DNA of 64,000 bases, taken from a virus. Both the position numbers and the translations under genes were made by a program. The notes under the pieces are model-generated. The model saw nothing but the letters and a program-made list of their open reading frames with translations. It had not been told where the DNA came from and ran no database searches. Location of the stretch: IMG/VR virus record IMGVR_UViG_3300031721_000685, positions 1-64,000 of that record; one strand, given 5' to 3'. Shown piece after piece: positions 1 to 64,000 of this stretch. How positions within the stretch are numbered: the first letter of the stretch is position 1; each line of letters starts with the position of its first letter.

Positions 1-4
1 AATT

Positions 5-421
5 TTACCTCTCTCTGCCAATACGATAAGCTTCGTTTTCAAGATTCCGCTGATGTTTCTCCTTGCGCTCTGCTACGCCACGCTGACAGGAAGCATATGC
101 TCCTGGATTGTCAGCGTAGCTTTCACAGGAAAAATCAGACGGAACTCGTTTTACCTGTTGGCGCTCCACATAGTGAGGCGGTCTAACGACTGGTGCTGCT
201 GGAGTCTCATTGTTCTTGTCCATATTCTCGCCCACTTTAGACCCCAGAACAGCGCCAAGAACAGCGCCGCCTACAGTGGCTAGCACTCGACCTGAGCCTT
301 TGCCGACAGTACTACCGAGGAGACCTCCAACAGCGCCACCAGCAATAGTACCGCCACCTTGATTTGTAACACAAGCAGACAATGCAAGTGCGAGAGTAAC
401 AGTGAATAGTATTTTACGCAT
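5..421 (-). CDS. Glycine-zipper 2TM lipoprotein
   Basis: Start re-set to MRKILF (421), overlapping the upstream stop; lipobox LSAC; GTIAGGAVGGLLGSTVGKGSGR...GGAVLGAVLGSKVG glycine zipper. Confidence 0.8.
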   Translation of the reverse strand: MRKILFTVTLALALSACVTNQGGGTIAGGAVGGLLGSTVGKGSGRVLATVGGAVLGAVLGSKVGENMDKNNETPAAPVVRPPHYVERQQVKRVPSDFSCESYADNPGAYASCQRGVAERKEKHQRNLENEAYRIGRER

Positions 422-1361
422 CGGCATATTCCAGTGCTTTCTGTAGGGAATCCATCTTCTTTTTCTGGTTCGCACCAAACCAAGCAGACTGCATCCGAGT
501 GTCATTTGAGCGACCAGCAACGTGGTCAGTGAAGTAGGTCACTGCATTGTAAGCAGTCCACCAGGAGCCTTCAGCATACTCAGCACCAGGCTGAGTTTCC
601 ATCAGGTCACGAACAGTCTCACCCGTGCGAGTAAGATCGCCCTTCGTACCAGTCTTAGTACCAAACAGTTCAGTGAGATACTCATCCAGAGAGGTAGTGG
701 TGTAGCGCTTTGAACCAAGATACTGAGCCATCTCACGATAGTCTTCCATCTTGCTGTGAGCGATACCGAGAGTGGATTTGACGTTCTCAGCATCAAACGC
801 TTTACGATGATTTAACTTAACAGCGTTTGCCGCATCTTTGCTGAGAGAATAAGTCAGCGTATTGTTGCACACCACACGAATAGGAGTGAATCGAATATCA
901 ATCGACTTACCATACTGATGAGGGTTAGAAAACAGCAGGAACGATTCAACCTTGTCTCCGTTGAAGAGTTCAAAGTCATCTTCAACCTTAGCAAGCGCCC
1001 ATACAATCTGACCGTCTTTGAGAGAACCAGCAGTGTGCATCTTCATGTCGCCCGCTTCGACGAACTCATTGAAAAACTCAAATGCTTCAGAATTCTGAAC
1101 CGGATTCCAATTAGCACCAACCTGTGTCATCACCTTACTGTCAATGTCACGTACAAGCGCTTTCTGGCCAGTTGGGATTTTCTCACCGTCGAACTCAACA
1201 AAAGATTCGAGTTCCTCAACACGCCAGTCTAGCCCTGCGAGCGTCATCATGTCCATAGCAGAAGTGTCTTCTGGTACTTCAACCCCCAGACCATGCCATG
1301 GCACTGCGCCTACATAGGCCATCTGTGCTTCACCGTTTACAATTTCAATTTCACCGCTCAT
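414..1361 (-). CDS. DUF932/DUF945 (TIGR03299-like) phage/plasmid protein
   Basis: VPWHGLG, PVQNSEAFEFF, FTPIRVVCNNTL, WWTAYNAVTYFTDH motifs. Confidence 0.85.
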   Translation of the reverse strand: MSGEIEIVNGEAQMAYVGAVPWHGLGVEVPEDTSAMDMMTLAGLDWRVEELESFVEFDGEKIPTGQKALVRDIDSKVMTQVGANWNPVQNSEAFEFFNEFVEAGDMKMHTAGSLKDGQIVWALAKVEDDFELFNGDKVESFLLFSNPHQYGKSIDIRFTPIRVVCNNTLTYSLSKDAANAVKLNHRKAFDAENVKSTLGIAHSKMEDYREMAQYLGSKRYTTTSLDEYLTELFGTKTGTKGDLTRTGETVRDLMETQPGAEYAEGSWWTAYNAVTYFTDHVAGRSNDTRMQSAWFGANQKKKMDSLQKALEYADA

Positions 1362-1395
1362 TTTTAGTCTTCCTTTTCAAGCATTCAATATATAT

Positions 1396-1424
1396 ATAAT
1401 AACAGTTTTGAAAACAAAAGTCAA
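1396..1424 (-). promoter_or_regulatory. Sigma70-like early promoter
   Basis: TTGACT-17bp-TATTAT; shares 21 identical bp with the promoter at 2020-2048. Confidence 0.75.
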
Positions 1425-1450
1425 GCACTTTCTCGACTTTTTTACAAAAT

Positions 1451-1987
1451 TTACACAGCAACAGCAAACATTTCTGCTCTGCTATCGTACAGGTCAAACA
1501 ACTCACTTGCCAATTCACGCTTTCCTGCTTTGGGAAAGTCGACCACCTTAGAGTAGGGAGACTTCTTAGCATACACTACAACGCCGGAAGTCTTTGCTAG
1601 TTTGTTCCAGACATACTGTCCGCCAGCAGATTGACTAGAGCCAGCCATGAGTGTGATATTCATCTTCCTCATGAGGAACTTGTAAATTTTAAGAGCAAGG
1701 TTTTTACCCTTGTATCGATTATCGACCTTCAACAGATCAACGTGCCAGCCACATCGCTCCTTTGTCAAGTCTATACTTGCAGCGATGCGATAGCGAGTTT
1801 CCATGTCGCCGTCGTAATTGCGAAATCGTCTAGTCGCATTGCGGTCATAAACCCACACTGTGTTATATGTAGACTCATCAGAGTCGAAGTATATATCGTA
1901 TCCGAAAGCACGGCCAACGAGTTCTACGTCGTCTAGATTACCGTATCCAAGCGAAACTCTTTTGCTCATTTGAACTCTTGCAACCAC
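1451..1987 (-). CDS. GNAT-like acetyltransferase-fold protein
   Basis: VDNRYKGKNLA resembles the acetyl-CoA binding motif A; QSAGG..VW; GTG start with GGAGAG RBS. Confidence 0.5.
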   Translation of the reverse strand: MVARVQMSKRVSLGYGNLDDVELVGRAFGYDIYFDSDESTYNTVWVYDRNATRRFRNYDGDMETRYRIAASIDLTKERCGWHVDLLKVDNRYKGKNLALKIYKFLMRKMNITLMAGSSQSAGGQYVWNKLAKTSGVVVYAKKSPYSKVVDFPKAGKRELASELFDLYDSRAEMFAVAV

Positions 1988-2019
1988 GTTAACTCTCCAT
2001 TTCTCGATTCGATATAGAT

Positions 2020-2048
2020 ATTATATCTGTTTTCAAAACAAAAGTCAA
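2020..2048 (-). promoter_or_regulatory. Sigma70-like early promoter with upstream A-tracts
   Basis: TTGACT-17bp-TATAAT; A-tract-rich DNA at 2050-2137. Confidence 0.8.
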
Positions 2049-2137
2049 GCACTTTTTCACTTTTTTTTATAAAAAATTTGACAATTTAAAGTGTATTTTT
2101 TCACTTTTTTCATTTTTTTCATTTTTTACATGAAAAA

Positions 2138-2584
2138 TTAGTCAATATCGTCTGCACCGCCCTTTAGAATATTCAAAAACTGAGTGTAGTAGCTCATAGG
2201 GTCAGACTCAAATTCTGCCATTGGGATAATGTTTTCAAGATTATTGTGCAATGGGTGATCGTTACCCTGCATTCTCATAATGAGCGCTTTGGTGCACTCT
2301 AGCATCAAAGCAGCATCATATCCCAGTTTTTCAGTTTTTTCGATGTTGAATCCCATATCTCGTAGTGAGCCTAGCGTTTGAACGAGGACTTCAGTTGCAA
2401 TGTCAATTGCAACTTCTACCTGCTCCTCTTGAATTCGTTCGTGTAACTCTGTTCTATTTTGAGGAGGTTCGAACTCTGTGTTTCGCCTGGGAAAGAGAAT
2501 CACATTCGAGGAAAGCATTTCCTTATCCAGTTTAAATTCTACTTCGTCAACTTCTAGGTCATCTGGTGTAAAAGTGATATCCAT
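2138..2584 (-). CDS. Hypothetical protein
   Basis: 148-aa ORF with GGAG RBS; SNVILFP motif common in phage proteins. Confidence 0.7.
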   Translation of the reverse strand: MDITFTPDDLEVDEVEFKLDKEMLSSNVILFPRRNTEFEPPQNRTELHERIQEEQVEVAIDIATEVLVQTLGSLRDMGFNIEKTEKLGYDAALMLECTKALIMRMQGNDHPLHNNLENIIPMAEFESDPMSYYTQFLNILKGGADDID

Positions 2585-2593
2585 TTTTATCTC

Positions 2594-3382
2594 CTATATT
2601 GCTCGTAATAGAATGCATTCGCCGTTGATGCGGCCCGTAGCAATACCAGGCTTGGTTTTAATTTCACCAAACGCCCTGATAGCACGAAGTTTAGTAGTCT
2701 TTAACACGCTGTTAAGCACGTCTTCTGGTTTGCGAATTTTCTTCTTGAAGGATTTATCTTCGTCGAAATTCTGAAGAGTCGTGCCCTTCACAGAAAATTT
2801 CTCGCCATCCTTCGCTTGATAGATAAACAAATCACGATACTTCGTATTGAAAACGAACAGTATTTCGCTCTGTGGAATTACAATGGGGTCGATGCTGCTA
2901 ATCTTAAAATCACCATCAAACTCCTTGTATTTTAACTTTGAGACGATTTTTTCGAAAGATACCTTGCGCTTCACACGAACCTTCTTCTGACCCGTCGCAT
3001 AAGAATTGGCGTCATCGATGAGAGAATTCACAAAGTCAAGATACTTCTTATGCTGTGGGATTTTGAGAAATTGATAAGACTCGACGAGTTCTGGAGTTTT
3101 ATCCTCAACCAACTCTCGTAGCTCTTTCTGTAAGCGAGAATAATATTCAGCAATATTAGCTGCATATTTCTTAGCAGGCTTCAGAACAATCAGTCTACGA
3201 TACAGACTGAACTTGGGCTTCAAATTCTTGCAACTCTGTTCTATTTTGAGGAGGTTCGAACTCTTTGTCTCTAGAGAATGCATTTTGTTGATATCGACCA
3301 ATTGATCGACTAGATAGTCAATGGCGCTCTCACATTCACACATAATCTGATCGTAGGTTATCTGAGATTTGTTCATTGTCAT
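2594..3382 (-). CDS. Conserved hypothetical protein of T4-like phages
   Basis: 262-aa ORF; C-terminal FNTKYR...VKGTTLQNFD...RKPE...TGRIN pattern. Confidence 0.7.
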   Translation of the reverse strand: MTMNKSQITYDQIMCECESAIDYLVDQLVDINKMHSLETKSSNLLKIEQSCKNLKPKFSLYRRLIVLKPAKKYAANIAEYYSRLQKELRELVEDKTPELVESYQFLKIPQHKKYLDFVNSLIDDANSYATGQKKVRVKRKVSFEKIVSKLKYKEFDGDFKISSIDPIVIPQSEILFVFNTKYRDLFIYQAKDGEKFSVKGTTLQNFDEDKSFKKKIRKPEDVLNSVLKTTKLRAIRAFGEIKTKPGIATGRINGECILLRAI

Positions 3383-3405
3383 TCCTTTTCGTTTCTGATA
3401 TATCT

Positions 3406-3435
3406 ATATTACATCATTTTAGAAACGAATGTCAA
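3406..3435 (-). promoter_or_regulatory. Sigma70-like promoter
   Basis: TTGACA followed by TGTAAT/TAATAT at 16-18 bp. Confidence 0.6.
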
Positions 3436-3848
3436 CCTCTTTTTAAAGATTTTACATGATTGCGGTGAATTTTGCAGTTGATGATACCATTGAGATACGA
3501 ATCATCTAGCAGAACGTTTCTATCAAATTGCTCCTGGGCTTCTAGATACCCCATCTCTCCTTTAGATTTACAAAGATGTAGAATATTACGGCGAAAAGCG
3601 CCTCTACCATTCTCTAGTAGAAGACGCTTCACCAACTCAGAACTACCAAAATAGTCTTTCCAATCCGATTCAACTATCTTACGTCTCTTGCGAATCTTAC
3701 CTTTGAGTGGAGGTAAGGTCTTTTTAGACCAAAATAGCTTTTTACCAACATACTTTTTATCAGTATCTAATTGTGTGATAATATAAACGAATCCGACATA
3801 ATCTTCAGGTACATCTAAGAATTCTTCATTATTGTAAAACCATGTTAT
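3432..3848 (-). CDS. GIY-YIG-like (Seg-like) endonuclease-domain protein, probable ATA start
   Basis: Frame is open 71 codons upstream of the track GTG: ITWFYNNEEFLDVPEDYVGFVYIITQLDTDKKYVGKK (GFVY...YVG); GAGGAG 8 nt before ATA. Confidence 0.75.
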   Translation of the reverse strand: MTWFYNNEEFLDVPEDYVGFVYIITQLDTDKKYVGKKLFWSKKTLPPLKGKIRKRRKIVESDWKDYFGSSELVKRLLLENGRGAFRRNILHLCKSKGEMGYLEAQEQFDRNVLLDDSYLNGIINCKIHRNHVKSLKRG

Positions 3849-3991
3849 GGCAGCATCTCCTCTTCGTCTCTCATCAACTCTTCATCTCCACAGAAAGGAC
3901 AATAGAGTACATCATCATATAACTCATGCTTTATAGTGAAAATTGCTCCGCAGTTATCACAGATGCGTTCTTTATCATATGCTTCATCCAT
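3845..3991 (-). CDS. Small zinc-ribbon protein
   Basis: CDNC...CPFC; start MDEAY overlapping the nrdB end. Confidence 0.7.
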   Translation of the reverse strand: MDEAYDKERICDNCGAIFTIKHELYDDVLYCPFCGDEELMRDEEEMLP

Positions 3992-4949
3992 TGTTTGCTC
4001 CCCAAACGTCTTCCCAAGAACCACTGAGTGCTGCTGTAGCATAGTCTGTGGAACGATTCTCGAAAAAGTTAGTGTGTGTTGGTGCGTTAATCATTTCTTC
4101 TACCCAAGGCAGAGGATTCTTCTTAACTTTAAAGATGCCCCTCATACCCATAGAAATCAAGCGACGGTCAGCAATGTAACGAATATACTGCTTTACATCC
4201 ACTGCTGTGAGATTTTCCATCTCGCCCATCTGAAACGCTAAGTCAACGAAATCATCTTCAAGTTCTACCATTTTCTCAGCGATAGAGTAGATTTGGCCCT
4301 TTGTATCGTCATTCCAGATTTCAGGGTTCTCTTCAAGATATGCACGAAACAGTGCAATGATGCCTTCGGCGTGCATCGTTTCATCAACGATAGACCAAGT
4401 AACAATCTGACCCATACCCTTCATCTTACCATGACGAGGAAAGTTCAGTAGCATAATAAACGAACTGAATAGTGCTAGACCTTCAGTGAATGCAGAGATT
4501 GCTGCCATCTTAACAGGTAGAACTGCATCATTGTCTACCTTCGCCATGAAGTACTCGTGCTTCTCACGCATTGCATCGTATTCTAGAAACTCGTTATATG
4601 TGCTTTCTGGCATACCAAGAGTTTCAATCAAATGTGAATACGCAGCGATATGGATCGCTTCACGAGCAGCAAACCCCATAAGCATCATACGGACTTCTGG
4701 TTGAGGGAAATGTGGCAGGTAGTTTTTAACGTAACCACCCGCCACATCGATATCAGACTGTGTGAAGAATCGAAAGATTTGTACTAGAAAATATTTTTCA
4801 GCGCTTGATAAACGATTACGCCAATCTTTAATATCTTCCATCATCGGAACTTCACCATGCAACCAATGAGACTGCTCGTGCTTTAACCAAAGTGTGTACA
4901 TATTAGGATAGTTAAATGGCTTAAAATAAAGCCTCTCATCAGTTAGCAT
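3984..4949 (-). CDS. nrdB: Ribonucleotide reductase class Ia beta subunit
   Basis: FFTQSD, EAIHIAAY (radical Tyr), DETMH di-iron ligands, NFFENRSTDY tail. Confidence 0.95.
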   Translation of the reverse strand: MLTDERLYFKPFNYPNMYTLWLKHEQSHWLHGEVPMMEDIKDWRNRLSSAEKYFLVQIFRFFTQSDIDVAGGYVKNYLPHFPQPEVRMMLMGFAAREAIHIAAYSHLIETLGMPESTYNEFLEYDAMREKHEYFMAKVDNDAVLPVKMAAISAFTEGLALFSSFIMLLNFPRHGKMKGMGQIVTWSIVDETMHAEGIIALFRAYLEENPEIWNDDTKGQIYSIAEKMVELEDDFVDLAFQMGEMENLTAVDVKQYIRYIADRRLISMGMRGIFKVKKNPLPWVEEMINAPTHTNFFENRSTDYATAALSGSWEDVWGANNG

Positions 4950-4956
4950 ATGTTTG

Positions 4957-5118
4957 TTAGCCCTTCATGAATAATGTATATGCGCCATAAGCAAGGGCGC
5001 AAACTGCAACAATCTTAACAACCGTTACTGGCAATAGAAGTAATACAGCACCGCCGGCAACCATTACAGTGCCGTCTAGTGTCGTGCGTTCTGATAATCT
5101 ATCTTTAACCCATTGCAT
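4957..5118 (-). CDS. Small membrane protein (53 aa, absent from ORF track)
   Basis: MQWVKDRLSERTTLDGTVMVAGGAVLLLLPVTVVKIVAVCALAYGAYTLFMKG; AGGAG RBS. Confidence 0.7.
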   Translation of the reverse strand: MQWVKDRLSERTTLDGTVMVAGGAVLLLLPVTVVKIVAVCALAYGAYTLFMKG

Positions 5119-5129
5119 TGTAGTTCTCC

Positions 5130-5288
5130 TTATTTTTTCTGTGTTGGGACAGGTGCCTCAACAACAACTGGTGCTACTGGTTCTTCTGCGAACATATGCG
5201 TAGAAGATGTAATATCTGCTTCCATAAAATATGCTACAACAACAATAACAGCAACGAAACCAAGTACACTAATAACAACTTTAATCAT
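5130..5288 (-). CDS. Small single-TM protein (52 aa, absent from ORF track)
   Basis: MIKVVISVLGFVAVIVVVAYFMEAD...; AGGA RBS; fills the gap between neighbours. Confidence 0.6.
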   Translation of the reverse strand: MIKVVISVLGFVAVIVVVAYFMEADITSSTHMFAEEPVAPVVVEAPVPTQKK

Positions 5289-5538
5289 CGGTATTTCCTT
5301 TCTTTAGAGTATCTATATTTTCTCTAAGTGCAGTATAACCTCCTTCTAATAGTTTACCATTAACAAAAATCTGTGGTACACCTGTAAGCTCCCAAAATTC
5401 CAATATGCTATGGCTATCGTCTAAGTCAAGCTCAGTATAGTTGATTCCACTATCACTCAGAAGTTTTTTTGCAGACTCGCAATACCAGTGCTCGGGTGCT
5501 GTGCACCAATCTGCCGTGATTATTTTGACGTGGATCAA
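5281..5538 (-). CDS. Glutaredoxin (NrdC/NrdH-like) with atypical CX7C site
   Basis: WCTAPEHWYC, cis-Pro motif GVPQIF, GGY; between nrdA and nrdB. Confidence 0.8.
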   Translation of the reverse strand: MIHVKIITADWCTAPEHWYCESAKKLLSDSGINYTELDLDDSHSILEFWELTGVPQIFVNGKLLEGGYTALRENIDTLKKGNTDD

Positions 5539-6029
5539 TCAGCCATCCTTGTGTCACCAGGGCGAAAATTTAAAGCACTACCATTTAAATGCATAATCAT
5601 AAATCCAATAACACACCTTTTCGATTTTGAAATAGGATTATTTGCTGTTTCGGAATCAAGCATCATCAAGAATAGTTCATTGATAATAATCTCTGCTTCA
5701 TTTACTGTTACATCATTCTTAGAATTTGGCAGTCTGTTTTTATAGCAACGTAGTTTCCACGCTAGATAATCATATGTAGTGTAAGACTTTCTAGCAAATT
5801 CAAAATCAAGTAGTAGCTTTAGACCAGGGGCAGTTTGCACAGTATGTGACTTATAAACAAATCCTTGTGGAACAGTGAGCCGAACCCATCGATAAGGATG
5901 AACACCAATTTCTTTCAATACGGGCACAAACTGCTTGATGGCAATATCTTCAAACGATAGCTTCTCAATTAGTTCGTAACCACTCTTTTTCATATTCCAC
6001 ACAGTCTTTGTGTCTGCACTCATAAACAT
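5535..6029 (-). CDS. Hypothetical protein
   Basis: 164-aa ORF with AAGGAG RBS. Confidence 0.65.
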   Translation of the reverse strand: MFMSADTKTVWNMKKSGYELIEKLSFEDIAIKQFVPVLKEIGVHPYRWVRLTVPQGFVYKSHTVQTAPGLKLLLDFEFARKSYTTYDYLAWKLRCYKNRLPNSKNDVTVNEAEIIINELFLMMLDSETANNPISKSKRCVIGFMIMHLNGSALNFRPGDTRMAD

Positions 6030-6048
6030 TATAACTCTCCTTTAATCA

Positions 6049-7842
6049 TTAACCCTCACAGGCCATACAATCTTCGCCCATAGCGATAGCGGACATATCC
6101 AGTTCTTGAATAACTTGCCTTTCAATACGACGAGATACCTTGTCTGCTTTACCAATCTTCTCAGACCGACAGTAGTACATCGTTTTCAGACCTTTTTTCC
6201 ATGCCAAGAAATGAACCGCATGTAGATATTTCACATTTACATCTGGACGAAAAAACACATTTAAAGACTGTGCTTGGTCAATAAACATTTGTCTATCCGC
6301 AGCATGTTCAATAACCCATCGTTGGTCAATTTCCATTGCTGTCTTATATATATCTTTTTCATAATCAGAAAGAAATCTCACATGCTGTACAGAACCTTCG
6401 TGTGCAATTATCGATGACCAAACTCTATCATAGTTGATTGAAGAGTCTTCGTCAATCTTTTTCTTAATTAAAGCATCAAGAAATTTGTTCTTATTTAGAA
6501 ATGCGCCACTTAATGTGTCTTGCCTGTATGCATTAGCTCTCCAAGGCTCGACAGAAGGAGACGTATTGCCCATAATAATGGAAGAAGATGCGTTAGGAGC
6601 AACAGCCATAACATGACTGCAACGACGACCAGTGTCCTTAGCGTCAGGTGCTTCTCCTCTAATACTACCCAGCTTCAAATTTGCTGCATCTAGACCTTCT
6701 CTAATGTGCTTGAAGACACGCATGTTGAGAGACTTCGCAACAGCAGATTCAAACGGAACATTTTTCTTCTGAAGATAAGCATGAAATCCAAGAGCGCCAA
6801 CACCAACAGAACGCTCACGCATAGCAGAGTATTTAGCTCGTGAAACAAAATCAGGAGCATTGGTAATAAAATGCTGTAACACGTTATCCAGCATTTCTAG
6901 AACATCTTCGAGAAACTGTTCATTCTGAGACCATTCGTCAAAGTATTCTAGGTTCAAAGATGATAAGCAACAAACAGCAGTGCGGTCAATGTCTGTTGGC
7001 AATGTGATTTCAGAGCATAGGTTTGATTGACGAACTTTTAGACCTTTGTCTTTGAGCCAATATGGAAGCGCTCGATTTGATGTATCGATATAATGAAGGT
7101 ATGGCTCACCAGTCTGCATACGCATTTCAAGAATACGTTGCCACAACTCACGAGCAGGTATGATCTCTCTAACTTCATTAGTCTCTGGTTCTTTGAGTTC
7201 CCAGCTATCATCTGCATTTGGATCAAGCATAGACTTTTCTACAAGGCTCATAAACTTATCAGAGATATTGATACCATGATGAAGATTGAGACAACGGAAG
7301 TTTTGGTCACCAGTAGGCTTTCTCATCTCAAGAAACAACAGAATATCTGGATGGTCAATATCTAGATACGCAGCATAAGAGCCACGGCGAGTTTTGCCTT
7401 GACGATACGCAAGAGAAGAAGCATCATACATCTTTAGATGTGGGAGAACACCTGTAGACTTATCACCAGCAGAACGAATGCCGAAGCCGACACCAACGCC
7501 ACCACCAAGCATACTAAGCCAGTTCGTTTCAGAGAGTGTGTCAACTAAACCCTCCGCTGTATCTGGAATCCAATTCAAATAGCATGAAATAGGCAATCCT
7601 TTCGACGATTTACCACCATAAGATAAAATAGGTGTAGAGTAGCTTAACCAATGATTCGATGAATATTCATATAGCCGTTGAGCGTGTTGAATGTTAGAAC
7701 TAAACGTTTTAGAAACAAAAGCAAATCGTTCTTGTGGGCTTAGCTCATCATCGTTCATATACGATTCTTTTAGACGACGAATGCCTAAATCGTCAAATAA
7801 CTGATCTTTATTCGGACTAATTGTAATACCCATATGTTCCAT
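6049..7842 (-). CDS. nrdA: Ribonucleotide reductase class Ia alpha subunit (no ATP cone)
   Basis: PISC, SNLCSEI, APNASSS, TMYYCR, C-terminal CMAC. Confidence 0.95.
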   Translation of the reverse strand: MEHMGITISPNKDQLFDDLGIRRLKESYMNDDELSPQERFAFVSKTFSSNIQHAQRLYEYSSNHWLSYSTPILSYGGKSSKGLPISCYLNWIPDTAEGLVDTLSETNWLSMLGGGVGVGFGIRSAGDKSTGVLPHLKMYDASSLAYRQGKTRRGSYAAYLDIDHPDILLFLEMRKPTGDQNFRCLNLHHGINISDKFMSLVEKSMLDPNADDSWELKEPETNEVREIIPARELWQRILEMRMQTGEPYLHYIDTSNRALPYWLKDKGLKVRQSNLCSEITLPTDIDRTAVCCLSSLNLEYFDEWSQNEQFLEDVLEMLDNVLQHFITNAPDFVSRAKYSAMRERSVGVGALGFHAYLQKKNVPFESAVAKSLNMRVFKHIREGLDAANLKLGSIRGEAPDAKDTGRRCSHVMAVAPNASSSIIMGNTSPSVEPWRANAYRQDTLSGAFLNKNKFLDALIKKKIDEDSSINYDRVWSSIIAHEGSVQHVRFLSDYEKDIYKTAMEIDQRWVIEHAADRQMFIDQAQSLNVFFRPDVNVKYLHAVHFLAWKKGLKTMYYCRSEKIGKADKVSRRIERQVIQELDMSAIAMGEDCMACEG

Positions 7843-7856
7843 TTTTCATTCGTTCC

Positions 7857-8894
7857 TTATGTAATATATTCTTCTAGTTTATTTTTAAGTATATGCAAAT
7901 TATTACTTTCAGGCGCTTCTCGCAACAATCTAGCAAACTCTATCTTCATCAAATCTATATCATTTTGTATTGTCGTCAAATCTCTATTATTTGCAGCATC
8001 AACAAATAGCGGATGCGCTTGGTCTAGACCTTGGCCTGCTTTTTGAAATTCTGTGTATCTCCATACAATGTCTTCAGCTTTATCACCAATAACATTTCGT
8101 ATTTCATCTCTATTTGTAGTTAAAAATGACATTTGATATATTTTATGGTATAGTATAGCATTTATTTGACTACTAGTCAATTCAATTTGTTTCATTGCCT
8201 CATCAGTAATGCTATAAAAATATTGAAACCAAGATATATTCGAATGCAGTTTACTATCGAATTCATTTTGAATCATATATTTAATGGCAGGGTGATTGAT
8301 ATTATTTCTAATAGTTTTTAATACAAGAACAAGTCGAAGATCGTTGCACTTTCTAGATAATGGTCTAGCGCCATGTAGAGCATTAGAATCGAATATAATC
8401 AGTCGCCCACATTTTGGTAAAATCGAATGTTCTATATCCTTCGTATCATCATTAATGAGTACAGTTTCGCCGCCCCATTGATAGTTCCATTTCGTATTTA
8501 AATATACCATACAAGTTTCAGATGGCTCACAGTATTGCCGTGCTATCCACGGGTCATCTCTATGAATATACCCATCAGTACCGTATGTATATCCATTAAA
8601 ATATATTCTATTGACGCCCGTATTGTCGCCGTCGGGCAGATGTGGTTTTATATTTTCCCATATATCAAATAAGTCAAAATAAGTGTCCCTGTAATAACTT
8701 AGCTTAGATATATCATACGGAAGATGTTTAACTATGAGAGTAGAACGCTCGTCTGGTCTATAGTTCCAATGGCCATGTGGGTCAACTGAATGATTTGCTT
8801 TCCACCCATATTTCATACCTTGTAATGGATACTTGTTTCTTATATAGTTAACATTATTTTGGTCGATAAAGTTATCAATAGTTTTATATAACAT
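7857..8894 (-). CDS. 2OG-Fe(II) oxygenase with C-terminal degenerate DUF6817-like domain
   Basis: HRD, WGGET, LHGARP, RLVLV; C-terminal HS...LYHKIY...RDEIRNVIGDKAE parallels the neighbouring gene. Confidence 0.8.
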   Translation of the reverse strand: MLYKTIDNFIDQNNVNYIRNKYPLQGMKYGWKANHSVDPHGHWNYRPDERSTLIVKHLPYDISKLSYYRDTYFDLFDIWENIKPHLPDGDNTGVNRIYFNGYTYGTDGYIHRDDPWIARQYCEPSETCMVYLNTKWNYQWGGETVLINDDTKDIEHSILPKCGRLIIFDSNALHGARPLSRKCNDLRLVLVLKTIRNNINHPAIKYMIQNEFDSKLHSNISWFQYFYSITDEAMKQIELTSSQINAILYHKIYQMSFLTTNRDEIRNVIGDKAEDIVWRYTEFQKAGQGLDQAHPLFVDAANNRDLTTIQNDIDLMKIEFARLLREAPESNNLHILKNKLEEYIT

Positions 8895-9363
8895 TTAATA
8901 ATACACCCAATTTATTAACGTTTTCGCTAGATAAGTCAAAATCATTAATGATTACTGTTGGCGATATATCACTCCTCATAGAGTCTTTTTGCTCTAAGAG
9001 GTTTGCAAACTCTATCCATCTCAGTTGTGTAATCCATGGATCGGGTAAAACTGTATTATTAATAATATCATTTGTTCTATCTTTCTTTTGACAAAATATA
9101 TTAACAAGAACTTCAGCTTCGATACCAATTATATCCTGAACTTCTTCTCTCTCTATGAAAAGTTGTTTAGAATGTTTGTAGTAGGTAGTACCGTAAATAG
9201 AATGAAAGAGTCCTGCTTTTTGTTCAACGACAGAACGACCAAAATGATTCAAGATATCAGAGGTGCCAATCAAATGCTCTAATAGTGTTTTTTTAGAATG
9301 TGGCAATTTATCAGCACCAATTGAATAGAGATAGTCAATTTGTATTTCTAATCCTTCTATCAT
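8884..9363 (-). CDS. DUF6817-like HD-related protein
   Basis: HSKKTLLEHLIGT...AGLFHSIYGT...IGIEAEVLV; ATGA overlap with the primase stop. Confidence 0.7.
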   Translation of the reverse strand: MIEGLEIQIDYLYSIGADKLPHSKKTLLEHLIGTSDILNHFGRSVVEQKAGLFHSIYGTTYYKHSKQLFIEREEVQDIIGIEAEVLVNIFCQKKDRTNDIINNTVLPDPWITQLRWIEFANLLEQKDSMRSDISPTVIINDFDLSSENVNKLGVLLNVI

Positions 9364-10364
9364 ATTCTTTTCCAAGTGATTAATTTCATTTCGGCTTCAA
9401 GACCGCTATATGAATTACTATCTATAATGAGTTGAATGTCAGCAGATTTCATACCACTGATTATCATATCGTTTATATCTTTACCAGGAGTGTCTGGCCA
9501 GAAGCATACTTTATATCCCTCTTTGACACACTTATTCATCTTCTCAACGATTTGTTTATTTCTCGGTTCGTTGTCGAACACGATAGTAGCATTCTCAGTA
9601 CGCATCAAGCTTTTAAATGATGAACCAGCCATAGCAATAGAATTATCAAGGAACAAACTATCAATTGGTCCTTCAACGACTGAATATTTACTGTTATAGT
9701 CTAAATCATGTAGACCGTATACCTTTTCTTTGTTTTCATCTAGCATTATAGTTATATATCTTATTTCAGTCGAACCAAACGCTCGACCTTGAAATCCAAA
9801 TACGCTCCCACGCTGATCTATAAATGGTAGTATGAGACGAGAATGTTCTTTCATCTCCAGCTTACCAGGCACGAGCGAATTTACCCAATCAACAAACTTG
9901 GGAGCGTAGTATAGTTTATAATGTTTATTTGTGGGGATTTTTCGTGATTCAACATACACCCGTGCTTTGTGATTAGGCATGAGTTGTGAAATCTTTTTGA
10001 TTTTGAGGAGAGGAGAACCACGCTTGCGAAACTTCGGCGTCTTGAAGTTTAATGCTGTAGGTTCTTTCTTCTTAGTCGATAGTTTTTCTAAACCATGCTC
10101 AGAAACATAGTCGTTATATAGCATAGTATCAACTAACTTTAGGAAGTATTTAAGATTATGACTTGCGTTGCAGTTATGACAATAGAATATAGTCAGTTCA
10201 TGACTTTTTTCGAGTATCCAACCACGAGCCTTACTCTTAGATTTCTGGGAATCACCACATATAGGACAACGACAGTTGACCCTGTATGGATGAGTAGACT
10301 TTACGCTGAATCTCTCTAGTCTATTTGACAAGAGATTAGCAAACTTCATATCAATAGGATTCAT
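9360..10364 (-). CDS. gp61: DNA primase
   Basis: CPICGDS...CHNC zinc finger; VEGPIDSLF and FDNEPRN TOPRIM motifs; KDINDM. Confidence 0.95.
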   Translation of the reverse strand: MNPIDMKFANLLSNRLERFSVKSTHPYRVNCRCPICGDSQKSKSKARGWILEKSHELTIFYCHNCNASHNLKYFLKLVDTMLYNDYVSEHGLEKLSTKKKEPTALNFKTPKFRKRGSPLLKIKKISQLMPNHKARVYVESRKIPTNKHYKLYYAPKFVDWVNSLVPGKLEMKEHSRLILPFIDQRGSVFGFQGRAFGSTEIRYITIMLDENKEKVYGLHDLDYNSKYSVVEGPIDSLFLDNSIAMAGSSFKSLMRTENATIVFDNEPRNKQIVEKMNKCVKEGYKVCFWPDTPGKDINDMIISGMKSADIQLIIDSNSYSGLEAEMKLITWKRI

Positions 10365-10406
10365 TCGTTCTTCCTTACGTCACTTACATCATAAGCTATA
10401 ATAGCT

Positions 10407-10434
10407 ATTATACAGTGTTTGTAAGAAATGTCAA
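10407..10434 (-). promoter_or_regulatory. Sigma70-like promoter of primase-nrd operon
   Basis: TTGACA-16bp-TATAAT with TG before the -10. Confidence 0.75.
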
Positions 10435-10435
10435 C

Positions 10436-10852
10436 CTAAAACATAGCAGAAATATCAATCTTGGACATTAAAAATCCTATAGCAGCAGCAGAGGCGATTA
10501 CACCATACTTCCATTTTTCAAGCATGGTGATACGATTCTCGTGCTTCTCGAACATTGTTCTGACAGCTTTAAACTCTCCCACGATAGAATCGTAATTGCG
10601 CTCCATCGTGTGATTGAGGTCATCACGCAATTCTGAAATTCTCTTATGAGTAATGCCGATGCTTTCATCTTGATTTTCAAGACGAGACTCATGCACAGCC
10701 AGTAGCTTTGAAATATGACTTGACATTTCAGTCATTTTTTCAATTGCTCTATCTAATCTATCGACTAGAAGTCTATTTGTTTCAACTGTAGTTTTGATAC
10801 TACTCACTTCACTTTGAAGTTTGTTGAGTTGAGTCTGGTTTTGATCCGTCAT
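10436..10852 (-). CDS. Coiled-coil protein with C-terminal TM helix (possible lysis-related)
   Basis: Heptad-rich body; WKYGVIASAAAIGFLM tail; follows the spanin-like pair. Confidence 0.6.
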   Translation of the reverse strand: MTDQNQTQLNKLQSEVSSIKTTVETNRLLVDRLDRAIEKMTEMSSHISKLLAVHESRLENQDESIGITHKRISELRDDLNHTMERNYDSIVGEFKAVRTMFEKHENRITMLEKWKYGVIASAAAIGFLMSKIDISAMF

Positions 10853-11219
10853 CTGCTGGTTTAATCGCTTTCTCGTAGTAAAGAATAACTTCCTTTTGTT
10901 GGCGAATATATCTCTCCAACTCAGATACGTTTAGTGCCAGATTCTGATAACCACGAATAGAGAAAGCGACAATAGCTAACTGGCCGTTCTCACCTCTAAA
11001 TTCTTCTAAGAATGCATCGATGTTCTTTTCGCTTACAACCCGGATATCAACGTCGTATAGTTCAATCGGCTTTGGTGGGGATGCTTCCTGAATCTGCTTT
11101 GACTGGTATTCTGTCTGCGTTATTATGGTTGCTGGCAGCTTTTTTCCTGTCGAGCATCCGCTGACGAACATCGTTACCGCTAAGAGACTCAATACGAGCC
11201 CAAACTTTTGTAGTTGCAT
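10809..11219 (-). CDS. Putative o-spanin (outer-membrane lipoprotein)
   Basis: Signal peptide with lipobox VSGC; overlaps the 3' end of the i-spanin-like gene. Confidence 0.65.
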   Translation of the reverse strand: MQLQKFGLVLSLLAVTMFVSGCSTGKKLPATIITQTEYQSKQIQEASPPKPIELYDVDIRVVSEKNIDAFLEEFRGENGQLAIVAFSIRGYQNLALNVSELERYIRQQKEVILYYEKAIKPADDGSKPDSTQQTSK

Positions 11220-11547
11220 TTTTCATCCTCTTTTCGAGATTATTTGGATCCCTCAATGCATCTTTTGATAAATCTCGCTTTGATAATACTTTTCGCAACT
11301 TATCCTGTTGTGCAGTAGCCTTAGTGAGGTTGCCTTGAAGTTCCTTATTCAACACTTGTTGCTGTTGAATGTCAGAATTCATTTGCTTGATTGTAGCCTG
11401 AGACGTTTCAACAGCTTGTTCTAGCTTTGCTTGATTCTCAGCATAGATAGCAAGTCGTTCTTGTGTGTCTTCATAATACATGAAACCGCCATAACCTACG
11501 CCACCCAGAACGCCCATAAGAACTAAGATTAAAATGAAAATAGGCAT
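11062..11547 (-). CDS. Putative i-spanin
   Basis: N-terminal TM followed by a long coiled coil. Confidence 0.65.
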   Translation of the reverse strand: MPIFILILVLMGVLGGVGYGGFMYYEDTQERLAIYAENQAKLEQAVETSQATIKQMNSDIQQQQVLNKELQGNLTKATAQQDKLRKVLSKRDLSKDALRDPNNLEKRMKNATTKVWARIESLSGNDVRQRMLDRKKAASNHNNADRIPVKADSGSIPTKAD

Positions 11548-11550
11548 ACG

Positions 11551-12042
11551 TTAACTCTCCTCAAACTCTTTTCGGCTCAGTTTCAACAATTTCTTCTGTG
11601 CTTTTTTAGACACAGGAGGAGAATCAGGTGGCAAACCAGCAACATTTCCACCACCAGAAGTATTGACAATCTCTTCAAAACGAAGGTTGATATCGTTTTC
11701 TTCTGAGAGTGTTGTATAGTGATTCATGAATCCTTCTTGAAGAACCTCGTCAGGAGTTTCATCTGTATAATTCTTACCTTCTTTGACAAGATACAACGCA
11801 GCAGCATATGACCCCAATCTTGTTTTACCACCTGGAATCTTCTCAATCAATCGTTTTAGTTTGAGAATCATTAGATCGTATAAACCAAAGGCATCTCGTT
11901 CTTTGATTGTGCGTAAATTCTTTCTACTCTTGAGTAGTTTACCACGCTCATCGATTATCCCAAGTTTATACGCTTGCCATTCGCTGAAAGGAGTGGCAAG
12001 TCTTTTAATCATGTTGTATACTAGAAATAAATCGACTATCAT
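11551..12042 (-). CDS. Conserved hypothetical (probable virion) protein
   Basis: PFSEWQAYKLGIIDERG...LKRLI...SYAAALYLVKE pattern of T4-like phages. Confidence 0.7.
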   Translation of the reverse strand: MIVDLFLVYNMIKRLATPFSEWQAYKLGIIDERGKLLKSRKNLRTIKERDAFGLYDLMILKLKRLIEKIPGGKTRLGSYAAALYLVKEGKNYTDETPDEVLQEGFMNHYTTLSEENDINLRFEEIVNTSGGGNVAGLPPDSPPVSKKAQKKLLKLSRKEFEES

Positions 12043-12416
12043 TAGATGTTCCTAATTTTCTCTATTACATGCTGATCCATACCAATGTCCGTATTTCGTT
12101 TTCGTTGTTTGTTATATACTACAAAATCTGGCATAAAGTTGAGTTTAAGAAGAAACGGCTTTAGAACTTTAGAGTGTTCTTCTAGTTTTAAAAATAATAT
12201 ATTAGTTGCTGCTAAACCAAAACAGTTATAGAGTACAATAATATGATTGAGTATTAGCCGTTCTTTTAACTCACCTGAATTATCATAACGATTGAAGAGT
12301 CGCTTGAGATATTGTATACGTTTCAAATCCTCCTCGAACTCTTCTTGACTAGTACACTGTGGATTATCATAGTACTTTGCTGCATATAGTAAAAATGTTT
12401 CGTCAGTTAGTTCCAT
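12042..12416 (-). CDS. Conserved hypothetical protein of T4-like phages
   Basis: YAAKYYDNPQC...EFEEDLKR...ERLILNHII. Confidence 0.75.
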   Translation of the reverse strand: MELTDETFLLYAAKYYDNPQCTSQEEFEEDLKRIQYLKRLFNRYDNSGELKERLILNHIIVLYNCFGLAATNILFLKLEEHSKVLKPFLLKLNFMPDFVVYNKQRKRNTDIGMDQHVIEKIRNI

Positions 12417-12449
12417 AATAAATCCACAGTGTTACAATGTTACAAAAAA

Positions 12450-13022
12450 TTAAGATACTGTAATTGTACCGGCTGCTGTTCCGATTGCTACTAGACTAGT
12501 AATAGTAGAGTTGGTAGCAGTGCCCTTGTCTTTAATAGTACCACTGTTTAGAGCAAGAGGATTGGCTACAACAGATACAACATCTGTTGCAAGTAGTTCA
12601 CCCGATGACCATATATGAGTAAACACAAGTTCGTTTGTACCCGTGCCAGAAGCATATGGTAGAACGATGTTGACACTAGTACTTGTACCAGCGCTATCGT
12701 TTGTTACAGTTAGCTGTGGCGTACCGCCAGTAGTAACAACATCAACTTCTTCATTGAACCGAACACGAACTGATAGAGCAGCGGCTGTTGCAGCAGCAAT
12801 GGCAGTTGTAATGAATTCGATTTCTGTAATGTCAGCGGCAGCAAGACTAACGTTCAACCCGCCAACACAGGCAAGAACTTCTGGTGCTGCGTCTGGATTA
12901 CCTGTTGATAGACCAGGCTCTGCTAGCCAACCTGCGGCTGTAGCATATACCTGCTTCTTTTCTGCGACTGTTAAATATTTTGGTTTTGCTTCGTCAGCGT
13001 CTGATGTACCCCAGAGTGCCAT
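12450..13022 (-). CDS. Putative virion decoration protein with Ig-like domain
   Basis: MALWG start; VRFNEEVDV..GGTPQLTV...YASGTGTNELVF resembles adhesin Ig-like repeats. Confidence 0.55.
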   Translation of the reverse strand: MALWGTSDADEAKPKYLTVAEKKQVYATAAGWLAEPGLSTGNPDAAPEVLACVGGLNVSLAAADITEIEFITTAIAAATAAALSVRVRFNEEVDVVTTGGTPQLTVTNDSAGTSTSVNIVLPYASGTGTNELVFTHIWSSGELLATDVVSVVANPLALNSGTIKDKGTATNSTITSLVAIGTAAGTITVS

Positions 13023-13051
13023 GGCGTGTTTCCTTTTTTGATTTTAATTAG

Positions 13052-13243
13052 TTACTTTTTGGCTTCTTGTTTAGCAATAGCCTTTGAGATTGCTCCCCGG
13101 CGCTTTTTAAGATATTTATCAGAAGAATCTACATCGCCATCGTTGTCGATATCAGCATCGTCTTGTCCAACAGGATCCATGCCATCGCCATCATCAGTCT
13201 TCTTACTGACCTTTGCAAATTTTTCATTCATATCTTTAGCCAT
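13052..13243 (-). CDS. Small protein with DxDxDG Ca-binding-like motif
   Basis: DPVGQDDADIDNDGDVDSSDKYLKKRR. Confidence 0.65.
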   Translation of the reverse strand: MAKDMNEKFAKVSKKTDDGDGMDPVGQDDADIDNDGDVDSSDKYLKKRRGAISKAIAKQEAKK

Positions 13244-13511
13244 CAGCATATTCCTCTATTTTAATTTTTAACCTATTCTTACCTTTATGAAGACGATGAA
13301 ACGTTTCTTTTGGTATATATAATGTATTTGTGCTATTTATAAGAAATGGTAAGTCATTATCATACTGAAACATCCAACCATCGCCTTCGACGACTTCTAT
13401 GAGCCTGTCTTTCTTGTCACGATGCCATTCAAGCTCATGCTCATTAGCACTATCATCAAACTCACGAAACCAAATATCACCGACTCTCTCACAATCTATA
13501 TATGGCTTCAT
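13236..13511 (-). CDS. Cupin-like small protein
   Basis: WHRD...IPKETFHRL. Confidence 0.6.
   Translation of the reverse strand: MKPYIDCERVGDIWFREFDDSANEHELEWHRDKKDRLIEVVEGDGWMFQYDNDLPFLINSTNTLYIPKETFHRLHKGKNRLKIKIEEYADG
13334..13341 (-). promoter_or_regulatory. T4-type late promoter
   Basis: TATAAATA inside the cupin-like gene, upstream of 13243. Confidence 0.5.
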
Positions 13512-13942
13512 AATATTATGCCCTTCTCAATCAACAGTTCTCTATTTTTCAAATGCCGATTTTCGATGTCATCTTTTGACTGGCCAAAATACGCAACGCC
13601 TATGTGATCACGAATCATTACTTTATGAAGAAACACCTCGCTATCTGTAAGACCGTCGTAAATTTTAAATTTTCCGAGTATCCTTCCAAACTTTCCTCTC
13701 GCATCATCCTTTTCTGTGACGAGCGTTTGGTAGGATTTGAGTGGTAAAAATTTCTTAACATAATCTTTAGCCAATAATCCATATTTTTTCTCAATCTTAT
13801 CACGAGTTCTAGATTCTGGTGTGTCAATACCAAACAGTCTAACTCTTTGATTTGCTAAAACGATATCAAAGCCAAGGTCGATATCAACGTCAACAGTATC
13901 GCCATCAATAATCTTGACCATCTTACATTTATATTCGTACAT
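13508..13942 (-). CDS. Thermonuclease (SNase-like)
   Basis: IDGDTVDV, RVRLFGIDTPE, GKFGRILG. Confidence 0.9.
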   Translation of the reverse strand: MYEYKCKMVKIIDGDTVDVDIDLGFDIVLANQRVRLFGIDTPESRTRDKIEKKYGLLAKDYVKKFLPLKSYQTLVTEKDDARGKFGRILGKFKIYDGLTDSEVFLHKVMIRDHIGVAYFGQSKDDIENRHLKNRELLIEKGIIL

Positions 13943-13945
13943 TTT

Positions 13946-14482
13946 TTACCACCATGAACTAGGATTGTCAACTTGCATACCAAGCATCTTAGCATATCGT
14001 GGTAGGCGACATGCCCAATACAATGCCTTTGTTTTATCGTTTCTCGTATCACATTTAAATCTAGCTGCAAATGACTTTCTAGCAGCAACGTTGTTAATTT
14101 TAACGTTAAGTCCTGTTGTGTCACCCCAAGTAACTTTCTTTATATTACCTGTAGATGGGTCTTTCACATACACATAGAACTTCTTTGGACCACCACGCTT
14201 TGGCTTATTCAGTTCTGGCTCAGCTTCTTCGACAAGAGGACAGTCAAGAGGAATTTCTTCCCCTTGATAATCTGCCATCTCGCCGAGATTAGTATCTAGA
14301 ATTTGAGCATCAAGCGGAGATACTTTCAGCGTACCGTCTTTATAGTAACGTCTTGCTTCACGAAAGAATTGAAAGTAACTTTCTGAAAGTGGACGATACA
14401 CATTATCTACGAATGAAACGTTATTCGCTTCCATAAACCACATAGCTTTCTCTACATCCACATATTGCTCAAATTTCATCAT
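13946..14482 (-). CDS. Conserved hypothetical, probable internal head protein
   Basis: MKFEQYV start; ELNKPKRGGPKKFYVYVK...ARKSFAARFKC...YWAC. Confidence 0.65.
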   Translation of the reverse strand: MMKFEQYVDVEKAMWFMEANNVSFVDNVYRPLSESYFQFFREARRYYKDGTLKVSPLDAQILDTNLGEMADYQGEEIPLDCPLVEEAEPELNKPKRGGPKKFYVYVKDPSTGNIKKVTWGDTTGLNVKINNVAARKSFAARFKCDTRNDKTKALYWACRLPRYAKMLGMQVDNPSSWW

Positions 14483-17001
14483 TGTCCTGGAGTATCCTTT
14501 TTATACTTTGCGTTCAACTCATCTGTGCCTTGCTCGCCTGCACCATACTCTTCTTCTACCATTTTAGCAAGCGCTCTGGGGTTTAGGTTAAGACTATATT
14601 TACGGATAACTTCTGCTGCCCAATAACCAACACTACGAGACCTGTCTTTGTCTCTTTCTTTTTTCACTAATTCAACAGCTTTTTTGTATTTGCCTTTGTT
14701 TAGCATAATGCCTAATTTGGATTCATCTACATCTAAAGATTCTACAACAGACGGCACAAATCCATCCTCTGCTTGTTGTTCCGAAAATTCAATAGTAAAC
14801 ATTGTATCGTTAATCATAGCATTAAACGATTCAATCACGCCCTCATGCTCAACTTCTTCATTACGAACTTTAGCTGCTTTTGCATCACGAATCCATTTTT
14901 TAGCTGCTGGCCTTTTGGGTTCTTTCTTGACCCATACTGCCATTCTTTTATATATAGCCATTGCAGCAGCATCAAAACGAACTTTAGCTGCTTTTGCATT
15001 CACCTCTTCTGAAGTGTCAATTACGATGAAGTTTCTCCCGAATTGGGTTTGGAAGCTTCCAATGTTGCGCTGTACAGCATTCCACATCTTCTCAACTTCA
15101 TCTTCTGGTAATGTGCGCTCACGGGCTTTGTTGCGAGCCTGTGCAGTTTTAAGGTCTGAGTTGACGAAAATCATTGCAGTATCATAACCGAGCAATTCTA
15201 ATTCGTCAGCTTGTTGTTTAATCTTACTGTAATTTTTACCAGTGCCATCAATGATAAGTCCTAAACGACCATTCAATGCGAGTTTTTGTTTTAGCCCTGT
15301 AAGTGCTACCGCACGACTACGAACTTTTTGACCTTTAGGTGAGAAAATATCTTCAGGCGTTGCTTTCAACCCAACCTTCTTCAGTAGTGCTTCGAACGCA
15401 TCATCAGAATTGACTAGCTTCAGCCCCAAAGCAGTCAATGCTGTTTTACCAACAACAAATGATTTACCTGATCCTGGACCACCTGCAAGAAATACAGCTT
15501 TGAAGATGGCTGGATCATATACGCCTTCATCAAGATCAAATTCTTCATTACGAACTTTAGCGGCTAAGTCAGCATCAGCTTTACCCCATGTACCCTTTCC
15601 TTTTGTAATGAAAGAGTTTACACGAGCATATGCCCACTGTTCTTGAAGAGCGCCTGGGCGATGACCAGTTCTCCAAGCAGCCATACCTCTATCATAGACC
15701 TTCTTGAGAATGCCATAAGAAATGCCAGACTTCTCTGCTTTCTTCTCTAATCCTGCAAGAGATTTTTCTACAATCACTTCTTCAAACATCTCGTTCAAAA
15801 CGTCATCGAGCATATAGTCCACTTCTTCGATGAGGCCCTTTTCATCAAGTTCGACTGGTGCTGCTCTGTTGACTCTATAGCGCTTAAATCTCTGGTCGTG
15901 CTTGACTACACCTTCTTTACCAAACATTTTATGATAGCGCTTTGTGTGCTTTGAAGTCTTTGTAACAGCATCTACACTCTCTTCTGCTGGTCCTTCTCTA
16001 ACCTTTGCGAGTCTTTCTTTCTCAGCTTTCTTTACAAGAGGTAGCAGTTTCTTAGCAATTTTACCAATCGCTGCCTTTTTCTTTTCAACTTGTTTATCAA
16101 CTGACATTCTCTCTGACGGAGACAGTTGATCGTAATTGACGCCCTTTTTACCAGCAACTTTCTTTCTAATGATTTGAATTGCTTTTTTACGAGCACGAAT
16201 TTTTAACTTCTCAGGTGATGCCATCTTCTTTGCAGCAATCCTGCGACCACGCATAATCTTAGATTTTGCTTTCTTAAAAGCCATCGCTCTCTTCTTACGA
16301 GCAGCAACACTGAGAACAGCTTCGAACATCAAGTCTTCGCCGAGTTCTAGTTCCATCTCTTCAGCAATCTTCATACCATCTCTGATTGCTTGAAATATCT
16401 TACTTGAAGAACTCTGTAGCTTCTTAGGAAGACCCGTTTTAAAGGCTCTCTCATCGCCGTCAGCAGCCGCAGCTCGCATCTTTGATGCTGACATACCTTC
16501 TGCGCCTTCAGCATCAGGGTCACGCTCACCAGCAGAGACGACTTCAATAGAGTCGAATGTGTATTCTTTACCGTTGTATTTGTTGAGTAGAGTTTCAAAC
16601 TCTGCAACTCTATCAGAGCCAGCAACCATAATGAGTTTTGTATGACCCATGTCTTCAAGCTCTTTAGCAACTTGCATAATTGTCTTTGAGCGAGACTTTG
16701 TGACCATACTACCAAAGGCTTTCTTTGCGATCGCAATCTTAGTAACATATGGCAATGGATTCTTCTTCGAATCATATGTTTGCGAAAGATAGAGATGTGG
16801 CATCGCATCATTTTGTGCTGCGATTGCGTTGATCTTAGCAACGACTTTTTCGTGCCCAATCGTAGGAGGGTTCATTCTTCCAAAAGAGAATACTGCTGTT
16901 GATGATACAGCTTCTTCTAACTTAGGATTAAGTTCAATCGTATTTTTTACGACAGCATCATTCTTCTTCTTGTCCTTTTTGGACTTCGTGTCGTCTTTCA
17001 T
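14479..17001 (-). CDS. Multidomain protein: cytidylyltransferase-like + basic helical + DUF5824-like + P-loop kinase
   Basis: FGRMNPPTIGH and MSASKMR; KSGISYGILKKVYDRGMAAW...QWAYARVNSF; GGPGSGKS, IIDGTG; acidic linkers between domains. Confidence 0.75.
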   Translation of the reverse strand: MKDDTKSKKDKKKNDAVVKNTIELNPKLEEAVSSTAVFSFGRMNPPTIGHEKVVAKINAIAAQNDAMPHLYLSQTYDSKKNPLPYVTKIAIAKKAFGSMVTKSRSKTIMQVAKELEDMGHTKLIMVAGSDRVAEFETLLNKYNGKEYTFDSIEVVSAGERDPDAEGAEGMSASKMRAAAADGDERAFKTGLPKKLQSSSSKIFQAIRDGMKIAEEMELELGEDLMFEAVLSVAARKKRAMAFKKAKSKIMRGRRIAAKKMASPEKLKIRARKKAIQIIRKKVAGKKGVNYDQLSPSERMSVDKQVEKKKAAIGKIAKKLLPLVKKAEKERLAKVREGPAEESVDAVTKTSKHTKRYHKMFGKEGVVKHDQRFKRYRVNRAAPVELDEKGLIEEVDYMLDDVLNEMFEEVIVEKSLAGLEKKAEKSGISYGILKKVYDRGMAAWRTGHRPGALQEQWAYARVNSFITKGKGTWGKADADLAAKVRNEEFDLDEGVYDPAIFKAVFLAGGPGSGKSFVVGKTALTALGLKLVNSDDAFEALLKKVGLKATPEDIFSPKGQKVRSRAVALTGLKQKLALNGRLGLIIDGTGKNYSKIKQQADELELLGYDTAMIFVNSDLKTAQARNKARERTLPEDEVEKMWNAVQRNIGSFQTQFGRNFIVIDTSEEVNAKAAKVRFDAAAMAIYKRMAVWVKKEPKRPAAKKWIRDAKAAKVRNEEVEHEGVIESFNAMINDTMFTIEFSEQQAEDGFVPSVVESLDVDESKLGIMLNKGKYKKAVELVKKERDKDRSRSVGYWAAEVIRKYSLNLNPRALAKMVEEEYGAGEQGTDELNAKYKKDTPGQ
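14854..15561. repeat. Exact direct repeats bounding the P-loop domain
   Basis: 21-bp TTCTTCATTACGAACTTTAGC at 14854-14874 and 15541-15561; 23-bp ACGAACTTTAGCTGCTTTTGCAT at 14863-14885 and 14977-14999. Confidence 0.9.
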
Positions 17002-17077
17002 TTTTCTCTCCAGGTTTTCCGTAGACTTGACTGGTCTATGATATATTGATTATTTAGTAGAATACTACGTTTATTTA

Positions 17078-17527
17078 TTATAATTTTTTTCTCAAAATTC
17101 CAAGAGTTTTAAATCCATCCTCTTTAGCTAAAATTGAATCATATCCACACAACTCTAAGAATGTGGCAAAGTCTTTGCTGTCATACCAAAACTTATCAAC
17201 TGATTGAACTTTATCTCCAAAGGCTTTTTTTAATTTGATATAAATTGGTTTCAATTTAGCTAAATCTGTATTTTTAGATTTTTCTTTCATAATCAAATTT
17301 AACAATTCTGTTATTTTCATTCTTTTTTCAGAATTTCCCACATCAAAAGTATTAGTAGGATTATAATCAATTGAATCTACTTCTGCATTTTTGCGATAAT
17401 AGGCATACCCATCAGCAACCTTTTTATCGTATGAGAACCAAACTATTGGCTTCTTACCGTAAAGAGTATCACCTTTATCAAATCCTCTATATAATTTTTT
17501 TTCATAAAATTGTTTGAAGCTTTTCAT
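17078..17527 (-). CDS. ADP-ribosyltransferase-like protein with capsid-targeting-like N-terminus
   Basis: MKSFKQFYE; LYRG, WFSYDKKVADGYA, GYDSI. Confidence 0.55.
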   Translation of the reverse strand: MKSFKQFYEKKLYRGFDKGDTLYGKKPIVWFSYDKKVADGYAYYRKNAEVDSIDYNPTNTFDVGNSEKRMKITELLNLIMKEKSKNTDLAKLKPIYIKLKKAFGDKVQSVDKFWYDSKDFATFLELCGYDSILAKEDGFKTLGILRKKL

Positions 17528-18753
17528 TTTTGCCAACCCTTTTGTACATCAGCAGAAAAGTTAGCATGGCTAAACTGAAGTCTATCAACTAGTTTTACAG
17601 CAGTGCCTTTCAACTTATCTACAGCAACGAAGCCTTCTTGACCTGTGACTTTGTATCCATCTTTCGTAGAGAGTAGTGTGTTGATTGTAGCTGCTTGGTC
17701 CATCTTCTTGATGATGATATCTTTGGCTTGAACAATCTTGTCCATTAGGTCGAAGATGAGTTTAATTTTTCTTTTATCAGTCTTTGTAAAGTATTCCATT
17801 ACAGATGTTTGACGACCACGAACCCCAGACTTGCCCTTTTCTGTCTTACGCTTACCTTCTTCTTTTCCAAAGTAATCCATAAGATACTGCATGAGGTCTT
17901 TCGTCAACTTCGTTGTATTACCCATTCTCTCACCGACACGAACTTTTGTGTTTAAGAATGTTTTTGTTCTCATAAGAAGTTCATCATTATCTGAGATGCC
18001 GTTGAGTGTAGCACGGTCAATCTTATTGAAAATCTTACCAGCGTCTGCTAGGATTGTTGTAATCGTAGCAGTCTCTTTTTCAGTCATCATTGCTTTGCCA
18101 GAAACGTCACGATATGCAGCATCAGTAGAGAATATACTAGATGTGTCTTTTAGATTTGATGCAATCTGCTTCGCAAAGCTAGCTTGCATTGTTTCAAATG
18201 AGTCACCCGTGTAAGTAGTATGCCATACGACGCCGATGCTGGCTCGTGCGATTTGGCGACCCAATGGAGTGTCTTTTGGTACAGCGTAAACAATGGTATT
18301 AGGATGAAAAGTAATATGCTTGACACCATTATAGGTAATGTCTTTCGTGTCACCTTTAGTAAAGAGCAGGTCGCCTTGAATGACGCCTGTGATACCAAGT
18401 TTCGGAAACTCTTGTAACGCAGTCTTGAGTTTATCTGCCAAATCCCCAGATGTATCGGCATCAACATCAGCTTCTGTTTTATATACCTTTGGGTTCTTGT
18501 TAAAGATACCCTTCTTGGCAACGAAAAATTTGTCATCATTTGGATCAATCCCTGCAAAAATGGCGGGCGAACCGTCCCATTTAACTGTAGCATCAACTGT
18601 AGTCTTCGCATCGCCTGAGAGCATATCACGAAGTGAGCGTAAAAAATTAATCGCTTCACGAGCGCCATCCACACCGCCATTGAGAACGTTGTCCTCAATA
18701 TGCTCCATGTGTGTATTCTTTTGTTCTATGAGGTAGGAGTTAAAGTTTTTCAT
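17524..18753 (-). CDS. DUF6267-like protein (nucleotidyltransferase/ligase-like), probable internal head protein
   Basis: MKNFNSYLIE; KNTHMEHIED, TVKWDGSPA, QGDLLF, EGFV, KLVDRLQFS. Confidence 0.7.
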   Translation of the reverse strand: MKNFNSYLIEQKNTHMEHIEDNVLNGGVDGAREAINFLRSLRDMLSGDAKTTVDATVKWDGSPAIFAGIDPNDDKFFVAKKGIFNKNPKVYKTEADVDADTSGDLADKLKTALQEFPKLGITGVIQGDLLFTKGDTKDITYNGVKHITFHPNTIVYAVPKDTPLGRQIARASIGVVWHTTYTGDSFETMQASFAKQIASNLKDTSSIFSTDAAYRDVSGKAMMTEKETATITTILADAGKIFNKIDRATLNGISDNDELLMRTKTFLNTKVRVGERMGNTTKLTKDLMQYLMDYFGKEEGKRKTEKGKSGVRGRQTSVMEYFTKTDKRKIKLIFDLMDKIVQAKDIIIKKMDQAATINTLLSTKDGYKVTGQEGFVAVDKLKGTAVKLVDRLQFSHANFSADVQKGWQK

Positions 18754-18763
18754 ATTACGTTCC

Positions 18764-19879
18764 CTACAACTTAATCTTAAATCCAACACGGGTTCCAGCA
18801 GCAGATGGACCACCATATGTTGATAATCTAAATTCTTTAAATAGAGGTAATTCGTCAACAATTTTTTTATTGATTTTTAATATATTATTTTTCGAATTTA
18901 CATTATATAATTCAAAAGTATCATTTGACCTATTGTGAATTACAAAATAGTCATCACCACCTTTTATAAAATGTGATAATATCATTTTATGAATTTTTAT
19001 CATTAATCCACTACTTGTAGTTTTAAGTGCAGATGGTAGTTTGCCAGATTTACCCACCCCCTTATCTCCAGCATATCCAATAGTAGGGTCAAGACTTTTA
19101 TAATATTCCATTATAGCATGAAATGCACCACCTTCATTACCACGTTTTTTACGAATTTTATTCCACTCATTACCTCCTTTTTTAAACACATTTGTAAGTT
19201 CTGAAACACTCTTAATATATAACTCAGATGTACTATCCAATTCTACCTTACCCGCTTCCGACTTTTTGTTTTGTTTTCTTCTTGCAGTAATATCAAAAAA
19301 AGTGATTTCATTTTTTCTAGCATTAGTTCCCTTAATCTCAAATTGAATTCTTTTTCCACCAATAGTCATAACCAAATCTGGTTTTGTTGAACCACTAGGT
19401 GCAACAGAGAATTCTGATTTAAATTCTATCCCTTCCTTCAAACACAGTTCTTTTATGTATGCAGCGCATTCTTCTTGAGTTTTTGTTCCAGCGGCAACTC
19501 TTTTTTGCCTCTTACCGCCCGGTTTTTCAACATGAGCTATCATGATATACCCATCAAAAGGTTTATCATAAGATTTTAATGATACCTTTGCAAACCATGA
19601 TCTTCCTATAAGTTTATGAAGAGTTGCTGGAGCAACAAACCAAACAGTAGTGTTTGCAGAAATTGTTTTAATTACTTCCCCATTTTTGTCAACTAAATCT
19701 GTTTGTTTTAATGTTGGAAACCCTTCTGGATATGCATAATCCTCACCAGCTACTGGTGGATAAATAGTTCTTTCTCCTGATTGGGGTTTATCACCTCCCA
19801 CTCCGTTAGGAAAATTAGCCGGCCCAAATGATGCTTCAGAGAGCGTGTTCTTATTAATAAACTGTTTTAATCCAAGCAT
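18764..19879 (-). CDS. PD-(D/E)XK nuclease-like protein
   Basis: KPDLVMTIGGKRIQFEIKG; MLGLKQFI...LSEA start; AT-rich. Confidence 0.55.
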   Translation of the reverse strand: MLGLKQFINKNTLSEASFGPANFPNGVGGDKPQSGERTIYPPVAGEDYAYPEGFPTLKQTDLVDKNGEVIKTISANTTVWFVAPATLHKLIGRSWFAKVSLKSYDKPFDGYIMIAHVEKPGGKRQKRVAAGTKTQEECAAYIKELCLKEGIEFKSEFSVAPSGSTKPDLVMTIGGKRIQFEIKGTNARKNEITFFDITARRKQNKKSEAGKVELDSTSELYIKSVSELTNVFKKGGNEWNKIRKKRGNEGGAFHAIMEYYKSLDPTIGYAGDKGVGKSGKLPSALKTTSSGLMIKIHKMILSHFIKGGDDYFVIHNRSNDTFELYNVNSKNNILKINKKIVDELPLFKEFRLSTYGGPSAAGTRVGFKIKL

Positions 19880-19916
19880 GGCATGTCCTTACAATTCTCA
19901 TTTCGCTCTGTTTCGT

Positions 19917-20150
19917 TTATTTATAAGAACATATCTCTTTGCCCACGGACTCTGCTTCTCGAAAAGTCTTACGAGAGAACAATGCGACCAGCTTATCATT
20001 CTTATAGACGAACGTATGAAAGACTTTTGGTTTAGACCATATCATCGTTTTGAAAGTTTGTACCCAATTTAGATCATATTTCTTCATCATCTCAGCATCT
20101 TTATACCATTTGAGATTGTATTTCGCTTGTTCGATTCTATATGTTTTCAT
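19917..20150 (-). CDS. Hypothetical protein
   Basis: 77-aa ORF, AAGGA RBS. Confidence 0.6.
   Translation of the reverse strand: MKTYRIEQAKYNLKWYKDAEMMKKYDLNWVQTFKTMIWSKPKVFHTFVYKNDKLVALFSRKTFREAESVGKEICSYK
19918..19925 (-). promoter_or_regulatory. T4-type late promoter
   Basis: TATAAATA 38 nt upstream of the 19879 start. Confidence 0.75.
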
Positions 20151-20314
20151 TGATTAATCCTTTCATATACTTCCTTGACCATGAAGTATGGCAAACCAGA
20201 GAGCCGTTCAGCAGTCTCTAACATATGCGATTCGTTGTATTCTTCACAACCAAATTCGAGGACTTTTGCCTCATCAATCGCTTCGACAGCAATTTCTTTT
20301 ACTGTTTTATTCAT
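20147..20314 (-). CDS. Small hypothetical protein (55 aa, absent from ORF track)
   Basis: MNKTVKEIAVEAIDEAKVLEFGCEEY...ERINQ; AAGGA RBS; ATGA overlap with the next gene. Confidence 0.6.
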   Translation of the reverse strand: MNKTVKEIAVEAIDEAKVLEFGCEEYNESHMLETAERLSGLPYFMVKEVYERINQ

Positions 20315-20316
20315 CT

Positions 20317-20583
20317 CTAAGATTCCTTATCTTCGCCTAACAAAATATTATTTTCGTTAGCAATCAGTTCTTCTTTAATATCATATATCGTTTCGTGTTT
20401 TATCATATTAATGATAGTATTGGTCAACGATACTTCCCGTTTAAGGTATCCAATTTTACGCTCTAACTCTGAAAGTTCTTTAAGGTAGTAATCGAGTTCT
20501 TGTTCTTTACGCAACTTTTGTTCGATGAAATCGCTCATTAGTATAATGCGTTGTTCTTCGCTCACCATATTAATCCTTTTCAT
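20317..20583 (-). CDS. Hypothetical coiled-coil protein
   Basis: 88-aa ORF below a promoter. Confidence 0.65.
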   Translation of the reverse strand: MKRINMVSEEQRIILMSDFIEQKLRKEQELDYYLKELSELERKIGYLKREVSLTNTIINMIKHETIYDIKEELIANENNILLGEDKES

Positions 20584-20600
20584 TTCACTCTTATGAGTAT

Positions 20601-20629
20601 AGTATAGTATATTTAATATCGTTTGTAAA
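20601..20629 (-). promoter_or_regulatory. Sigma70-like promoter
   Basis: TTTACA-17bp-TATACT. Confidence 0.65.
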
Positions 20630-20640
20630 GACTTTTTTTA

Positions 20641-20648
20641 TATAAATA
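20641..20648 (+). promoter_or_regulatory. T4-type late promoter of the plus-strand operon
   Basis: TATAAATA about 40 nt before the first ATG. Confidence 0.75.
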
Positions 20649-20688
20649 GTCGAATGACATAATGTTAAATTATATTAGGATTGATGAT

Positions 20689-21234
20689 ATGAATAGATTT
20701 ATCATTGCTTTGTTCGCTTTGATTTTCGCATCTACGAGCGTTTATGCTCAAACAGAAGACAAAATAACGACTGATAATACCAGTAAGATCGACTCTAAGA
20801 CTACGGTCACGTCTCCGCCACCGTCTGCTATCTCTCCTACTATCAATTCATCTAACTCTGATTTGTGTACAATCGGTGTAGCGGGAGCAGTGCAGACTCA
20901 GATTCTAGGTCTCTCTGCTGGTAAGACTGTGCGTGATATGAACTGCGAAAAACTGAAGAATGCTAAGACGCTATATGATATGGGTATGAAAGTTGCAGCA
21001 GTGTCTGTGATGTGTCAAGACAAACGTGTTTTTGATGCTATGATGCACGCCGGAACACCTTGTCCATATGATGGCTTGATTGGCGCTGAAGCTAAAGCAG
21101 GCTGGCAAAATGATGAAGAAAAAGCACCGAAAGAAGAAAATACAGTTAGGAGTGTAATGGATGATGATAGCACGATTACCCTTATTGGTGGCGGCATTGT
21201 TCTTGGTTTGCTTACCATTCTCAGCATACTCTGA
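20689..21234 (+). CDS. Exported 4-Cys protein with C-terminal TM anchor
   Basis: Signal peptide ending VYA-Q; four Cys; hydrophobic C-terminus. Confidence 0.75.
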   Translation: MNRFIIALFALIFASTSVYAQTEDKITTDNTSKIDSKTTVTSPPPSAISPTINSSNSDLCTIGVAGAVQTQILGLSAGKTVRDMNCEKLKNAKTLYDMGMKVAAVSVMCQDKRVFDAMMHAGTPCPYDGLIGAEAKAGWQNDEEKAPKEENTVRSVMDDDSTITLIGGGIVLGLLTILSIL

Positions 21235-22015
21235 AACTAAATCTGCAACTTCAAGGAACGCAGCAGATAATGTGACAGTATGGGATATGGATCTGGTTCT
21301 ACCACCTGAAACTGGTCTAATCGTAAATCAAGTGCGTTACAATTATACAGTAAATAAAATCCGTGAAGATGCTTTCTCGGTGACAATTCAGAACAAAAGA
21401 GTTGGCGGTGGTGATAAGAATGTTTTTGAAAGCACTGATGATTGGTCTGGCGTAGAAGGTCAGACGATTGTCAAAAATCTAGCTGTCGCTAATATACCGA
21501 GAATACTCTGGGGCGAAGGCAGTCTCAATACAACGGGCGAAGGTGAAGTCGTAGATGCTAATGTTCGTTATAGCTATACGTTTGATAATTGTGTTAATCC
21601 ACTTACAAATCCATTATGTCCTCAACCGGTTGAAAATAGGGAATTACCACTGATTATAAATCCCTTTGACTCAGAAGAGGTGCAAAACGCTCTTGCACAA
21701 ACAGTTGATATTGAAGAAGATGATGAGCGCAAAGCCGATGAAGAAAATTCACTTGAAAATAAAGACAGAAGGCGACAACTAGCACGATCAAACAACCCCT
21801 TAATGACTAATGCTGCTCAACTTGCTGCATTATTTGAACAAATGGCTTTGGTTCCTAAGTTTGAAGAATATTATGCTGTCGAACTACAAGGCGGCACCTA
21901 TAAAGAAACTGTTGAATTAAAAGATGCTACATTACCTGACAATAGAAAAGCAATGAGAAGTTTATCTAAAGATCAGAAGTTTAATAAGATAATTAGGTCA
22001 CAATACGAAAAATAG
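21161..22015 (+). CDS. Exported protein
   Basis: Signal peptide ending AYS-E; beta-rich N-half; CVNPLTNPLCP. Confidence 0.75.
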   Translation: MMIARLPLLVAALFLVCLPFSAYSETKSATSRNAADNVTVWDMDLVLPPETGLIVNQVRYNYTVNKIREDAFSVTIQNKRVGGGDKNVFESTDDWSGVEGQTIVKNLAVANIPRILWGEGSLNTTGEGEVVDANVRYSYTFDNCVNPLTNPLCPQPVENRELPLIINPFDSEEVQNALAQTVDIEEDDERKADEENSLENKDRRRQLARSNNPLMTNAAQLAALFEQMALVPKFEEYYAVELQGGTYKETVELKDATLPDNRKAMRSLSKDQKFNKIIRSQYEK

Positions 22016-22028
22016 AGAGGATAAAAAT

Positions 22029-22547
22029 ATGCTCAATAAAGTTCAAATGAGATATTTTTTGTTATCGGCGGTTGCAGCAGTATTTGCAACGACTGCTTTG
22101 GCAAACGAAGACGCTCCCATCACAGGTACAGTAGAATCTAAATGCGTAATCTTCACCGAAACGCAAGGTATCTATGGCACTCCACTAGCTAGTAGGCTTT
22201 CTACTGCTGTGGCAGATGGTGGCGTACAACCAATCATTCGTTATGATGTAGCGCTTGCTGATGCATTTCTTGGAAAGATTACCTTTCCTAGCGCATTTTC
22301 AAGTTCTCCATCGCTATCTGATACTCAAACGTTTACGGGCAACGTAGAGGTTCACAGTGTATCTGATGCTTTGATGGCAGATTATGACACAGATAAAATT
22401 ACGTTTAACAACACTCACGAATATGATTTGACTATTGCTGGTACAGTACGATTCAAAATTTCTTCACAGGTCGACTACGGCGTCAGTAAAGCGTTTCCTG
22501 CTGGTACGTATACATCACTCGTAAATGCGGAGTGCATCGCAAAGTAA
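22029..22547 (+). CDS. Exported fimbrial/pilin-like protein
   Basis: Signal ALA-N; ITGTVESKC near the N-terminus and PAGTYTSLVNAEC at the C-terminus. Confidence 0.55.
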   Translation: MLNKVQMRYFLLSAVAAVFATTALANEDAPITGTVESKCVIFTETQGIYGTPLASRLSTAVADGGVQPIIRYDVALADAFLGKITFPSAFSSSPSLSDTQTFTGNVEVHSVSDALMADYDTDKITFNNTHEYDLTIAGTVRFKISSQVDYGVSKAFPAGTYTSLVNAECIAK

Positions 22548-22559
22548 GGTAGATATGTT

Positions 22560-22931
22560 ATGAAATATGTAGTTATAGCAGCAGCGCTATTGTTATCGTT
22601 TAGCGCTGCTGCTCATGAAATGACGCCAGCTTATATTAAAGTTAAACCTTCGGGCGTGCCCAATGTTTATCTCACCGAGATAAAAATGCTTAATAGAAGA
22701 AGTGATGTATCATACTATGAAATAACCGCCCATGATGCTGACTGGAAAAAATTACCCTTTGCTTCTTTTGAAAGGGTATTTAAACTTCCATACACAAAAA
22801 GAAAGACTATTAAGATATATTTTAAAAAGAAAACTGTAGACAAGCTTGTCTATGTATGTACGAAATCGAAGATAATTAAAGGAAAAGGAACGCTCGTCTC
22901 ATCTCGAATATGTTCTAAATTTAACCGATGA
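22560..22931 (+). CDS. Exported protein, pilus-chaperone-like N-terminus
   Basis: Signal AAA-H; HEMTPAYIKV...IKMLNRR...YYEI; C-terminal Cys pair. Confidence 0.45.
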   Translation: MKYVVIAAALLLSFSAAAHEMTPAYIKVKPSGVPNVYLTEIKMLNRRSDVSYYEITAHDADWKKLPFASFERVFKLPYTKRKTIKIYFKKKTVDKLVYVCTKSKIIKGKGTLVSSRICSKFNR

Positions 22932-23335
22932 AATATATTGCTTTTTTGATGATACTGTTGATGAGCACCTCGGCATATGCTCAATCAACTAGTTTGAATT
23001 TAAGTATTCCGAGCGCATCTAACTCGTTTGGAAGCGACAGATTTCGTGCAGGCGATCTAGACTGTCAGAACTCAATAGGTTCTGCTACAAACTTCGAATT
23101 TGGCGTCACTGGTGTACGAAAGGGAGAGAATACTAATCCTCTCAGTTCAAATTTTGGCAAATCGTCACCAGATGTAGGCGTATATGCTAGAATCGTGATA
23201 CCGCTAGGCGCAAGACCAAAGGCAAGAATTAACTGTGATACGCTATATCAATTAGAACTATCAAAGAAACGATTAGAAATTCTTAAACTTCAAAAAGAAC
23301 TCAGTGAACTGAAAGCATTGCAGTTTGAGAATTAG
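22928..23335 (+). CDS. Exported protein with amphipathic beta-hairpin and coiled-coil tail
   Basis: Signal AYA-Q; NFEFGVTG...VGVYARIVIPLG between two Cys. Confidence 0.7.
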   Translation: MKYIAFLMILLMSTSAYAQSTSLNLSIPSASNSFGSDRFRAGDLDCQNSIGSATNFEFGVTGVRKGENTNPLSSNFGKSSPDVGVYARIVIPLGARPKARINCDTLYQLELSKKRLEILKLQKELSELKALQFEN

Positions 23336-23344
23336 GAGAGCGTA

Positions 23345-23824
23345 ATGGCCGAAGTAGAAATTGCTGGAATAAACCTCAAAGGGGGCAAAATCATGGTCCT
23401 CTTTACAGTTCTATCTACTCTCGGTGGTGGGCTGTGGGGCGGCTTCGAGTTTTATTCAGACTATAGAGCGATGAAAGAAGTTGTTGAGAACATCGACATT
23501 CAGGAAATCAAAGCAGGCAATGCTCTTGTGATTACCAAGTTAGATGAAGCAATCGATTACACCAGAGATATTAAACAGGGACTCAAAGCCGATATCATTC
23601 GTACAGAGAAAATAACAGACGATACGAGCCGTCGTATGAAAGACCTTGAAAGAGGTATCGATGTTCGTATGAGAGAATTGTCAAAGCTTTCTCGTGAGTC
23701 TGAAAAGGATGTTAGAAATACAATGCGTGAAACAGAAGAACGCATAGACCTCAAGATGGAAAAGCTGGATACTAGTCTGAGAGAGTCGCTTCAAGAAGCA
23801 CTTGATAATCCTCTAACAAAATAA
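23345..23824 (+). CDS. Membrane-anchored coiled-coil protein
   Basis: N-terminal TM LSTLGGGLWGGF followed by a long coiled coil; AGGAG RBS. Confidence 0.75.
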   Translation: MAEVEIAGINLKGGKIMVLFTVLSTLGGGLWGGFEFYSDYRAMKEVVENIDIQEIKAGNALVITKLDEAIDYTRDIKQGLKADIIRTEKITDDTSRRMKDLERGIDVRMRELSKLSRESEKDVRNTMRETEERIDLKMEKLDTSLRESLQEALDNPLTK

Positions 23825-23830
23825 ACATTT

Positions 23831-24298
23831 CTAATTGACATATATTCCTTGACGATTAAAATTATTCATAATGAATTCTTTTGCTAATGGACCTTGCAAG
23901 GCATATGCTTCTGTTTCCCACGGCTCTTTTTTAGAGAATCTCCTGTATTTGCCATCCTTGCATCTCCAGCTATGAGTGCTTACCATACGTTTAGTTGCAT
24001 TTTGCATAACATGAACCATTTCATGACAAACGGTAGAAATGAATGCATCAACGCCATCATCAATCCCTTCTATAATTCCATCACGAGATAATCGATTATC
24101 TATTTCAATAACATATGATTTATAACCAACATCTTTATAGCAAAACCCATATGCATTCTCTTTTAAAGTGTTTCGGATTATGCATTGAATATTTAAATTT
24201 CGATGCCGTGATAATAATTTCTTAACACAAAAATCCATAACATTTTCAGCAAGAATTCGGTCTTCTTTGATGCCACCTCTTGTTTCTATAATAATCAT
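23831..24298 (-). CDS. HEXXH zinc metallopeptidase-like (SprT-like) protein
   Basis: CHEMVHVMQ and PWETEAY. Confidence 0.7.
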   Translation of the reverse strand: MIIIETRGGIKEDRILAENVMDFCVKKLLSRHRNLNIQCIIRNTLKENAYGFCYKDVGYKSYVIEIDNRLSRDGIIEGIDDGVDAFISTVCHEMVHVMQNATKRMVSTHSWRCKDGKYRRFSKKEPWETEAYALQGPLAKEFIMNNFNRQGIYVN

Positions 24299-24450
24299 CG
24301 TATTAACAGAAAGCAACACAACAAAAGAATAAGAATATAAACTATTTCTATAACCATCATTACTCCCACGGAAACTATAGAATACATACCTGTTGGAAAA
24401 TAAAGCTGATAGAATGAGCTATTAAGAAAGAGATTAATTAAATATTTCAT
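24295..24450 (-). CDS. Small hydrophobic protein, probably leaderless
   Basis: ATG 7 nt after TATAAT; ATGA overlap with the peptidase gene. Confidence 0.45.
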   Translation of the reverse strand: MKYLINLFLNSSFYQLYFPTGMYSIVSVGVMMVIEIVYILILLLCCFLLIR

Positions 24451-24457
24451 ATAAGCT

Positions 24458-24485
24458 ATTATACAGCATATGCGAGAAATGTCAA
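24458..24485 (-). promoter_or_regulatory. Sigma70-like promoter
   Basis: TTGACA-16bp-TATAAT, similar to 10407-10434. Confidence 0.75.
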
Positions 24486-24546
24486 CCCAAAACACGATAA
24501 AAATGAAAAATAATTCAAAAAAGTTTCGTTTTAAATACATTTTTTG

Positions 24547-24554
24547 TATAAATA
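24547..24554 (+). promoter_or_regulatory. T4-type late promoter
   Basis: TATAAATA with no convincing downstream CDS. Confidence 0.7.
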
Positions 24555-24559
24555 GAACA

Positions 24560-24720
24560 CTGGGTGCGTGTTAGTGTATTCAAAGGAGTACAAGAGGCAA
24601 GTGTTAGGATCATATCAATCCAAAGCAAGGAAAAGTCGAAGTCACACTAAGGTGTCGCTGGGGTTGCGTTCGACCACGCTGATAGGTAAATAAAACCGCT
24701 TCTTCGAGGCGGTTTTTTTT
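24560..24720 (+). ncRNA. Candidate structured late ncRNA (about 160 nt)
   Basis: Bounded by late promoter and terminator; nested helices GCGTG/CACGC, TGTATTC/GAGTACA, GGAT/ATCC, GTCGAA/TTCGAC, ACAC/GTGT. Confidence 0.6.
24692..24720. terminator. Bidirectional intrinsic terminator
   Basis: AAAACCGCTTC-TTC-GAGGCGGTTTTTTTT; serves gp41 (minus) and the ncRNA (plus). Confidence 0.85.
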
Positions 24721-24735
24721 GTCTTCAGCAAATGA

Positions 24736-26151
24736 CTACGCAAAACTAGCCTTCCATATATTCTTGCCAAACTTTTTAGAAAGGCTAGAGTCTTTCTCTT
24801 CTTCCTCCCATCGTTTACCAAACGGACTATTGCTCATAACAGGAGTATCATCTACGAGACCGTCTTGAGCAGATTGTTCTACGTTATAAAACCTCATTCT
24901 CGAACGGTCAATACCAACAACAAATCGTTTATGGTTATTTGGGTCAGCCCATCGATTTTTCAACTGTTTGAACATAATTTGACCAAGTTGCTCTAACTCT
25001 TCTGTAGCAATGAGAGCGATCATAAAATCAGCCGTTGCAGGTAGACCAAACGACTCAGAAGTATCTTCAAGACCAACATCTGAACTACTAAACCCAGAGC
25101 GAGTCGTTTGAGTAGCAGATACAATTGGAACATTAAATTCTACAGCAAGACCACGAAGTTCTTCGGCAATAGACTTGATTAGAGTATAAGAGTTCGCCAT
25201 AGCGTTTGCTTTTATGCGGCTACTTGTACAAATATTCAGATAGTCGATGTAGATGATATCTGGTGTAATATTCTTCTTGAGTTTTAATTCGTTTAGCAGA
25301 TGACGGAAATGGCCAGAGCCAGCAGATGCTGTTGGATATTCTTTTATAATCAACTTGCCTGTAGTTTTACTCTTCAGTCGATTGATTTTCTTTTCAAAAA
25401 CATCTTTAGGCATCATATGAATTTCGTCAATAGATGCGTCAAGTAGGTTTGCATCAATACGTTCAGCGATTCGTTCTTCGGCCATTTCCATTGTAATGTA
25501 CAATACGTTCTTGCCATGCATAAAATTACTAGCAGCAAAATGACACATTGCAAGTGATTTACCTACGCCTGTGCCAGCAAGAATGATATTGAGGGATTTA
25601 CGAGGAAGACCTCCCTTCGTGACTGTATTTAGTAGATCGATATCAAATTCAAGGCGGGCCTCTTTATGATGATAAAATTCATATCGCTCATCAACGTTCT
25701 CAAGAAAATCGTGACCTACGCTATTGTCAAAGGATACACCCAAAGCGTCTTGAAGTATCTTTGGTATAGACCCCTTGTCTAGGTTGTTGTCCTTCTGGTC
25801 TAAAACACCAATTGATGTTCTAATAGCATTGTATAGAGCCTTGTCTTGACAAAACGTTTCAGTCTTATCAAGCAACCAGTCTTCACTATTCTTCTCATCA
25901 TATGATAGTTCATCAACAGTTTTACATACCACATCGAGCTGTTCTTGGGATATGCTACGAGACTCTTCCAACGAAAAACGCAAAGCATCATTTGTTGGTA
26001 TAGAGTTGTAGTCTTTGATATAGGTATCAATCGTTCGATAGATTAGCTTGTGTTCTAAACTTTCGAAATACTCTTCTTCTAAAAACGGTAATACTTTCCT
26101 TGTGTATTCTTCATTATGTAATAGACTCCCTAGAATGAGAGATTCGATCAT
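24736..26151 (-). CDS. gp41: Replicative DNA helicase
   Basis: AGTGVGKS, IDYLNI, SATQTTR, SESFGLPATAD. Confidence 0.95.
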   Translation of the reverse strand: MIESLILGSLLHNEEYTRKVLPFLEEEYFESLEHKLIYRTIDTYIKDYNSIPTNDALRFSLEESRSISQEQLDVVCKTVDELSYDEKNSEDWLLDKTETFCQDKALYNAIRTSIGVLDQKDNNLDKGSIPKILQDALGVSFDNSVGHDFLENVDERYEFYHHKEARLEFDIDLLNTVTKGGLPRKSLNIILAGTGVGKSLAMCHFAASNFMHGKNVLYITMEMAEERIAERIDANLLDASIDEIHMMPKDVFEKKINRLKSKTTGKLIIKEYPTASAGSGHFRHLLNELKLKKNITPDIIYIDYLNICTSSRIKANAMANSYTLIKSIAEELRGLAVEFNVPIVSATQTTRSGFSSSDVGLEDTSESFGLPATADFMIALIATEELEQLGQIMFKQLKNRWADPNNHKRFVVGIDRSRMRFYNVEQSAQDGLVDDTPVMSNSPFGKRWEEEEKDSSLSKKFGKNIWKASFA

Positions 26152-26194
26152 GTATTTTTCCTCTATTTACGGCCATCCAGCAAAAACATTATCA

Positions 26195-27259
26195 CTACCC
26201 GTTTGCTTCAGCAAAAACATCCTCTTCTTCTGGTGCGAACATCGAGTTTTCTCCAATAGTGTAACGACTCTTAATATACTCTGAAAAGTCGGTGGTTGTA
26301 AACATATTTGTCCAAAATTTTCCATTATCTTGGATTTCTTTTGCTCGCATCTTGTCGCCAACGAGTTCGCCTGTTTCACGATCTACGAGTTGATACCAAC
26401 CGTTTGAAGGCTTCGCTAGATAGCTCGCTTCAAGAGCAAGAGCCATCAAACCAGACCACTTATTAATACCACCATTCCATGTAACTGAAATTGGAATCTT
26501 TGACTTCTCCTTGATGAATCGAGATTTTTCAATGTTAATGATGAAATTATAACCAGCAATATCAGTGCCATCTTTCTCTTGTTGGCGACCAATAATCCAA
26601 ATAGAATCTGCCGAGTAATAGATGCCTGTACCACCAGATACAACATCTTTAGAATACATTTCTTGCGTTTTGTAAGTATGATTAACAGCAATCAATGGAA
26701 TATCTTTGAGCGTAAGATGTGGTGTTACCATACGAAACAAAGACTTCATCTGCTTTGCACGAGACATATCTGCAACAGACTTGCCATCCATAGCGTCATC
26801 AACTTCTTTCTTAGATGCTAGATTGCCCACAGAATCGATGACGATACACACACGGTCACCTCTATCAATCCCGTCAAGTTGCTTCATAATATCAAACTTT
26901 AGTTGCTCAACATCCATAATAGGAGTATGAACAACACGATTCATATCAATATCAAAAGATTCGAAGTAGTTCTGTGGTGTGCCGAACTCAGAGTCATAGA
27001 ACAACACAACAGCATCATCATATTTCTTTAGATATGCACTCGCCATTAGTAGTGAGAATGCAGTTTTGAAGTGCTTAGATGGTCCTGCAAGCACCGTAAG
27101 CCCAGGCATCAATCCGCCATCAATCCGACCAGATAGTGCGACGTTAACCATAGGTACCTGTGTTGGCACCATTTCTTTCTTACCATATACTTTAGAGTTG
27201 GCAAGCGTAGCAGTAAGCTTAACTGTACTATTCTTAGTCAATTTATCAAGTAGGCTCAT
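26195..27259 (-). CDS. uvsX: RecA-like recombinase
   Basis: AGPSKHFKT, YDSEFG, DSVGNLAS, SGGTGIYYSA. Confidence 0.95.
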   Translation of the reverse strand: MSLLDKLTKNSTVKLTATLANSKVYGKKEMVPTQVPMVNVALSGRIDGGLMPGLTVLAGPSKHFKTAFSLLMASAYLKKYDDAVVLFYDSEFGTPQNYFESFDIDMNRVVHTPIMDVEQLKFDIMKQLDGIDRGDRVCIVIDSVGNLASKKEVDDAMDGKSVADMSRAKQMKSLFRMVTPHLTLKDIPLIAVNHTYKTQEMYSKDVVSGGTGIYYSADSIWIIGRQQEKDGTDIAGYNFIINIEKSRFIKEKSKIPISVTWNGGINKWSGLMALALEASYLAKPSNGWYQLVDRETGELVGDKMRAKEIQDNGKFWTNMFTTTDFSEYIKSRYTIGENSMFAPEEEDVFAEANG

Positions 27260-27262
27260 AAT

Positions 27263-27529
27263 TTATCCTTTGTAGATTTCTGTCAATTTATCTCGGAATT
27301 CTTCAATCTTATCTAGACGATTAGGCCAGAAGATATAACTCTTTTCTGGATTTGCTGCTAGATTATTAAGTAGTGGTAATACAGATGAGTATAGCGCATC
27401 TAGACGCTCTTGTATACCTAAAACCTCAAAGGAAGCAGAACTTTTTTCTTCTGCTAACTTTTGTACGACTTCAAGCTCATCTTCATCAACGGCCGTAAAT
27501 CCGAAGTCAAATGAATAATCTTCTACCAT
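27263..27529 (-). CDS. Conserved hypothetical protein
   Basis: FDFGFTAVDEDEL...PLLNNL..NPEK.YI.WPNR. Confidence 0.7.
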   Translation of the reverse strand: MVEDYSFDFGFTAVDEDELEVVQKLAEEKSSASFEVLGIQERLDALYSSVLPLLNNLAANPEKSYIFWPNRLDKIEEFRDKLTEIYKG

Positions 27530-27533
27530 CTAC

Positions 27534-27815
27534 TTACCCTGCTACAAGGGCATCGAACGCAGATGTGTCAACTGCTGCTGCATTTTGTAGTGGAGTCAAA
27601 TCTTCAGTTGTCCAGTAACCTGTCTTTCCTAGAATGATATTACAATGCTCAATATTGCGTGAAAGAATGGTTGCATCATCTGTGTAATCAGCAGGTGTAG
27701 CAATGACCGCATTGATTAGATCAACAGAATTCATACAAGCGCTGTACGTATGTGCAATCTTTGCGGTCTTTTCTGCGTCTGTCCAACCTTCAAAATCTGT
27801 GTCTGCGTCTGCCAT
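27534..27815 (-). CDS. Hypothetical acidic protein
   Basis: 93 aa, AAGGA RBS, CTAAATA late-like site upstream. Confidence 0.65.
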   Translation of the reverse strand: MADADTDFEGWTDAEKTAKIAHTYSACMNSVDLINAVIATPADYTDDATILSRNIEHCNIILGKTGYWTTEDLTPLQNAAAVDTSAFDALVAG

Positions 27816-27856
27816 ATTTTGTATCCTTATTATTTGTTGTTTGAGTTGTTATCTAT

Positions 27857-28816
27857 TTAGTATCCGTTAGGAATAATGACGTAATGAATCAACAGAACGA
27901 TGCCAACGCTAACGCCAAGCCCAATCATCATCTTCATGAAGTCTCTTGTAACAAGTGGAAACACTTGCTTCATCTTCGTATTATGAACAGTTGCGATAGC
28001 AAGTTCACGACCAGATAATAGACCAACAAAGACCCAAGTAGTAGACATTGGAATGTTATTGAGTTCTTTGAAGAAGTATAGAATAACGAAGTATACTAGG
28101 TCAATCAGACAAGCACTTCGAATATACTTCGTCGAAGATTTTTCAATAACAATTTGTTGAATCTTACCACCACGCTCTCGAAACATCCAGCCAAGACCAC
28201 CAACAAAGATAGCGCTGATAGCGAGCATCATATCAATAGGCACTTCACGAGGCAAGAATACAGCGATGTTAGCCATATCGTGAGACAACCAAGTCCACCA
28301 CAGAAGACCGGTAGTACACCACTGAACAACTCGCCAGTATGGACGAGACCAGTGATTGCCAATCGGCTTTCTTTCATCAATCGCTCGACTAATCAGATGC
28401 CACAACAAATATGCTGCTACTGCTGCCACTGCATATCCCATAATCGACTTCATCAACATCTTTTCTAAAACAAAAGTAGATGCGAATGCAGAGAGTACGA
28501 GGAATGATGTTGATACGGGAACTCCAGCACGAGTGAGACAAAGCAGAATAGCGGGTGCTACTGCGTGATACCACTTAACTTCTTGAAAGGGAATCTTTGT
28601 GAGACGCTCGTAAGAAATGTCTCCGCTATTGATGTACCAACCATACCAGAGAGTTGCTAACAGTACGACTGATGCTGCGACCCATAGAACCTTCCAATCA
28701 AATCTTTCATTGTTGGAAGCAATCCATGTTCCGAGTGTCTGAACAGAATCGTTAGCAATAACTGAATAAGCAGAAAAAAGAAAGCCAATTGCCATCCAGA
28801 GAGTCAGTTGATCCAT
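27857..28816 (-). CDS. PiT/PHO4-like inorganic phosphate (anion) transporter
   Basis: Multi-TM; two repeated halves with ANDS...PVSTS and SHDMAN...PMSTT signatures. Confidence 0.7.
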   Translation of the reverse strand: MDQLTLWMAIGFLFSAYSVIANDSVQTLGTWIASNNERFDWKVLWVAASVVLLATLWYGWYINSGDISYERLTKIPFQEVKWYHAVAPAILLCLTRAGVPVSTSFLVLSAFASTFVLEKMLMKSIMGYAVAAVAAYLLWHLISRAIDERKPIGNHWSRPYWRVVQWCTTGLLWWTWLSHDMANIAVFLPREVPIDMMLAISAIFVGGLGWMFRERGGKIQQIVIEKSSTKYIRSACLIDLVYFVILYFFKELNNIPMSTTWVFVGLLSGRELAIATVHNTKMKQVFPLVTRDFMKMMIGLGVSVGIVLLIHYVIIPNGY

Positions 28817-28830
28817 AATATTCTCCATAA

Positions 28831-28859
28831 CAAAATGGGAGGAGACGAATCTCCTCCCA
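28831..28859 (-). terminator. Intrinsic terminator after the sHSP gene
   Basis: TGGGAGGAGA-TTCG-TCTCCTCCCA-TTTTG. Confidence 0.8.
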
Positions 28860-28876
28860 GTGCTAATAGCAAATTG

Positions 28877-29332
28877 CTATACGATATTCACTTTACGAGG
28901 CTTTTGCTCGTCTGGGACAATATCTTCCAACCAGACTTTCAGCATCCCGTTTACCATCTCAGCACTCGTTACTTCAACGGTATCAGCAAGTGTGAATTGA
29001 CGGGTGAACTTTCGTAGACCAATCCCACGATGAAGCCATTCTTCGCCACTAGGCTCTTCTTTCGTCTTTACGTCAGATTTGATAGTGAGTGTGGAATCTT
29101 TGTGTTCAATGTCAATATCCGCTTTGTCGAAGCCTGCTACGGCAATTTCGATAACGAACTTATTGTAGCCAATCTTTTTAACGTTAAAGGGAGGATAAGA
29201 TTGTTGATTGAACTGTTCTGTGGTGGTTTTGATCCTCTTAATCATATCTTGATAGCCGATGAAATATGGCTGATAGATTGGATCGTTAAAGATGGAGTGT
29301 ACCACCTTAGTAGTATGTGTGTTAATAGTCAT
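28877..29332 (-). CDS. Small heat-shock protein (Hsp20/IbpA-like)
   Basis: YPPFNV, IEIAVAGF, LHRGIGLRKFTRQFTLAD, NGML. Confidence 0.95.
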   Translation of the reverse strand: MTINTHTTKVVHSIFNDPIYQPYFIGYQDMIKRIKTTTEQFNQQSYPPFNVKKIGYNKFVIEIAVAGFDKADIDIEHKDSTLTIKSDVKTKEEPSGEEWLHRGIGLRKFTRQFTLADTVEVTSAEMVNGMLKVWLEDIVPDEQKPRKVNIV

Positions 29333-29405
29333 TACTTTACTCCTTATAAGCAAGTTAAGTGTGTTTAATAAAAAAAGCATGAGACCCGTTTGGCATCTCA
29401 TGCTT
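29333..29405 (-). promoter_or_regulatory. ROSE-like RNA thermometer in the sHSP leader
   Basis: ACUUGCUU-AU-AAGGAGU: UUGCU anti-SD motif with bulged G; strong upstream hairpin at 29375-29405. Confidence 0.65.
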
Positions 29406-29406
29406 A

Positions 29407-29437
29407 TATTTATATCATATTAATTATAGCATGTCAA
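29407..29437 (-). promoter_or_regulatory. Composite sigma70/late promoter
   Basis: TTGACA-17bp-TATAAATA. Confidence 0.7.
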
Positions 29438-29453
29438 TCTTTTTTATCGTTGT

Positions 29454-29921
29454 TTAAGAGTAGTTAATATCCGAATACCACACTCCAGCACTTCTTTTAA
29501 CCATACCTTTATACGGCCCATCGTGATAATATGCTAACTTTGAGCATGTGGGTTGCAGTTTATTCTCTTGCTTTTCTCCATAAAATAGCCCAATCCATAC
29601 ACCGTCTCTCAAATATGTTTGCATAACTTTGATATAATTTTCGTGACTAATTCTGCGAGCTATAGCGCCTTTTACCTTATTTCTTTCATTCTTTTTTTCT
29701 GACGACACTATCTCTTTTTGTATTTTAATCCATTCCTTAATCTTATCTGGATGGAGGTCATCATCTTCATCTAGATTATGCAGAGAAGAGTGAATACCAG
29801 ATTTTCCATAATTAGGATTTCTTTCAGCACGAGTTGCCCGGGCTTTCTTGAGACGTTCGATAGCTGCTTGGCGTTGGTCTTCCGTCATAGGTTTACGTTT
29901 TTTACGAATCTTCTTAGCCAT
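29454..29921 (-). CDS. Conserved basic hypothetical protein
   Basis: RKPMTEDQRQAAIERLKKAR...YLRDGVW. Confidence 0.7.
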   Translation of the reverse strand: MAKKIRKKRKPMTEDQRQAAIERLKKARATRAERNPNYGKSGIHSSLHNLDEDDDLHPDKIKEWIKIQKEIVSSEKKNERNKVKGAIARRISHENYIKVMQTYLRDGVWIGLFYGEKQENKLQPTCSKLAYYHDGPYKGMVKRSAGVWYSDINYS

Positions 29922-30274
29922 TATTTAAAACCACCGCTTATGTAAGAATTTAACAAACCGTTTGCAAGTAATGCAAGTCCAACAGAATTAACAACTAACA
30001 ATGCACGATCATTCCAAAGAATTGCAACAATCAACCAACCAAGAAGCCCGACTCCATGAAACAACATATTCCAAGGATACAAATTATTAGTTGTTAAAAG
30101 TATACCAATTATAATCATAACACTAGAAAACCATTTTAAATACCAACTCAAACCACTAGTTGGCGTGACAGTTTTTGTAGCTATCTCATGAGTTTTTAAT
30201 TCAATACTACTAGTTCTAGTTTTATCTTCGATATCCGGATTCAATTTTATATTCTCTATCAATTTCTTAATCAT
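29921..30274 (-). CDS. Small membrane protein (DUF6552-like)
   Basis: LSWYLKWFSS...YPWN...WNDRALLVVN; start uncertain because it abuts the -10 box. Confidence 0.6.
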   Translation of the reverse strand: MIKKLIENIKLNPDIEDKTRTSSIELKTHEIATKTVTPTSGLSWYLKWFSSVMIIIGILLTTNNLYPWNMLFHGVGLLGWLIVAILWNDRALLVVNSVGLALLANGLLNSYISGGFK

Positions 30275-30303
30275 ATTATAGACTGGTCGACGGGCAGTGT
30301 CAA
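30275..30303 (-). promoter_or_regulatory. Sigma70-like promoter
   Basis: TTGACA-17bp-TATAAT. Confidence 0.75.
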
Positions 30304-30309
30304 CCCTTT

Positions 30310-30702
30310 TTATCGTTTGCCACCAATATTATATTTTGCTACTAGCTCCCATTCGACTTTCTCTTTGTATGGTAAAATCTTAATTTGTGCTAGTGGTGCA
30401 ATAACATCTTGCGTTTTCTCTGGTTCTACAATCTTCACTAGATCCCACTCGTCGAGTAGGTTAGCAATCGTATTACGACGCCCCTTGTCTTCTTCTGAAA
30501 ACGAAGAACTCTTACCGTCTAGGGTAAACAGTTCCTTGAAGTGAACGATATAATACTTGCCTTTCTTATGTAGTATATGACAAGACTGATATAGTTTTTT
30601 GTCTTTTCTGGATGCAACACCGATACGAGTCAGAGTTTCCTTTACTTTGAGAAATGCTTCTTCGTTACCTAGTTCCACCTCCACTAATGTTTCAACACTC
30701 AT
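30310..30702 (-). CDS. regA: Translational repressor
   Basis: FLKVKETLTRIG, LYQSCHILHK, YYIVHFKELF. Confidence 0.95.
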   Translation of the reverse strand: MSVETLVEVELGNEEAFLKVKETLTRIGVASRKDKKLYQSCHILHKKGKYYIVHFKELFTLDGKSSSFSEEDKGRRNTIANLLDEWDLVKIVEPEKTQDVIAPLAQIKILPYKEKVEWELVAKYNIGGKR

Positions 30703-31091
30703 TTCACGCCACCTTTTTCTTGTTTTTGTTTGATATGACCTATCTGTTCCAATGAAAGAATCTTTAGATACTGTAGGGCAACTTTTTTATTGCAGCCATA
30801 ATAACTGTGTATTATATTTATATTTTCATCATCTTCAGGCTTTGACCACTTAGCAAAACGTTTTCGGCGGCGAAGAACGTTATTGTAGTAGTCAAACTGC
30901 AATATATTGTCGAGGTGATGTAGCGTGTTCATCTCATTTGCGTGTAGTATTGCATCTGGATGATATGAGAGCGCTCTATTAGAGAGAAAGGCGTTGTAGT
31001 TTTTCTCAGCAAGAGTATCGTTCTCAGTGCCTCGCATGAGGTCTTTCTTGGTATCTGATACTGCTTTGACATAATCAAAGGGATTGCTCAT
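30699..31091 (-). CDS. gp62: Clamp loader small subunit
   Basis: YNAFLSNRALS, ANEMN; follows gp44. Confidence 0.9.
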   Translation of the reverse strand: MSNPFDYVKAVSDTKKDLMRGTENDTLAEKNYNAFLSNRALSYHPDAILHANEMNTLHHLDNILQFDYYNNVLRRRKRFAKWSKPEDDENINIIHSYYGCNKKVALQYLKILSLEQIGHIKQKQEKGGVK

Positions 31092-32026
31092 TTCCAAGAG
31101 ACCTCAAACATGATAGCAGTGAGAAACGCCATGATGTTGATTTCAGGATCAGCAACAAACGAGTGTTTGTACTGATACTCGCCAAGAGTAATCACAACAC
31201 CAGGAACAGAGTTATCAGACACTTCTTCCCACGCAGCATCATAGAATGCACGGAAAAACTGTGATGCATCTATATCACTGTTCTCGCCAACCCACTTACG
31301 AACAGATTGATAGTCTTTCGCTTTCATGTAAGTTAGTAGTTGTTTAAACGATTCTTGACTTAGATTTGCTAGAATGCCAGAATCAATACGACCAGTAGAA
31401 GCGTAACGTTGGCATTCGTTGATAACCCTGCGCCAGTCAGGAAAGTGTATGTTAACCAATTCAGCAACGACTTTACTCTCAAATTCAACATTTTCATTCT
31501 TGAGAATGCCACAGAGTCGTTTGTAGAATTGTGATGCAAGTTTAGCTTTTTCCGCACCTTTAGTTTTAAAATCAATAACTGTGCACCGAGAATGTAGTGG
31601 TTCGATGACACGGTTCTTGAAATTACAAGTAAGAATGAACCCACAGTTTTTACTAAACTCTTCCATAAAGTTACGAAGAGCGGGTTGAGTTGATTGAGGG
31701 TTGAGGTAATCAGCCTCGTCAAGGATGACATACTTACGGCCTCCAGTAAAGGATACTGCTGAAGCAAATTGCATGATTTCAGTTCGCAGCGTATCAATGT
31801 TACCGTTCATTGAGCCATTGATAACAATATAGTCAGCACCAAGTTGTTCGCATAATGCTTTCGCAACAGTCGTCTTACCAATACCAGCACTACCAGTCAA
31901 TAGTAGATTAGGGATATTCTCTTGGTTGACAAACTGCTGAAAAGTTTTCTTTAATTCACTTGAAAGAATCGTATCAGCAATCGTTTTAGGACGATATTTC
32001 TGCACCCAAAGAAACTCTTCGTTCAT
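31088..32026 (-). CDS. gp44: Clamp loader ATPase subunit
   Basis: WVQKYRP, GSAGIGKTT, DEAD, PLHSRC. Confidence 0.95.
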   Translation of the reverse strand: MNEEFLWVQKYRPKTIADTILSSELKKTFQQFVNQENIPNLLLTGSAGIGKTTVAKALCEQLGADYIVINGSMNGNIDTLRTEIMQFASAVSFTGGRKYVILDEADYLNPQSTQPALRNFMEEFSKNCGFILTCNFKNRVIEPLHSRCTVIDFKTKGAEKAKLASQFYKRLCGILKNENVEFESKVVAELVNIHFPDWRRVINECQRYASTGRIDSGILANLSQESFKQLLTYMKAKDYQSVRKWVGENSDIDASQFFRAFYDAAWEEVSDNSVPGVVITLGEYQYKHSFVADPEINIMAFLTAIMFEVSWK

Positions 32027-32055
32027 ATCGAAACTCCATCATATAATAAAAATCA

Positions 32056-32095
32056 AGTATAGCAGAAAAGGGGATGAGCGTCAACCCATCCCCTT
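32056..32095 (-). terminator. Terminator hairpin overlapping a sigma70-like promoter for gp44
   Basis: AAGGGGATG...CATCCCCTTTT hairpin containing TTGACG, then 17 bp, then TATACT. Confidence 0.7.
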
Positions 32096-32101
32096 AAAGT
32101 T

Positions 32102-32374
32102 TTAGCTCAGAGTAGAGAGATCAGCATCATCTACTGCTTCAACAGGCACTTCAGCGACTTCTGCTGGAGCAGCCCCGCTAGATGCAGCATCTGCTTCTGC
32201 TGCCGCCTTCTGCCTATCCACTTCTTCTTGTAGGATTCCAGCAAATTTTTCACGAAGGGTGCCAACAGAAGTCAGTTCTGGGCCACGGATAGCACCACGA
32301 GCGCAAACGGCGTCAATCACACGAACAACAGCGTCAATATCTTGTAGGGTGATTTGAGTAGCTTCTTCAGTCAT
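32102..32374 (-). CDS. Hypothetical protein
   Basis: IDAVCARGAIRGPELTSVG; GGAG RBS. Confidence 0.7.
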   Translation of the reverse strand: MTEEATQITLQDIDAVVRVIDAVCARGAIRGPELTSVGTLREKFAGILQEEVDRQKAAAEADAASSGAAPAEVAEVPVEAVDDADLSTLS

Positions 32375-32375
32375 A

Positions 32376-33035
32376 TTATTCTCCAAATGTAGAGTTAGAT
32401 TCAATTGCAATAAAATATTTTACATTGTCCGAAACGAAGCACGATAGCCCCTTTGATGATAGATTAACCATATAATCATTCGGCATTAGTTTTAGATTTT
32501 CAACTTTGAGATACATATTAAACGCATCTGATGTCGAACCAACAACGACACCATAACGGTCAGTTGTTGGATTTTTAGAGTTTACAGCCTCCAATACGAT
32601 TTCACCATTGACCCCTGAAAAGGCAATCTCTGGTAAACCAAGCACAGAAGCAGCCTTGAGAACAGACTGCATATCACTCCAAGAAATATTCACATTTACC
32701 TCACAAACAGGCATAGAGATATCTTTTTCTGGTGGTTGTAAAATCATAGAAACATCAGCAAGAGTATATTCAACTTTTTGCTTGTTCTCCATGATATTGA
32801 TTGATTTATCATTGAAAGCAATCTCAGGTGTTTCGAACAACGATACTGTTGCGAGAAAACGAGATAGGTCATAGATACCTGCTTCAGATGAAAAATCATC
32901 TTTACCGTTAGCAATAGCCATAATAGTCTTTTGAGGAGAAATTGTTCTCAATGCGCTACCAGGTTTGATAACGATAGAAGGATTAATAGAAGAGAAATTC
33001 TTCAAGATGTCCATAGTATATTCGTTTAGCTGCAT
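32376..33035 (-). CDS. gp45: Sliding clamp
   Basis: LKNFSSINPSI, IYDLSRFL, ENLKLMPNDY, YFIAIE. Confidence 0.95.
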   Translation of the reverse strand: MQLNEYTMDILKNFSSINPSIVIKPGSALRTISPQKTIMAIANGKDDFSSEAGIYDLSRFLATVSLFETPEIAFNDKSINIMENKQKVEYTLADVSMILQPPEKDISMPVCEVNVNISWSDMQSVLKAASVLGLPEIAFSGVNGEIVLEAVNSKNPTTDRYGVVVGSTSDAFNMYLKVENLKLMPNDYMVNLSSKGLSCFVSDNVKYFIAIESNSTFGE

Positions 33036-33049
33036 TATATAGATCTCCG

Positions 33050-33979
33050 TTATTTACGATTGCGCTTACGAGTAGCACGAGTAGTTTTAGCCTTTTGTCG
33101 TTCTTTATTTATATGAGTTTTTTTACCCTCTTTGTAGTATTTTTGGTTCGATTCGTCGCTTGCAGTAGGTGACGCACTAATAGCAGCCATTGCACCAAGG
33201 CTGCCACCGAAGATATATGAACCAACATGCTTGAGTTCCATCCAAGGACACATCCATACCTTCATACCAGCTTTACGAACATTCTGACAGAACATATAGT
33301 CTTCTGATAGATAACGCTTCGTCTCTGGGTCAATGATACAGTCAAAGTAAGCCATAATCTCACGAGAGCCATCAAAAGCGTCTGTGCGAATATGGTCTGG
33401 TAGATAGTGATATTCTGGATATGCCTCCTCATATTTCTCAAATGTATTACGAGGAATACACATGAAACCAGTACCAGCTTCTAGTACTTCTACTGGTTGG
33501 TCAACACGAAACCCCGTGACTCCCTTTGCTGGATTGAACACGTAGTCGCCAACAAAGTTCTCAAGATTAAACGGATTCTCATCAGCATGGCCCATCTTCA
33601 CTGCCTTAGCAATCTTTTCCCATGAGATAGATTTCTTAGGATATGGACCTGTGATGATATCTGTATTATCTGGATCAGCCATTTGCAACGCAAGCAAGGC
33701 AAACACATCGTTCGGCTGAAAGCCAATATCGCTATCAATGAACATCATATGAGTGCAATCACTACGCATGAACTCGTCCACACAGTAGTTTCTAGCACGA
33801 GTAACAAGAGATTCGTTGAATAGATAATAAAACTTCAGTTCAACACCATACTTGACTGCCGCCATACCAAGGTCGTTGGTAGATTTAGTGTACATGCCAG
33901 CGCATTGACCGCCGTACATAGGTGTTGCAACGAACACCTTTGCTTTTCGTAACTCCTCAACTTGAATTTTTAGTTGCAT
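33050..33979 (-). CDS. GT-A fold glycosyltransferase-like protein
   Basis: ATPMYGG, NESLVTRARN, FIDSDI (DxD), AGTGFM, LSEDYMFC. Confidence 0.75.
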   Translation of the reverse strand: MQLKIQVEELRKAKVFVATPMYGGQCAGMYTKSTNDLGMAAVKYGVELKFYYLFNESLVTRARNYCVDEFMRSDCTHMMFIDSDIGFQPNDVFALLALQMADPDNTDIITGPYPKKSISWEKIAKAVKMGHADENPFNLENFVGDYVFNPAKGVTGFRVDQPVEVLEAGTGFMCIPRNTFEKYEEAYPEYHYLPDHIRTDAFDGSREIMAYFDCIIDPETKRYLSEDYMFCQNVRKAGMKVWMCPWMELKHVGSYIFGGSLGAMAAISASPTASDESNQKYYKEGKKTHINKERQKAKTTRATRKRNRK

Positions 33980-34289
33980 AGGCATTCCTTTCATTAGTAT
34001 CATCTTTCGCTTCCCAAACGTTTAGATGATTGTTATCATGATCATGTAGAGCTATGATAGCATAGTGAATGACCTTTGTCAAGTCATTTCGCCAATCTTC
34101 CACACTTCCTTTATGCCCATATCGTTGAGCGTACTTCATAATATTACCAATACAAAAACCAGCACCATGACCACTATCTAAAATAAACTCAGTAGCTTGA
34201 TACTTGTTCTGCGAATAATGCTGGCTGTAGGTAGAGTCTACATACTCTAAGATTTCTGCCAGCAGCTTGTCTTCACTATACTTATACAT
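33957..34289 (-). CDS. DUF3310-like protein
   Basis: HYS...GFCIGNIMKYAQRYGHK...DLTKVIHY. Confidence 0.75.
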   Translation of the reverse strand: MYKYSEDKLLAEILEYVDSTYSQHYSQNKYQATEFILDSGHGAGFCIGNIMKYAQRYGHKGSVEDWRNDLTKVIHYAIIALHDHDNNHLNVWEAKDDTNERNAYATKNSS

Positions 34290-34306
34290 CGCCTCTACCT
34301 CTAGCT

Positions 34307-34684
34307 TTACGAAACCCCATTATATATCATTCTCTTCAACTCTGGTTTACGATAATTCGGACCCTTGAGAACTTTGCCGTCCTCACGATAGATAGGCTTT
34401 CCGTCAATTCCTAATTTACTCATATTACTATTATGCACTTCTTCGAGGCATTTGTCAAGATCAATTCCAAAAGAATGTCCAGCACCATATACAACGTATA
34501 AAATATCAGTCAGAGCATCTGCAACCTCAACGATATTTCTATCGTCTAATGCTTCACGAAGCTCTATAACTTCTTCTTCAATCAATGCATAGCGTAGTTC
34601 AGCAACAGAAGACCACTGTGGTTCAGTCTCAACATTTTGACCAAACGCATCCATAAACTCTTCTACTTTTTCAAAGTTAGTCAT
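34307..34684 (-). CDS. MazG-like nucleotide pyrophosphohydrolase
   Basis: LIEEEVIEL, ADALTDILYV, EVHNSNMSK, GKVLKGPNY. Confidence 0.9.
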   Translation of the reverse strand: MTNFEKVEEFMDAFGQNVETEPQWSSVAELRYALIEEEVIELREALDDRNIVEVADALTDILYVVYGAGHSFGIDLDKCLEEVHNSNMSKLGIDGKPIYREDGKVLKGPNYRKPELKRMIYNGVS

Positions 34685-34687
34685 ACA

Positions 34688-35602
34688 TTATTCTCCATAA
34701 TTTTCAATAAGAATCATACCATAGTTATTCGTTTCGGAAAGCATTTTCATATCAGGTTTGTAGCGTAGTTTATTCTTTTTGAAAGGCCCATAATCAACAT
34801 GATGATGCCAACGACCATATTTCCAAGAAATACGAGCAACGTCTGGATGCATTTTAACGAGCATCTCTGATTTGTTCACTGTACCTACAGCGTTATAACC
34901 AATATTCTTCATATCTTCAGCTTTATCTAAAACTTCAGTGCCTAATTCTTTATGATAGAATTCCTCAGTGTTGCCACCCTTCACAGTTTGAGTGGCTGCT
35001 TTGCCTTGAAGAAAGGAATTGAATTGAATAGTACAATCGCCATCCTTTAGCACACGAAGAGATAGGTCAGTATCTTCATTATAACGACCACGCCAACGAT
35101 GCTTGCACTCATTATCAATGAGCAAGCAAGAATAGATACGAGTGTTTGTAACAAAGGGCGGATAATGCTGATTTGGAGCAATAAAAAAACGATACTGAAA
35201 ACCAGACACTGGAACATTCTCAAAACGATCTATAAAGTCTTCTGCTGCTTTGAAGATAGCGCCACTGCCGACACGAATACGTTTGTTCTTATGTAGTCTG
35301 TAGAAGTCGGCAATATTATCATCCATTACCCAATGCTTTTCAGCACCAATAGAGATAGCATGATCCCAGCACCAGTTTCTTGCTCTGCCTGGTCCATCAC
35401 CATGATTGCTGAATGGGGCAACAAGTAAGGTTACCCATTCACGAATATTGAAATTATCTAACGCTTTCTCATAATTATCTAAATCTTGTGGCTCAATCGC
35501 AATATAATGTGGTACACCGATCTTACATAAAGACCTTGAGGTACCCATAGATTCGTGTCTGCCTTTAGAAACAATATAAACTGGCTGTTCAGGATTAGTC
35601 AT
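34688..35602 (-). CDS. TET-associated/GREB1-like DNA glycosyltransferase
   Basis: YIVSKGR, ARNWCWD, WVMDDNI, WRGRYNEDTDLSL, GGNT. Confidence 0.75.
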   Translation of the reverse strand: MTNPEQPVYIVSKGRHESMGTSRSLCKIGVPHYIAIEPQDLDNYEKALDNFNIREWVTLLVAPFSNHGDGPGRARNWCWDHAISIGAEKHWVMDDNIADFYRLHKNKRIRVGSGAIFKAAEDFIDRFENVPVSGFQYRFFIAPNQHYPPFVTNTRIYSCLLIDNECKHRWRGRYNEDTDLSLRVLKDGDCTIQFNSFLQGKAATQTVKGGNTEEFYHKELGTEVLDKAEDMKNIGYNAVGTVNKSEMLVKMHPDVARISWKYGRWHHHVDYGPFKKNKLRYKPDMKMLSETNNYGMILIENYGE

Positions 35603-36455
35603 TCAAAAAGTTCTCCAGATTATTACCACGTTTAGAGTATGCTTTGTTCCAGTGACATCTCCATTTGCCAAAATCACGAAAGCCACCATCCTCTCTCTTT
35701 ACATTACCAACAGTTATATCTTTGTAAACGATTTCAAACAAGCCAGGAAACATTTTCGCTATAGTTTCGTGGTCTCTTTGCGTATCTTCGACAGTCTGTT
35801 CATCCCATATGACAGATTTCATAGTCTTATTATTAACACTTTTGTTCACAAAACAAAACTCTTGGCTTACTCTGTTGCTGAATCCTCGTGTGAGTAGAGA
35901 TAGAAGAAATACGATATCTTCGCCGACTTTGACCTCAGTTAGTTTTAAATCGGGCAACACATGAGCAAAGTCCTTTCCGTTAATCCAATATTGACTGCCC
36001 AAAGAAACGTTCGTTGAATAGGCTTTAATCCTAGGAGGATGTTCAATGTGACTGCATCCACACACAGTAACATCATCTTCTAGCCAAGAAGAATACATTT
36101 CAAACATCTCTAAAATATCATCAGGTGTGCATTTGCGTTTAGACTTTTTCATACTAGAGATGTCAGACCAATATTTAGTATTACGACGATAAAAAGTGAT
36201 ATCATCATCTAGTAGAGCGTATTTCATATCCTTAGCTTCATTGTAGATTATGTTGCGTGTCTCAGATATTGCTCTAGGATGCTCTAATGTAATATACTCT
36301 GGTAGAACCAAATAGTCAACATTAAAATCGTATTTTTCTCGTTCCCACGACTGAACAACGAACACTACCTGACGTTTGAGTTCATCAGGTAGAGCATTGT
36401 ATGTGATTTGATTGTCAATTCGATTCACAGTGGGAATGAATATCTTATCCATCAT
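35595..36455 (-). CDS. TET-associated/GREB1-like glycosyltransferase paralog
   Basis: IFIPTVNR, ISETRN, LLDDDI, GED. Confidence 0.7.
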   Translation of the reverse strand: MMDKIFIPTVNRIDNQITYNALPDELKRQVVFVVQSWEREKYDFNVDYLVLPEYITLEHPRAISETRNIIYNEAKDMKYALLDDDITFYRRNTKYWSDISSMKKSKRKCTPDDILEMFEMYSSWLEDDVTVCGCSHIEHPPRIKAYSTNVSLGSQYWINGKDFAHVLPDLKLTEVKVGEDIVFLLSLLTRGFSNRVSQEFCFVNKSVNNKTMKSVIWDEQTVEDTQRDHETIAKMFPGLFEIVYKDITVGNVKREDGGFRDFGKWRCHWNKAYSKRGNNLENFLND

Positions 36456-36808
36456 TCTTCTTCTATCCAGCGTAATAGAGAGTTAGCTGTCTTATCTAGT
36501 TTTGGATGCCAGATTACTGGGTTGTTTTTAGATTTAACTGATGGGTATTGTCCGATCAATTCGCAGAACTCGTTGTAGTCTTCTTCATTTCTAAAATGAA
36601 CGTAGATAGTTTTGAACTTACCGTCTTTATTAACAGCATTCTCGAACTCGGGCATGCCTTGCCAGTGCTTTTTCCAATAATTTGGATGCGAAGTTTCAAC
36701 GTCTGAAATGTCATCAACGAAGTCTTCAAGTGTTGATTCTTTTGACTCAACTTTCTCAGACATTTCTTTCATATAGTTATCGTAATCTCCACTTTCTTTT
36801 ACTGTCAT
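36452..36808 (-). CDS. Hypothetical protein associated with the glycosyltransferases
   Basis: WQGMPEF...VHFRNEEDY..F..LIGQ...IWHP. Confidence 0.7.
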   Translation of the reverse strand: MTVKESGDYDNYMKEMSEKVESKESTLEDFVDDISDVETSHPNYWKKHWQGMPEFENAVNKDGKFKTIYVHFRNEEDYNEFCELIGQYPSVKSKNNPVIWHPKLDKTANSLLRWIEEE

Positions 36809-36820
36809 TATCATCTCCAA

Positions 36821-37753
36821 TTAGAAAAAACTTTCAAGTGTTACTTTTTTATTCTTATTGTATTTCATGTTTTCAACTTCTAAATTGAAATCAGGCATAG
36901 GTATGTTTTTCTTATTTGCTCTATCGGTTATGTCATACCAAATTAGATCAACGTCTTTTGGGTAAGATTGGTGGAACCAATCGAAAGTCGTCTTACCTAT
37001 ACCAGCGTCTTTTTTCGAATCTGGCATAGGTTTTAAATATTTCTTGGCAGTCTTATTGAGAGGATAGATGTATCGAAACATATAGCCAGAAATACGTTTA
37101 ATACCTTTCTTTTGCATGAAATCGGACGTTAACCAAAACACTTGTTCTGGTCGTTTGAGTTTATCCCATCTGCCATCATTCTTTTCTTTTAAGAACAAAG
37201 CGTTTTCTTTACATAGTTCTTTGGATGTTCTAGGATGCAATTTCTCACCATTTTCCATGAGATATACATCTGTAAAATATTTATTGCCAAAATAAAAGTT
37301 GGATGCTTGATATACATAACCACATTTCCCCATGATGCCGTCTGCCATCGTGTATAGAAAAAGACACTTCGGATGATTCTCTTTTAACCAGCGAATAGTG
37401 GCAGACAACATTTGTGATTCTGAATTCCTAGGCATAGCGTCTGTCATACACATTTTACCAATCTCAAAATAGTAATTAGAAATCGGATGTATATACTTTC
37501 CATCCTCAGTTTTCTCATTGACTTCATCTTTGAAACCAACAAACATTTTTTTAAATGTATCTCTTGGTCTTGTACCCCATCCAAGAGTCAACGCACCTAC
37601 CAAAGCACTATCTAGATAAAAACCTAAATAGTGCTTTGTGATCGCAGGCATGACAGGAGAGTAATGATGATTTTCTACGAACTGAACAGCAACATGTTTA
37701 TTAAGTTCTTTTACTTCAAACTTTACTTTTATGGTGCCTGTCTTATTTCTCAT
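36821..37753 (-). CDS. Mom-like GNAT DNA-modification enzyme
   Basis: HHYS, EIGKMC, PRNSESQMLS, TMADG, GYVYQASNFYFG. Confidence 0.75.
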   Translation of the reverse strand: MRNKTGTIKVKFEVKELNKHVAVQFVENHHYSPVMPAITKHYLGFYLDSALVGALTLGWGTRPRDTFKKMFVGFKDEVNEKTEDGKYIHPISNYYFEIGKMCMTDAMPRNSESQMLSATIRWLKENHPKCLFLYTMADGIMGKCGYVYQASNFYFGNKYFTDVYLMENGEKLHPRTSKELCKENALFLKEKNDGRWDKLKRPEQVFWLTSDFMQKKGIKRISGYMFRYIYPLNKTAKKYLKPMPDSKKDAGIGKTTFDWFHQSYPKDVDLIWYDITDRANKKNIPMPDFNLEVENMKYNKNKKVTLESFF

Positions 37754-37821
37754 GTTATGAATAGTTTACCTTGATGATCAACCGCTTACCTTCCTTCGAA
37801 ATGTTTTTCTGATTGTGTCTA

Positions 37822-37850
37822 ATAATAGCACACGGAAAGGAGTGTGTCAA
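37822..37850 (-). promoter_or_regulatory. Sigma70-like promoter with inverted repeat
   Basis: TTGACA-17bp-TATTAT; CACAC-N8-GTGTG. Confidence 0.7.
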
Positions 37851-37855
37851 GTGCT

Positions 37856-39049
37856 TTATGCCGCAACCTCAAGTGCTTTGTCAATTTCCATGAAGTCAGT
37901 TCTCTCAGCCTTCTTCTTTTTCTTTGGAAGATTAGCAATTACCTTCTCATATGGAATCAACCTACCACCATATACTTCCTGTTCACCCACTAGCTGTGGA
38001 ATACACCCCTCAATTGTCCAAGGACGATACTCTGGAATGTTATCTTTGATAAACGGGTCAAGGACGGGCATCACGACTCTTACCAAATTAAAGCAGTTCT
38101 GATAAGCAGTCTCTATTGCATCAACAAAGGTTTGAGTGTTTTTCTTGATATCGGCAGGTTTGCGCTTCTTGCTATAGAGGATGATTCGCACTGGGTCAGT
38201 GCGTTGTATCTTTATACATGCAGGAACAATAGCGTCTGCCATAAGACGGTCTGCATATCGCATGTTATCAACACATACAACAAATAGATTTTTATCAAAG
38301 TTACCATTAGAATCTTTCTCTTTGTACCTATTTTCCTGTGCCCATGCATCTGCCTTGGGGGTATCCATGAATATAGATAGTTCGTAAGGTGCATTTCCCA
38401 ACTCAACAATCTTATTGAGAATTTCCTTTTGTGTGCTTGCTGATAGAAACCGTTCCTTATAATTCATGCGGTCTTCTAACCAAGTGAGTGCAGAGGCTCT
38501 GTCTCCATCAATGATCCCTTCCTTGATAAATTTTACACCTGTCTGGATGTAGTCATCTTTCTTATTAGTCCGTACACTACCAATAAGGTTATTTGCCTTC
38601 TGTGCTGCTTCTATGAGGTATTGGTACACTTCTTCATCAGTGAGTCCTTCATCTGGCGTATACACTGCAATGGGAATAAATTTAGCACCACGTTCAATCG
38701 CACCACGAAAACGGCGGCGACCATTGATTGCTTCAATATCTCCATCCTCAGTTTCCATAAACTGTGGTGGTGGACCCTGTTTAGTATCCCAATCAAGACG
38801 AGTATAGGAATCCTGCATCTCGTTACTCGCTTCTGCTTCGCCATCATCGAAACGAATATTGTACTGTTCTAGATTTTTGTAAAAAGTGCTGGTGGTGTTG
38901 TATTGCCTGATATCCAAAATATAGATATACTGGAACGTAAAGCCAGTATATTTTGGCATTTCCATATCTAGATAGTTTGTGAGGTCTATTGTGGAATTTG
39001 CATCATTGAATGATGGAATTCGGGTGTCTCCGATAAATCGGTTCTTCAT
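37856..39049 (-). CDS. ParB/Sulfiredoxin-like N-domain protein
   Basis: PPPQFMETEDGDIEAINGRRRFRGA resembles the ParB/Srx xxGxxR motif. Confidence 0.5.
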   Translation of the reverse strand: MKNRFIGDTRIPSFNDANSTIDLTNYLDMEMPKYTGFTFQYIYILDIRQYNTTSTFYKNLEQYNIRFDDGEAEASNEMQDSYTRLDWDTKQGPPPQFMETEDGDIEAINGRRRFRGAIERGAKFIPIAVYTPDEGLTDEEVYQYLIEAAQKANNLIGSVRTNKKDDYIQTGVKFIKEGIIDGDRASALTWLEDRMNYKERFLSASTQKEILNKIVELGNAPYELSIFMDTPKADAWAQENRYKEKDSNGNFDKNLFVVCVDNMRYADRLMADAIVPACIKIQRTDPVRIILYSKKRKPADIKKNTQTFVDAIETAYQNCFNLVRVVMPVLDPFIKDNIPEYRPWTIEGCIPQLVGEQEVYGGRLIPYEKVIANLPKKKKKAERTDFMEIDKALEVAA

Positions 39050-39137
39050 GGTCTTTCTCCTTTTGCACCGCCAAAATTAGCGTTGTGCTACACTCCGTGA
39101 TTGCAACTAGGCTGGGGAATGTAGTTATTTAACTTCT

Positions 39138-39168
39138 TATTTATAACACATTATTCAATGTGTGTCTA
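39138..39168 (-). promoter_or_regulatory. Composite sigma70/late promoter with palindromic spacer
   Basis: TAGACA-17bp-TATAAATA; ACACATT-N4-AATGTGT at 39146-39163. Confidence 0.65.
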
Positions 39169-39175
39169 GAGGTTT

Positions 39176-41668
39176 TTAGAAAAAACTTTCAAGCGTCGAT
39201 TGCTCTTCAACTGTCCATCCAACAGCATCAAGAATCAAACGAATCGGCTCAACAAACGTTTTACCATACTGCATATCATAGTCGATAAAACGGTGTAAGT
39301 CAAACTCTTTTGGTAAAATATCTGGGAATGAGATAACATTTTCACGAATGGGATTAGGCATCTTCAGATAGATGAACTTAATCTTCTCGCCGTTCTTGAT
39401 TTCACCAAGACGATTGTTCAGACGATGCTGTTTCAACAGATGATTGTATAGCAGAGAGCCTCGAACATGGATGGGCGTGCCCTTACCGTATATAGCCTTT
39501 GCATCAGCGTTCTTTTTTATATCGCTCACACCACGAGGAAACGCAATGTCTTCTGGGTTCTGGCTTGAAAACTCTTTACGGAAGTCAGCAATGAATGTCT
39601 GAATATCTTTGTTAGTACCAGACATAATCAACTCGAATGCTTCTTTGAAACGGTCACGGCAAATCTGAGGCGTTGAAGACTTGATAGCCTCAATGCCCAT
39701 AATCTTCATCTTGGGTTCAGCGTACTGGACGCCCTCATTGTTATGAACGTTCAGAATGTAGCGCTTCTTAGCAGTCCACACGCCACGGTCAGCAATCGCT
39801 TCTCGACCCATAACCATACGATTTTCATAACCACCCATCTGCTTGTAGAGTTTGTCAAACGATTTTGTGATTACAGGCTCAATCGCTTGAGAGCAGACTT
39901 TATCGAGATATTTTACAGTGTCTTCTTTGCTGTTATTTGGGTAGGTCTTCTCTACCAAATCTTTCATATTGAGATAGACAGAATCAGTGTCAATGGCAAT
40001 CACATAATCTTTATCTGTTTTCAAAACATTGTTGAGATATTTGTTGATAGACTTCTCAGCGCTTAGCACAGACAGTTGACCAGAGAGCGTGATGCCTTCA
40101 GCGATGCGCATATCAAAGTAACGGAAGTATTGATTACCTAGCGCACCATAAAGAGAATTTAAGAGAATTTTAATTGCCATCTGCTGGTTCTCATATCGAT
40201 TGACGTCACGCTCAACCTCATATGACTTGCCAAACTTCTCAAGTTTCTTCTGTGCTTCAATCATCTTGCTCTTTACTTCAACACGTTCAGAGTAGTATGC
40301 TGTAACGATAGAAGGTAGAACACCACGATGGTTTGTACGAAAATATGTGCCGTTAGCTGCCATTGCATAGTCAGTATCGTTTACGACTTCACCAGACAGA
40401 CACTTGCTGACAGAAGCATTGAAGTTTCTATCGTTCTCAACGATTGTCTCAGGCGACATATTGTATTGCACAATGAGATTAGGATACAGAGAGTTCAAGT
40501 CAAATGAGCATACCCAATCGTGCATACCCACTTGTGGGTCTTTCACATAACCACCAGGATAGTCGCTCTTCATCTTTCCTGCATAGGGTAGAATGGCAAT
40601 CTTCTTTTGACAGAGGTTGCGATAGATAATCGTGTCCCAGATGCCAGTTGTGCCGAATGTATCATTGTAGTTGACGCCAGCTTTATAAGCAATCGTCATC
40701 GCAAGTACAATCAGCCCCATCTTGTCTTCAAGACGGTCTACAAGTTGAACGTCTTTGATATTGTAATCAATAAATTTCTGATGATCTTCTTTGTAAAGCG
40801 TGTATAGATTGCCATATTCTTCATAAGACAACTTACGCTCACCAAGTACGACATAAGCAATGTGGTCTAGTCGATAAGATGCTTGTGTGCCATATGAATA
40901 GCCAAACTTCTGAAACAAGTCCAGATAGTCTAGTTGAGAGATGCCAGTCATCTCATACGTATTCATTTCTTTCATCTTGTAGCGAACAGATTTCTGCTCA
41001 ACCATCTCCCACGGAGACATTTTCTTTGTTAGCTTTTCGCCAATCACACGATGCATACGATTGATGATGTATGGCACATCGAAGAATCGAACGTTCCAAC
41101 CCGTGACAACATCTGGCTTCAGATTTGACCAGAACAGCAAAAACTTCTCAAGTAATTCCTTCTCATCACGACAGTACATATACTGAACTTTAGAAACAAT
41201 CGACTTTGATGTATCATATTCGCCGAGACCCCAGACATAGTAGTTCTCATCTTTGTTAGACTTGAGAGCAATAGAGATTACTGGGTGATTTGCTTGGTCT
41301 GGCTCTGGGAAGCCCTCGTCAGATGCGACTTCAATATCAATATTCACAATGTTGACTAGATTTGAATCAAACTCGACCTCATCAGGCCAGCGTTCTTGAA
41401 TGTATTGACTAATATATTTTGTGTTGCCATAGACGTTGAACCCATCGACACCGGTGTACATCTCCATGAACTGCTTTGCTTCACGCATAGAGTCGAACTT
41501 CATGGGTTCTACGTTGACGCCATCAAGGGCTTTCCAGTCGCTCTCATTCTGCGATTGAGCATAGAGTGTGGGCTGAAACTTAATCTTCTGCTGAATGGGC
41601 GACCCGTTACGATACCCACGATATAGAAGGTTCTGACCGTAACGTGAGACATTTGTATAGAAGTTCAT
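39176..41668 (-). CDS. gp43: Family B DNA polymerase
   Basis: DIEV exonuclease I; SFDLNSLYP; KILLNSLYG; DTDS. Confidence 0.97.
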   Translation of the reverse strand: MNFYTNVSRYGQNLLYRGYRNGSPIQQKIKFQPTLYAQSQNESDWKALDGVNVEPMKFDSMREAKQFMEMYTGVDGFNVYGNTKYISQYIQERWPDEVEFDSNLVNIVNIDIEVASDEGFPEPDQANHPVISIALKSNKDENYYVWGLGEYDTSKSIVSKVQYMYCRDEKELLEKFLLFWSNLKPDVVTGWNVRFFDVPYIINRMHRVIGEKLTKKMSPWEMVEQKSVRYKMKEMNTYEMTGISQLDYLDLFQKFGYSYGTQASYRLDHIAYVVLGERKLSYEEYGNLYTLYKEDHQKFIDYNIKDVQLVDRLEDKMGLIVLAMTIAYKAGVNYNDTFGTTGIWDTIIYRNLCQKKIAILPYAGKMKSDYPGGYVKDPQVGMHDWVCSFDLNSLYPNLIVQYNMSPETIVENDRNFNASVSKCLSGEVVNDTDYAMAANGTYFRTNHRGVLPSIVTAYYSERVEVKSKMIEAQKKLEKFGKSYEVERDVNRYENQQMAIKILLNSLYGALGNQYFRYFDMRIAEGITLSGQLSVLSAEKSINKYLNNVLKTDKDYVIAIDTDSVYLNMKDLVEKTYPNNSKEDTVKYLDKVCSQAIEPVITKSFDKLYKQMGGYENRMVMGREAIADRGVWTAKKRYILNVHNNEGVQYAEPKMKIMGIEAIKSSTPQICRDRFKEAFELIMSGTNKDIQTFIADFRKEFSSQNPEDIAFPRGVSDIKKNADAKAIYGKGTPIHVRGSLLYNHLLKQHRLNNRLGEIKNGEKIKFIYLKMPNPIRENVISFPDILPKEFDLHRFIDYDMQYGKTFVEPIRLILDAVGWTVEEQSTLESFF

Positions 41669-41691
41669 GCATATCTCCAAAGTGAATAGAC

Positions 41692-41720
41692 ATTATATCT
41701 CATATTCAGAGGTATGTCAA
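41692..41720 (-). promoter_or_regulatory. Sigma70-like promoter
   Basis: TTGACA-17bp-TATAAT. Confidence 0.8.
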
Positions 41721-41740
41721 GCTAAAAGCTTTTTCAACAT

Positions 41741-43450
41741 CTATGCTGCAATCCTAGAAAAGTTCTTTACCTTCTCAAAACGAAGAGTGCTATCGAACTT
41801 GTCAATCAACTGGTCAGTCTTGTGACTGATAACAAACACGTTAGAGTCGCCAGTGATATCAGTCAAAATTTTCATGAATTCTTCTGTGCCATTAGCATCA
41901 AGAGAGCCATCGAATACCTCATCCATAATCAACAGATTGGTCGAAACAGAGTTGCGTAGCTTTGAGACTGTTCGCCATGTGAATAGCAGAGCCAGATCAA
42001 TACGCATTTTCTCACCCTCAGAGAACGACTCATATGAAAACTCATCACGAAAGCGAGAACGAATCGTTTCATTGAACTGCTCATCAAGCTCAAACTGGAC
42101 GAAGAAATCCATCTCAGCAAGATACTTGTTGATTAGCTTGTTGATAATAGGCACGTATTGACGAATGATCTGTGTCTTGATACCACCATCTTTGAGTAGA
42201 TTAGCAACAACGCCCATCGTATCACGGTCAATCGTTAAATCACGATGGTCATCATTGTATCCCTCAAGTTCATTATGTAACGATTCAATTGTGCTAGTAT
42301 CAATAGACTCCGCTTCTTTTTGTGCGTTTGTCAACTCAGTCTTCAGAGAAATAATATTGCGCTCATTAGAAGCATAGGTAGCATTCTTAGCACTCATATC
42401 AAAACCATGTTGATTGACATGACCATGAACTTCGCCAATCTCAGTCTTACGATTTTCTACAGAGGTAAGCTCATTCTCCATCACATCAAGACCATTTTCA
42501 ATATCGTCTTGTTTGATACGTTTTTTAGATACAATGTTTATTTTGTGCCCATCATCTATATCTTGCTTACATACAGGACATTCATCATTGTCTTTATAGA
42601 ACTGAAGTTCTTTTGCTATCTCTTTGACCTTAGAACGAAGGTTCTTATCCCAGCGAACTAGTTCCATATACTTCTTATTTACAGACTTCTCATCGCTAAT
42701 AGATTTTTTCAATTCACCAATTGAAATCTCCATCTCTTTTACATCATCAAGAAGGATACTATTGTCTTTGATTAACTCTTCAATACGAGATTGAGTCTTC
42801 TCAGCATCAGCTCGTTTCATTTTCAAAATAGAATCGTTATGCTTGTTCGCAGAAGCAATGCGGTCTGTAGTCAAATCAATTTGATATTTGATGTTCTGTA
42901 AATCGGTCTTGTTTTGTGTGATACGTTCCTTGAGCAGAACGTTCATCTTGGTGAAAATTTGAATGTCGAGAAGGTCTTCAATAATTTCTCGACGATGTGC
43001 TGCTGGTAGCTGCATGAAAGGAACAAAAGTGCTGCTACCAAGCACAACAATCTGACCAAACGATTTGAAATTCAGCTTCAGGATGTTCTGCTCAAGATGA
43101 CTCTGATAATCTTTGTTTGCCCCATCCTGATTTAGAAGATTAGCATTCTTGTATACTTCAAAGATATTGGGTTTGATGCCACGACGAATCATATATTCAT
43201 CACGCCCAATGTTAAAGTCTAACTCAATAAGCAAGTCTTTTTGATTGATACTGTTAAGTAGCTGTGGTTTGTTTACCTTACGAAAGGGCTTACCATAGAG
43301 AGCAAACGAAAGCGCATCTAGAATTGTAGATTTACCAGCGCCATTTTCACCAACAATCAGAGTCGTCTTTTGACTGTTGAGTGAGATTGTAGTGAAAGCA
43401 TTGCCAGTTGATAGAATGTTTTGATATCGTATAGTTTTAAACTCAATCAT
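41741..43450 (-). CDS. gp46: Rad50/SbcC-like recombination ATPase
   Basis: GENGAGKS, CPVC hook, FSEGEK, MDEVFD. Confidence 0.95.
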   Translation of the reverse strand: MIEFKTIRYQNILSTGNAFTTISLNSQKTTLIVGENGAGKSTILDALSFALYGKPFRKVNKPQLLNSINQKDLLIELDFNIGRDEYMIRRGIKPNIFEVYKNANLLNQDGANKDYQSHLEQNILKLNFKSFGQIVVLGSSTFVPFMQLPAAHRREIIEDLLDIQIFTKMNVLLKERITQNKTDLQNIKYQIDLTTDRIASANKHNDSILKMKRADAEKTQSRIEELIKDNSILLDDVKEMEISIGELKKSISDEKSVNKKYMELVRWDKNLRSKVKEIAKELQFYKDNDECPVCKQDIDDGHKINIVSKKRIKQDDIENGLDVMENELTSVENRKTEIGEVHGHVNQHGFDMSAKNATYASNERNIISLKTELTNAQKEAESIDTSTIESLHNELEGYNDDHRDLTIDRDTMGVVANLLKDGGIKTQIIRQYVPIINKLINKYLAEMDFFVQFELDEQFNETIRSRFRDEFSYESFSEGEKMRIDLALLFTWRTVSKLRNSVSTNLLIMDEVFDGSLDANGTEEFMKILTDITGDSNVFVISHKTDQLIDKFDSTLRFEKVKNFSRIAA

Positions 43451-44514
43451 AAATTCACTGCCTCAGTATATAATGATGCCACAATATCGGTCACACGACC
43501 TTTATTATTACGAATCTCTAGCCCATCAACATACTTGTTTAGAATAGTCAGAGTGTCTTCGGCCTCATCAATCAGATTGTCCTCGTCAACAATATCAAGA
43601 TTCATATGGTCCTCAACTGTCTTGATATCAGCACATCCCATATCAATTAGCTTGTTCATCCATAAATCAAACAAATAAGGATTAGACTTGTTCTTTACTA
43701 TAACCTTTACGTAGCTATTTGTCAACTCTTTTTCGAATTTTAAATCTCCAATGTCATTCAATGACATATTCGTGTCATCATACCACAGCTTGTGAAATAG
43801 GCAATGAGGATTTTGAATGAACTCTAACTCTCGTGTATTAGTGTCTAGAATATGAAAACCACGAGGATCATCATAGTCACTCCAAGTCATTTGATAGGGA
43901 GTACCTAAATACGAAATATTACCGTGGGTAGACTTATGATGGAAATGACCAGACAGTACCATATCAAACTTACTAAAAATATTTTTATCAAGTCCGTTAT
44001 GGTTAACTGCACCTCGATACATTTCAAATCCTTGTATCTCAAAATGTCCCATAAGAATTTGAGCATCTGTTTCCTCAATCGCTTTCATTGTTACTTCATA
44101 GTTCTCATCGCAAATCCACGGCACAAGTAGCACCTTCAAACCATCATAGTTTCTCTCTACAGGCTTCTCCCAGTAACAACCAAAGTTGTAGAATGAATGC
44201 CCATACAACTGACCCATACTGTTAATTTCATTCGTGTTTTTGAAATATACGTCATGATTGCCAATAATCATATCAGTTGGGATATTACGCTCGTGAATAG
44301 GTTTGATTAGATGTTCTTCTAGTTGGGAACTAGTGACGAAATTAATATACTTTCGACGATCACACACATCGCCAAGATGAATAACACGGTCAATATTATG
44401 AGTATCGATGTACGGAAAGAACTGCTCGTCAAAAAAAGAATTAATGTGATCAGCAATAATACGATTGTCATTACGGACTCCGAAGTGAGTATCAGTTACG
44501 ATAGCAATTTTCAT
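43447..44514 (-). CDS. gp47: Mre11/SbcD-like nuclease
   Basis: DTHFG, GDVCD, GNHD, SGHFH. Confidence 0.95.
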   Translation of the reverse strand: MKIAIVTDTHFGVRNDNRIIADHINSFFDEQFFPYIDTHNIDRVIHLGDVCDRRKYINFVTSSQLEEHLIKPIHERNIPTDMIIGNHDVYFKNTNEINSMGQLYGHSFYNFGCYWEKPVERNYDGLKVLLVPWICDENYEVTMKAIEETDAQILMGHFEIQGFEMYRGAVNHNGLDKNIFSKFDMVLSGHFHHKSTHGNISYLGTPYQMTWSDYDDPRGFHILDTNTRELEFIQNPHCLFHKLWYDDTNMSLNDIGDLKFEKELTNSYVKVIVKNKSNPYLFDLWMNKLIDMGCADIKTVEDHMNLDIVDEDNLIDEAEDTLTILNKYVDGLEIRNNKGRVTDIVASLYTEAVNL

Positions 44515-45077
44515 TCTTCGTTCTCTTCCTCATCATCATAAAACAACTCAACACCACTCTTCTTTTTTATTTTAGGAATCTTCTTTTTCTCAAGATTTTT
44601 CTCAAATTCCTCAACGAAGTTGTTCATATAATCAGTAGCTTGCGAACTTTGATTGTTGGATAAGTCTGCACCAGAACTATCATCATATAGTTCGCCCATC
44701 ACCGCCATCGATGTGTACATCTTCTGCTTTGTGTATAACTGCGTCTTCTCCTTTGCGATTCTTCGAAGGAACGCATAGTAAATGATTTGCGTAAAATACG
44801 CAAAGGGATTGGCAGACTTCGCTGGGTCAAAGTTGTTTAGCGCTCTAATAGCATTCTCAATGCCATCTGCGACCATCTCTTCACGAAATGGATAGTTGAT
44901 GAAGTTAGGTTTGTATGCGAGCCTCGTCGAGATGTCTATCATGCAGCGCCCAATGTAATCGGGAATAATCGGACGGGATTCGCCCGAATCTTCAGCATCG
45001 ATGCGGGCTTGACGATATTCCACCATCACTTCAAAAAACTTTTTATTGTCGATATATTGATTCTTGCTTTTAGCCAT
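44511..45077 (-). CDS. gp55: Late sigma factor
   Basis: KPNFINYPFREEMVADGIEN, NPFAYFTQIIYYAFLRRI. Confidence 0.95.
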   Translation of the reverse strand: MAKSKNQYIDNKKFFEVMVEYRQARIDAEDSGESRPIIPDYIGRCMIDISTRLAYKPNFINYPFREEMVADGIENAIRALNNFDPAKSANPFAYFTQIIYYAFLRRIAKEKTQLYTKQKMYTSMAVMGELYDDSSGADLSNNQSSQATDYMNNFVEEFEKNLEKKKIPKIKKKSGVELFYDDEEENEE

Positions 45078-45111
45078 TGAATCTTTTCCACTTTTTATAT
45101 TCACTACTATT

Positions 45112-45140
45112 AATATATACTAAAACGTGACGTGTGTCAA
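45112..45140 (-). promoter_or_regulatory. Sigma70-like promoter for gp55
   Basis: TTGACA-17bp-TATATT. Confidence 0.6.
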
Positions 45141-45164
45141 CCTAAATTATTATTAATAAAAGTA

Positions 45165-45192
45165 TTGACATTATTTTAAAATGCTGTATAAT
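45165..45192 (+). promoter_or_regulatory. Orphan plus-strand sigma70-like promoter (antisense to uvsW operon)
   Basis: TTGACA-16bp-TATAAT with CTGTATAATAGC shared with two other promoters. Confidence 0.6.
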
Positions 45193-45222
45193 AGCATTAT
45201 GCTTATTGATAATAATAGATGA

Positions 45223-45591
45223 TTAGTTATAGCGATTCTTATCTGGTGCTATCAACTGTTCGAAGACATCATCAACCAAAGAATCAGTTTCGTTAACGCT
45301 AGTGTGGTAAGATTCAAGAGCAGCAGTATTGACTTTCTTAGCCTCATACATATATGTATGATAGTAGTATTCAGCGAGTTCGTTTGCTTTACCCAAATTA
45401 CTGAGTATATTGTCCTTAGATATATATGTAGTATTATTGACAACTAAGCTCATCCAATGCTTCATGGCTACTCCAGCATTTGGATTGAAAACAACAGTGC
45501 AAGGGTCTTCAATGATATATCCTGTTTCAGATTCGTCTGTTACCAATGCGAAGATGTCTTCACCACTTATAAGTTTAAACACATATAGCAT
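45223..45591 (-). CDS. Conserved hypothetical (Sm-like fold) protein
   Basis: FKLISGEDI; follows uvsW. Confidence 0.65.
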   Translation of the reverse strand: MLYVFKLISGEDIFALVTDESETGYIIEDPCTVVFNPNAGVAMKHWMSLVVNNTTYISKDNILSNLGKANELAEYYYHTYMYEAKKVNTAALESYHTSVNETDSLVDDVFEQLIAPDKNRYN

Positions 45592-45593
45592 GT

Positions 45594-47051
45594 TTATTCC
45601 TTTATTTCAACGTTGTACAGTTTCAATTTAAAGCCCTCTTTTGAATATGTATCTACTCTCTCCATGAAGTGTTTTAACGCAAAGTTTCTCTTCTTTTTGT
45701 AAGCCAAGTCATCTACAATATCGTATAAGGTGGCTTTCTCTTTGCTTTCATGAGTTCTAAGTCCTCGGCCGATAGATTGAAGATTACGGATCCTAGACTT
45801 TGAAGGAGACGCAAAAACAATATTATGCAGATTACGTATATTGATACCAGTAGAATAAGTACCATAACTGGCAAGAATAATAGTATCGCTACTGTCTTCA
45901 ACAAGCCTTCTAATATTTTCTCTCTCATTTGAATCGACTCCACCGTATACGAAATGAACTTCTTTATCACCTGATTGAAGCATTGGATGTAACAACTTAC
46001 CATGCTTCTCAACGAACTGAAAGAGTATGAGTGTATTACCCTTTAGACTCCATGCGAGATTGCGAATAAACTTGTTTCGTGCTTCATTTGTAACAATAAA
46101 ATCAATCTCTTCTTGATATGTTTTGTTACGAATTAGCTTTCTTGTAGCATCAGAATATTCTAATACGATGCCCTTAATCTCAAGGTCTGCTAGAATATTC
46201 TGATCCATCAACTCTGATGTACTGACAACTTGTTTTACTGTTCCGAATAAACCCTCTAATACTAATTTATGCGTTGTTGTTCCGTCAAGTGTGCCAGTGA
46301 AACCATAGCGATATCTACAATCGTCCATTTTAGATAGGATATTAGTTAGGGATTTTGCTTTGAATAGATGTGCTTCATCGCCAATCACAACATCATATGA
46401 TTGAAACCATGGCTTCTTTAGCTTATGAATCGACTGCCATGTTGTAACAACTATCTTATTATCTATATCTTTCTCAGCACCCGCCATAATCTTGTGTATG
46501 TCCATTGGCTGATTATTGTTGTATTCAACAAAGTCTGATGCCATTTGGTGAACGAGTGATGTAGTCGGTACAATGATAAGAATTCTTCTATCTTGCGCAA
46601 TATGCCATTGTGTAAGTAAATATATGATAAAAGATTTGCCACTACCAGTAGGCGATAGAAGCAACTTACGCTCTGAGTTTAAACATTCTACGAACGCTTC
46701 ATTCTGATAGTCTCTTAATTCGTATGGTGCTTTGACCAGGGTTGCTAAAGCATAGCCAGATTTTTCGCCATATTTAGCTATTGGTTTCCATTTTTCTGAT
46801 ACGACACATTCATAGCTTCTATCATTACAGAACGATACTACATAAGGTAATAGGCCAGCGTAAAGCAGTCTTGTCATATTGTTAAGCAGTCGTATTTTTC
46901 CGTCCCACATTTTATTGCGATACGCAGGAGAAAACTTCGCTCCGGGAACATCAAACTCAAAATACTGAGACATTTCCATAATCACAGACGCTTCAGCATC
47001 GATGCGAAGATATACCTCATTGTGCTTTTCAATATGAACCGTATCTATCAA
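45594..47051 (-). CDS. uvsW: SF2 DNA/RNA-DNA helicase
   Basis: LRDYQ, PTGSGKS, DEAH, TGT, QSIGRGLR; TTG start. Confidence 0.95.
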   Translation of the reverse strand: MIDTVHIEKHNEVYLRIDAEASVIMEMSQYFEFDVPGAKFSPAYRNKMWDGKIRLLNNMTRLLYAGLLPYVVSFCNDRSYECVVSEKWKPIAKYGEKSGYALATLVKAPYELRDYQNEAFVECLNSERKLLLSPTGSGKSFIIYLLTQWHIAQDRRILIIVPTTSLVHQMASDFVEYNNNQPMDIHKIMAGAEKDIDNKIVVTTWQSIHKLKKPWFQSYDVVIGDEAHLFKAKSLTNILSKMDDCRYRYGFTGTLDGTTTHKLVLEGLFGTVKQVVSTSELMDQNILADLEIKGIVLEYSDATRKLIRNKTYQEEIDFIVTNEARNKFIRNLAWSLKGNTLILFQFVEKHGKLLHPMLQSGDKEVHFVYGGVDSNERENIRRLVEDSSDTIILASYGTYSTGINIRNLHNIVFASPSKSRIRNLQSIGRGLRTHESKEKATLYDIVDDLAYKKKRNFALKHFMERVDTYSKEGFKLKLYNVEIKE

Positions 47052-47115
47052 AATTTAAATACCCACCATTTCCAACTATACTAAGCATACATAATATATA
47101 TGCAAACTCAATTAG

Positions 47116-47430
47116 CTAAAATCCTATGCTTTCGCCACATCCACAAGTCGATTTTACTTTTGGATTATCAATTACGAAACTTTGTGAAAATAGAGTATAT
47201 TGATAATCCAATGTAGAATCTTGGAGATACATCATACTAAAAGAATCAGTAACAGCACCCTCTCCTATGTCAACATCGTCATCTTGTCTATTTGTCACAT
47301 CAAAAATGTATTTGAATCCAGTGCAACCACCTCCTTGTAGTTCAACACGAAATACTCTATCTTCAGGTTGCGATTGAATACCATTTAGTATCACATCAAT
47401 TTTATCTAGTGCTGTTTGTGTTACAATCAT
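47116..47430 (-). CDS. A-type Fe-S carrier (IscA/ErpA/HesB family)
   Basis: GGGCTGFKY and TCGCGES. Confidence 0.9.
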   Translation of the reverse strand: MIVTQTALDKIDVILNGIQSQPEDRVFRVELQGGGCTGFKYIFDVTNRQDDDVDIGEGAVTDSFSMMYLQDSTLDYQYTLFSQSFVIDNPKVKSTCGCGESIGF

Positions 47431-47493
47431 TGATTTATCTCCAATCTTGACTATTTTTGTATTTAGATTCTAAAAAAGATGTAAGGACCTACA

Positions 47494-47931
47494 TTAGATT
47501 GCCCCAGTTCTAAACTTTTCAAAATTTATCATATTGGTAATCAAAAATCCACGATTGTTAATCGATTTGATGATATTCTCTAACAAGTCCACCTTCTCTG
47601 TTGCATCGCCAATCTTTAGTTTCATTTTGATAATGAAAGAGTCTGCTTCTAGAAGGTCTTTCTGATAACCCTTTGGCGTTCGTTTGAGATTAGGTTCCCA
47701 ACCATATTCTTTCAAGTCTTCTTCTGCCATCGACCCATCATGCCATTCTGTTCTTAACACTTTGAGACGTTTTAAATCTGCTTCCATCTTGCGTTGCACA
47801 CTATGCTCGTATGTATAATATCTGTAATACTTGGCGTGCAACTTAGGTATCTTTCTCGCTTCTTCAGTTAAGTTAGAAGGGTTCATATCAGTATCTTTTT
47901 CCCATTCAACATGAATGTCATCGATGTTCAT
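47494..47931 (-). CDS. uvsY: Recombination mediator
   Basis: IPKLHAKY...INNRGFLITNMI; synteny with uvsW. Confidence 0.85.
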   Translation of the reverse strand: MNIDDIHVEWEKDTDMNPSNLTEEARKIPKLHAKYYRYYTYEHSVQRKMEADLKRLKVLRTEWHDGSMAEEDLKEYGWEPNLKRTPKGYQKDLLEADSFIIKMKLKIGDATEKVDLLENIIKSINNRGFLITNMINFEKFRTGAI

Positions 47932-47934
47932 TAT

Positions 47935-48378
47935 CTAATCTTCCTTTAAAAATCGACTGATATCAAGACTAATCTTACTGTCGATACGGGCTCTCAATTC
48001 CGTTGATGAAAATCTATGTCTACGAGTATTGTAATATAATTCAATGCCATTGGTTTTGCAGAACGTTTTACCAGTGAATAACTTATCCTTATACTCTTCG
48101 CCCAAGATTCGAATGTTGATTGGATATGTCTGAAGAATATCTTCCAAATCACTTTCCCATTCATATGGCACAATTTCGTCTACGTATGATACTGCGCTTA
48201 GTTGTGTATATCTTTCTACAATGGTTTGTACCGGTTTGTCTTTGTTTGCTCTATCGTTTGATGGATCAATTTGTAGACCACAAATAAGATAGTCACAAAC
48301 ACTCGCAGCTTCTCGTAACATCATAATATGACCAGAATGTAACAAGTCAAATGTTGATGCCGTAAATCCCACTTTCAT
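47935..48378 (-). CDS. TagD-like glycerol-3-phosphate cytidylyltransferase
   Basis: FDLLHSGH, YVDEIVPY, FSSTELR. Confidence 0.85.
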   Translation of the reverse strand: MKVGFTASTFDLLHSGHIMMLREAASVCDYLICGLQIDPSNDRANKDKPVQTIVERYTQLSAVSYVDEIVPYEWESDLEDILQTYPINIRILGEEYKDKLFTGKTFCKTNGIELYYNTRRHRFSSTELRARIDSKISLDISRFLKED

Positions 48379-49078
48379 CTTGTAAAATCTCCCATGTATG
48401 TTTCCAACCATTTACTTGGTGTGTATACCCCATTTGGTTGTCTTCAATCGCTTTTGCTAGTGGATAGTCGTTTCCACCCTTATATGTAGTGTCGCCAAAG
48501 AATACGAGTTTGTCTTCAGTGCTGTCGAAATCTTTTACTATCTGACCCTTATCTTTACCTTTCTCAGTAATATCCATACCAATATCACCAGCAACTTGAA
48601 ATTGATATTGCGTAAATTCTTGTGATAACTCTTCGGCAATTCGATTTCGTTCTTTGTGTACCAAATCGAATTTAACGTATTCTAATCTCTGTTCAGGATT
48701 GGCGTTCCTGCCAACTGTAGAGAAGTTGATAAGTCCCATGCGGTGTTCAATGTGATTGCCTGTTTTGGTCAGATGTTTGCTCTGCGCAGATTTCTCTTTG
48801 AGAGACTTTAATAATTCTATAGATACTTTCATTTTATTCTGACTGACAACCCTGTCGCCTTCCCATACTTCATTACCTGAGCAGTTGTATACTCTCTTAG
48901 CAGCAAAATATGTGGGAATACCTATTTGTTCGATTGTTTTGACTCTATCTGAGCCAGTAACTAGATACACGCTATTTTTATTAGAGAAATTAAAGAACCA
49001 GGTTTGAAAATCCTGATCCATCAAACTTCTGCTTGGTGTTAATGTACCATCAACGTCAAACACATAATGTAATATCAT
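48347..49078 (-). CDS. HAD-IIB phosphomannomutase-like protein
   Basis: FDVDGTLT, VTGSD, INFSTVGRNA, FFGD...GGNDY. Confidence 0.85.
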   Translation of the reverse strand: MILHYVFDVDGTLTPSRSLMDQDFQTWFFNFSNKNSVYLVTGSDRVKTIEQIGIPTYFAAKRVYNCSGNEVWEGDRVVSQNKMKVSIELLKSLKEKSAQSKHLTKTGNHIEHRMGLINFSTVGRNANPEQRLEYVKFDLVHKERNRIAEELSQEFTQYQFQVAGDIGMDITEKGKDKGQIVKDFDSTEDKLVFFGDTTYKGGNDYPLAKAIEDNQMGYTHQVNGWKHTWEILQDESGIYGINI

Positions 49079-49100
49079 AGTACTCTCCATACTTCATTAT

Positions 49101-49129
49101 ATTATACATCATATATTGGTTATTGTAAA
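49101..49129 (-). promoter_or_regulatory. Sigma70-like promoter
   Basis: TTTACA-17bp-TATAAT. Confidence 0.7.
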
Positions 49130-49606
49130 CCTTTTATATTTGAAACTTACTGTGGCTTCAGAATAAACTACATCCACTGCCTTTACGTCCAACGCAATTT
49201 CAGAGAGACTTGCTGGCATGAGGTCTTCAAAATTTATTTCAATATTAGAATTTTTTGTAGAGTTCAAAATCGTGAGTGTCGCATCTGAAAAAATGCCTGA
49301 ATTGTCGCCATCTTCTCTCGTAACTAGATTTTTATGCTGTGTGAAATTATCCGGAAACGCTATACCAATCAACCAATCATGCATCTCTAGGTAGTTAGTC
49401 ATATTTTCATCAACCCGAAATGTGATGCTAAAATCGCCATATTCTAATTTATCTGGGCTGAACGAGAGATTCGAGAATGGAGTAGCTACCGTGGCAAAAC
49501 CAGCAGTCAGTGACGGAACTGAAGCCGATTGTATATAATATTCAATATTAGGCGCTCTTTGCAGAACGAATCTGAACCCTATCGGTGAAAGGAAGTTTTG
49601 AGCCAT
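49109..49606 (-). CDS. gp3: Tail completion/sheath stabiliser
   Basis: NFLSPIGFRF, FRVDENMTNY, SDATLTIL. Confidence 0.85.
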   Translation of the reverse strand: MAQNFLSPIGFRFVLQRAPNIEYYIQSASVPSLTAGFATVATPFSNLSFSPDKLEYGDFSITFRVDENMTNYLEMHDWLIGIAFPDNFTQHKNLVTREDGDNSGIFSDATLTILNSTKNSNIEINFEDLMPASLSEIALDVKAVDVVYSEATVSFKYKRFTITNI

Positions 49607-49673
49607 GTTTGCTCCATATTTTTTCAAAAATTAAAAAAAAGCGCTAGACATTTGATGAGAAGCACTTATATTA

Positions 49674-49681
49674 TATTTATA
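49674..49681 (-). promoter_or_regulatory. T4-type late promoter
   Basis: TATAAATA upstream of gp3. Confidence 0.75.
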
Positions 49682-49689
49682 TGATAAAG

Positions 49690-49714
49690 AGAGTCGTACG
49701 ACTCTAGAGTCGTA
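49690..49714. repeat. Two interlocked perfect palindromes
   Basis: AGAGTCGTACGACTCT (49690-49705) and TACGACTCTAGAGTCGTA (49697-49714). Confidence 0.9.
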
Positions 49715-49724
49715 TTTGATGCGC

Positions 49725-49755
49725 AAAAAAAGGGAGAGCCGAAGCTCTCCCTTTT
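49725..49755 (-). terminator. Intrinsic terminator after gp23 (possibly bidirectional)
   Basis: AAAAGGGAGAGC-TTCG-GCTCTCCCTTTTTTT. Confidence 0.9.
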
Positions 49756-49788
49756 CAGTCTTTTGGTAGGTTAACCCTACTCTTGGTA

Positions 49789-51075
49789 TTACATGATGTT
49801 AGTGATTGCAACTCGGCGATAGTATGTGTTTTGATCGCCAGCAGCAGGACTTGTGTTGTCGATAGCGCCTGCACCATTTGAGGTAGCAAATGGGTTAGCA
49901 ACCATGCCGTAACGAGTCTTGAAGCCAATCTTAGGTTGGAAGCTACTCTCACCAACCGCACGAACCATTTGCAATGGAACATATGGGCAGTAGAAGATGC
50001 CAGCATCGAATGCGCTAGAACCCTTGTAGCCAACAATCATGTAGTTAGCGCCTGCATATGGGTCGATGTAGACTTTCATGCGGCCATTAATGACACCAGC
50101 GAATGTGTTGCCTGTGTCATCTACATTTAGCTTAGATGCGAGAGCAGGAGCATAGTCGAGGACGCCTGCCATCTGAAGTGCAGAAGCAACATCAGAAGAA
50201 CAAACAACAACGTTGCCTTTACCACGACGGGTCTGCTTTGCGATTTCATTAGCTTCACGTTCAATCTGGAACATGAGACCTTTGAACTTTTCAACACTCC
50301 AACGACCGTTAGCATCAACGTCTAGGTTGAATGTACCAGCAGCAGCGGTGTTTGTTTGAGCGCCAGCTTTGGCTGTGTGATAGATTGTGCGAACAACTTC
50401 ACGATTGATTTCTGCAAGAATTTCAGCAGAAAGAATGTTAGCAAGTTCTGTTTCAGCGTCAAGACCATGAATAGCCTTTAAATCTTGTGCTAGTTCAGTA
50501 GTGTACTCTGCTTTGAGCGCACGAGACTTGGCAGTAACAGTAACCTTGTCGATTTCGAAGCCCATCTGAGCATAAGCAGCTTCAGCTTCCATTGTAGCCG
50601 TAGCAACACCAACACCAGTCGTTTCGGATCCAGCACCGAGAGCATTAGCGTGTGTACCTGCGCCAGAGAAGTCTGTGTCAGCTTCGCTGTGCAGCGCTTC
50701 AGTTGTAACAGTTGTCGTGTTAGCATACATGGACTTCATGGCAAAGATAAGCCCAGAAGGACCGGTCATTGGCTGAACACCACAAATGTCATATGCCATC
50801 AAATTAGGCATAGAACGACGAACGAGGCTAATCAACACAGGATCGTAAGTGTCGGTAGAAGCAACGCCACCAGAAGCGCCATCACCAATAGAGTTGGCAG
50901 GTGCGGCTTCCATCAGTAGGCTATTAGGTGACCAAGCAGCGCTTTCTCTTAGAGCCTTTTCGGTGTTCTCTAGGACAATAGCAGTAACTGCTCTTTTGTG
51001 ATTATCTGTGATAGCTTCGAGGTCTGGATGCTCCAGAATAGGACGCCATTTGTTGTTTAGTTCTTCATTTAACAT
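49789..51075 (-). CDS. gp23: Major capsid protein
   Basis: CGVQPMTGPSGLIFAM, SRALKAEYT.ELAQDLKAIHGLDAE, FYCPYVPL, GFKTRYG. Confidence 0.98.
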   Translation of the reverse strand: MLNEELNNKWRPILEHPDLEAITDNHKRAVTAIVLENTEKALRESAAWSPNSLLMEAAPANSIGDGASGGVASTDTYDPVLISLVRRSMPNLMAYDICGVQPMTGPSGLIFAMKSMYANTTTVTTEALHSEADTDFSGAGTHANALGAGSETTGVGVATATMEAEAAYAQMGFEIDKVTVTAKSRALKAEYTTELAQDLKAIHGLDAETELANILSAEILAEINREVVRTIYHTAKAGAQTNTAAAGTFNLDVDANGRWSVEKFKGLMFQIEREANEIAKQTRRGKGNVVVCSSDVASALQMAGVLDYAPALASKLNVDDTGNTFAGVINGRMKVYIDPYAGANYMIVGYKGSSAFDAGIFYCPYVPLQMVRAVGESSFQPKIGFKTRYGMVANPFATSNGAGAIDNTSPAAGDQNTYYRRVAITNIM

Positions 51076-51113
51076 TTTAGAAGATTCTCCTTAACTAAGA
51101 ATATTTATTTAAC

Positions 51114-51121
51114 TATTTATA
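51114..51121 (-). promoter_or_regulatory. T4-type late promoter
   Basis: TATAAATA upstream of gp23. Confidence 0.8.
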
Positions 51122-52018
51122 CTATTTGATATTTCTGAAAGTCTTGCTGATGGATTTAGCATAGAGAGCCATCTGAGGGTCAACATACTTCGCATCTGAT
51201 TCCTCATTTACTGGATCTAATTCGTCCGTCTCTTCAACAATTGCTGATTTGCCAAAATAGTTTTCTTTGATGATTTCAACTTTACGACTGTAATCATCAA
51301 GGTCTACATATTCTAGGCCTTCGGTGAGCGAACGCAGCTTTTCAGTCTGTGTATCTGCTAGTCCTTCTGAAAGAACATCGAATACGTCCGACTTCTTAGC
51401 TTCATCAAGCTCTTTGGAAACCTCAATGTTTGTATCAAGCTGTTCGTTGAGGCTCTTTTCAAGCTCTTCGATCTTCTGTGCCATTTCAGCGACCAGATCG
51501 ACTTCTTCGTCAGGAACATCAATATGATGCTCTGAGAAAAGTTCTTTAAGACCAGAGATGAACGACTCTGCAATATCAGAGCGAATTCCACTCTCCACTG
51601 CAAGTTCGTTTGCTTCCATCCACTGCTCTGACACGTAATCTAGATATGAGTCAACCTTCTTAGTGAGGTCTTCTGTAGCTAGTTCTACTTGCTCATCTAG
51701 TTTGAAATTAAATTCTTCTTCTAAACGAGAAACTTCTGCATTAACTTTTTCTAAAACAACTGCCTCAAAGAGAACAGCAGCCTTTTCTTTAAAATCTTCT
51801 GATAGTTCTTCACCACCAAAAATTTCTTCTACTGCTTCGCTCATAGAGTTATCGGCACCTATTTTTGTTTCGCTATCAGATACCGTATCATCGGAATCAT
51901 CAGCAATTACTTCATCAGCTTTACGCTTCTTGACACTAACTGCGGCCGATTCCATTACTTCGGAATCACTTGCAGATGCCTTCAACTCGTCTAACTGATC
52001 AATTTCTTGATCTGACAT
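51122..52018 (-). CDS. gp22: Prohead core scaffold
   Basis: LSEDFKEKAAVLFEA, VDSYLDYV..QWMEAN; synteny. Confidence 0.9.
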   Translation of the reverse strand: MSDQEIDQLDELKASASDSEVMESAAVSVKKRKADEVIADDSDDTVSDSETKIGADNSMSEAVEEIFGGEELSEDFKEKAAVLFEAVVLEKVNAEVSRLEEEFNFKLDEQVELATEDLTKKVDSYLDYVSEQWMEANELAVESGIRSDIAESFISGLKELFSEHHIDVPDEEVDLVAEMAQKIEELEKSLNEQLDTNIEVSKELDEAKKSDVFDVLSEGLADTQTEKLRSLTEGLEYVDLDDYSRKVEIIKENYFGKSAIVEETDELDPVNEESDAKYVDPQMALYAKSISKTFRNIK

Positions 52019-52053
52019 ATGTTGTCTCCTTCGAGTTTATTAGTTATTTAGTT

Positions 52054-52061
52054 TATTTATA
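52054..52061 (-). promoter_or_regulatory. T4-type late promoter
   Basis: TATAAATA upstream of gp22. Confidence 0.8.
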
Positions 52062-52068
52062 AAAAATG

Positions 52069-52737
52069 TTATTTTGAAATATTATTCAAGAATTTTGCAA
52101 ATATTTTGAACTTTTGTTCTTCGAGTTTACGAGGAGAGAGTTTTTTAGTCTCTGCTACAATCTGTTCAACCATTTGTTCACGCATCCAGTTACCAGAAGC
52201 GATATCATAAAACCATTCTGACCCTTCCATAATACCCTTTACGAAAGCATCAGGAGCAGATGGGTCAGCGACGATATCGCCAGCAGTAGCGAGCATGAAA
52301 TCGCCCTGTACTTCCATAATACCTTTCCCTGTTTGCTTAATTGACCCCATGCCACGAGATGATACGCCAAGTGTTGCACCTTCGTCCATAAGATTCTTTA
52401 CTACCTTACCCATTGGAGTATCCATAATCTTTGCTTTACCAACAAAGTTTGAGCCCTCTTGATGTAAGTCAGTAATCATATGTGACACTCGCTCAAGGTT
52501 GATGGTTGGTCCATCAGGATGTCCGAGTTCACCAAAAGCTCTTTTTTTCTCTACAAATTCTTTATTATATCTCTTCACTTCTTTCGCAATAACTTCAGAA
52601 GGATAGACACGCCCATTACGATTTTTGAGGTCGCCTTGCATGAAGACGCCTTCAATGAAATAGTTTTTTGGCTTACCTTCTTCGGCAGCTTCTGTGATGT
52701 ATTTAACATCATCGTTTATTTCGCAGATTAATTTCAT
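52069..52737 (-). CDS. gp21: Prohead protease
   Basis: NRNGRVY, GELGHP, GVSSRGMGS, DIVADPSAPDA. Confidence 0.95.
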   Translation of the reverse strand: MKLICEINDDVKYITEAAEEGKPKNYFIEGVFMQGDLKNRNGRVYPSEVIAKEVKRYNKEFVEKKRAFGELGHPDGPTINLERVSHMITDLHQEGSNFVGKAKIMDTPMGKVVKNLMDEGATLGVSSRGMGSIKQTGKGIMEVQGDFMLATAGDIVADPSAPDAFVKGIMEGSEWFYDIASGNWMREQMVEQIVAETKKLSPRKLEEQKFKIFAKFLNNISK

Positions 52738-52746
52738 TGTCCTACC

Positions 52747-53037
52747 CTAACCGTTAGAAACTGGTGTTCTGAAAACGTGGTCGCAAGCGGCATTTAAACT
52801 AACGTAAACTTCGCCATCGCCCGCAGCACCGCTTCTAAGTTCACCAATGTCGATAAGTACGACATGCCCCGGTCCTACTGTAATCATAGTAGAAACCGCT
52901 GAAGAGGTTGTTCCAAATGAAACATTAGCAATGACTGTTGTATTACTATTGTAAATTCTTTGAAATCTACCATCTGTGATTTCAGCATGAGTAGCTGTGA
53001 CTGCTACTGTATTTGCTATAAGTTTGATTGCTGGCAT
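52747..53037 (-). CDS. Hypothetical protein in the head cluster
   Basis: 96 aa, GGAG RBS. Confidence 0.65.
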   Translation of the reverse strand: MPAIKLIANTVAVTATHAEITDGRFQRIYNSNTTVIANVSFGTTSSAVSTMITVGPGHVVLIDIGELRSGAAGDGEVYVSLNAACDHVFRTPVSNG

Positions 53038-53048
53038 ATTTATCTCCC

Positions 53049-54563
53049 TTACATTGCTTGCTTGGCAAAGGCAAGAATCTCACTATTAGATTTCTTGTCT
53101 TGCATAAACTTAGCGAGCATTGTCTTTGTGTTTGCAGGGTTCAACGACTTATATAGATTATTGAGCGCTGCTGCATCATCTTTAGAAACCTTTACCGTAC
53201 TACCATCTTTAAGTTTCATGTCGGTAGCGCTGAAATTAACTGCTTCATCAAGGTCAACGGATTCGTATACTTCGTATGTCTTACCAGCAACTACGAAAGT
53301 TTTATCACCCTTTTCTTTAGCTGCTTTTAGCGCCATTCCAAATGCGTTACCTTCCTTCATCATCTTATTAATCTCAGCACCCTTCATGTTGTGCTTCGTA
53401 ATAAGTTTTGTAACTGCACTTTGAGTTACAAAAGGAATGTCCGCTTTTACCAACTTAATAAGCATCGCTTTATTGTCAGCAAACTTATTCATAATGGCAG
53501 ATAGCTTCTTAGCGTTATCTAAACTGATTTTCTTATCACGCATTGGCTCATATGCTTTTTTGAGTTTAGCAATACCTGCTGCGCTTTCCTCTAACTCTTC
53601 ATTTGGGCCATAGCCTTTAGGAGTTACATCTTTAGTGCGTGACGCAACATCTTTTTTTGATTTACCCTTTGCCATTCTTTTAGCAGCATCTGGGTTTAAA
53701 TTACCTTTCTTATCAAGAAACTTTGCAAGATGAGGCGGCAACCCATTTGATGCTTCATCAAGGTCAACTTCTTCAATTACATTTTTAGGAAACGATTTTT
53801 CAATATATTTCACTACATCTTGAGTAGACCTACTATCCATTTTTGCAACAATCTTAAACTTACTACCAGATTTAGATGCAATTGTTTGGCCGCCCATTCC
53901 AGTTTTCTCTAACTTCTTTCCATCAGTTGATAACATTTTACCATTCATAGATTTACCACTATAGAACGCATCTACAACTTGTTTATCTTTTGGATTTAAT
54001 GCTTCATCAAGGTCAACTTCTTCTGGAACATATTCATTCTTCTGCATCATTTTCATTGCCCCAGTTGCAAGTTTGACAATAGGAAGTTTTTCCATCTTCT
54101 TCTTGGTTGCGTCATTTACCTTGTCATAGATTTGCGAAATAGCAGATGCAGTGAAAGAATCGACCATAACACCATCAATCTTTGCAGCAGATTTCTTGGA
54201 GGCAATCTCTTTTACCTTGTCGATAACACTCTCATTACAAATTTGTTTTGCAAACATTACGGCTTTCCAGCTTTCGCCATAAGTAGCTCGTAATGATTCT
54301 TCATTCATTTCGCATTCACAATCTTCACATCCACAGTTTTCACATTTACACTTAGTAATATTTTCTTCATAAACCGCAGCGTCTTTACCTTCTTCACTAT
54401 CAGCAATACGTTTCTTCTTACCAGGAGACTTTTTTGTACCCTTTAAAGTTTCTGCATCGTTTAGCGGATGGTCAACGATACCAACGACGTGCTTGTCTTT
54501 GAAACGTTTTTCGCCAGCAGCTTTTGGCTCCAGCAGTTCTTGTAAATCTTTAAAGGATAGCAT
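53049..54563 (-). CDS. Modular prohead core/internal polyprotein (gp68 position)
   Basis: MLSFKDLQELLE start; basic modules separated by VDLDEA/EELEES linkers. Confidence 0.7.
   Translation of the reverse strand: MLSFKDLQELLEPKAAGEKRFKDKHVVGIVDHPLNDAETLKGTKKSPGKKKRIADSEEGKDAAVYEENITKCKCENCGCEDCECEMNEESLRATYGESWKAVMFAKQICNESVIDKVKEIASKKSAAKIDGVMVDSFTASAISQIYDKVNDATKKKMEKLPIVKLATGAMKMMQKNEYVPEEVDLDEALNPKDKQVVDAFYSGKSMNGKMLSTDGKKLEKTGMGGQTIASKSGSKFKIVAKMDSRSTQDVVKYIEKSFPKNVIEEVDLDEASNGLPPHLAKFLDKKGNLNPDAAKRMAKGKSKKDVASRTKDVTPKGYGPNEELEESAAGIAKLKKAYEPMRDKKISLDNAKKLSAIMNKFADNKAMLIKLVKADIPFVTQSAVTKLITKHNMKGAEINKMMKEGNAFGMALKAAKEKGDKTFVVAGKTYEVYESVDLDEAVNFSATDMKLKDGSTVKVSKDDAAALNNLYKSLNPANTKTMLAKFMQDKKSNSEILAFAKQAM
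53241..54023. repeat. Exact direct repeats encoding (EE)VDLDEA
   Basis: 25-bp ATGCTTCATCAAGGTCAACTTCTTC at 53750-53774 and 53999-54023; 18-bp core also at 53241-53258. Confidence 0.9.
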
Positions 54564-54588
54564 TTGTGAGTTCCTTATAATTTGTTTT

Positions 54589-54816
54589 TTAGTATTCTGT
54601 GCTGTCAACGTCTGGTTCATCGTCGAGATCAACGTTTAAATCAAAGTCGTCCTCTTCGGCACCATTCATCATCTGCTGTGCAATATCTTCTCTTTTAGCA
54701 TCGATAGCAGCACTAATCTTGTCCTGCATTATGTCTTGAAATGCGGTTTGAAAATCGTTTGGTTGATTTTCGTGAGCGTGTTTCAACAAATCTACTATAT
54801 TATTTTCTACCATCAT
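54589..54816 (-). CDS. Small acidic prohead core protein (gp67-like)
   Basis: Follows the portal gene; acidic tail. Confidence 0.6.
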   Translation of the reverse strand: MMVENNIVDLLKHAHENQPNDFQTAFQDIMQDKISAAIDAKREDIAQQMMNGAEEDDFDLNVDLDDEPDVDSTEY

Positions 54817-54828
54817 ACCAACTCCATA

Positions 54829-54836
54829 TATTTATA
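54829..54836 (-). promoter_or_regulatory. T4-type late promoter
   Basis: TATAAATA. Confidence 0.7.
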
Positions 54837-54840
54837 TCAA

Positions 54841-56412
54841 TTAAGATTGTTCTGTTTCATCATTTGGTTCTGCTTCGACGCTCTGGTCATCATCTTCTTC
54901 ACCTTCATCATCAAGGTCATCATCACCATTTGCTTTTGCTTCAATAGCAATTTGCTCATCAATGTCTTTTATATCGTCTTCTGATTGTTGAAGTACGTTC
55001 ATACGAACCCATTTTTCAGAGTAGTATTTACCAGTATATTCGTCAATATCAGCAACAATCTGTAGTCTATTTTGTAGTATTTCAGCCTGTTTCAATTCTT
55101 CAAAATGATTATCGTGCATAAAGTCGAAGCGAATAGCCGATTTAATCTTAGGCCAATCTTCTGGTGCAATCACACCTTTCAGAATTAATTGCTTCTCAAG
55201 AATTTTATTGAATAGAATAGAGAATCGATTTCGTAGTCGATTGATGAACTTAGAAAACTTCACTTCATCTCTCGTGATTTCAGAAGCTCTACCGAGAGCA
55301 AACCCACTCTCCGTTTCAAGCCTTGAAATAGGCACGTTCAGCGATTGAAACACTCTCTTTTGAAAATATAAAATATCGTCCATTTCACCAAGATTTTGAC
55401 CACCTGGAAGAGTTGTGATTTCTGTACCTTTACCACCTTCTCTTCTTGGAAGCCAGAAGTCTTCCATCATCGTCATGAACTTACGGTCATCACGAACTTC
55501 GCCAGTAGTCGCATCATAAACGAGTCTGTTCTTATGTTTTGCCATCATATCTCTTAGATATTGCTCTGCCTTCATCTTAGGTAGATTACCAACATCAATA
55601 TAGAAAATACGGCGCTCTGGCGCACGAGAAATACGATAGATAACAGCAGCATCTTCAAGCATTCTCAATTGATTCATAGGCTTGATTGCCTTATGAAGAT
55701 GAGAGAGAACGAGCGAGTTGTTTTCGTTTAAAATGCCAGATGTGGTGTGAACAATAGAATCTTTAGAAATTTTAAGACCCTTCGTGCCATCCATTCCACC
55801 AGCAGAACCGATAGAAGCTGTCTGTGCAGAAAATCCCTTGTCACTAAAGATATAGTATTCATTCTTCGTTTTTTGTATTACTGTTTCGCCTTCACGCTTC
55901 TTCTCAACTTCTTTTATCTTACGAATCTTTCTTGGATCAATAAAACGTAACTCTTTAATGCCTTCACGAACATTATTTTCGTCAATGATTGCATGATAGT
56001 AGAGCCTACCATCAACATACCATTTTTGAAAAACATCGTAGCCGACATTGGAAAAATCTAACAGGCGAATAACTTCGTCAAACTCTTCACGAATTCTTTT
56101 TTTAATCGAATCTGGTTGGTCTAAGTCGTCTGTAACGCACTCGACAACTTTTTTGTTATCAGTTACAACAACTGCTTCATTTACAATATCTTCAACTGCT
56201 TTTTGAACTTCGGGTTGTTGAACCATATTGCGATATTTTGTGACAAGCTCTGCTTCGTTTTTAGCGCCACCTTCTAAATCAACATATGTGCCATAAGCAC
56301 CACCAGCAGCTACAACTAAAGAACCTTCGTCATCTGTTGCGGGAGCAAATGACTTAATGTCTTTTGTATTATCACTTTTTCTTTTAATTTCAAAACCGAA
56401 CAGATTTGCCAT
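54841..56412 (-). CDS. gp20: Portal protein
   Basis: WYVDGR, YRISRAPERRIFYIDVGNLP, EDFWLPRREGGKGTEI. Confidence 0.97.
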   Translation of the reverse strand: MANLFGFEIKRKSDNTKDIKSFAPATDDEGSLVVAAGGAYGTYVDLEGGAKNEAELVTKYRNMVQQPEVQKAVEDIVNEAVVVTDNKKVVECVTDDLDQPDSIKKRIREEFDEVIRLLDFSNVGYDVFQKWYVDGRLYYHAIIDENNVREGIKELRFIDPRKIRKIKEVEKKREGETVIQKTKNEYYIFSDKGFSAQTASIGSAGGMDGTKGLKISKDSIVHTTSGILNENNSLVLSHLHKAIKPMNQLRMLEDAAVIYRISRAPERRIFYIDVGNLPKMKAEQYLRDMMAKHKNRLVYDATTGEVRDDRKFMTMMEDFWLPRREGGKGTEITTLPGGQNLGEMDDILYFQKRVFQSLNVPISRLETESGFALGRASEITRDEVKFSKFINRLRNRFSILFNKILEKQLILKGVIAPEDWPKIKSAIRFDFMHDNHFEELKQAEILQNRLQIVADIDEYTGKYYSEKWVRMNVLQQSEDDIKDIDEQIAIEAKANGDDDLDDEGEEDDDQSVEAEPNDETEQS

Positions 56413-56473
56413 ACTGATATTATACCCCTATAGATTGGAGGGGACCGAAAATGTCAGTCCCCTCATACAAATC

Positions 56474-56481
56474 TATTTATA
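56474..56481 (-). promoter_or_regulatory. T4-type late promoter followed by a leader hairpin
   Basis: TATAAATA; GAGGGGAC/GTCCCCTC stem at about 56438-56464. Confidence 0.7.
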
Positions 56482-57030
56482 TTAGGCGGTTGAGTTGCCT
56501 GTGATGCCACCAGAAACTTCCCAGAAATCATATTGGAACGTAACTGTGAATTCTTCAATCGCATCAGTTGTTTCCCAAGCCATTTCAATAGCGGAAACTT
56601 CAGTTGGGAACATACCGTTGAAAGTATACTCACGAATAGGAACACCAGTCTTAGAGAACTGTGTAATCTGAGCATTCGATTTGTATAGTAGTGGTGAAGC
56701 AGAACCAAACTCACGAATATTACCAGCGTGAGAGTTGATCGAGTTTGACCACTGTTCCATTGCGTTACGGATGAGAAAGTCTTCATCGTTGATGATAGTG
56801 ACGGTCCATTCAGCGAATGTTCTATCACCAGCAACTTTAATCTTGCGACCAAAGTATGGCACTTCAATCACACCTGTGGTAGATGCTGGTATCTGTGCTG
56901 CTTTGACCATGAATGGTACTTTAATGTCACCGGCACCATTTGCTGGATTAGAAATCTGTACTTGAAAGAGCGATGCTCTCGCTCCTCCAAGTGTCAGTTG
57001 GCTTCTAATTTCTTGAATGTTGAAAGCCAT
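56482..57030 (-). CDS. gp19: Tail tube protein
   Basis: GRKIKVAGDRTFAEWTVTIINDEDF, IEEFTVTFQYDFW. Confidence 0.95.
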   Translation of the reverse strand: MAFNIQEIRSQLTLGGARASLFQVQISNPANGAGDIKVPFMVKAAQIPASTTGVIEVPYFGRKIKVAGDRTFAEWTVTIINDEDFLIRNAMEQWSNSINSHAGNIREFGSASPLLYKSNAQITQFSKTGVPIREYTFNGMFPTEVSAIEMAWETTDAIEEFTVTFQYDFWEVSGGITGNSTA

Positions 57031-57074
57031 TATTTAATAACTCCTTTGTTTAATGCTATTTATTCGTTTTGTTA

Positions 57075-58934
57075 TTAGAACTTACCTACAATTTCTTCAA
57101 ACTCTACGCCAGTTCTAACTGCAACGAAGTTCAACTGAATGAAGTTGATTGATCTAGCAGGCTTAATATAAATGTCGCCAATAAACTCGTTACGGTCAAT
57201 AACTTCGCCAGTATTGTTCGATGTATCACAAACAACTCGGAAGTCATAGATACCACGACGACCTTGAACGTCACGGAGGAATGGTTCAACTAGATTTCGA
57301 AACTGTGCCCGTGTAAACTCATCATTGAATTCGAAGAGTGAATATTTAGCAGCAGTAGCGATTGCTTTTTCAAGAACAATAAAGAGACGACGAACGTTAA
57401 TGCGGTCAAATGCGCTTGGTCTAGCAAGTAGTGTCTTGTCGCCAAAGAGTAGTGTGCCCTGACCAGCTTGTGTAATAACTGGGTTTACGCCAGCTTTGTA
57501 GAGTTGATCTCGTTCACCTTTCTTAGGATTGTATGCTAATTTAACAACGTTCTTGATGATACCACGATTGTAACCTGCTGGCGAATACCATGGGTCACGA
57601 GTTGTGTCTGTGCGAACGCAAAGACCAGCAATGTCACCGTTAAGTGGCACATATCGGAACTTATCGTTATATTTGTCATACTGATATTTGTAACCAGAGT
57701 CAACAACAGCATATGAAGATTGAGTTAGAGCAGCTTCGAATGCTAGAACTTGATCAAGTTCAGCACCAATTGCTTGCTCAACAACGTCAGTGCGTTCTGG
57801 TGAGATGAATACGACACAATCTTTACGATTTTCAGCGACATTATCGATGATATAGTTAGCAGTCGTTGTATTAGCTTTACCTGCGAGGAAGAGAGAGATA
57901 TCAATCTCTTCAGCATTCTGATAAAGGTCAATACCTCTAGCGAGCCTTGAAAGAGCAATTAATGATTCAGTACCGTTAGTGCCTTCAGAACCATTTGAGA
58001 ATGATATGTAGTTGGCACTATCAGCAAGTGCAACAGCAGTTGCCCAAACGTAGCTTGAACGTTCGTTGACTACATCTTTGTAGTAAATAGAGCTGCCTTG
58101 GTCATCTAAGTCGCCATCTGTTACGCTAACATCAGAGTATACTTCGAGGATTGTGTTAGCTGTACCTGAGATGCCGCCATCTTCGTCAACAACGACGATA
58201 TGTGCGTTAGAACCAGTAGGAGCGCCATCAACGTTTAGATAGTATGCCCATTTACGAGTTGCTGTTGTTGGTGATGTGTCTGATAGACGATATGCAGGAG
58301 CAAAAGTGATAGTAGCAGCACCGCCAGCAAGCGCTGTTGATACAACAGTCAAATCTTGAAATCCAATAGTTGAACTACCAACACGAAGAACATCACCAGC
58401 AGCTAGATTTGTAGTGCCGTTAGAACCCGCAACAGCGGTATCCAATTGCGTATTAGCACATCCAACTGTTGTATTGCCCGTTTGTAGTCCAGTCGCAAGA
58501 GTGATTGCTTCAGAGAAGTCAGCAGCATCAAAGCACACAGAAGTTTCTAGGTTGTTACCCCACGTACCAGCAGATTGAGCGACGAATACGCCTTGACCAG
58601 TAAGCGCTTCCGCTTCTGTGCGTGTTTCGATGAGGATTGTCGTGTTACCAGAAGAAGAAGCAGTTACAGCATCTGCGGCTGTGACACGAGTAACATATAG
58701 CTTGTTACCGTATGACAGGAAGTTGGCAGCAGTTAAGAATGTTTCATAGTTATTTACGGTTGGTTTACCATAACGAATAACCAAATCTTCTTCTGACGTG
58801 ATAAGAGTTGTTTGTTCTACTTGACCTTGTGTGAAAACGCCAACAATGACACCTTCTGTTGTTGATACGGCAGGAACTACGGTAGAGAGGTCAATCTCTG
58901 ACACGTTAACACCTGGACTTACTTGAAATGGCAT
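57075..58934 (-). CDS. gp18: Tail sheath protein
   Basis: SPGVNVSEID, WYSPAGYNRG, FDRINVRRLF, IKPARSINFIQLNF. Confidence 0.97.
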   Translation of the reverse strand: MPFQVSPGVNVSEIDLSTVVPAVSTTEGVIVGVFTQGQVEQTTLITSEEDLVIRYGKPTVNNYETFLTAANFLSYGNKLYVTRVTAADAVTASSSGNTTILIETRTEAEALTGQGVFVAQSAGTWGNNLETSVCFDAADFSEAITLATGLQTGNTTVGCANTQLDTAVAGSNGTTNLAAGDVLRVGSSTIGFQDLTVVSTALAGGAATITFAPAYRLSDTSPTTATRKWAYYLNVDGAPTGSNAHIVVVDEDGGISGTANTILEVYSDVSVTDGDLDDQGSSIYYKDVVNERSSYVWATAVALADSANYISFSNGSEGTNGTESLIALSRLARGIDLYQNAEEIDISLFLAGKANTTTANYIIDNVAENRKDCVVFISPERTDVVEQAIGAELDQVLAFEAALTQSSYAVVDSGYKYQYDKYNDKFRYVPLNGDIAGLCVRTDTTRDPWYSPAGYNRGIIKNVVKLAYNPKKGERDQLYKAGVNPVITQAGQGTLLFGDKTLLARPSAFDRINVRRLFIVLEKAIATAAKYSLFEFNDEFTRAQFRNLVEPFLRDVQGRRGIYDFRVVCDTSNNTGEVIDRNEFIGDIYIKPARSINFIQLNFVAVRTGVEFEEIVGKF

Positions 58935-58983
58935 AGTTCATTTCTCCTTGATATCTTAGATTCTGGTTACCGATTATTTTTAT

Positions 58984-58991
58984 TATTTATA
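58984..58991 (-). promoter_or_regulatory. T4-type late promoter
   Basis: TATAAATA upstream of gp18. Confidence 0.8.
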
Positions 58992-59026
58992 AAAAACGAT
59001 ATTTTACTGCGTTGCTAAAGCTCGTT

Positions 59027-60628
59027 CTACCATTCTCCAGTTGTCGGAACAAGGTCTTGAGATTGGTCATCATGACCTGAGTCGTAAAATCCAAATGGTA
59101 GAAGGTCTTGCATCATTTGCTCTTCGCTTTTTTGTCTCAATTTTGTCATAGTATTAATATCTGTAATAGAATTAAAATATTGTTGAGCGGATAACCAAGC
59201 AAAAAGAACTAAGCACATAACTAAATCATCGTGACTTCCTGATTCTGCCTCATAGCTATTACCTTTTCTGGAGAATGTAGAAAGTTCTTTGATAGTGTCA
59301 AAATCGTTAATTATAATTTGGTCTTGCTCTATCATCAATTTGAGAATGGAAGACCCAGTAGATTTAACAGATTTTGTTGTTCGTATACCTTTGTCAATAT
59401 TTTTACCACCAAATCCACTTGATACTCTTTTTCCTGATCTACCAGCAGATTCTGTTGTTATTAAGTTTTCGACTTCATATTCAAAATATAATAAATCAGC
59501 AACTTGCCCGCCAATATCGTTTATTTCAATGAGTGTGTGTGCATCATTATAATATGTTACTATTCTATGTATAGTTTCAGTGTATTCTATTGGAGTAACA
59601 AGACTGTCTCTATATATGCACACTTGTTTATAAGGCATTGATGTAACATCTATAACTTGAAACGCCGAATAATCTAATCCTTTACCTCTTGACACATCAA
59701 CGACACACGTATATATTCTGTCTTTTTCTGGTTGTTCATATACTTTAATACCCGCTTGATCTTGAATGGGGTTTTTATGAAACAATTGTTGCAGTTTAGA
59801 TCCATCGATTAATGTACCAGAACTACCAAGAAACTCGCAACAAAATTCCTGTGAAAACTTTTGTGTATCAAAGTCCATAGAAGCAAGAGTTTCTTTCTTC
59901 CATTTTTCACCTCTACCAGGCACTTTATACCACGGCACTTCTACAAAAGCATATCCGTTGCGATCTTCTTTCGCACCCTGAAAAGTCTTATAGAAATGAT
60001 TGAGTCCGTTTGGTGTAGAAGTCAGTAGAATTTTTGTAGTAATGCCAGATGAAATTGTTGGAAACACCGAAGCGAAAAATGAGTCCCAATTCTCTACGAA
60101 TGCTGTTTCATCAATATAGAGATATGATACAGACTTACCACGAATAGCGCTACTGCTTGTTGCAGTGGCAATAATCTTACATCCATTTTCAAATTCAACA
60201 GAGCCTTTGTTCCACTCAACTACACCTTGTTGAATCCATTTTGGTAATGCTTCAAATGCAATCTTAATACGGTCAAGAATCTCTCTAGCAGCATCACCTT
60301 TATTAGCGAGTAATGCTACAGTCTTGTGCCCATTGAATAGAATGTAATGAAGAATGAGTACAACTGCTGTAGTAGTTTTGCCCGCCTGTCTTGATGTATT
60401 GACGACGACGTTTCTAGATTTTTCTGATTTGTTAATAATGTCTTTTTGATAGTCGTAAAGTACAATAGGAATTAGCCCACGGTCTACATGAACAATTTGA
60501 ATATATTTTTCTGCAAAATAAGCAATGTCCTTACTACATTTAACATACTCGGCTACAAGTTCTTGTGACCATTCAATCCGAGTGTCTTTTCTTTTGAGGT
60601 TGACATTCCCCAAATAACCTCTTTCCAT
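59027..60628 (-). CDS. gp17: Terminase large subunit
   Basis: SRQAGKTT, YIDETAF, STPNG, DVSRG, HDDLVM. Confidence 0.97.
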   Translation of the reverse strand: MERGYLGNVNLKRKDTRIEWSQELVAEYVKCSKDIAYFAEKYIQIVHVDRGLIPIVLYDYQKDIINKSEKSRNVVVNTSRQAGKTTTAVVLILHYILFNGHKTVALLANKGDAAREILDRIKIAFEALPKWIQQGVVEWNKGSVEFENGCKIIATATSSSAIRGKSVSYLYIDETAFVENWDSFFASVFPTISSGITTKILLTSTPNGLNHFYKTFQGAKEDRNGYAFVEVPWYKVPGRGEKWKKETLASMDFDTQKFSQEFCCEFLGSSGTLIDGSKLQQLFHKNPIQDQAGIKVYEQPEKDRIYTCVVDVSRGKGLDYSAFQVIDVTSMPYKQVCIYRDSLVTPIEYTETIHRIVTYYNDAHTLIEINDIGGQVADLLYFEYEVENLITTESAGRSGKRVSSGFGGKNIDKGIRTTKSVKSTGSSILKLMIEQDQIIINDFDTIKELSTFSRKGNSYEAESGSHDDLVMCLVLFAWLSAQQYFNSITDINTMTKLRQKSEEQMMQDLLPFGFYDSGHDDQSQDLVPTTGEW

Positions 60629-61011
60629 TATAATTCTTTCAACGCTTTTTGTAAATCTGCCGTTGAACCTACAAACAAATTGTTATTAACTGTCTGTGGT
60701 CCAAAGTCTTCTTTAGGAGCGAGTTCTTGTTTCTTTTTAGAAAGATCAAGAAGGTCTTTGTTAGCATTAACAAGAGTGGTCATCAATGTGGAAACAACTT
60801 CATACGCTCTTGGATGCTCTGAAGCACGAGCAACATCTATCATTTGCTCAAGTGCATGATTGCCCTGTTCAATGACAGAATACAAATTTTCTCTTGTGTA
60901 TTTGAAATCGTTTTCAATATCATTATCTGTCTTTTTAGGAACAATAACAGAAACGCTTTCACGCTTTACTGGTTCTAAACCCAAAGCAGTTGTGATAGTT
61001 TCATCGTCCAT
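60628..61011 (-). CDS. gp16: Terminase small subunit
   Basis: HPRAYEV, NNNLFVGSTADL. Confidence 0.9.
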   Translation of the reverse strand: MDDETITTALGLEPVKRESVSVIVPKKTDNDIENDFKYTRENLYSVIEQGNHALEQMIDVARASEHPRAYEVVSTLMTTLVNANKDLLDLSKKKQELAPKEDFGPQTVNNNLFVGSTADLQKALKEL

Positions 61012-61012
61012 A

Positions 61013-62071
61013 TTAACTATCCTCTATAATAACAACGTATGCCCAGTTATCATCTTTGTTGATTTCGGTATGAGCAACTGATTCATTATCAGGTACTGAA
61101 ATCGTCACTGTTGGTGATGATGCATAACCAGAACCAGCACTTGTGATAGTCAGTTCACGAACACCATCATTTACAACATTAGCACTTGCTGTTGCTGTAT
61201 TACTGCCCGAATCAGGAGCAGCGATTGTAACAGTAGCGCTGTTGTAGCCAATACCATTAGTAATAACTTCAAACGACGATACACTATCACCAGTAATCTG
61301 TGCGTTTGCTGTAGCACGAACTGTTTGACTTGAAACGAATCCTGCTGGGTCACCATTTGCTAGTAAGCCTGGATATACCTTGACGCTTTGCATTGAACTG
61401 TTAGAATAATCACCGTTTGCAAACTGACTATAGAAGTTGACATTAGCAAACTTGATGATTTTCTTAGTCGTGACTGGACCAAAGAAGTAGCCCTTCATTG
61501 TGAAGGTTAATGTCCAAATCACAACTCGTCTTGTATTAAAATCCCCGTCATACACTTCTTCACTACTGACAGAATTCATGATTGTGGGTATGTCAAAATA
61601 TTCATCTAAAGCATCAACAAGTTTGACAGAAGCAGTCCACTCTGGTTTGAAGAATGGAAGAATCTGTTCTAAAATTTTAGTACCATCTTCAGAATACTTT
61701 GCCATAATGGACAGCGTAAAGTCCATATTATATGGTGCTGGCGCAAACTGAGTTGTTAAAATTTGATTGTTAGCGGATACTGATTTTGTGTTACGAATTC
61801 TACCAGTCAATCTACGCTCTGGGTCGTATGAGACATTCGTCATCTCGAATGATATACGAGGCAATGAGATTGCTGCGGCATTAGTTAAACTTGAGTCGCC
61901 CTCAAGTCTTGCAAGAAATTTCTGCATTGGACCATAAGCTATAGGCACACGAAACTGCTTTTTAGTTACGCTACTGTTATTTTCACGAGAGATTAAAATC
62001 TCGTTGAATAGAGTGCCAAACACAGTGACATATCTACGAAGAGTGCCGTGATAAAAGCTATGTCCAAACAT
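61013..62071 (-). CDS. gp15: Tail sheath stabiliser with beta-repeat extension
   Basis: FGTLFN, VPIAYGP..KFL, LPRISFE, EQILPFF. Confidence 0.9.
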   Translation of the reverse strand: MFGHSFYHGTLRRYVTVFGTLFNEILISRENNSSVTKKQFRVPIAYGPMQKFLARLEGDSSLTNAAAISLPRISFEMTNVSYDPERRLTGRIRNTKSVSANNQILTTQFAPAPYNMDFTLSIMAKYSEDGTKILEQILPFFKPEWTASVKLVDALDEYFDIPTIMNSVSSEEVYDGDFNTRRVVIWTLTFTMKGYFFGPVTTKKIIKFANVNFYSQFANGDYSNSSMQSVKVYPGLLANGDPAGFVSSQTVRATANAQITGDSVSSFEVITNGIGYNSATVTIAAPDSGSNTATASANVVNDGVRELTITSAGSGYASSPTVTISVPDNESVAHTEINKDDNWAYVVIIEDS

Positions 62072-62733
62072 TAGAACCTACCTCCTTCAGAGAAAGGATC
62101 AGCTTCAGAGAAATCGATGATACCATCCGCTGCTGTCTCAATCGTGCTGTTATCAGCAAATGGGTCTTGGGATTCCAAGTACTCAATAGATGTATTAGAA
62201 GTTGTTTCGTAACCAGCAAAGAGCGTATCAATCTCGGATACACCTGTGCTGAAAGTCTCTTGTGAATATTCAAACATTTCACATCTTAAATCGTACATCT
62301 GTAGAGCGCCCATCTGATAAAACACTGGCTCATGCTCAACAAACTTAACCTCAAACATCTTCTTGTTGAGTGGGAAATAAATCAAGTCACCTTCAAGTGG
62401 TCTATCGTTCGCAGTATATGATGCTACGTCAAGTTCAAATGTTCTTTTAGCAATCGTCAATGTCATCTCATCACGAATCTCTAAACCAAACTTCGATAAG
62501 AAGTCGCCTTCGCCTTCAAACCCATCAAAGTTCTTGATGTACATATCAATGAAGTCTGCTCTCTTGAATTCAGAGAGGTCATCTTCGTTTAGAATATCAT
62601 CTACTGCACCAGCAGTTCTTGTGATGTAATAGATATCATGCCCGTGTAATTTGATTGACTCAATAACCAAATCTTCTATGAGATACTGCTCCATAGAAGA
62701 CTCAAAGTTATTAAAATATACTGAGGTTGGCAT
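62071..62733 (-). CDS. gp14: Neck protein
   Basis: ESIKLHG, FLSKFGLEIRDE, RPLEGDLIYFP, PVFYQMG. Confidence 0.92.
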   Translation of the reverse strand: MPTSVYFNNFESSMEQYLIEDLVIESIKLHGHDIYYITRTAGAVDDILNEDDLSEFKRADFIDMYIKNFDGFEGEGDFLSKFGLEIRDEMTLTIAKRTFELDVASYTANDRPLEGDLIYFPLNKKMFEVKFVEHEPVFYQMGALQMYDLRCEMFEYSQETFSTGVSEIDTLFAGYETTSNTSIEYLESQDPFADNSTIETAADGIIDFSEADPFSEGGRF

Positions 62734-62738
62734 AAATC

Positions 62739-63479
62739 TTATCCTGTCATATCATGTACGGGTAAGGAATAAGAAGTAGTCATATCTTCTTCGAGACGCT
62801 GAATCTCTTCTCGTGCATCAGAAAGAATTTGTTCACCGTTGAATGTTACGCCACCCGGTAGTTGCATTCCATTGAACTTTGTGAGGTTTGACCCCCACTG
62901 ATATTTAATCTTTGCTGTGGCATAATTCTGTAGCCAACGGTCTTTGTAAACATCACTATATGTTGCTGGGTCTACAATCTGGTAGCATTCTGCAACAACA
63001 AAATCCCCAGCATTTACTTTTGCCCAATCCATATCAATATGAAGACGGTTGATGTGTCGATTGTAGCGAATAGGCTGCTTACCAACAAGCATCTCTTCAA
63101 TGAACTGAATATGTTGCATTGCCATCATATATTCTTGAAGTCTATATGAACTCATATTATACATATCGTTGAGAGCAAACTGATAGCGAATGTTGAATAG
63201 ATTATTGACAGAAAGAGAGTCGCCAATATCAAAAATATTCACTACACCAATAATGTTTTCTGCGATAGTAATATACTTGTTTGTAATATCAGTAGAAGTG
63301 AGAGCGTGTTTTAGAAACGTCTTTTCTGTACCATCGAAATGATAGTCCCAATAGTATGAGAATGACTCATCAATACGATCATCAACTTGGTCATCGTCTA
63401 CGTTAATTTCAATCACAGGCTTACCTAGCTTTCTGAGGCACCACTCTTTGAATTCTGGTTTTGTAGTTGGCTGTGCCAT
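62739..63479 (-). CDS. gp13: Neck protein
   Basis: LRKLGKPVIEINV, QWGSNLTKF..QLPGGVTFNG. Confidence 0.92.
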   Translation of the reverse strand: MAQPTTKPEFKEWCLRKLGKPVIEINVDDDQVDDRIDESFSYYWDYHFDGTEKTFLKHALTSTDITNKYITIAENIIGVVNIFDIGDSLSVNNLFNIRYQFALNDMYNMSSYRLQEYMMAMQHIQFIEEMLVGKQPIRYNRHINRLHIDMDWAKVNAGDFVVAECYQIVDPATYSDVYKDRWLQNYATAKIKYQWGSNLTKFNGMQLPGGVTFNGEQILSDAREEIQRLEEDMTTSYSLPVHDMTG

Positions 63480-63503
63480 GCAAGACTCCTGTTATTTTCT
63501 TTT

Positions 63504-63511
63504 TATTTATA
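63504..63511 (-). promoter_or_regulatory. T4-type late promoter
   Basis: TATAAATA upstream of gp13. Confidence 0.8.
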
Positions 63512-63526
63512 AGAATTCATTATGTA

Positions 63527-64000
63527 TCATAAGCTTTTAGTTAAAGTGGCAATTTGAGATTTGAGTTCCTCAATTTGAGTAGATAATTCTTGAATAGCTT
63601 TAATAGCAACTGGAAGAAGTTTGCCAGGAGCAGCTTCCAATCTGTCTGGGTTTGTTTTTAACACAAGGTTCAAAACATCTTCAATGCCTGCATCTTGCTG
63701 TGCTTGATCCAATTCTTGTGCTATAAACCCAGTCTCTTTCTGTCCTACTTTAGCTCCGTCTCTCATGTTCCATGCAAACTGAACAGGATTTAATTTGTTG
63801 ATGAAGTCAAGACCAAACGGAAGTTCTTTGATGTCTGTTTTATCTCTACGATCTGACAATGCAGAAATGCTTGTGACTTGAGCACGAATTGCTGAAATAT
63901 TAGCGTCACCCAGAGTAATTTCATTGCTGACGTCCACTGCCGATGCTGCCGCATCGTGACCAATGAGGGTATTGTTGCTTCCGGTCGTCAGTGCGTCACC
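63527..64000 (-). CDS. Tail fibre/spike C-terminus with S74 intramolecular chaperone (5' truncated by window)
   Basis: Frame open to the window edge; SDRRDKTDI, GFIAQEL, AIQELS. Confidence 0.85.
   Translation of the reverse strand, partial: GDALTTGSNNTLIGHDAAASAVDVSNEITLGDANISAIRAQVTSISALSDRRDKTDIKELPFGLDFINKLNPVQFAWNMRDGAKVGQKETGFIAQELDQAQQDAGIEDVLNLVLKTNPDRLEAAPGKLLPVAIKAIQELSTQIEELKSQIATLTKSL

Follow-up and report, generated by a model that had tools for sequence, protein, structure and literature searches.

A structured non-coding RNA gene is predicted in the window analysed here, which is a stretch of 64,000 nucleotides from the 75.8-kb IMG/VR contig of an uncultured marine T4-like myovirus. 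The gene is predicted to be single-copy and non-coding with a product of about 155–160 nt, and as judged from sequence comparison the RNA is neither an mRNA nor a cis-regulator. The original prediction had proposed a stand-alone structured non-coding RNA at this place, and it is upheld by compensatory changes in homologues and by a promoter motif and terminator that belong to the gene itself. We consider the account as a whole to be moderately probable, namely that this is a real single-copy non-coding RNA gene of a new family, that it is transcribed late, and that its product acts in trans as a protein-binding RNA.

In T4-type phages, late transcription depends on gp55 and gp33 and is directed by TATAAATA about 6 nt upstream of the start. 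An exact copy of this late promoter motif is present at 24547-24554 on the plus strand, just where it had been placed beforehand. By the geometry of T4 late promoters, the phage late machinery would start the transcript near 24560, about 6 nt past the motif. The window contains 15 copies of TATAAATA compared to 5.3 expected, a number that none of 100 shuffles reached. Only two of the 15 are on the plus strand, where they serve the plus-strand operon at 20641 and the RNA unit, respectively. The distance of the motif from the RNA is fixed throughout the family, with an exact copy 6-9 nt 5' of an invariant GGGUGCG in all family members that have upstream sequence (31/31). At the level of the motif, the unit has the exact sequence and fixed spacing (31/31) of a T4-type late unit, the motif is enriched in the window, and the exact TATAAATA points to late transcription.

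The 3' end of the gene is marked by an intrinsic terminator (24692..24720, plus strand) with an 11-bp stem, a 3-nt loop and a U8 tail, matching the strong terminator of the original prediction. The stem occupies 24692-24716 and the T8 run 24713-24720, and the transcript would end at this U8 run. Promoter motif and terminator enclose a core of about 130 nt. An A-run is present on the 5' side of the stem, so the hairpin is bidirectional and able to end the convergent gp41 transcript too. Every family member has an intrinsic terminator 3' of the RNA, and the span from the GGG to the U-run is 142-171 nt across the family. A search with the family model indicated that the RNA gene is single-copy within its own contig.

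Replication genes lie on one side of the RNA gene. The RNA is convergent with a gp41-type replicative helicase gene (24736..26151, minus strand, 471 aa; phrog_19, E = 6e-125), and UvsX (26195-27259) lies behind gp41. The window gp41 is about 60% identical to gp41 of Stenotrophomonas phage DLP6, Methylophilales phage Melnitz and cyanomyoviruses. In the wider family, gp41 adjoins the RNA in all 35 loci and is convergent with it in 34 of them. On the other side of the RNA, a gene of 103-161 aa diverges from it in 15 of the 23 loci with enough upstream sequence, and this gene is probably a relative of the 162-aa ORF of the window. Arrangements differ inside the subgroup to which the window belongs: clades B and D have the module directly after the plus-strand operon, and the clade C module is turned round so that it converges on that operon. 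Promoter, core and terminator stay together while orientation changes, which indicates an autonomous gene.

Relatives of the RNA were collected by several searches. The first, which used gp41 and blastn, located the element in nine viral contigs, including clade B at 83-88% identity. When metagenomes were scanned for two conserved linkers and a covariance model was then applied, more clade-B copies, clade C and the recombinant L075 came to light; clade D (L132) came from loci of the neighbouring 159-aa protein. Model R2, which was built on these lineages, detected a far more distant copy (L028/L223), and this copy likewise has TATAAATA and a terminator. Finally, a three-block pattern was made from the shared invariants, with AGGAA-N-AGUC serving as a search block, and it returned 45 viral stretches. 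All 35 new loci were strong model matches (35/35; E < 1e-11), and the already known distant copy L223 was also among the returns (E = 4.5e-5). Pattern matches in L034/L037 and L043, L110/L094 (inside purA) and L059, L202/L203, and two Myxococcota MAG contigs were rejected as chance, as was a second weak match in L132 that lies inside an ORF.

In total, the family comprises about 60 contigs, every one of them from an uncultured aquatic T4-like phage, and no fewer than 30 of the sequences are distinct. The gp41 proteins of its members are 61-74% identical to the window gp41. The family model did not find the RNA in the genomes of T4, DLP6 or Melnitz, and blastn with the window copy and two distant members as queries gave no match in 50,697 phage records. 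Loci with gp41 at 43-60% identity had no model match and no opposite-strand TATAAATA, and 70 other loci of the 159-aa protein had no model match. Four DNA sequencing runs contributed identical fragments only and no new variants. No published description of the RNA was found in the literature. Judged by these searches, the RNA is an undescribed family restricted to uncultured aquatic T4-like myoviruses.

The predicted fold has six helices, all on the plus strand. P1 is predicted to close a four-way junction with P2, P3 and P4, and P4 to lead to a three-way junction that consists of a 3-nt linker, P5 and P6. Helices P1 to P5 had already been proposed at the right coordinates, and related sequences support all five; the sixth, P6, was absent from that earlier fold. 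The 5' segment GGGUGCGUG (24562..24570) is invariant or nearly so in 28 of the 29 distinct sequences. It ends with the five bases (24566-24570) that make up the 5' side of P1 (GCGTG 24566-70 / CACGC 24675-79), a helix in which 96% of cells are paired. The outer pair of P1 alternates between G-C and G-U, and L223 has ACAUG/CAUGU, with two pairs changed on both sides. P2 is a 7-bp hairpin with an AAAG loop (TGTATTC 24575-81 / GAGTACA 24586-92), and six of its seven pairs are compensatory. It is followed by the purine-rich joining strand J2/3 (24593..24606) with the near-invariant run AAGAGGCAAGUGU, which starts at the last P2 base and is identical in 28 of the 29 distinct sequences; the outlier is L223, with CAGCGGCACGUGC.

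P3 is a hairpin that forms a variable arm (GGAT 24607-10 / ATCC 24618-21), with 75% of cells paired and all five modelled pairs compensatory (5/5). It varies in both length and sequence, and GGAU/AUCC becomes GGUA/UACC in clade C. The joining strand J3/4 (24622..24634) contains AGGAA, and together with the start of P4 it makes up the family-wide AGGAA-N-AGUC. P4 (GTCGAA 24635-40 / TTCGAC 24669-74) has 99% of cells paired and three covarying pairs; the GUC linker lies inside it at 24641-43, followed by the hairpin P5 (ACAC 24644-47 / GTGT 24652-55; also 99% paired with three covarying pairs). P6 (CGC 24656-58 / GCG 24666-68) is the most strongly covarying helix, with 100% of cells paired and all three pairs covarying (3/3). 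Its stem occurs in six versions (CGC/GCG, CAG/CUG, CAC/GUG, CGG/CCG, AGG/CCU, and CCG/CGG), and it closes the invariant heptaloop UGGGGUU (24659-65). The 3' tail (24680..24691) varies in sequence and length. An outer helix P0 between this tail and a 2-4 nt 5' overhang is tentative; candidate pairings seen by eye are GCA/UGC, UAAG/CUUA, and CU.G/UAG.

Invariant positions are found in the 5' GGGU, AAGAGGCAAGUGU of J2/3, AGGAA-N-AGUC, the P6 loop, and CGAC-CACG at the joint of P4 and P1, and there are about 45 of them in the compact junction core. Covarying column pairs outside the six helices were isolated only, and none supported a pseudoknot. Other structural likenesses were considered and rejected. 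A resemblance to the sarcin-ricin loop (AGUACAAGAGG of the window copy compared to AGUACGAGAGG) was dismissed, as its AGUAC portion, which is the 3' strand of P2, covaries and lacks conservation in the family. An anti-terminator formed by the 5' half of the terminator with GAGGC of J2/3 is unconserved in L223 and other members.

Compensatory change between related sequences is the main evidence for selection on RNA structure, and it was found in the homologues near gp41, the place where the original prediction had suggested looking for it. In an alignment of eight sequences, 93% of cells were paired and seven pairs were compensatory, compared to 0-2 pairs when the partners were slid. With 29 distinct sequences, 94.7% of cells were paired and 22 of 30 pairs were compensatory, compared to 25-51% paired and 4-7 compensatory pairs in the slid controls. 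None of 500 shuffles reached the covariation score observed for the 29 sequences, and covariation was present in all six helices. Both alignments (8 and 29 sequences) were fitted to the model, which favours the structure; MAFFT and RNAalifold were used on 21 sequences as an independent check. This recovered P2, P4, P5 and P6 de novo, and 13 of its 20 predicted pairs were compensatory. It did not form P1, and instead joined the 5' UGC to GCA of J2/3. As each of these two segments is invariant, either pairing agrees with the alignment; P1 is favoured because of the double change to ACAUG/CAUGU in L223 and the alternation of the outer pair between G-C and G-U. Folding energy was unremarkable (z = -1.85 with the terminator, and -0.6 to +1.0 for clade cores), and because the core folds no better than shuffles, support for the structure comes from comparison.

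The pairing data also identify the strand that folds. G-U pairs on the plus strand occur 12 times at one P1 pair and six times at one P4 pair; each would be an A-C mismatch on the other strand, so the plus strand is the folded one. This strand specificity bears on the possibility that the conserved element acts as DNA, for example as an origin, as a site for packaging or recombination, or simply as the boundary between a promoter and a terminator, with no functional RNA involved. The element does sit at a boundary of convergent transcription beside replication genes, as such a site might. However, the G-U pairs are specific to the plus strand, promoter and terminator exactly flank the conserved core in all members, and a protein-binding DNA site would not need covariation in six helices. 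We regard a DNA-level element as extremely unlikely.

Comparison with the adjacent helicase gene gives a measure of how strongly the RNA is conserved. In a set of eight clade-B loci, the subclades differ from each other at 18-20% of gp41 third codon positions, whereas the 135-nt core differs by only 0-2 nt, which indicates selection at the nucleotide level. Where lineages differ, they do so through compensatory pairs in the stems and at positions in hairpin loops. A small gene for a basic peptide of 30-31 aa was considered as an alternative; a frame runs from GTG at 24601 to a stop at 24691-93, with AAGGAG 11 nt 5' of the GTG. All five lineages in the window's subgroup keep this frame open, and a +2/+1 indel pair in clade D leaves it so. 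Nevertheless, it has none of the codon-level conservation that the original prediction named as one finding that would speak against an RNA; pN/pS is about 1 (0.9-1.9 in the GTG frame, and similar in the other two frames). Variable sites are distributed 12/7/10 on codon positions 1/2/3 with no third-position excess, and synonymous differences are absent where gp41 shows 18-20%. In addition, the 43 nt 5' of the GTG are conserved as much as the ORF, AAGGAG is unconserved in the wider family, and the amino-acid changes are exactly the compensatory stem changes. A peptide gene is accordingly highly unlikely.

Known RNA classes were searched for in several ways, and the results agree with the earlier statement that the RNA is not a tRNA and has no recognised family. 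ARAGORN found no tRNA or tmRNA gene in the window, and a cloverleaf is incompatible with the fold because the joining strands are 13-15 nt long. Rfam 15 at gathering thresholds gave no match in the window or in L244. At relaxed thresholds, the window region and 11 diverse family loci had only scattered chance or terminator matches to different families. A riboswitch or other cis leader was rejected as a class; the next gene is convergent in 34 of the 35 wider-family loci, a separate late promoter is present in the single same-strand case, and the sequence leading up to the terminator is unconserved. A sponge of the Csr/Rsm type was rejected as well, with only one family-wide AGGAA plus AGAGG in the RNA and the other GGA sites of the window copy unconserved.

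Invariant junction strands and an invariant loop, carried by helices that covary freely, are what would be expected if an RNA is recognised through its three-dimensional shape. Stand-alone RNAs of bacteria and phages that look like this mostly serve one specific protein as its partner or its decoy, and for this reason the protein-binding reading is put first. We propose tentatively, with rather less than even confidence, that the RNA is a trans-acting, specific protein-binding RNA of late infection. Its invariant junction strands and loop would form one compact recognition surface, and the RNA would serve as a subunit of a complex or as a decoy for a phage or host protein. The late timing suggests a part in virion assembly or packaging, in the timing of lysis, or in shutting off earlier functions. 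Invariant junctions combined with covarying stems would be expected just as much of a ligand-binding RNA or of a ribozyme.

As a ligand-binding RNA, it would be an orphan aptamer that soaks up a metabolite or signalling nucleotide, or that tunes terminator read-through antisense to gp41. Invariant joining strands at multi-helix junctions together with freely covarying stems are the classic pattern of riboswitch aptamers, and read-through would be antisense to gp41 in 34 of the 35 wider-family loci. Arguing against an aptamer, no alternative pairing of the anti-terminator kind is conserved, the tail that links P1 to the terminator differs among members in sequence and length, a same-strand downstream gene is absent, and no Rfam aptamer matched, not even weakly. 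We judge this reading quite unlikely. A ribozyme, self-cleaving or otherwise, shares the same conservation pattern, and phages are rich in small ribozymes. It is very unlikely here, as no Rfam ribozyme family matched, no candidate cleavage site was found, and a single-copy gene with its own promoter and terminator would be unusual for self-cleaving motifs.

The conserved single-stranded parts of the RNA could alternatively act by base pairing. As a regulatory sRNA, it would pair with phage or host mRNAs through the UGGGGUU loop or the purine-rich linkers, and the terminator hairpin with its U-tail would be an Hfq-type handle. All members have a terminator with a long U-tail preceded by an A/U-rich stretch, and the 7-nt loop and several single-stranded stretches are invariant. 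The complement of the loop, AACCCCA, occurs seven times in the window compared to 2.8 expected, but one of these sites is the gene's own antisense, and the other six are inside coding sequence and not at ribosome-binding sites. The search of AACCCCA sites within the window yielded no conserved target, and about 45 invariant positions combined with six covarying helices are rare in base-pairing sRNAs. A base-pairing role is therefore unlikely, and binding of a specific protein is retained as the leading reading.

It is also possible, though with a low probability, that the RNA represents a new class confined to late infection. It could be a "sponge" for a small molecule or immune nucleotide that counters host defence, a new ribozyme, or an RNA that is loaded into virions. 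In the last case, the RNA would enter the virion with packaged enzymes and be delivered to the next cell. A sponge, a ribozyme and a virion RNA would each be compatible with the compact core of about 45 invariant positions, with the strict late promoter, and with the ancestral placement of the gene between gp41 and the genes for internal proteins and packaged enzymes (L223).

Stand-alone RNA genes that act in trans provide the nearest likeness to the proposed protein-binding mode. In 6S RNA, CsrB/RsmZ and Y RNA, the structure offers conserved single-stranded or loop elements to a protein, as we propose for the present RNA, and its purine-rich AGGA-type motifs resemble those of protein-binding regulatory RNAs. 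There is no homology to any of them. Csr sponges carry many GGA sites, whereas the present RNA has only one family-wide AGGAA, and unlike 6S RNA it has no mimic of an open promoter.

Other structured RNAs have been described from phages. The manA and wcaG motifs are orphan structured RNAs of T4-like cyanophages and are cis elements located upstream of genes (Weinberg et al., 2010; PMC2864571). Like manA/wcaG and GOLLD/ROOL, the present RNA is phage-borne, comes from uncultured or aquatic sequences only, is defined by covariation, and has conserved junction nucleotides and variable stems. It does not match any of these in sequence or structure (Rfam 15). Unlike manA/wcaG, it stands alone with its own late promoter motif and terminator and has no downstream gene, and it is far smaller than GOLLD/ROOL. 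T4 rnaC and rnaD (species 1 and 2 stable RNAs) are similar in being small (119-139 nt), stable-looking, non-coding RNAs of unknown function. However, they lie in a tRNA cluster and are cut from a tRNA precursor according to their annotation, whereas the window has no tRNA cluster and the present RNA adjoins gp41 and has its own late promoter motif. Model R3 had no match at rnaC/rnaD when searched against the whole T4 genome; its best match was elsewhere (10.8 bits, E = 1.15).

T4-like phages are among the most abundant viruses of oceans and lakes. To our knowledge, almost no stand-alone structured RNAs are known from them besides tRNAs, rnaC and rnaD. The six-helix fold, the strict late promoter, and conservation tighter than that of gp41 synonymous sites argue for a specific function under selection during the late phase, the period of virion construction and of the timing of lysis. 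Identification of its partner, whether protein, ligand or target, would reveal a function of RNA that is new to phage biology, and would also supply a compact natural fold for structural study.

Several features of the surrounding genes were observed in the course of this work. Pfam gave no match for the neighbour proteins, and PHROGs assigned them to families of unknown function only. The 162-aa neighbour (23831-24319, minus strand) probably starts at Met8 and contains a HEMVH (HExxH) motif. In the ESM Atlas it matched viral clusters, one of which is 21% SprT-like (PF10263), and it could thus be a small metallopeptidase of the phage. The minus strand also carries a perfect sigma-70 promoter (TTGACA, 16 nt, TATAAT) at 24458-24485. 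An ATG 7 nt past its -10 box opens P0122, a very hydrophobic ORF of 51 aa (24295-24450, minus strand), whose transcript would have little or no leader. An ORF of 81 aa that is listed from 24540 probably represents an overlong version of P0122.

The only plus-strand operon of the window (20641-23824) is a block of five genes encoding proteins of 284, 172, 123, 135 and 159 aa. This block is kept at 57-84% identity in L115 and L067, and clade C carries it turned round with respect to the RNA gene. The 159-aa protein has more than 1,800 metagenome relatives; the window copy is without a Pfam family, and a precomputed table gives PF01442 for two of the relatives.

The most distant member of the family (L223/L028, 1540-1600) differs in its arrangement, with the RNA and gp41 on the same strand. 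A second late promoter lies 3' of this RNA and is followed by a gene whose product starts with MKTFVEYLDEE, which resembles the T4 capsid-targeting sequence. The position of the L223 RNA between gp41 and a late gene resembling those for internal proteins would be compatible with a link to packaged proteins.

Two weak model matches (about 11 bits) were seen in L184 (1142-1234) and L164 (2485-2589), within an exported-protein operon of more distant phages. Both share UGUACA...CAAAGGUGUACAAGAG...AAAGCAAG with the P2, J2/3 and J3/4 region of the window RNA, a likeness that could be chance or a remnant. L075 (1665-1801) is a natural recombinant of the RNA with its junction right after P5. Its 5' two-thirds match clade B exactly; the exact match is to clade D in P6, in the 3' strands of P4 and P1, and in the tail and terminator.

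Follow-up and report, generated by a model that had tools for sequence, protein, structure and literature searches.

Among the described systems closest to the locus considered here is the Mom protein of phage Mu, which moves glycine from Gly-tRNA to the N6 of adenine in a chemistry that is self-sufficient (PMC13219725). A second group comprises the TAGT glycosyltransferases, recognisable by an active-site motif R...DDD...ED; the TAGT of T6 acts on DNA, as do GT-A enzymes associated with 5mYOX proteins (bioRxiv 2023.12.21.572611). In T4 the alpha-glucosyltransferase co-purifies with the sliding clamp, gp45 (PMC13216743).

The window analysed here (64,000 nucleotides) is part of a 75.8-kb contig from an uncultured aquatic T4-like phage, and was compared with about 200 related viral contigs. 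As the original prediction had it, seven co-oriented, tightly packed genes occupy positions 37753–33050 (minus strand) between the genes for gp43 and gp45, and the family matches together with these flanks bear out the view that enzymes of DNA-modification type are embedded in a replisome operon. Reading from the polymerase side, they encode a Mom-like enzyme, a protein of 118 aa, two PF20691 (TAGT) proteins, a MazG-like protein, a DUF3310 protein and a GT-A glycosyltransferase (Table 1).

Table 1. Features of the gp43–gp45 region, in window coordinates.
Feature	Position	Strand	Basis or remark
gp45 sliding clamp	32376..33035	-	flank; the tails are presumed to dock here
GT-A glycosyltransferase, phrog_1574, 309/317 aa	33050..33979 (or to 34003)	-	model and Foldseek; D82-S83-D84, E226-D227; Lys/Arg-rich C-terminus
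DUF3310 protein, 110 aa	33957..34289	-	E 1.6e-10; recurrent gp45 neighbour in relatives
MazG-like all-alpha NTP pyrophosphohydrolase (MazG/PRA-PH), 125 aa	34307..34684	-	PF01503 E 1.8e-20
TAGT1, 304 aa, catalytic part of split glycosyltransferase	34688..35602	-	PF20691 E 1.7e-43
TAGT2, 286 aa, divergent glycosyltransferase	35595..36455	-	PF20691 E 1.6e-11
118-aa ORF, detached TAGT N-terminal domain (GMPEF...KTKSIWYP...LRWIEE)	36452..36808 (or to 36820)	-	homology, gene order
Mom-subfamily enzyme, 310 aa, GNAT-type	36821..37753	-	PF25680 E 1.6e-48; PHROG 1384
sigma70-like promoter, TTGACA-17-TATTAT, TG-extended	37822..37850	-	11/12 consensus match only; in 102-nt gap before Mom-like gene
orf397	37856..39049	-	no family match; lineage-specific cargo
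gp43 DNA polymerase	39176..41680	-	flank; C-terminus ...STLESFF; tail reference

Neighbouring genes of the cluster overlap or lie no more than 17 nt apart, and no terminator-like hairpin was found in the intergenic gaps. Given this packing and the promoter-like site upstream, the earlier suggestion that the genes stand under one promoter is plausible. The cluster also contains two internal promoter-like sites, at 34458 and 34082, each matching at 11 of 12 positions. The adjacent orf397 probably lies outside the early modification operon: a late promoter precedes it (TATAAATA at 39138–39145), no homologue was found in the 80 TAGT1-bearing loci compared, and in one relative (L012) its position is taken by ORFs of 409 and 168 aa.

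Our preferred reading, to which we would give a probability of roughly 0.6, is that this is a hot spot within the replisome operon that has gathered three or more modules independent of one another. The Mom module would, by analogy with Mu Mom, modify adenine N6 in double-stranded phage DNA; a C-terminal peptide copied from the tail of the polymerase would tether it to gp45 and so let it act on freshly replicated DNA. In the TAGT module, the 118-aa N-domain protein with TAGT1, together with a clamp-tailed TAGT2, would add one or more sugars to a base of the phage DNA, the acceptor probably being supplied by none of the known routes (a hydroxymethylase or hydroxylase of ThyA type, or TET/JBP either alone or with a C5-methylase). 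The GT-A, DUF3310 and MazG-like proteins would form a third group, recurrent in the operon of relatives that have neither Mom nor TAGT module.

Family assignments and the polymerase-type tails

The Mom-like protein scores 165.5 bits against PF25680 (gathering cut-off 27.1) and matches the structure of Mu Mom (8bv8, E 4.7e-11), and equivalents of Mu residues H58, Y59, S124, D149 and Y159 are kept in the T4-like Mom subfamily. Others are not: R111 has become K and R151 has become I in all 25 aligned members, while W181 is replaced by an invariant K. In the Mu enzyme R111K is reported to reduce activity drastically and R151A to abolish it (PMC13219725), so the donor or product of the subfamily may differ from that of Mu, or its function may be another one. 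With that reservation, we infer by analogy that the Mom of this locus would be a tRNA-dependent adenine-N6 modifier.

The two TAGTs score 149.4 bits (TAGT1) and 44.9 bits (TAGT2) against PF20691, for which the gathering cut-off is 27.5. An alignment of TAGT1 with 53 relatives has 128 invariant residues; the MDD and NEDTD motifs are among them, as are R73/R75, D94-D95 and E176-D177, which represent the GT-A motifs of the family. In TAGT2 the corresponding R67, D83-D85 (DDD) and E179-D180 (ED) are invariant among homologues. The only cultured-phage match of TAGT2 is the TAGT of Nonlabens phage P12024L. What had been called an accessory ORF turns out to be the split-off N-terminal domain of TAGT1. 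It has no Pfam or PHROG match; it lies upstream of TAGT1 in 77 of 80 related loci (the other three being cut at the contig end), it aligns to the N-terminus of the 399-aa TAGT of phage Aeh1, and its profile finds 2871 protein clusters, some of them N-terminally fused to PF20691. The fused proteins run ...KLRWV-linker-PKYPLYIVSKGR, to be compared with LLRWIEEE at the end of the small ORF and PVYIVSKGR at the start of TAGT1. Modelled alone, the 118-aa product is mostly unfolded (pLDDT 59.7), and the sequence comparisons point to its being the partner subunit of TAGT1.

The 309/317-aa protein has only a sub-threshold GT21 match in Pfam, but its AlphaFold model (pLDDT 78.7) is matched by Foldseek with probability 1.00 to STIV A197, COLGALT1, GlfT2 and SpsA, and D82-S83-D84 is invariant, so that it is, on the model, a GT-A enzyme; its start is probably the M of MQLKIQ rather than 34003. 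The closest solved relative of the MazG-like protein is DR2231 of Deinococcus (E 2e-12), which is a dUTPase, and the MazG-like protein may be ordinary nucleotide housekeeping; a role as a dedicated dCTPase is not supported. As to the dCTPase and hm-dNMP kinase partners of the T-even hmC pathway, a MazG-like pyrophosphatase is present but has DR2231 as its closest solved relative, and no DNMK was found among about 55 window ORFs scanned (there is one in the relative L032). Any link of the GT-A, DUF3310 and MazG proteins to DNA modification is putative.

The only real genes of the window that carry the tail motif are gp43, Mom and TAGT2. TAGT2 ends in NLENFLND, a tail of clamp-binding type, and a C-terminal extension of about 65 residues on Mom ends in TLESFF, the hexapeptide of gp43. 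Among 1717 distinct ORFs from related loci, 11/11 gp43 and 49/65 TAGT2 sequences have the motif, which is absent from all 86 TAGT1, 43 GT-A, 38 gp45 and 37 gp44 sequences; it is also found on, among others, RNase H of T4 type, three N6/N4 DNA methylases and a pair of SAM methyltransferases. The RNase H of T4 is a textbook client of gp45. All 31 full-length members of the Mom subfamily end in a polymerase-type tail, and this varies with the polymerase of the same phage, the respective pairs (Mom/polymerase) being TLESFF/TLESFF in the window, TLEGFF/TLEDFFG in Melnitz and LTDLFGDF/LTDLFGDW in Aeromonas phage PX29, whereas the Mom proteins of Mu and of a Psychrobacter siphovirus have no such tail. 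The tails are kept across TAGT2 and Mom homologues at 33–60% identity. The tails of Mom and TAGT2 correspond to that of the cognate polymerase, are retained in homologues and are predicted to bind gp45.

Distribution, sugar acceptor and alternative readings

Of the 80 TAGT1-bearing loci, about 11 have TAGT2, about 11 have MazG and one has Mom. Among roughly 160 TAGT-bearing loci, a single contig besides the window's own (L012, L173 and L181 all lead to it) combines Mom with TAGTs; conversely, 40 Mom-subfamily loci adjoin gp43, gp44 or gp45, and TAGTs are also present in just one of these (L181, the same contig). TAGT2 is an optional extra of the TAGT module, its slot being filled in some relatives by a methyltransferase with the same tail. 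The GT-A and DUF3310 genes, which adjoin gp45 in relatives without TAGTs, are older residents of the slot by gp45; in the cultured phages phiM12 and DLP6, where no TAGT match was found, GT-A homologues fill the gp46-X-gp45 slot. The comparison shows a stack of independent modules, and a single-pathway reading is borne out only in part. The phage very probably has both a Mom-type chemistry on adenine and an unrelated glycosylation of TAGT type, in keeping with the dual chemistry originally suggested.

The original prediction noted that neither a hydroxymethylase nor a TET gene is visible in the window, and this holds for the whole contig. No source of the hydroxymethyl-pyrimidine that it had in mind as acceptor could be seen in any part of the clade, some 70 related contigs being covered: there is no match to PF00303 (ThyA-type hydroxymethylase/hydroxylase) in 22 related contigs, to PF12851 (TET/JBP, 5mYOX) in about 65 or to PF00145 (C5-methylase) in 15, the TET of P12024L being found as a positive control for PF12851 (E 2.8e-29). 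Of two relatives, one (G001) extends about 91 kb to the upstream side of the TAGT locus and the other (G011) about 98 kb downstream, which together comes to about the length of a whole genome as implied by CheckV (175–180 kb). It must be said that every contig of the T4-like clade is incomplete (42% complete for the window's own contig, 62–76% for the best relatives), so that the genome may still encode a precursor enzyme, either in a stretch outside those sampled or in a form that has diverged beyond what the Pfam models recognise.

A larger proposal, which we put forward only tentatively, is that a very widespread aquatic T4-like clade glycosylates its DNA from the sliding clamp, using a two-part TAGT and a clamp-tailed TAGT and dispensing with the known acceptor-making enzymes, and that here a clamp-tethered Mom with the K/I substitutions adds a second, possibly non-glycine, adenine adduct. 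If true, this would imply an unrecognised hydroxylase or else a new acceptor, which might be one of the canonical bases or a modified base so far undescribed.

Some caution is needed over the substrate, and a target other than DNA is possible for the TAGT: TAGT1 itself has no clamp tail, and a fused homologue in Vibrio phage 1.076.O sits in the head-gene region, between portal and head-morphogenesis genes. We consider it unlikely, nonetheless, that the TAGT pair and/or the GT-A act on a protein (of phage or host), a lipid, a cell-envelope acceptor or a small molecule, leaving Mom as the only enzyme to touch DNA. Such a scheme would fit the lack of a visible source of hydroxylated base, the absence of a clamp tail from GT-A as well as TAGT1, the inclusion of protein O-glycosyltransferases (COLGALT1, ppGalNAc-T) and polysaccharide enzymes among the nearest folds of GT-A, and the situation in Aeromonas phage Aeh1 and Paraglaciecola GD virus 1, which have long TAGTs but only one full TS-family gene each. 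However, TAGT2 and the methyltransferase that replaces it carry the tail of polymerase, RNase H and DNA methylases, the position of the TAGT module inside the replication operon is conserved, and every characterised PF20691-type enzyme acts on DNA (PMC13216743; bioRxiv 2023.12.21.572611).

It is also improbable that the operon encodes one pathway building a complex adduct on a hydroxymethyl-pyrimidine, with the hydroxymethylase or TET gene hidden in the 58% of the genome that the contig lacks, MazG as dCTPase/dUTPase and DUF3310 as nucleotide kinase. The genes are indeed tightly packed behind one promoter-like site; TAGT1 and TAGT2 occur together in many contigs, which would fit two sequential sugars as in T6 (PMC13390438); the slot beside GT-A holds, in relatives, a T4 gp1-like dNMP kinase or a MazZ-like dNTP diphosphohydrolase; and “nucleotide kinase” is the annotation of PHROGs whose C-terminal parts DUF3310 matches. 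But Mom is almost never beside TAGTs and its chemistry needs no sugar, so a single route to the disaccharide or acylated sugar originally suggested is not supported. Nor is a role of the GT-A as a third glycosyltransferase in that route, since it adjoins gp45 in relatives and cultured phages that have no TAGT, as DUF3310 does in relatives; the precursor searches, including two contigs spanning about a genome length around the locus, were negative, and MazG resembles the DR2231 pyrophosphohydrolase, not T4 gp56.

That the tails are not docking signals at all, but for instance a degradation or packaging tag or something left by local recombination with the polymerase gene's 3' end, with the enzymes free in the cell, is very unlikely: binding to gp45 is a prediction, and the Mom and gp43 tails of the window are identical over six residues in genes about 1.4 kb apart, but co-variation with the cognate polymerase in three distant lineages, retention in divergent homologues and presence on RNase H all argue for docking.

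Comparison with described systems

Compared with Mu Mom (PF25680; PDB 8BV8; Silva et al. 2026, PMC13219725), the match to the profile is strong and five key residues are kept, but the subfamily has K/I/K at R111/R151/W181, an added extension ending in the polymerase clamp peptide and no Com-type translational control gene, and its carrier here is a lytic T4-like phage with the gene in the replisome operon. The founding TAGT, the beta-glucosyl-HMC-alpha-glucosyltransferase of T2/T6 (T-even glucosyl-hmC), shares PF20691, the GT-A motifs R...DD(D)...ED and its place in a T4-like phage with the enzymes described here, and two transferases may act in series as they do there. Here, however, the N-domain and the catalytic part are separate proteins, the second copy is clamp-tailed, no dCMP hydroxymethylase, alpha-GT/beta-GT partner or gp56-type dCTPase was found, and the coliphage enzymes are too dissimilar in sequence for tblastn to match them. 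The 5mYOX (TET/JBP)-methyltransferase-glycosyltransferase cassettes (Burke 2021, PMC8256090; Pyle 2023 preprint), such as gp26–gp28 of P12024L, have the same glycosyltransferase family, but neither TET/JBP (about 65 related contigs) nor C5-methylase (15) was found beside the TAGTs described here or elsewhere in the contigs covered, and the same TET/JBP search does detect the P12024L TET. The MazG-like protein belongs to the all-alpha NTP pyrophosphohydrolase fold family of DR2231 and the cyanophage MazG, its gene here being optional in relatives.

Finally, the clients of gp45 in T4 and RB69 (the gp43, gp55 and gp33 tails, RNase H and the T4 alpha-glucosyltransferase; Sommer 2004; PMC13216743) provide both the model for the tails, an (S/T)L-x-x-aromatic-hydrophobic C-terminal peptide in common with the cognate polymerase, and a precedent for a DNA glucosyltransferase on the clamp. 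In the present case the same kind of tail, with predicted binding to gp45, is found on a Mom-type enzyme, on a TAGT and, in relatives, on DNA and SAM methyltransferases.

Gene content and setting of the cluster

The IMG/VR contig is 75.8 kb long, its first 64 kb being the window, and CheckV puts its completeness at 42%. The phage is T4-like, aquatic and uncultured, and has a DNA polymerase that shares 53% identity with that of Phage C48C1 and about 49% with those of cyanomyoviruses. The minus-strand order is gp46, gp43, orf397, the cluster, gp45, gp44, gp62 and regA, with UvsW, UvsY, gp55 and gp23 upstream of this replication block and UvsX, gp41 and NrdAB downstream. A megablast search with the cluster region gave no match among cultured phages.

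Every gene named in the original prediction was recovered in the cluster. The Mom-like protein matches PF25680 (E 1.6e-48), the two TAGTs match PF20691 (E 1.7e-43 for TAGT1 and 1.6e-11 for the divergent TAGT2), and a PRA-PH/MazG hydrolase and a DUF3310 protein are also encoded, while the small ORF (118/122 aa) has no family match. For the 309-aa protein, an AlphaFold model (pLDDT 78.7) and Foldseek give a firm assignment to the GT-A fold, and its D-S-D motif is invariant. Its start is probably at 33979, the longest ORF (33050-34003, minus strand) beginning too early, since the closest relative (contig L012) has an in-frame stop before the conserved start M-(Q/E)-LKIQVEELRK; in the window lineage it also carries a Lys/Arg-rich C-terminal tail that is missing from most homologues. 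The closest solved relative of the MazG protein is the MazG-like NTP pyrophosphohydrolase DR2231 of Deinococcus, a dUTPase, so that this gene may be plain housekeeping.

A near-consensus sigma70-type promoter (a sequence match only) lies directly before the Mom gene, the genes that follow overlap or are separated by gaps of at most 17 nt, and no intergenic terminator-like hairpin was found between them. The gene orf397, which sits behind a late promoter, is a separate unit. It was set aside as a member of the system: none of 80 TAGT1 loci has a homologue, and the sole hint to its nature is a weak resemblance (E 0.04) to the MIR domain found in the protein O-mannosyltransferase PMT4. In the ESM Atlas both orf397 and the small ORF led only to unnamed viral clusters. 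The same slot in L012 holds unrelated ORFs of 409 and 168 aa, which marks it as a hypervariable cargo site adjoining Mom. The position of gp43 itself differs between the window lineage, one relative (L009) and Sinorhizobium phage phiM12 (L091), where it follows regA, so the gene for the polymerase has changed place in the replication operon.

Modules across related loci

The comparison drew on three sets of viral contigs: 80 bearing a relative of TAGT1 (70-88% identity), 78 bearing one of TAGT2 and 40 bearing one of Mom. In 77 of the 80 TAGT1 loci the small ORF is found upstream of that gene, the other three being cut at a contig end, and in some a methyltransferase or TAGT2 stands between the two. 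The remaining genes are much less constant companions: TAGT2 occurs in about 11 of the 80, MazG likewise, and Mom in one alone, that of L012. Conversely, 39 of the 40 loci of the Mom subfamily lack a neighbouring TAGT, yet adjoin gp43, gp44 or gp45. GT-A homologues fill the slot before gp45 in phiM12 and in Stenotrophomonas phage DLP6, neither of which gave a TAGT match, and also in Mom-bearing contigs without TAGT; DUF3310 shows the same TAGT-independent pattern in environmental relatives.

The interval from gp46/gp43 to gp45 is a variable cargo region, carrying in relatives a peptide deformylase, a CobS-like AAA protein, a T4 gp1-like dNMP kinase or a MazZ-like diphosphohydrolase. The slot between GT-A and gp45 is filled by the MazZ-like protein (a dATP/dGTP diphosphohydrolase N-domain protein) in L018 and by the kinase in L032; the MazZ-like gene raised the idea of a PurZ-dependent Z-genome, for which five contigs gave no PF00709 match.

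Two further genes of the window were considered as partners, and neither is conserved in relatives, so that neither is a standing one. A eukaryotic-type phosphomannomutase is missing from the five relatives that cover its region, and is therefore lineage-specific cargo rather than a dedicated sugar-donor gene, though it could feed a mannose donor to one transferase in the window phage. A 2OG-Fe(II) oxygenase, tried as the missing hydroxylase, had no match in 13 TAGT-bearing relatives.

The island is a stack of modules, not a pathway. The observation behind the original prediction is confirmed and its interpretation partly supported: the gene set of a modification locus stands, whereas a single joint pathway is not supported, Mom and TAGT rarely occurring together and GT-A occurring without TAGT.

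Features of the window and of related loci discussed in the text
Feature	Position	Strand	Remarks
2OG-Fe(II) oxygenase fused to DUF6817	7857-8894	-	adjoins nrdA
Stand-alone DUF6817 protein	8884-9375	-	after the 2OG-Fe(II) oxygenase gene, next to nrdA
orf397	37856-39049	-	T4-type late promoter at 39138-39145; no family match
gp43, window lineage	39176-41680		between gp46 and cluster
Phosphomannomutase, eukaryotic-type	48347-49090	-	PF03332, E 7e-25; between uvsY and gp23
gp43, L009	17233-19734		downstream of gp44
ORFs in slot of orf397, L012	6043-7842		
MazZ-like protein or dNMP kinase	L018:16684-17040; L032:16115-16792		between GT-A and gp45
Fused long-form TAGT, Vibrio phage 1.076.O	L178:6534-7703		between portal and head-morphogenesis genes
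Tailed N6/N4 DNA methylases, class-I SAM methyltransferases and RNase H of relatives	L075:2741-3805; L170:3668-4816; L100:100-1104; L053:9207-9998; L013:574-1428; L115:5209-6030		

The TAGT module and its acceptor

The small ORF had been taken for an accessory gene, a view that did not survive comparison with fused homologues and the synteny just described, which show it to be the split-off N-terminal half of TAGT1. In an alignment with the TAGT of Aeromonas phage Aeh1 (399 aa), the last 70 residues of the small ORF pair with the N-terminus of the longer protein. A direct homologue search found no longer forms, but a profile of 32 homologues, which matched 2,871 clusters (50% identity) among 1.84 billion representatives, did so: the majority stand alone, at a length of 85-125 aa, while several are fused directly N-terminal to a PF20691 domain, some as a tandem pair. 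The junction in the fused proteins reads ...KLRWV, a short linker and PKYPLYIVSKGR, which matches the end of the small ORF and then the start of TAGT1. Modelled alone, the small ORF is largely unfolded (pLDDT 59.7, not good enough to search for similar folds), as expected of a piece that folds against a partner.

DNA is the substrate of the characterised enzymes of PF20691 type (PMC13216743; bioRxiv 2023.12.21.572611). That of T6 adds a second glucose to glucosyl-hmC (PMC13390438), and 5mYOX-associated GT-A enzymes, which resemble the trypanosome base-J glucosyltransferase, glycosylate 5hmC (bioRxiv 2023.12.21.572611). Both TAGT1 and TAGT2 retain the family motifs R...DD(D)...ED. The original prediction saw no hydroxymethylase or TET gene in the window, and this extends to the whole 75.8-kb contig (PF00303, PF12851); nor did a search of related contigs, for these or for a C5-methylase, bring any to light. 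PF00303, the thymidylate-synthase family, to which the hmC, hmU and 5-hydroxy-C synthases belong, had no match in 21 related contigs, PF12851 (TET/JBP) none in about 65, and PF00145 none in 15. The same PF12851 search does recover TET from Nonlabens phage P12024L, in which the genes for TET, TAGT and a methyltransferase are adjacent. From the TAGT locus, one relative (G001) covers about 91 kb on the upstream side and another (G011) about 98 kb on the downstream side, together roughly the full genome of 175-180 kb implied by CheckV. One of the relatives (G006) has ThyX, as cyanophages do, and it was set aside as a candidate maker of a hydroxymethyl base. Although the contigs searched are genome fragments, the known acceptor-making routes are unlikely here.

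The TAGT module is widespread (about 2,900 clusters by the N-domain profile), yet without a visible source of the base to be decorated, which fits the puzzle of “solitary TAGT homologs”, mentioned only as an open point in PMC13216743. In Vibrio phage 1.076.O, a 48-kb siphovirus-like genome with no TET match, a fused TAGT lies among head genes, an odd position for a DNA-modification gene.

The Mom subfamily and clamp-type tails

In Mu, Mom takes glycine from Gly-tRNA(Gly) and attaches it to adenine N6, after which the adduct rearranges to carbamoylmethyl-adenine. The active site is lined by H58, Y59, R111, S124, D149, R151 and Y159; R151A is inactive and R111K strongly impaired (PMC13219725). 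The window protein retains the H, Y, S, D and Y of Mu Mom, but R111, R151 and W181 are replaced by K, I and K respectively, all three invariant in 25 subfamily members; both arginines are retained in Mom of Aeromonas phage PX29. To judge from these residues the window Mom belongs to a distinct, conserved subfamily of T4-like phages, whose donor or product may differ from that of Mu, and whose altered active site offers a natural experiment on donor specificity.

The C-termini provide a second distinguishing feature. In the window, gp43 ends STLESFF, Mom VTLESFF and TAGT2 NLENFLND, and no other real gene has such a C-terminus. TAGT2 homologues (33-67% identity; found by an alignment-based search, a single-sequence locus search having found none) end TLENFF, SLESFF, SLSEFF, TLDEFL and similar, and all 31 full-length Mom-subfamily members carry such a tail, which is a family property. 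Mu Mom and one siphoviral Mom have no C-terminal extension. The tail also tracks that of the cognate polymerase, with TLEGFF in Mom against TLEDFFG in gp43 for Methylophilales phage Melnitz, and LTDLFGDF against LTDLFGDW for PX29. That the small ORF, which ends in LRWIEE, has a clamp peptide there was rejected as the main reading, the same segment being internal, at the TAGT-domain junction, in the fused proteins.

In a census of 1,717 distinct ORFs of related loci the motif was present in gp43 (11/11) and TAGT2 (49/65), and missing from TAGT1 (0/86), GT-A (0/43), gp45 (0/38) and gp44 (0/37). Other carriers include three N6/N4 DNA methylases, two SAM methyltransferases (that of L053 in exactly the TAGT2 slot, flanked by the small ORF and TAGT1) and a T4-type RNase H, which, as a textbook gp45 client, serves as an internal positive control. 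Given this control, the conservation of the tails, and the co-purification of T4 alpha-glucosyltransferase with gp45 (PMC13216743), Mom and TAGT2 are predicted to dock on the clamp and to act on newly replicated DNA.

Whether a phage evades restriction, CRISPR and glycosylase defences depends on DNA hypermodification, which is also a source of enzymes for DNA-labelling technology. The cluster is built throughout from known families; what is new is the split TAGT architecture, the putative clamp-type tails carried by a TAGT and by an enzyme of Mom type, the K/I Mom subfamily, and the finding of no known acceptor-making enzyme with the TAGT module in the contigs searched. The same clamp peptide on unrelated modifiers suggests that T4-like phages would target their own nascent DNA. 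In the literature searched, clamp genes are noted only as neighbours of phage glycosyltransferases (bioRxiv 2023.12.21.572611), and the only precedent for a clamp-tethered DNA modifier is the interaction of T4 alpha-glucosyltransferase with gp45; here, in contrast, a clamp-type peptide is found on Mom, on a TAGT and, in relatives, on DNA and SAM methyltransferases.
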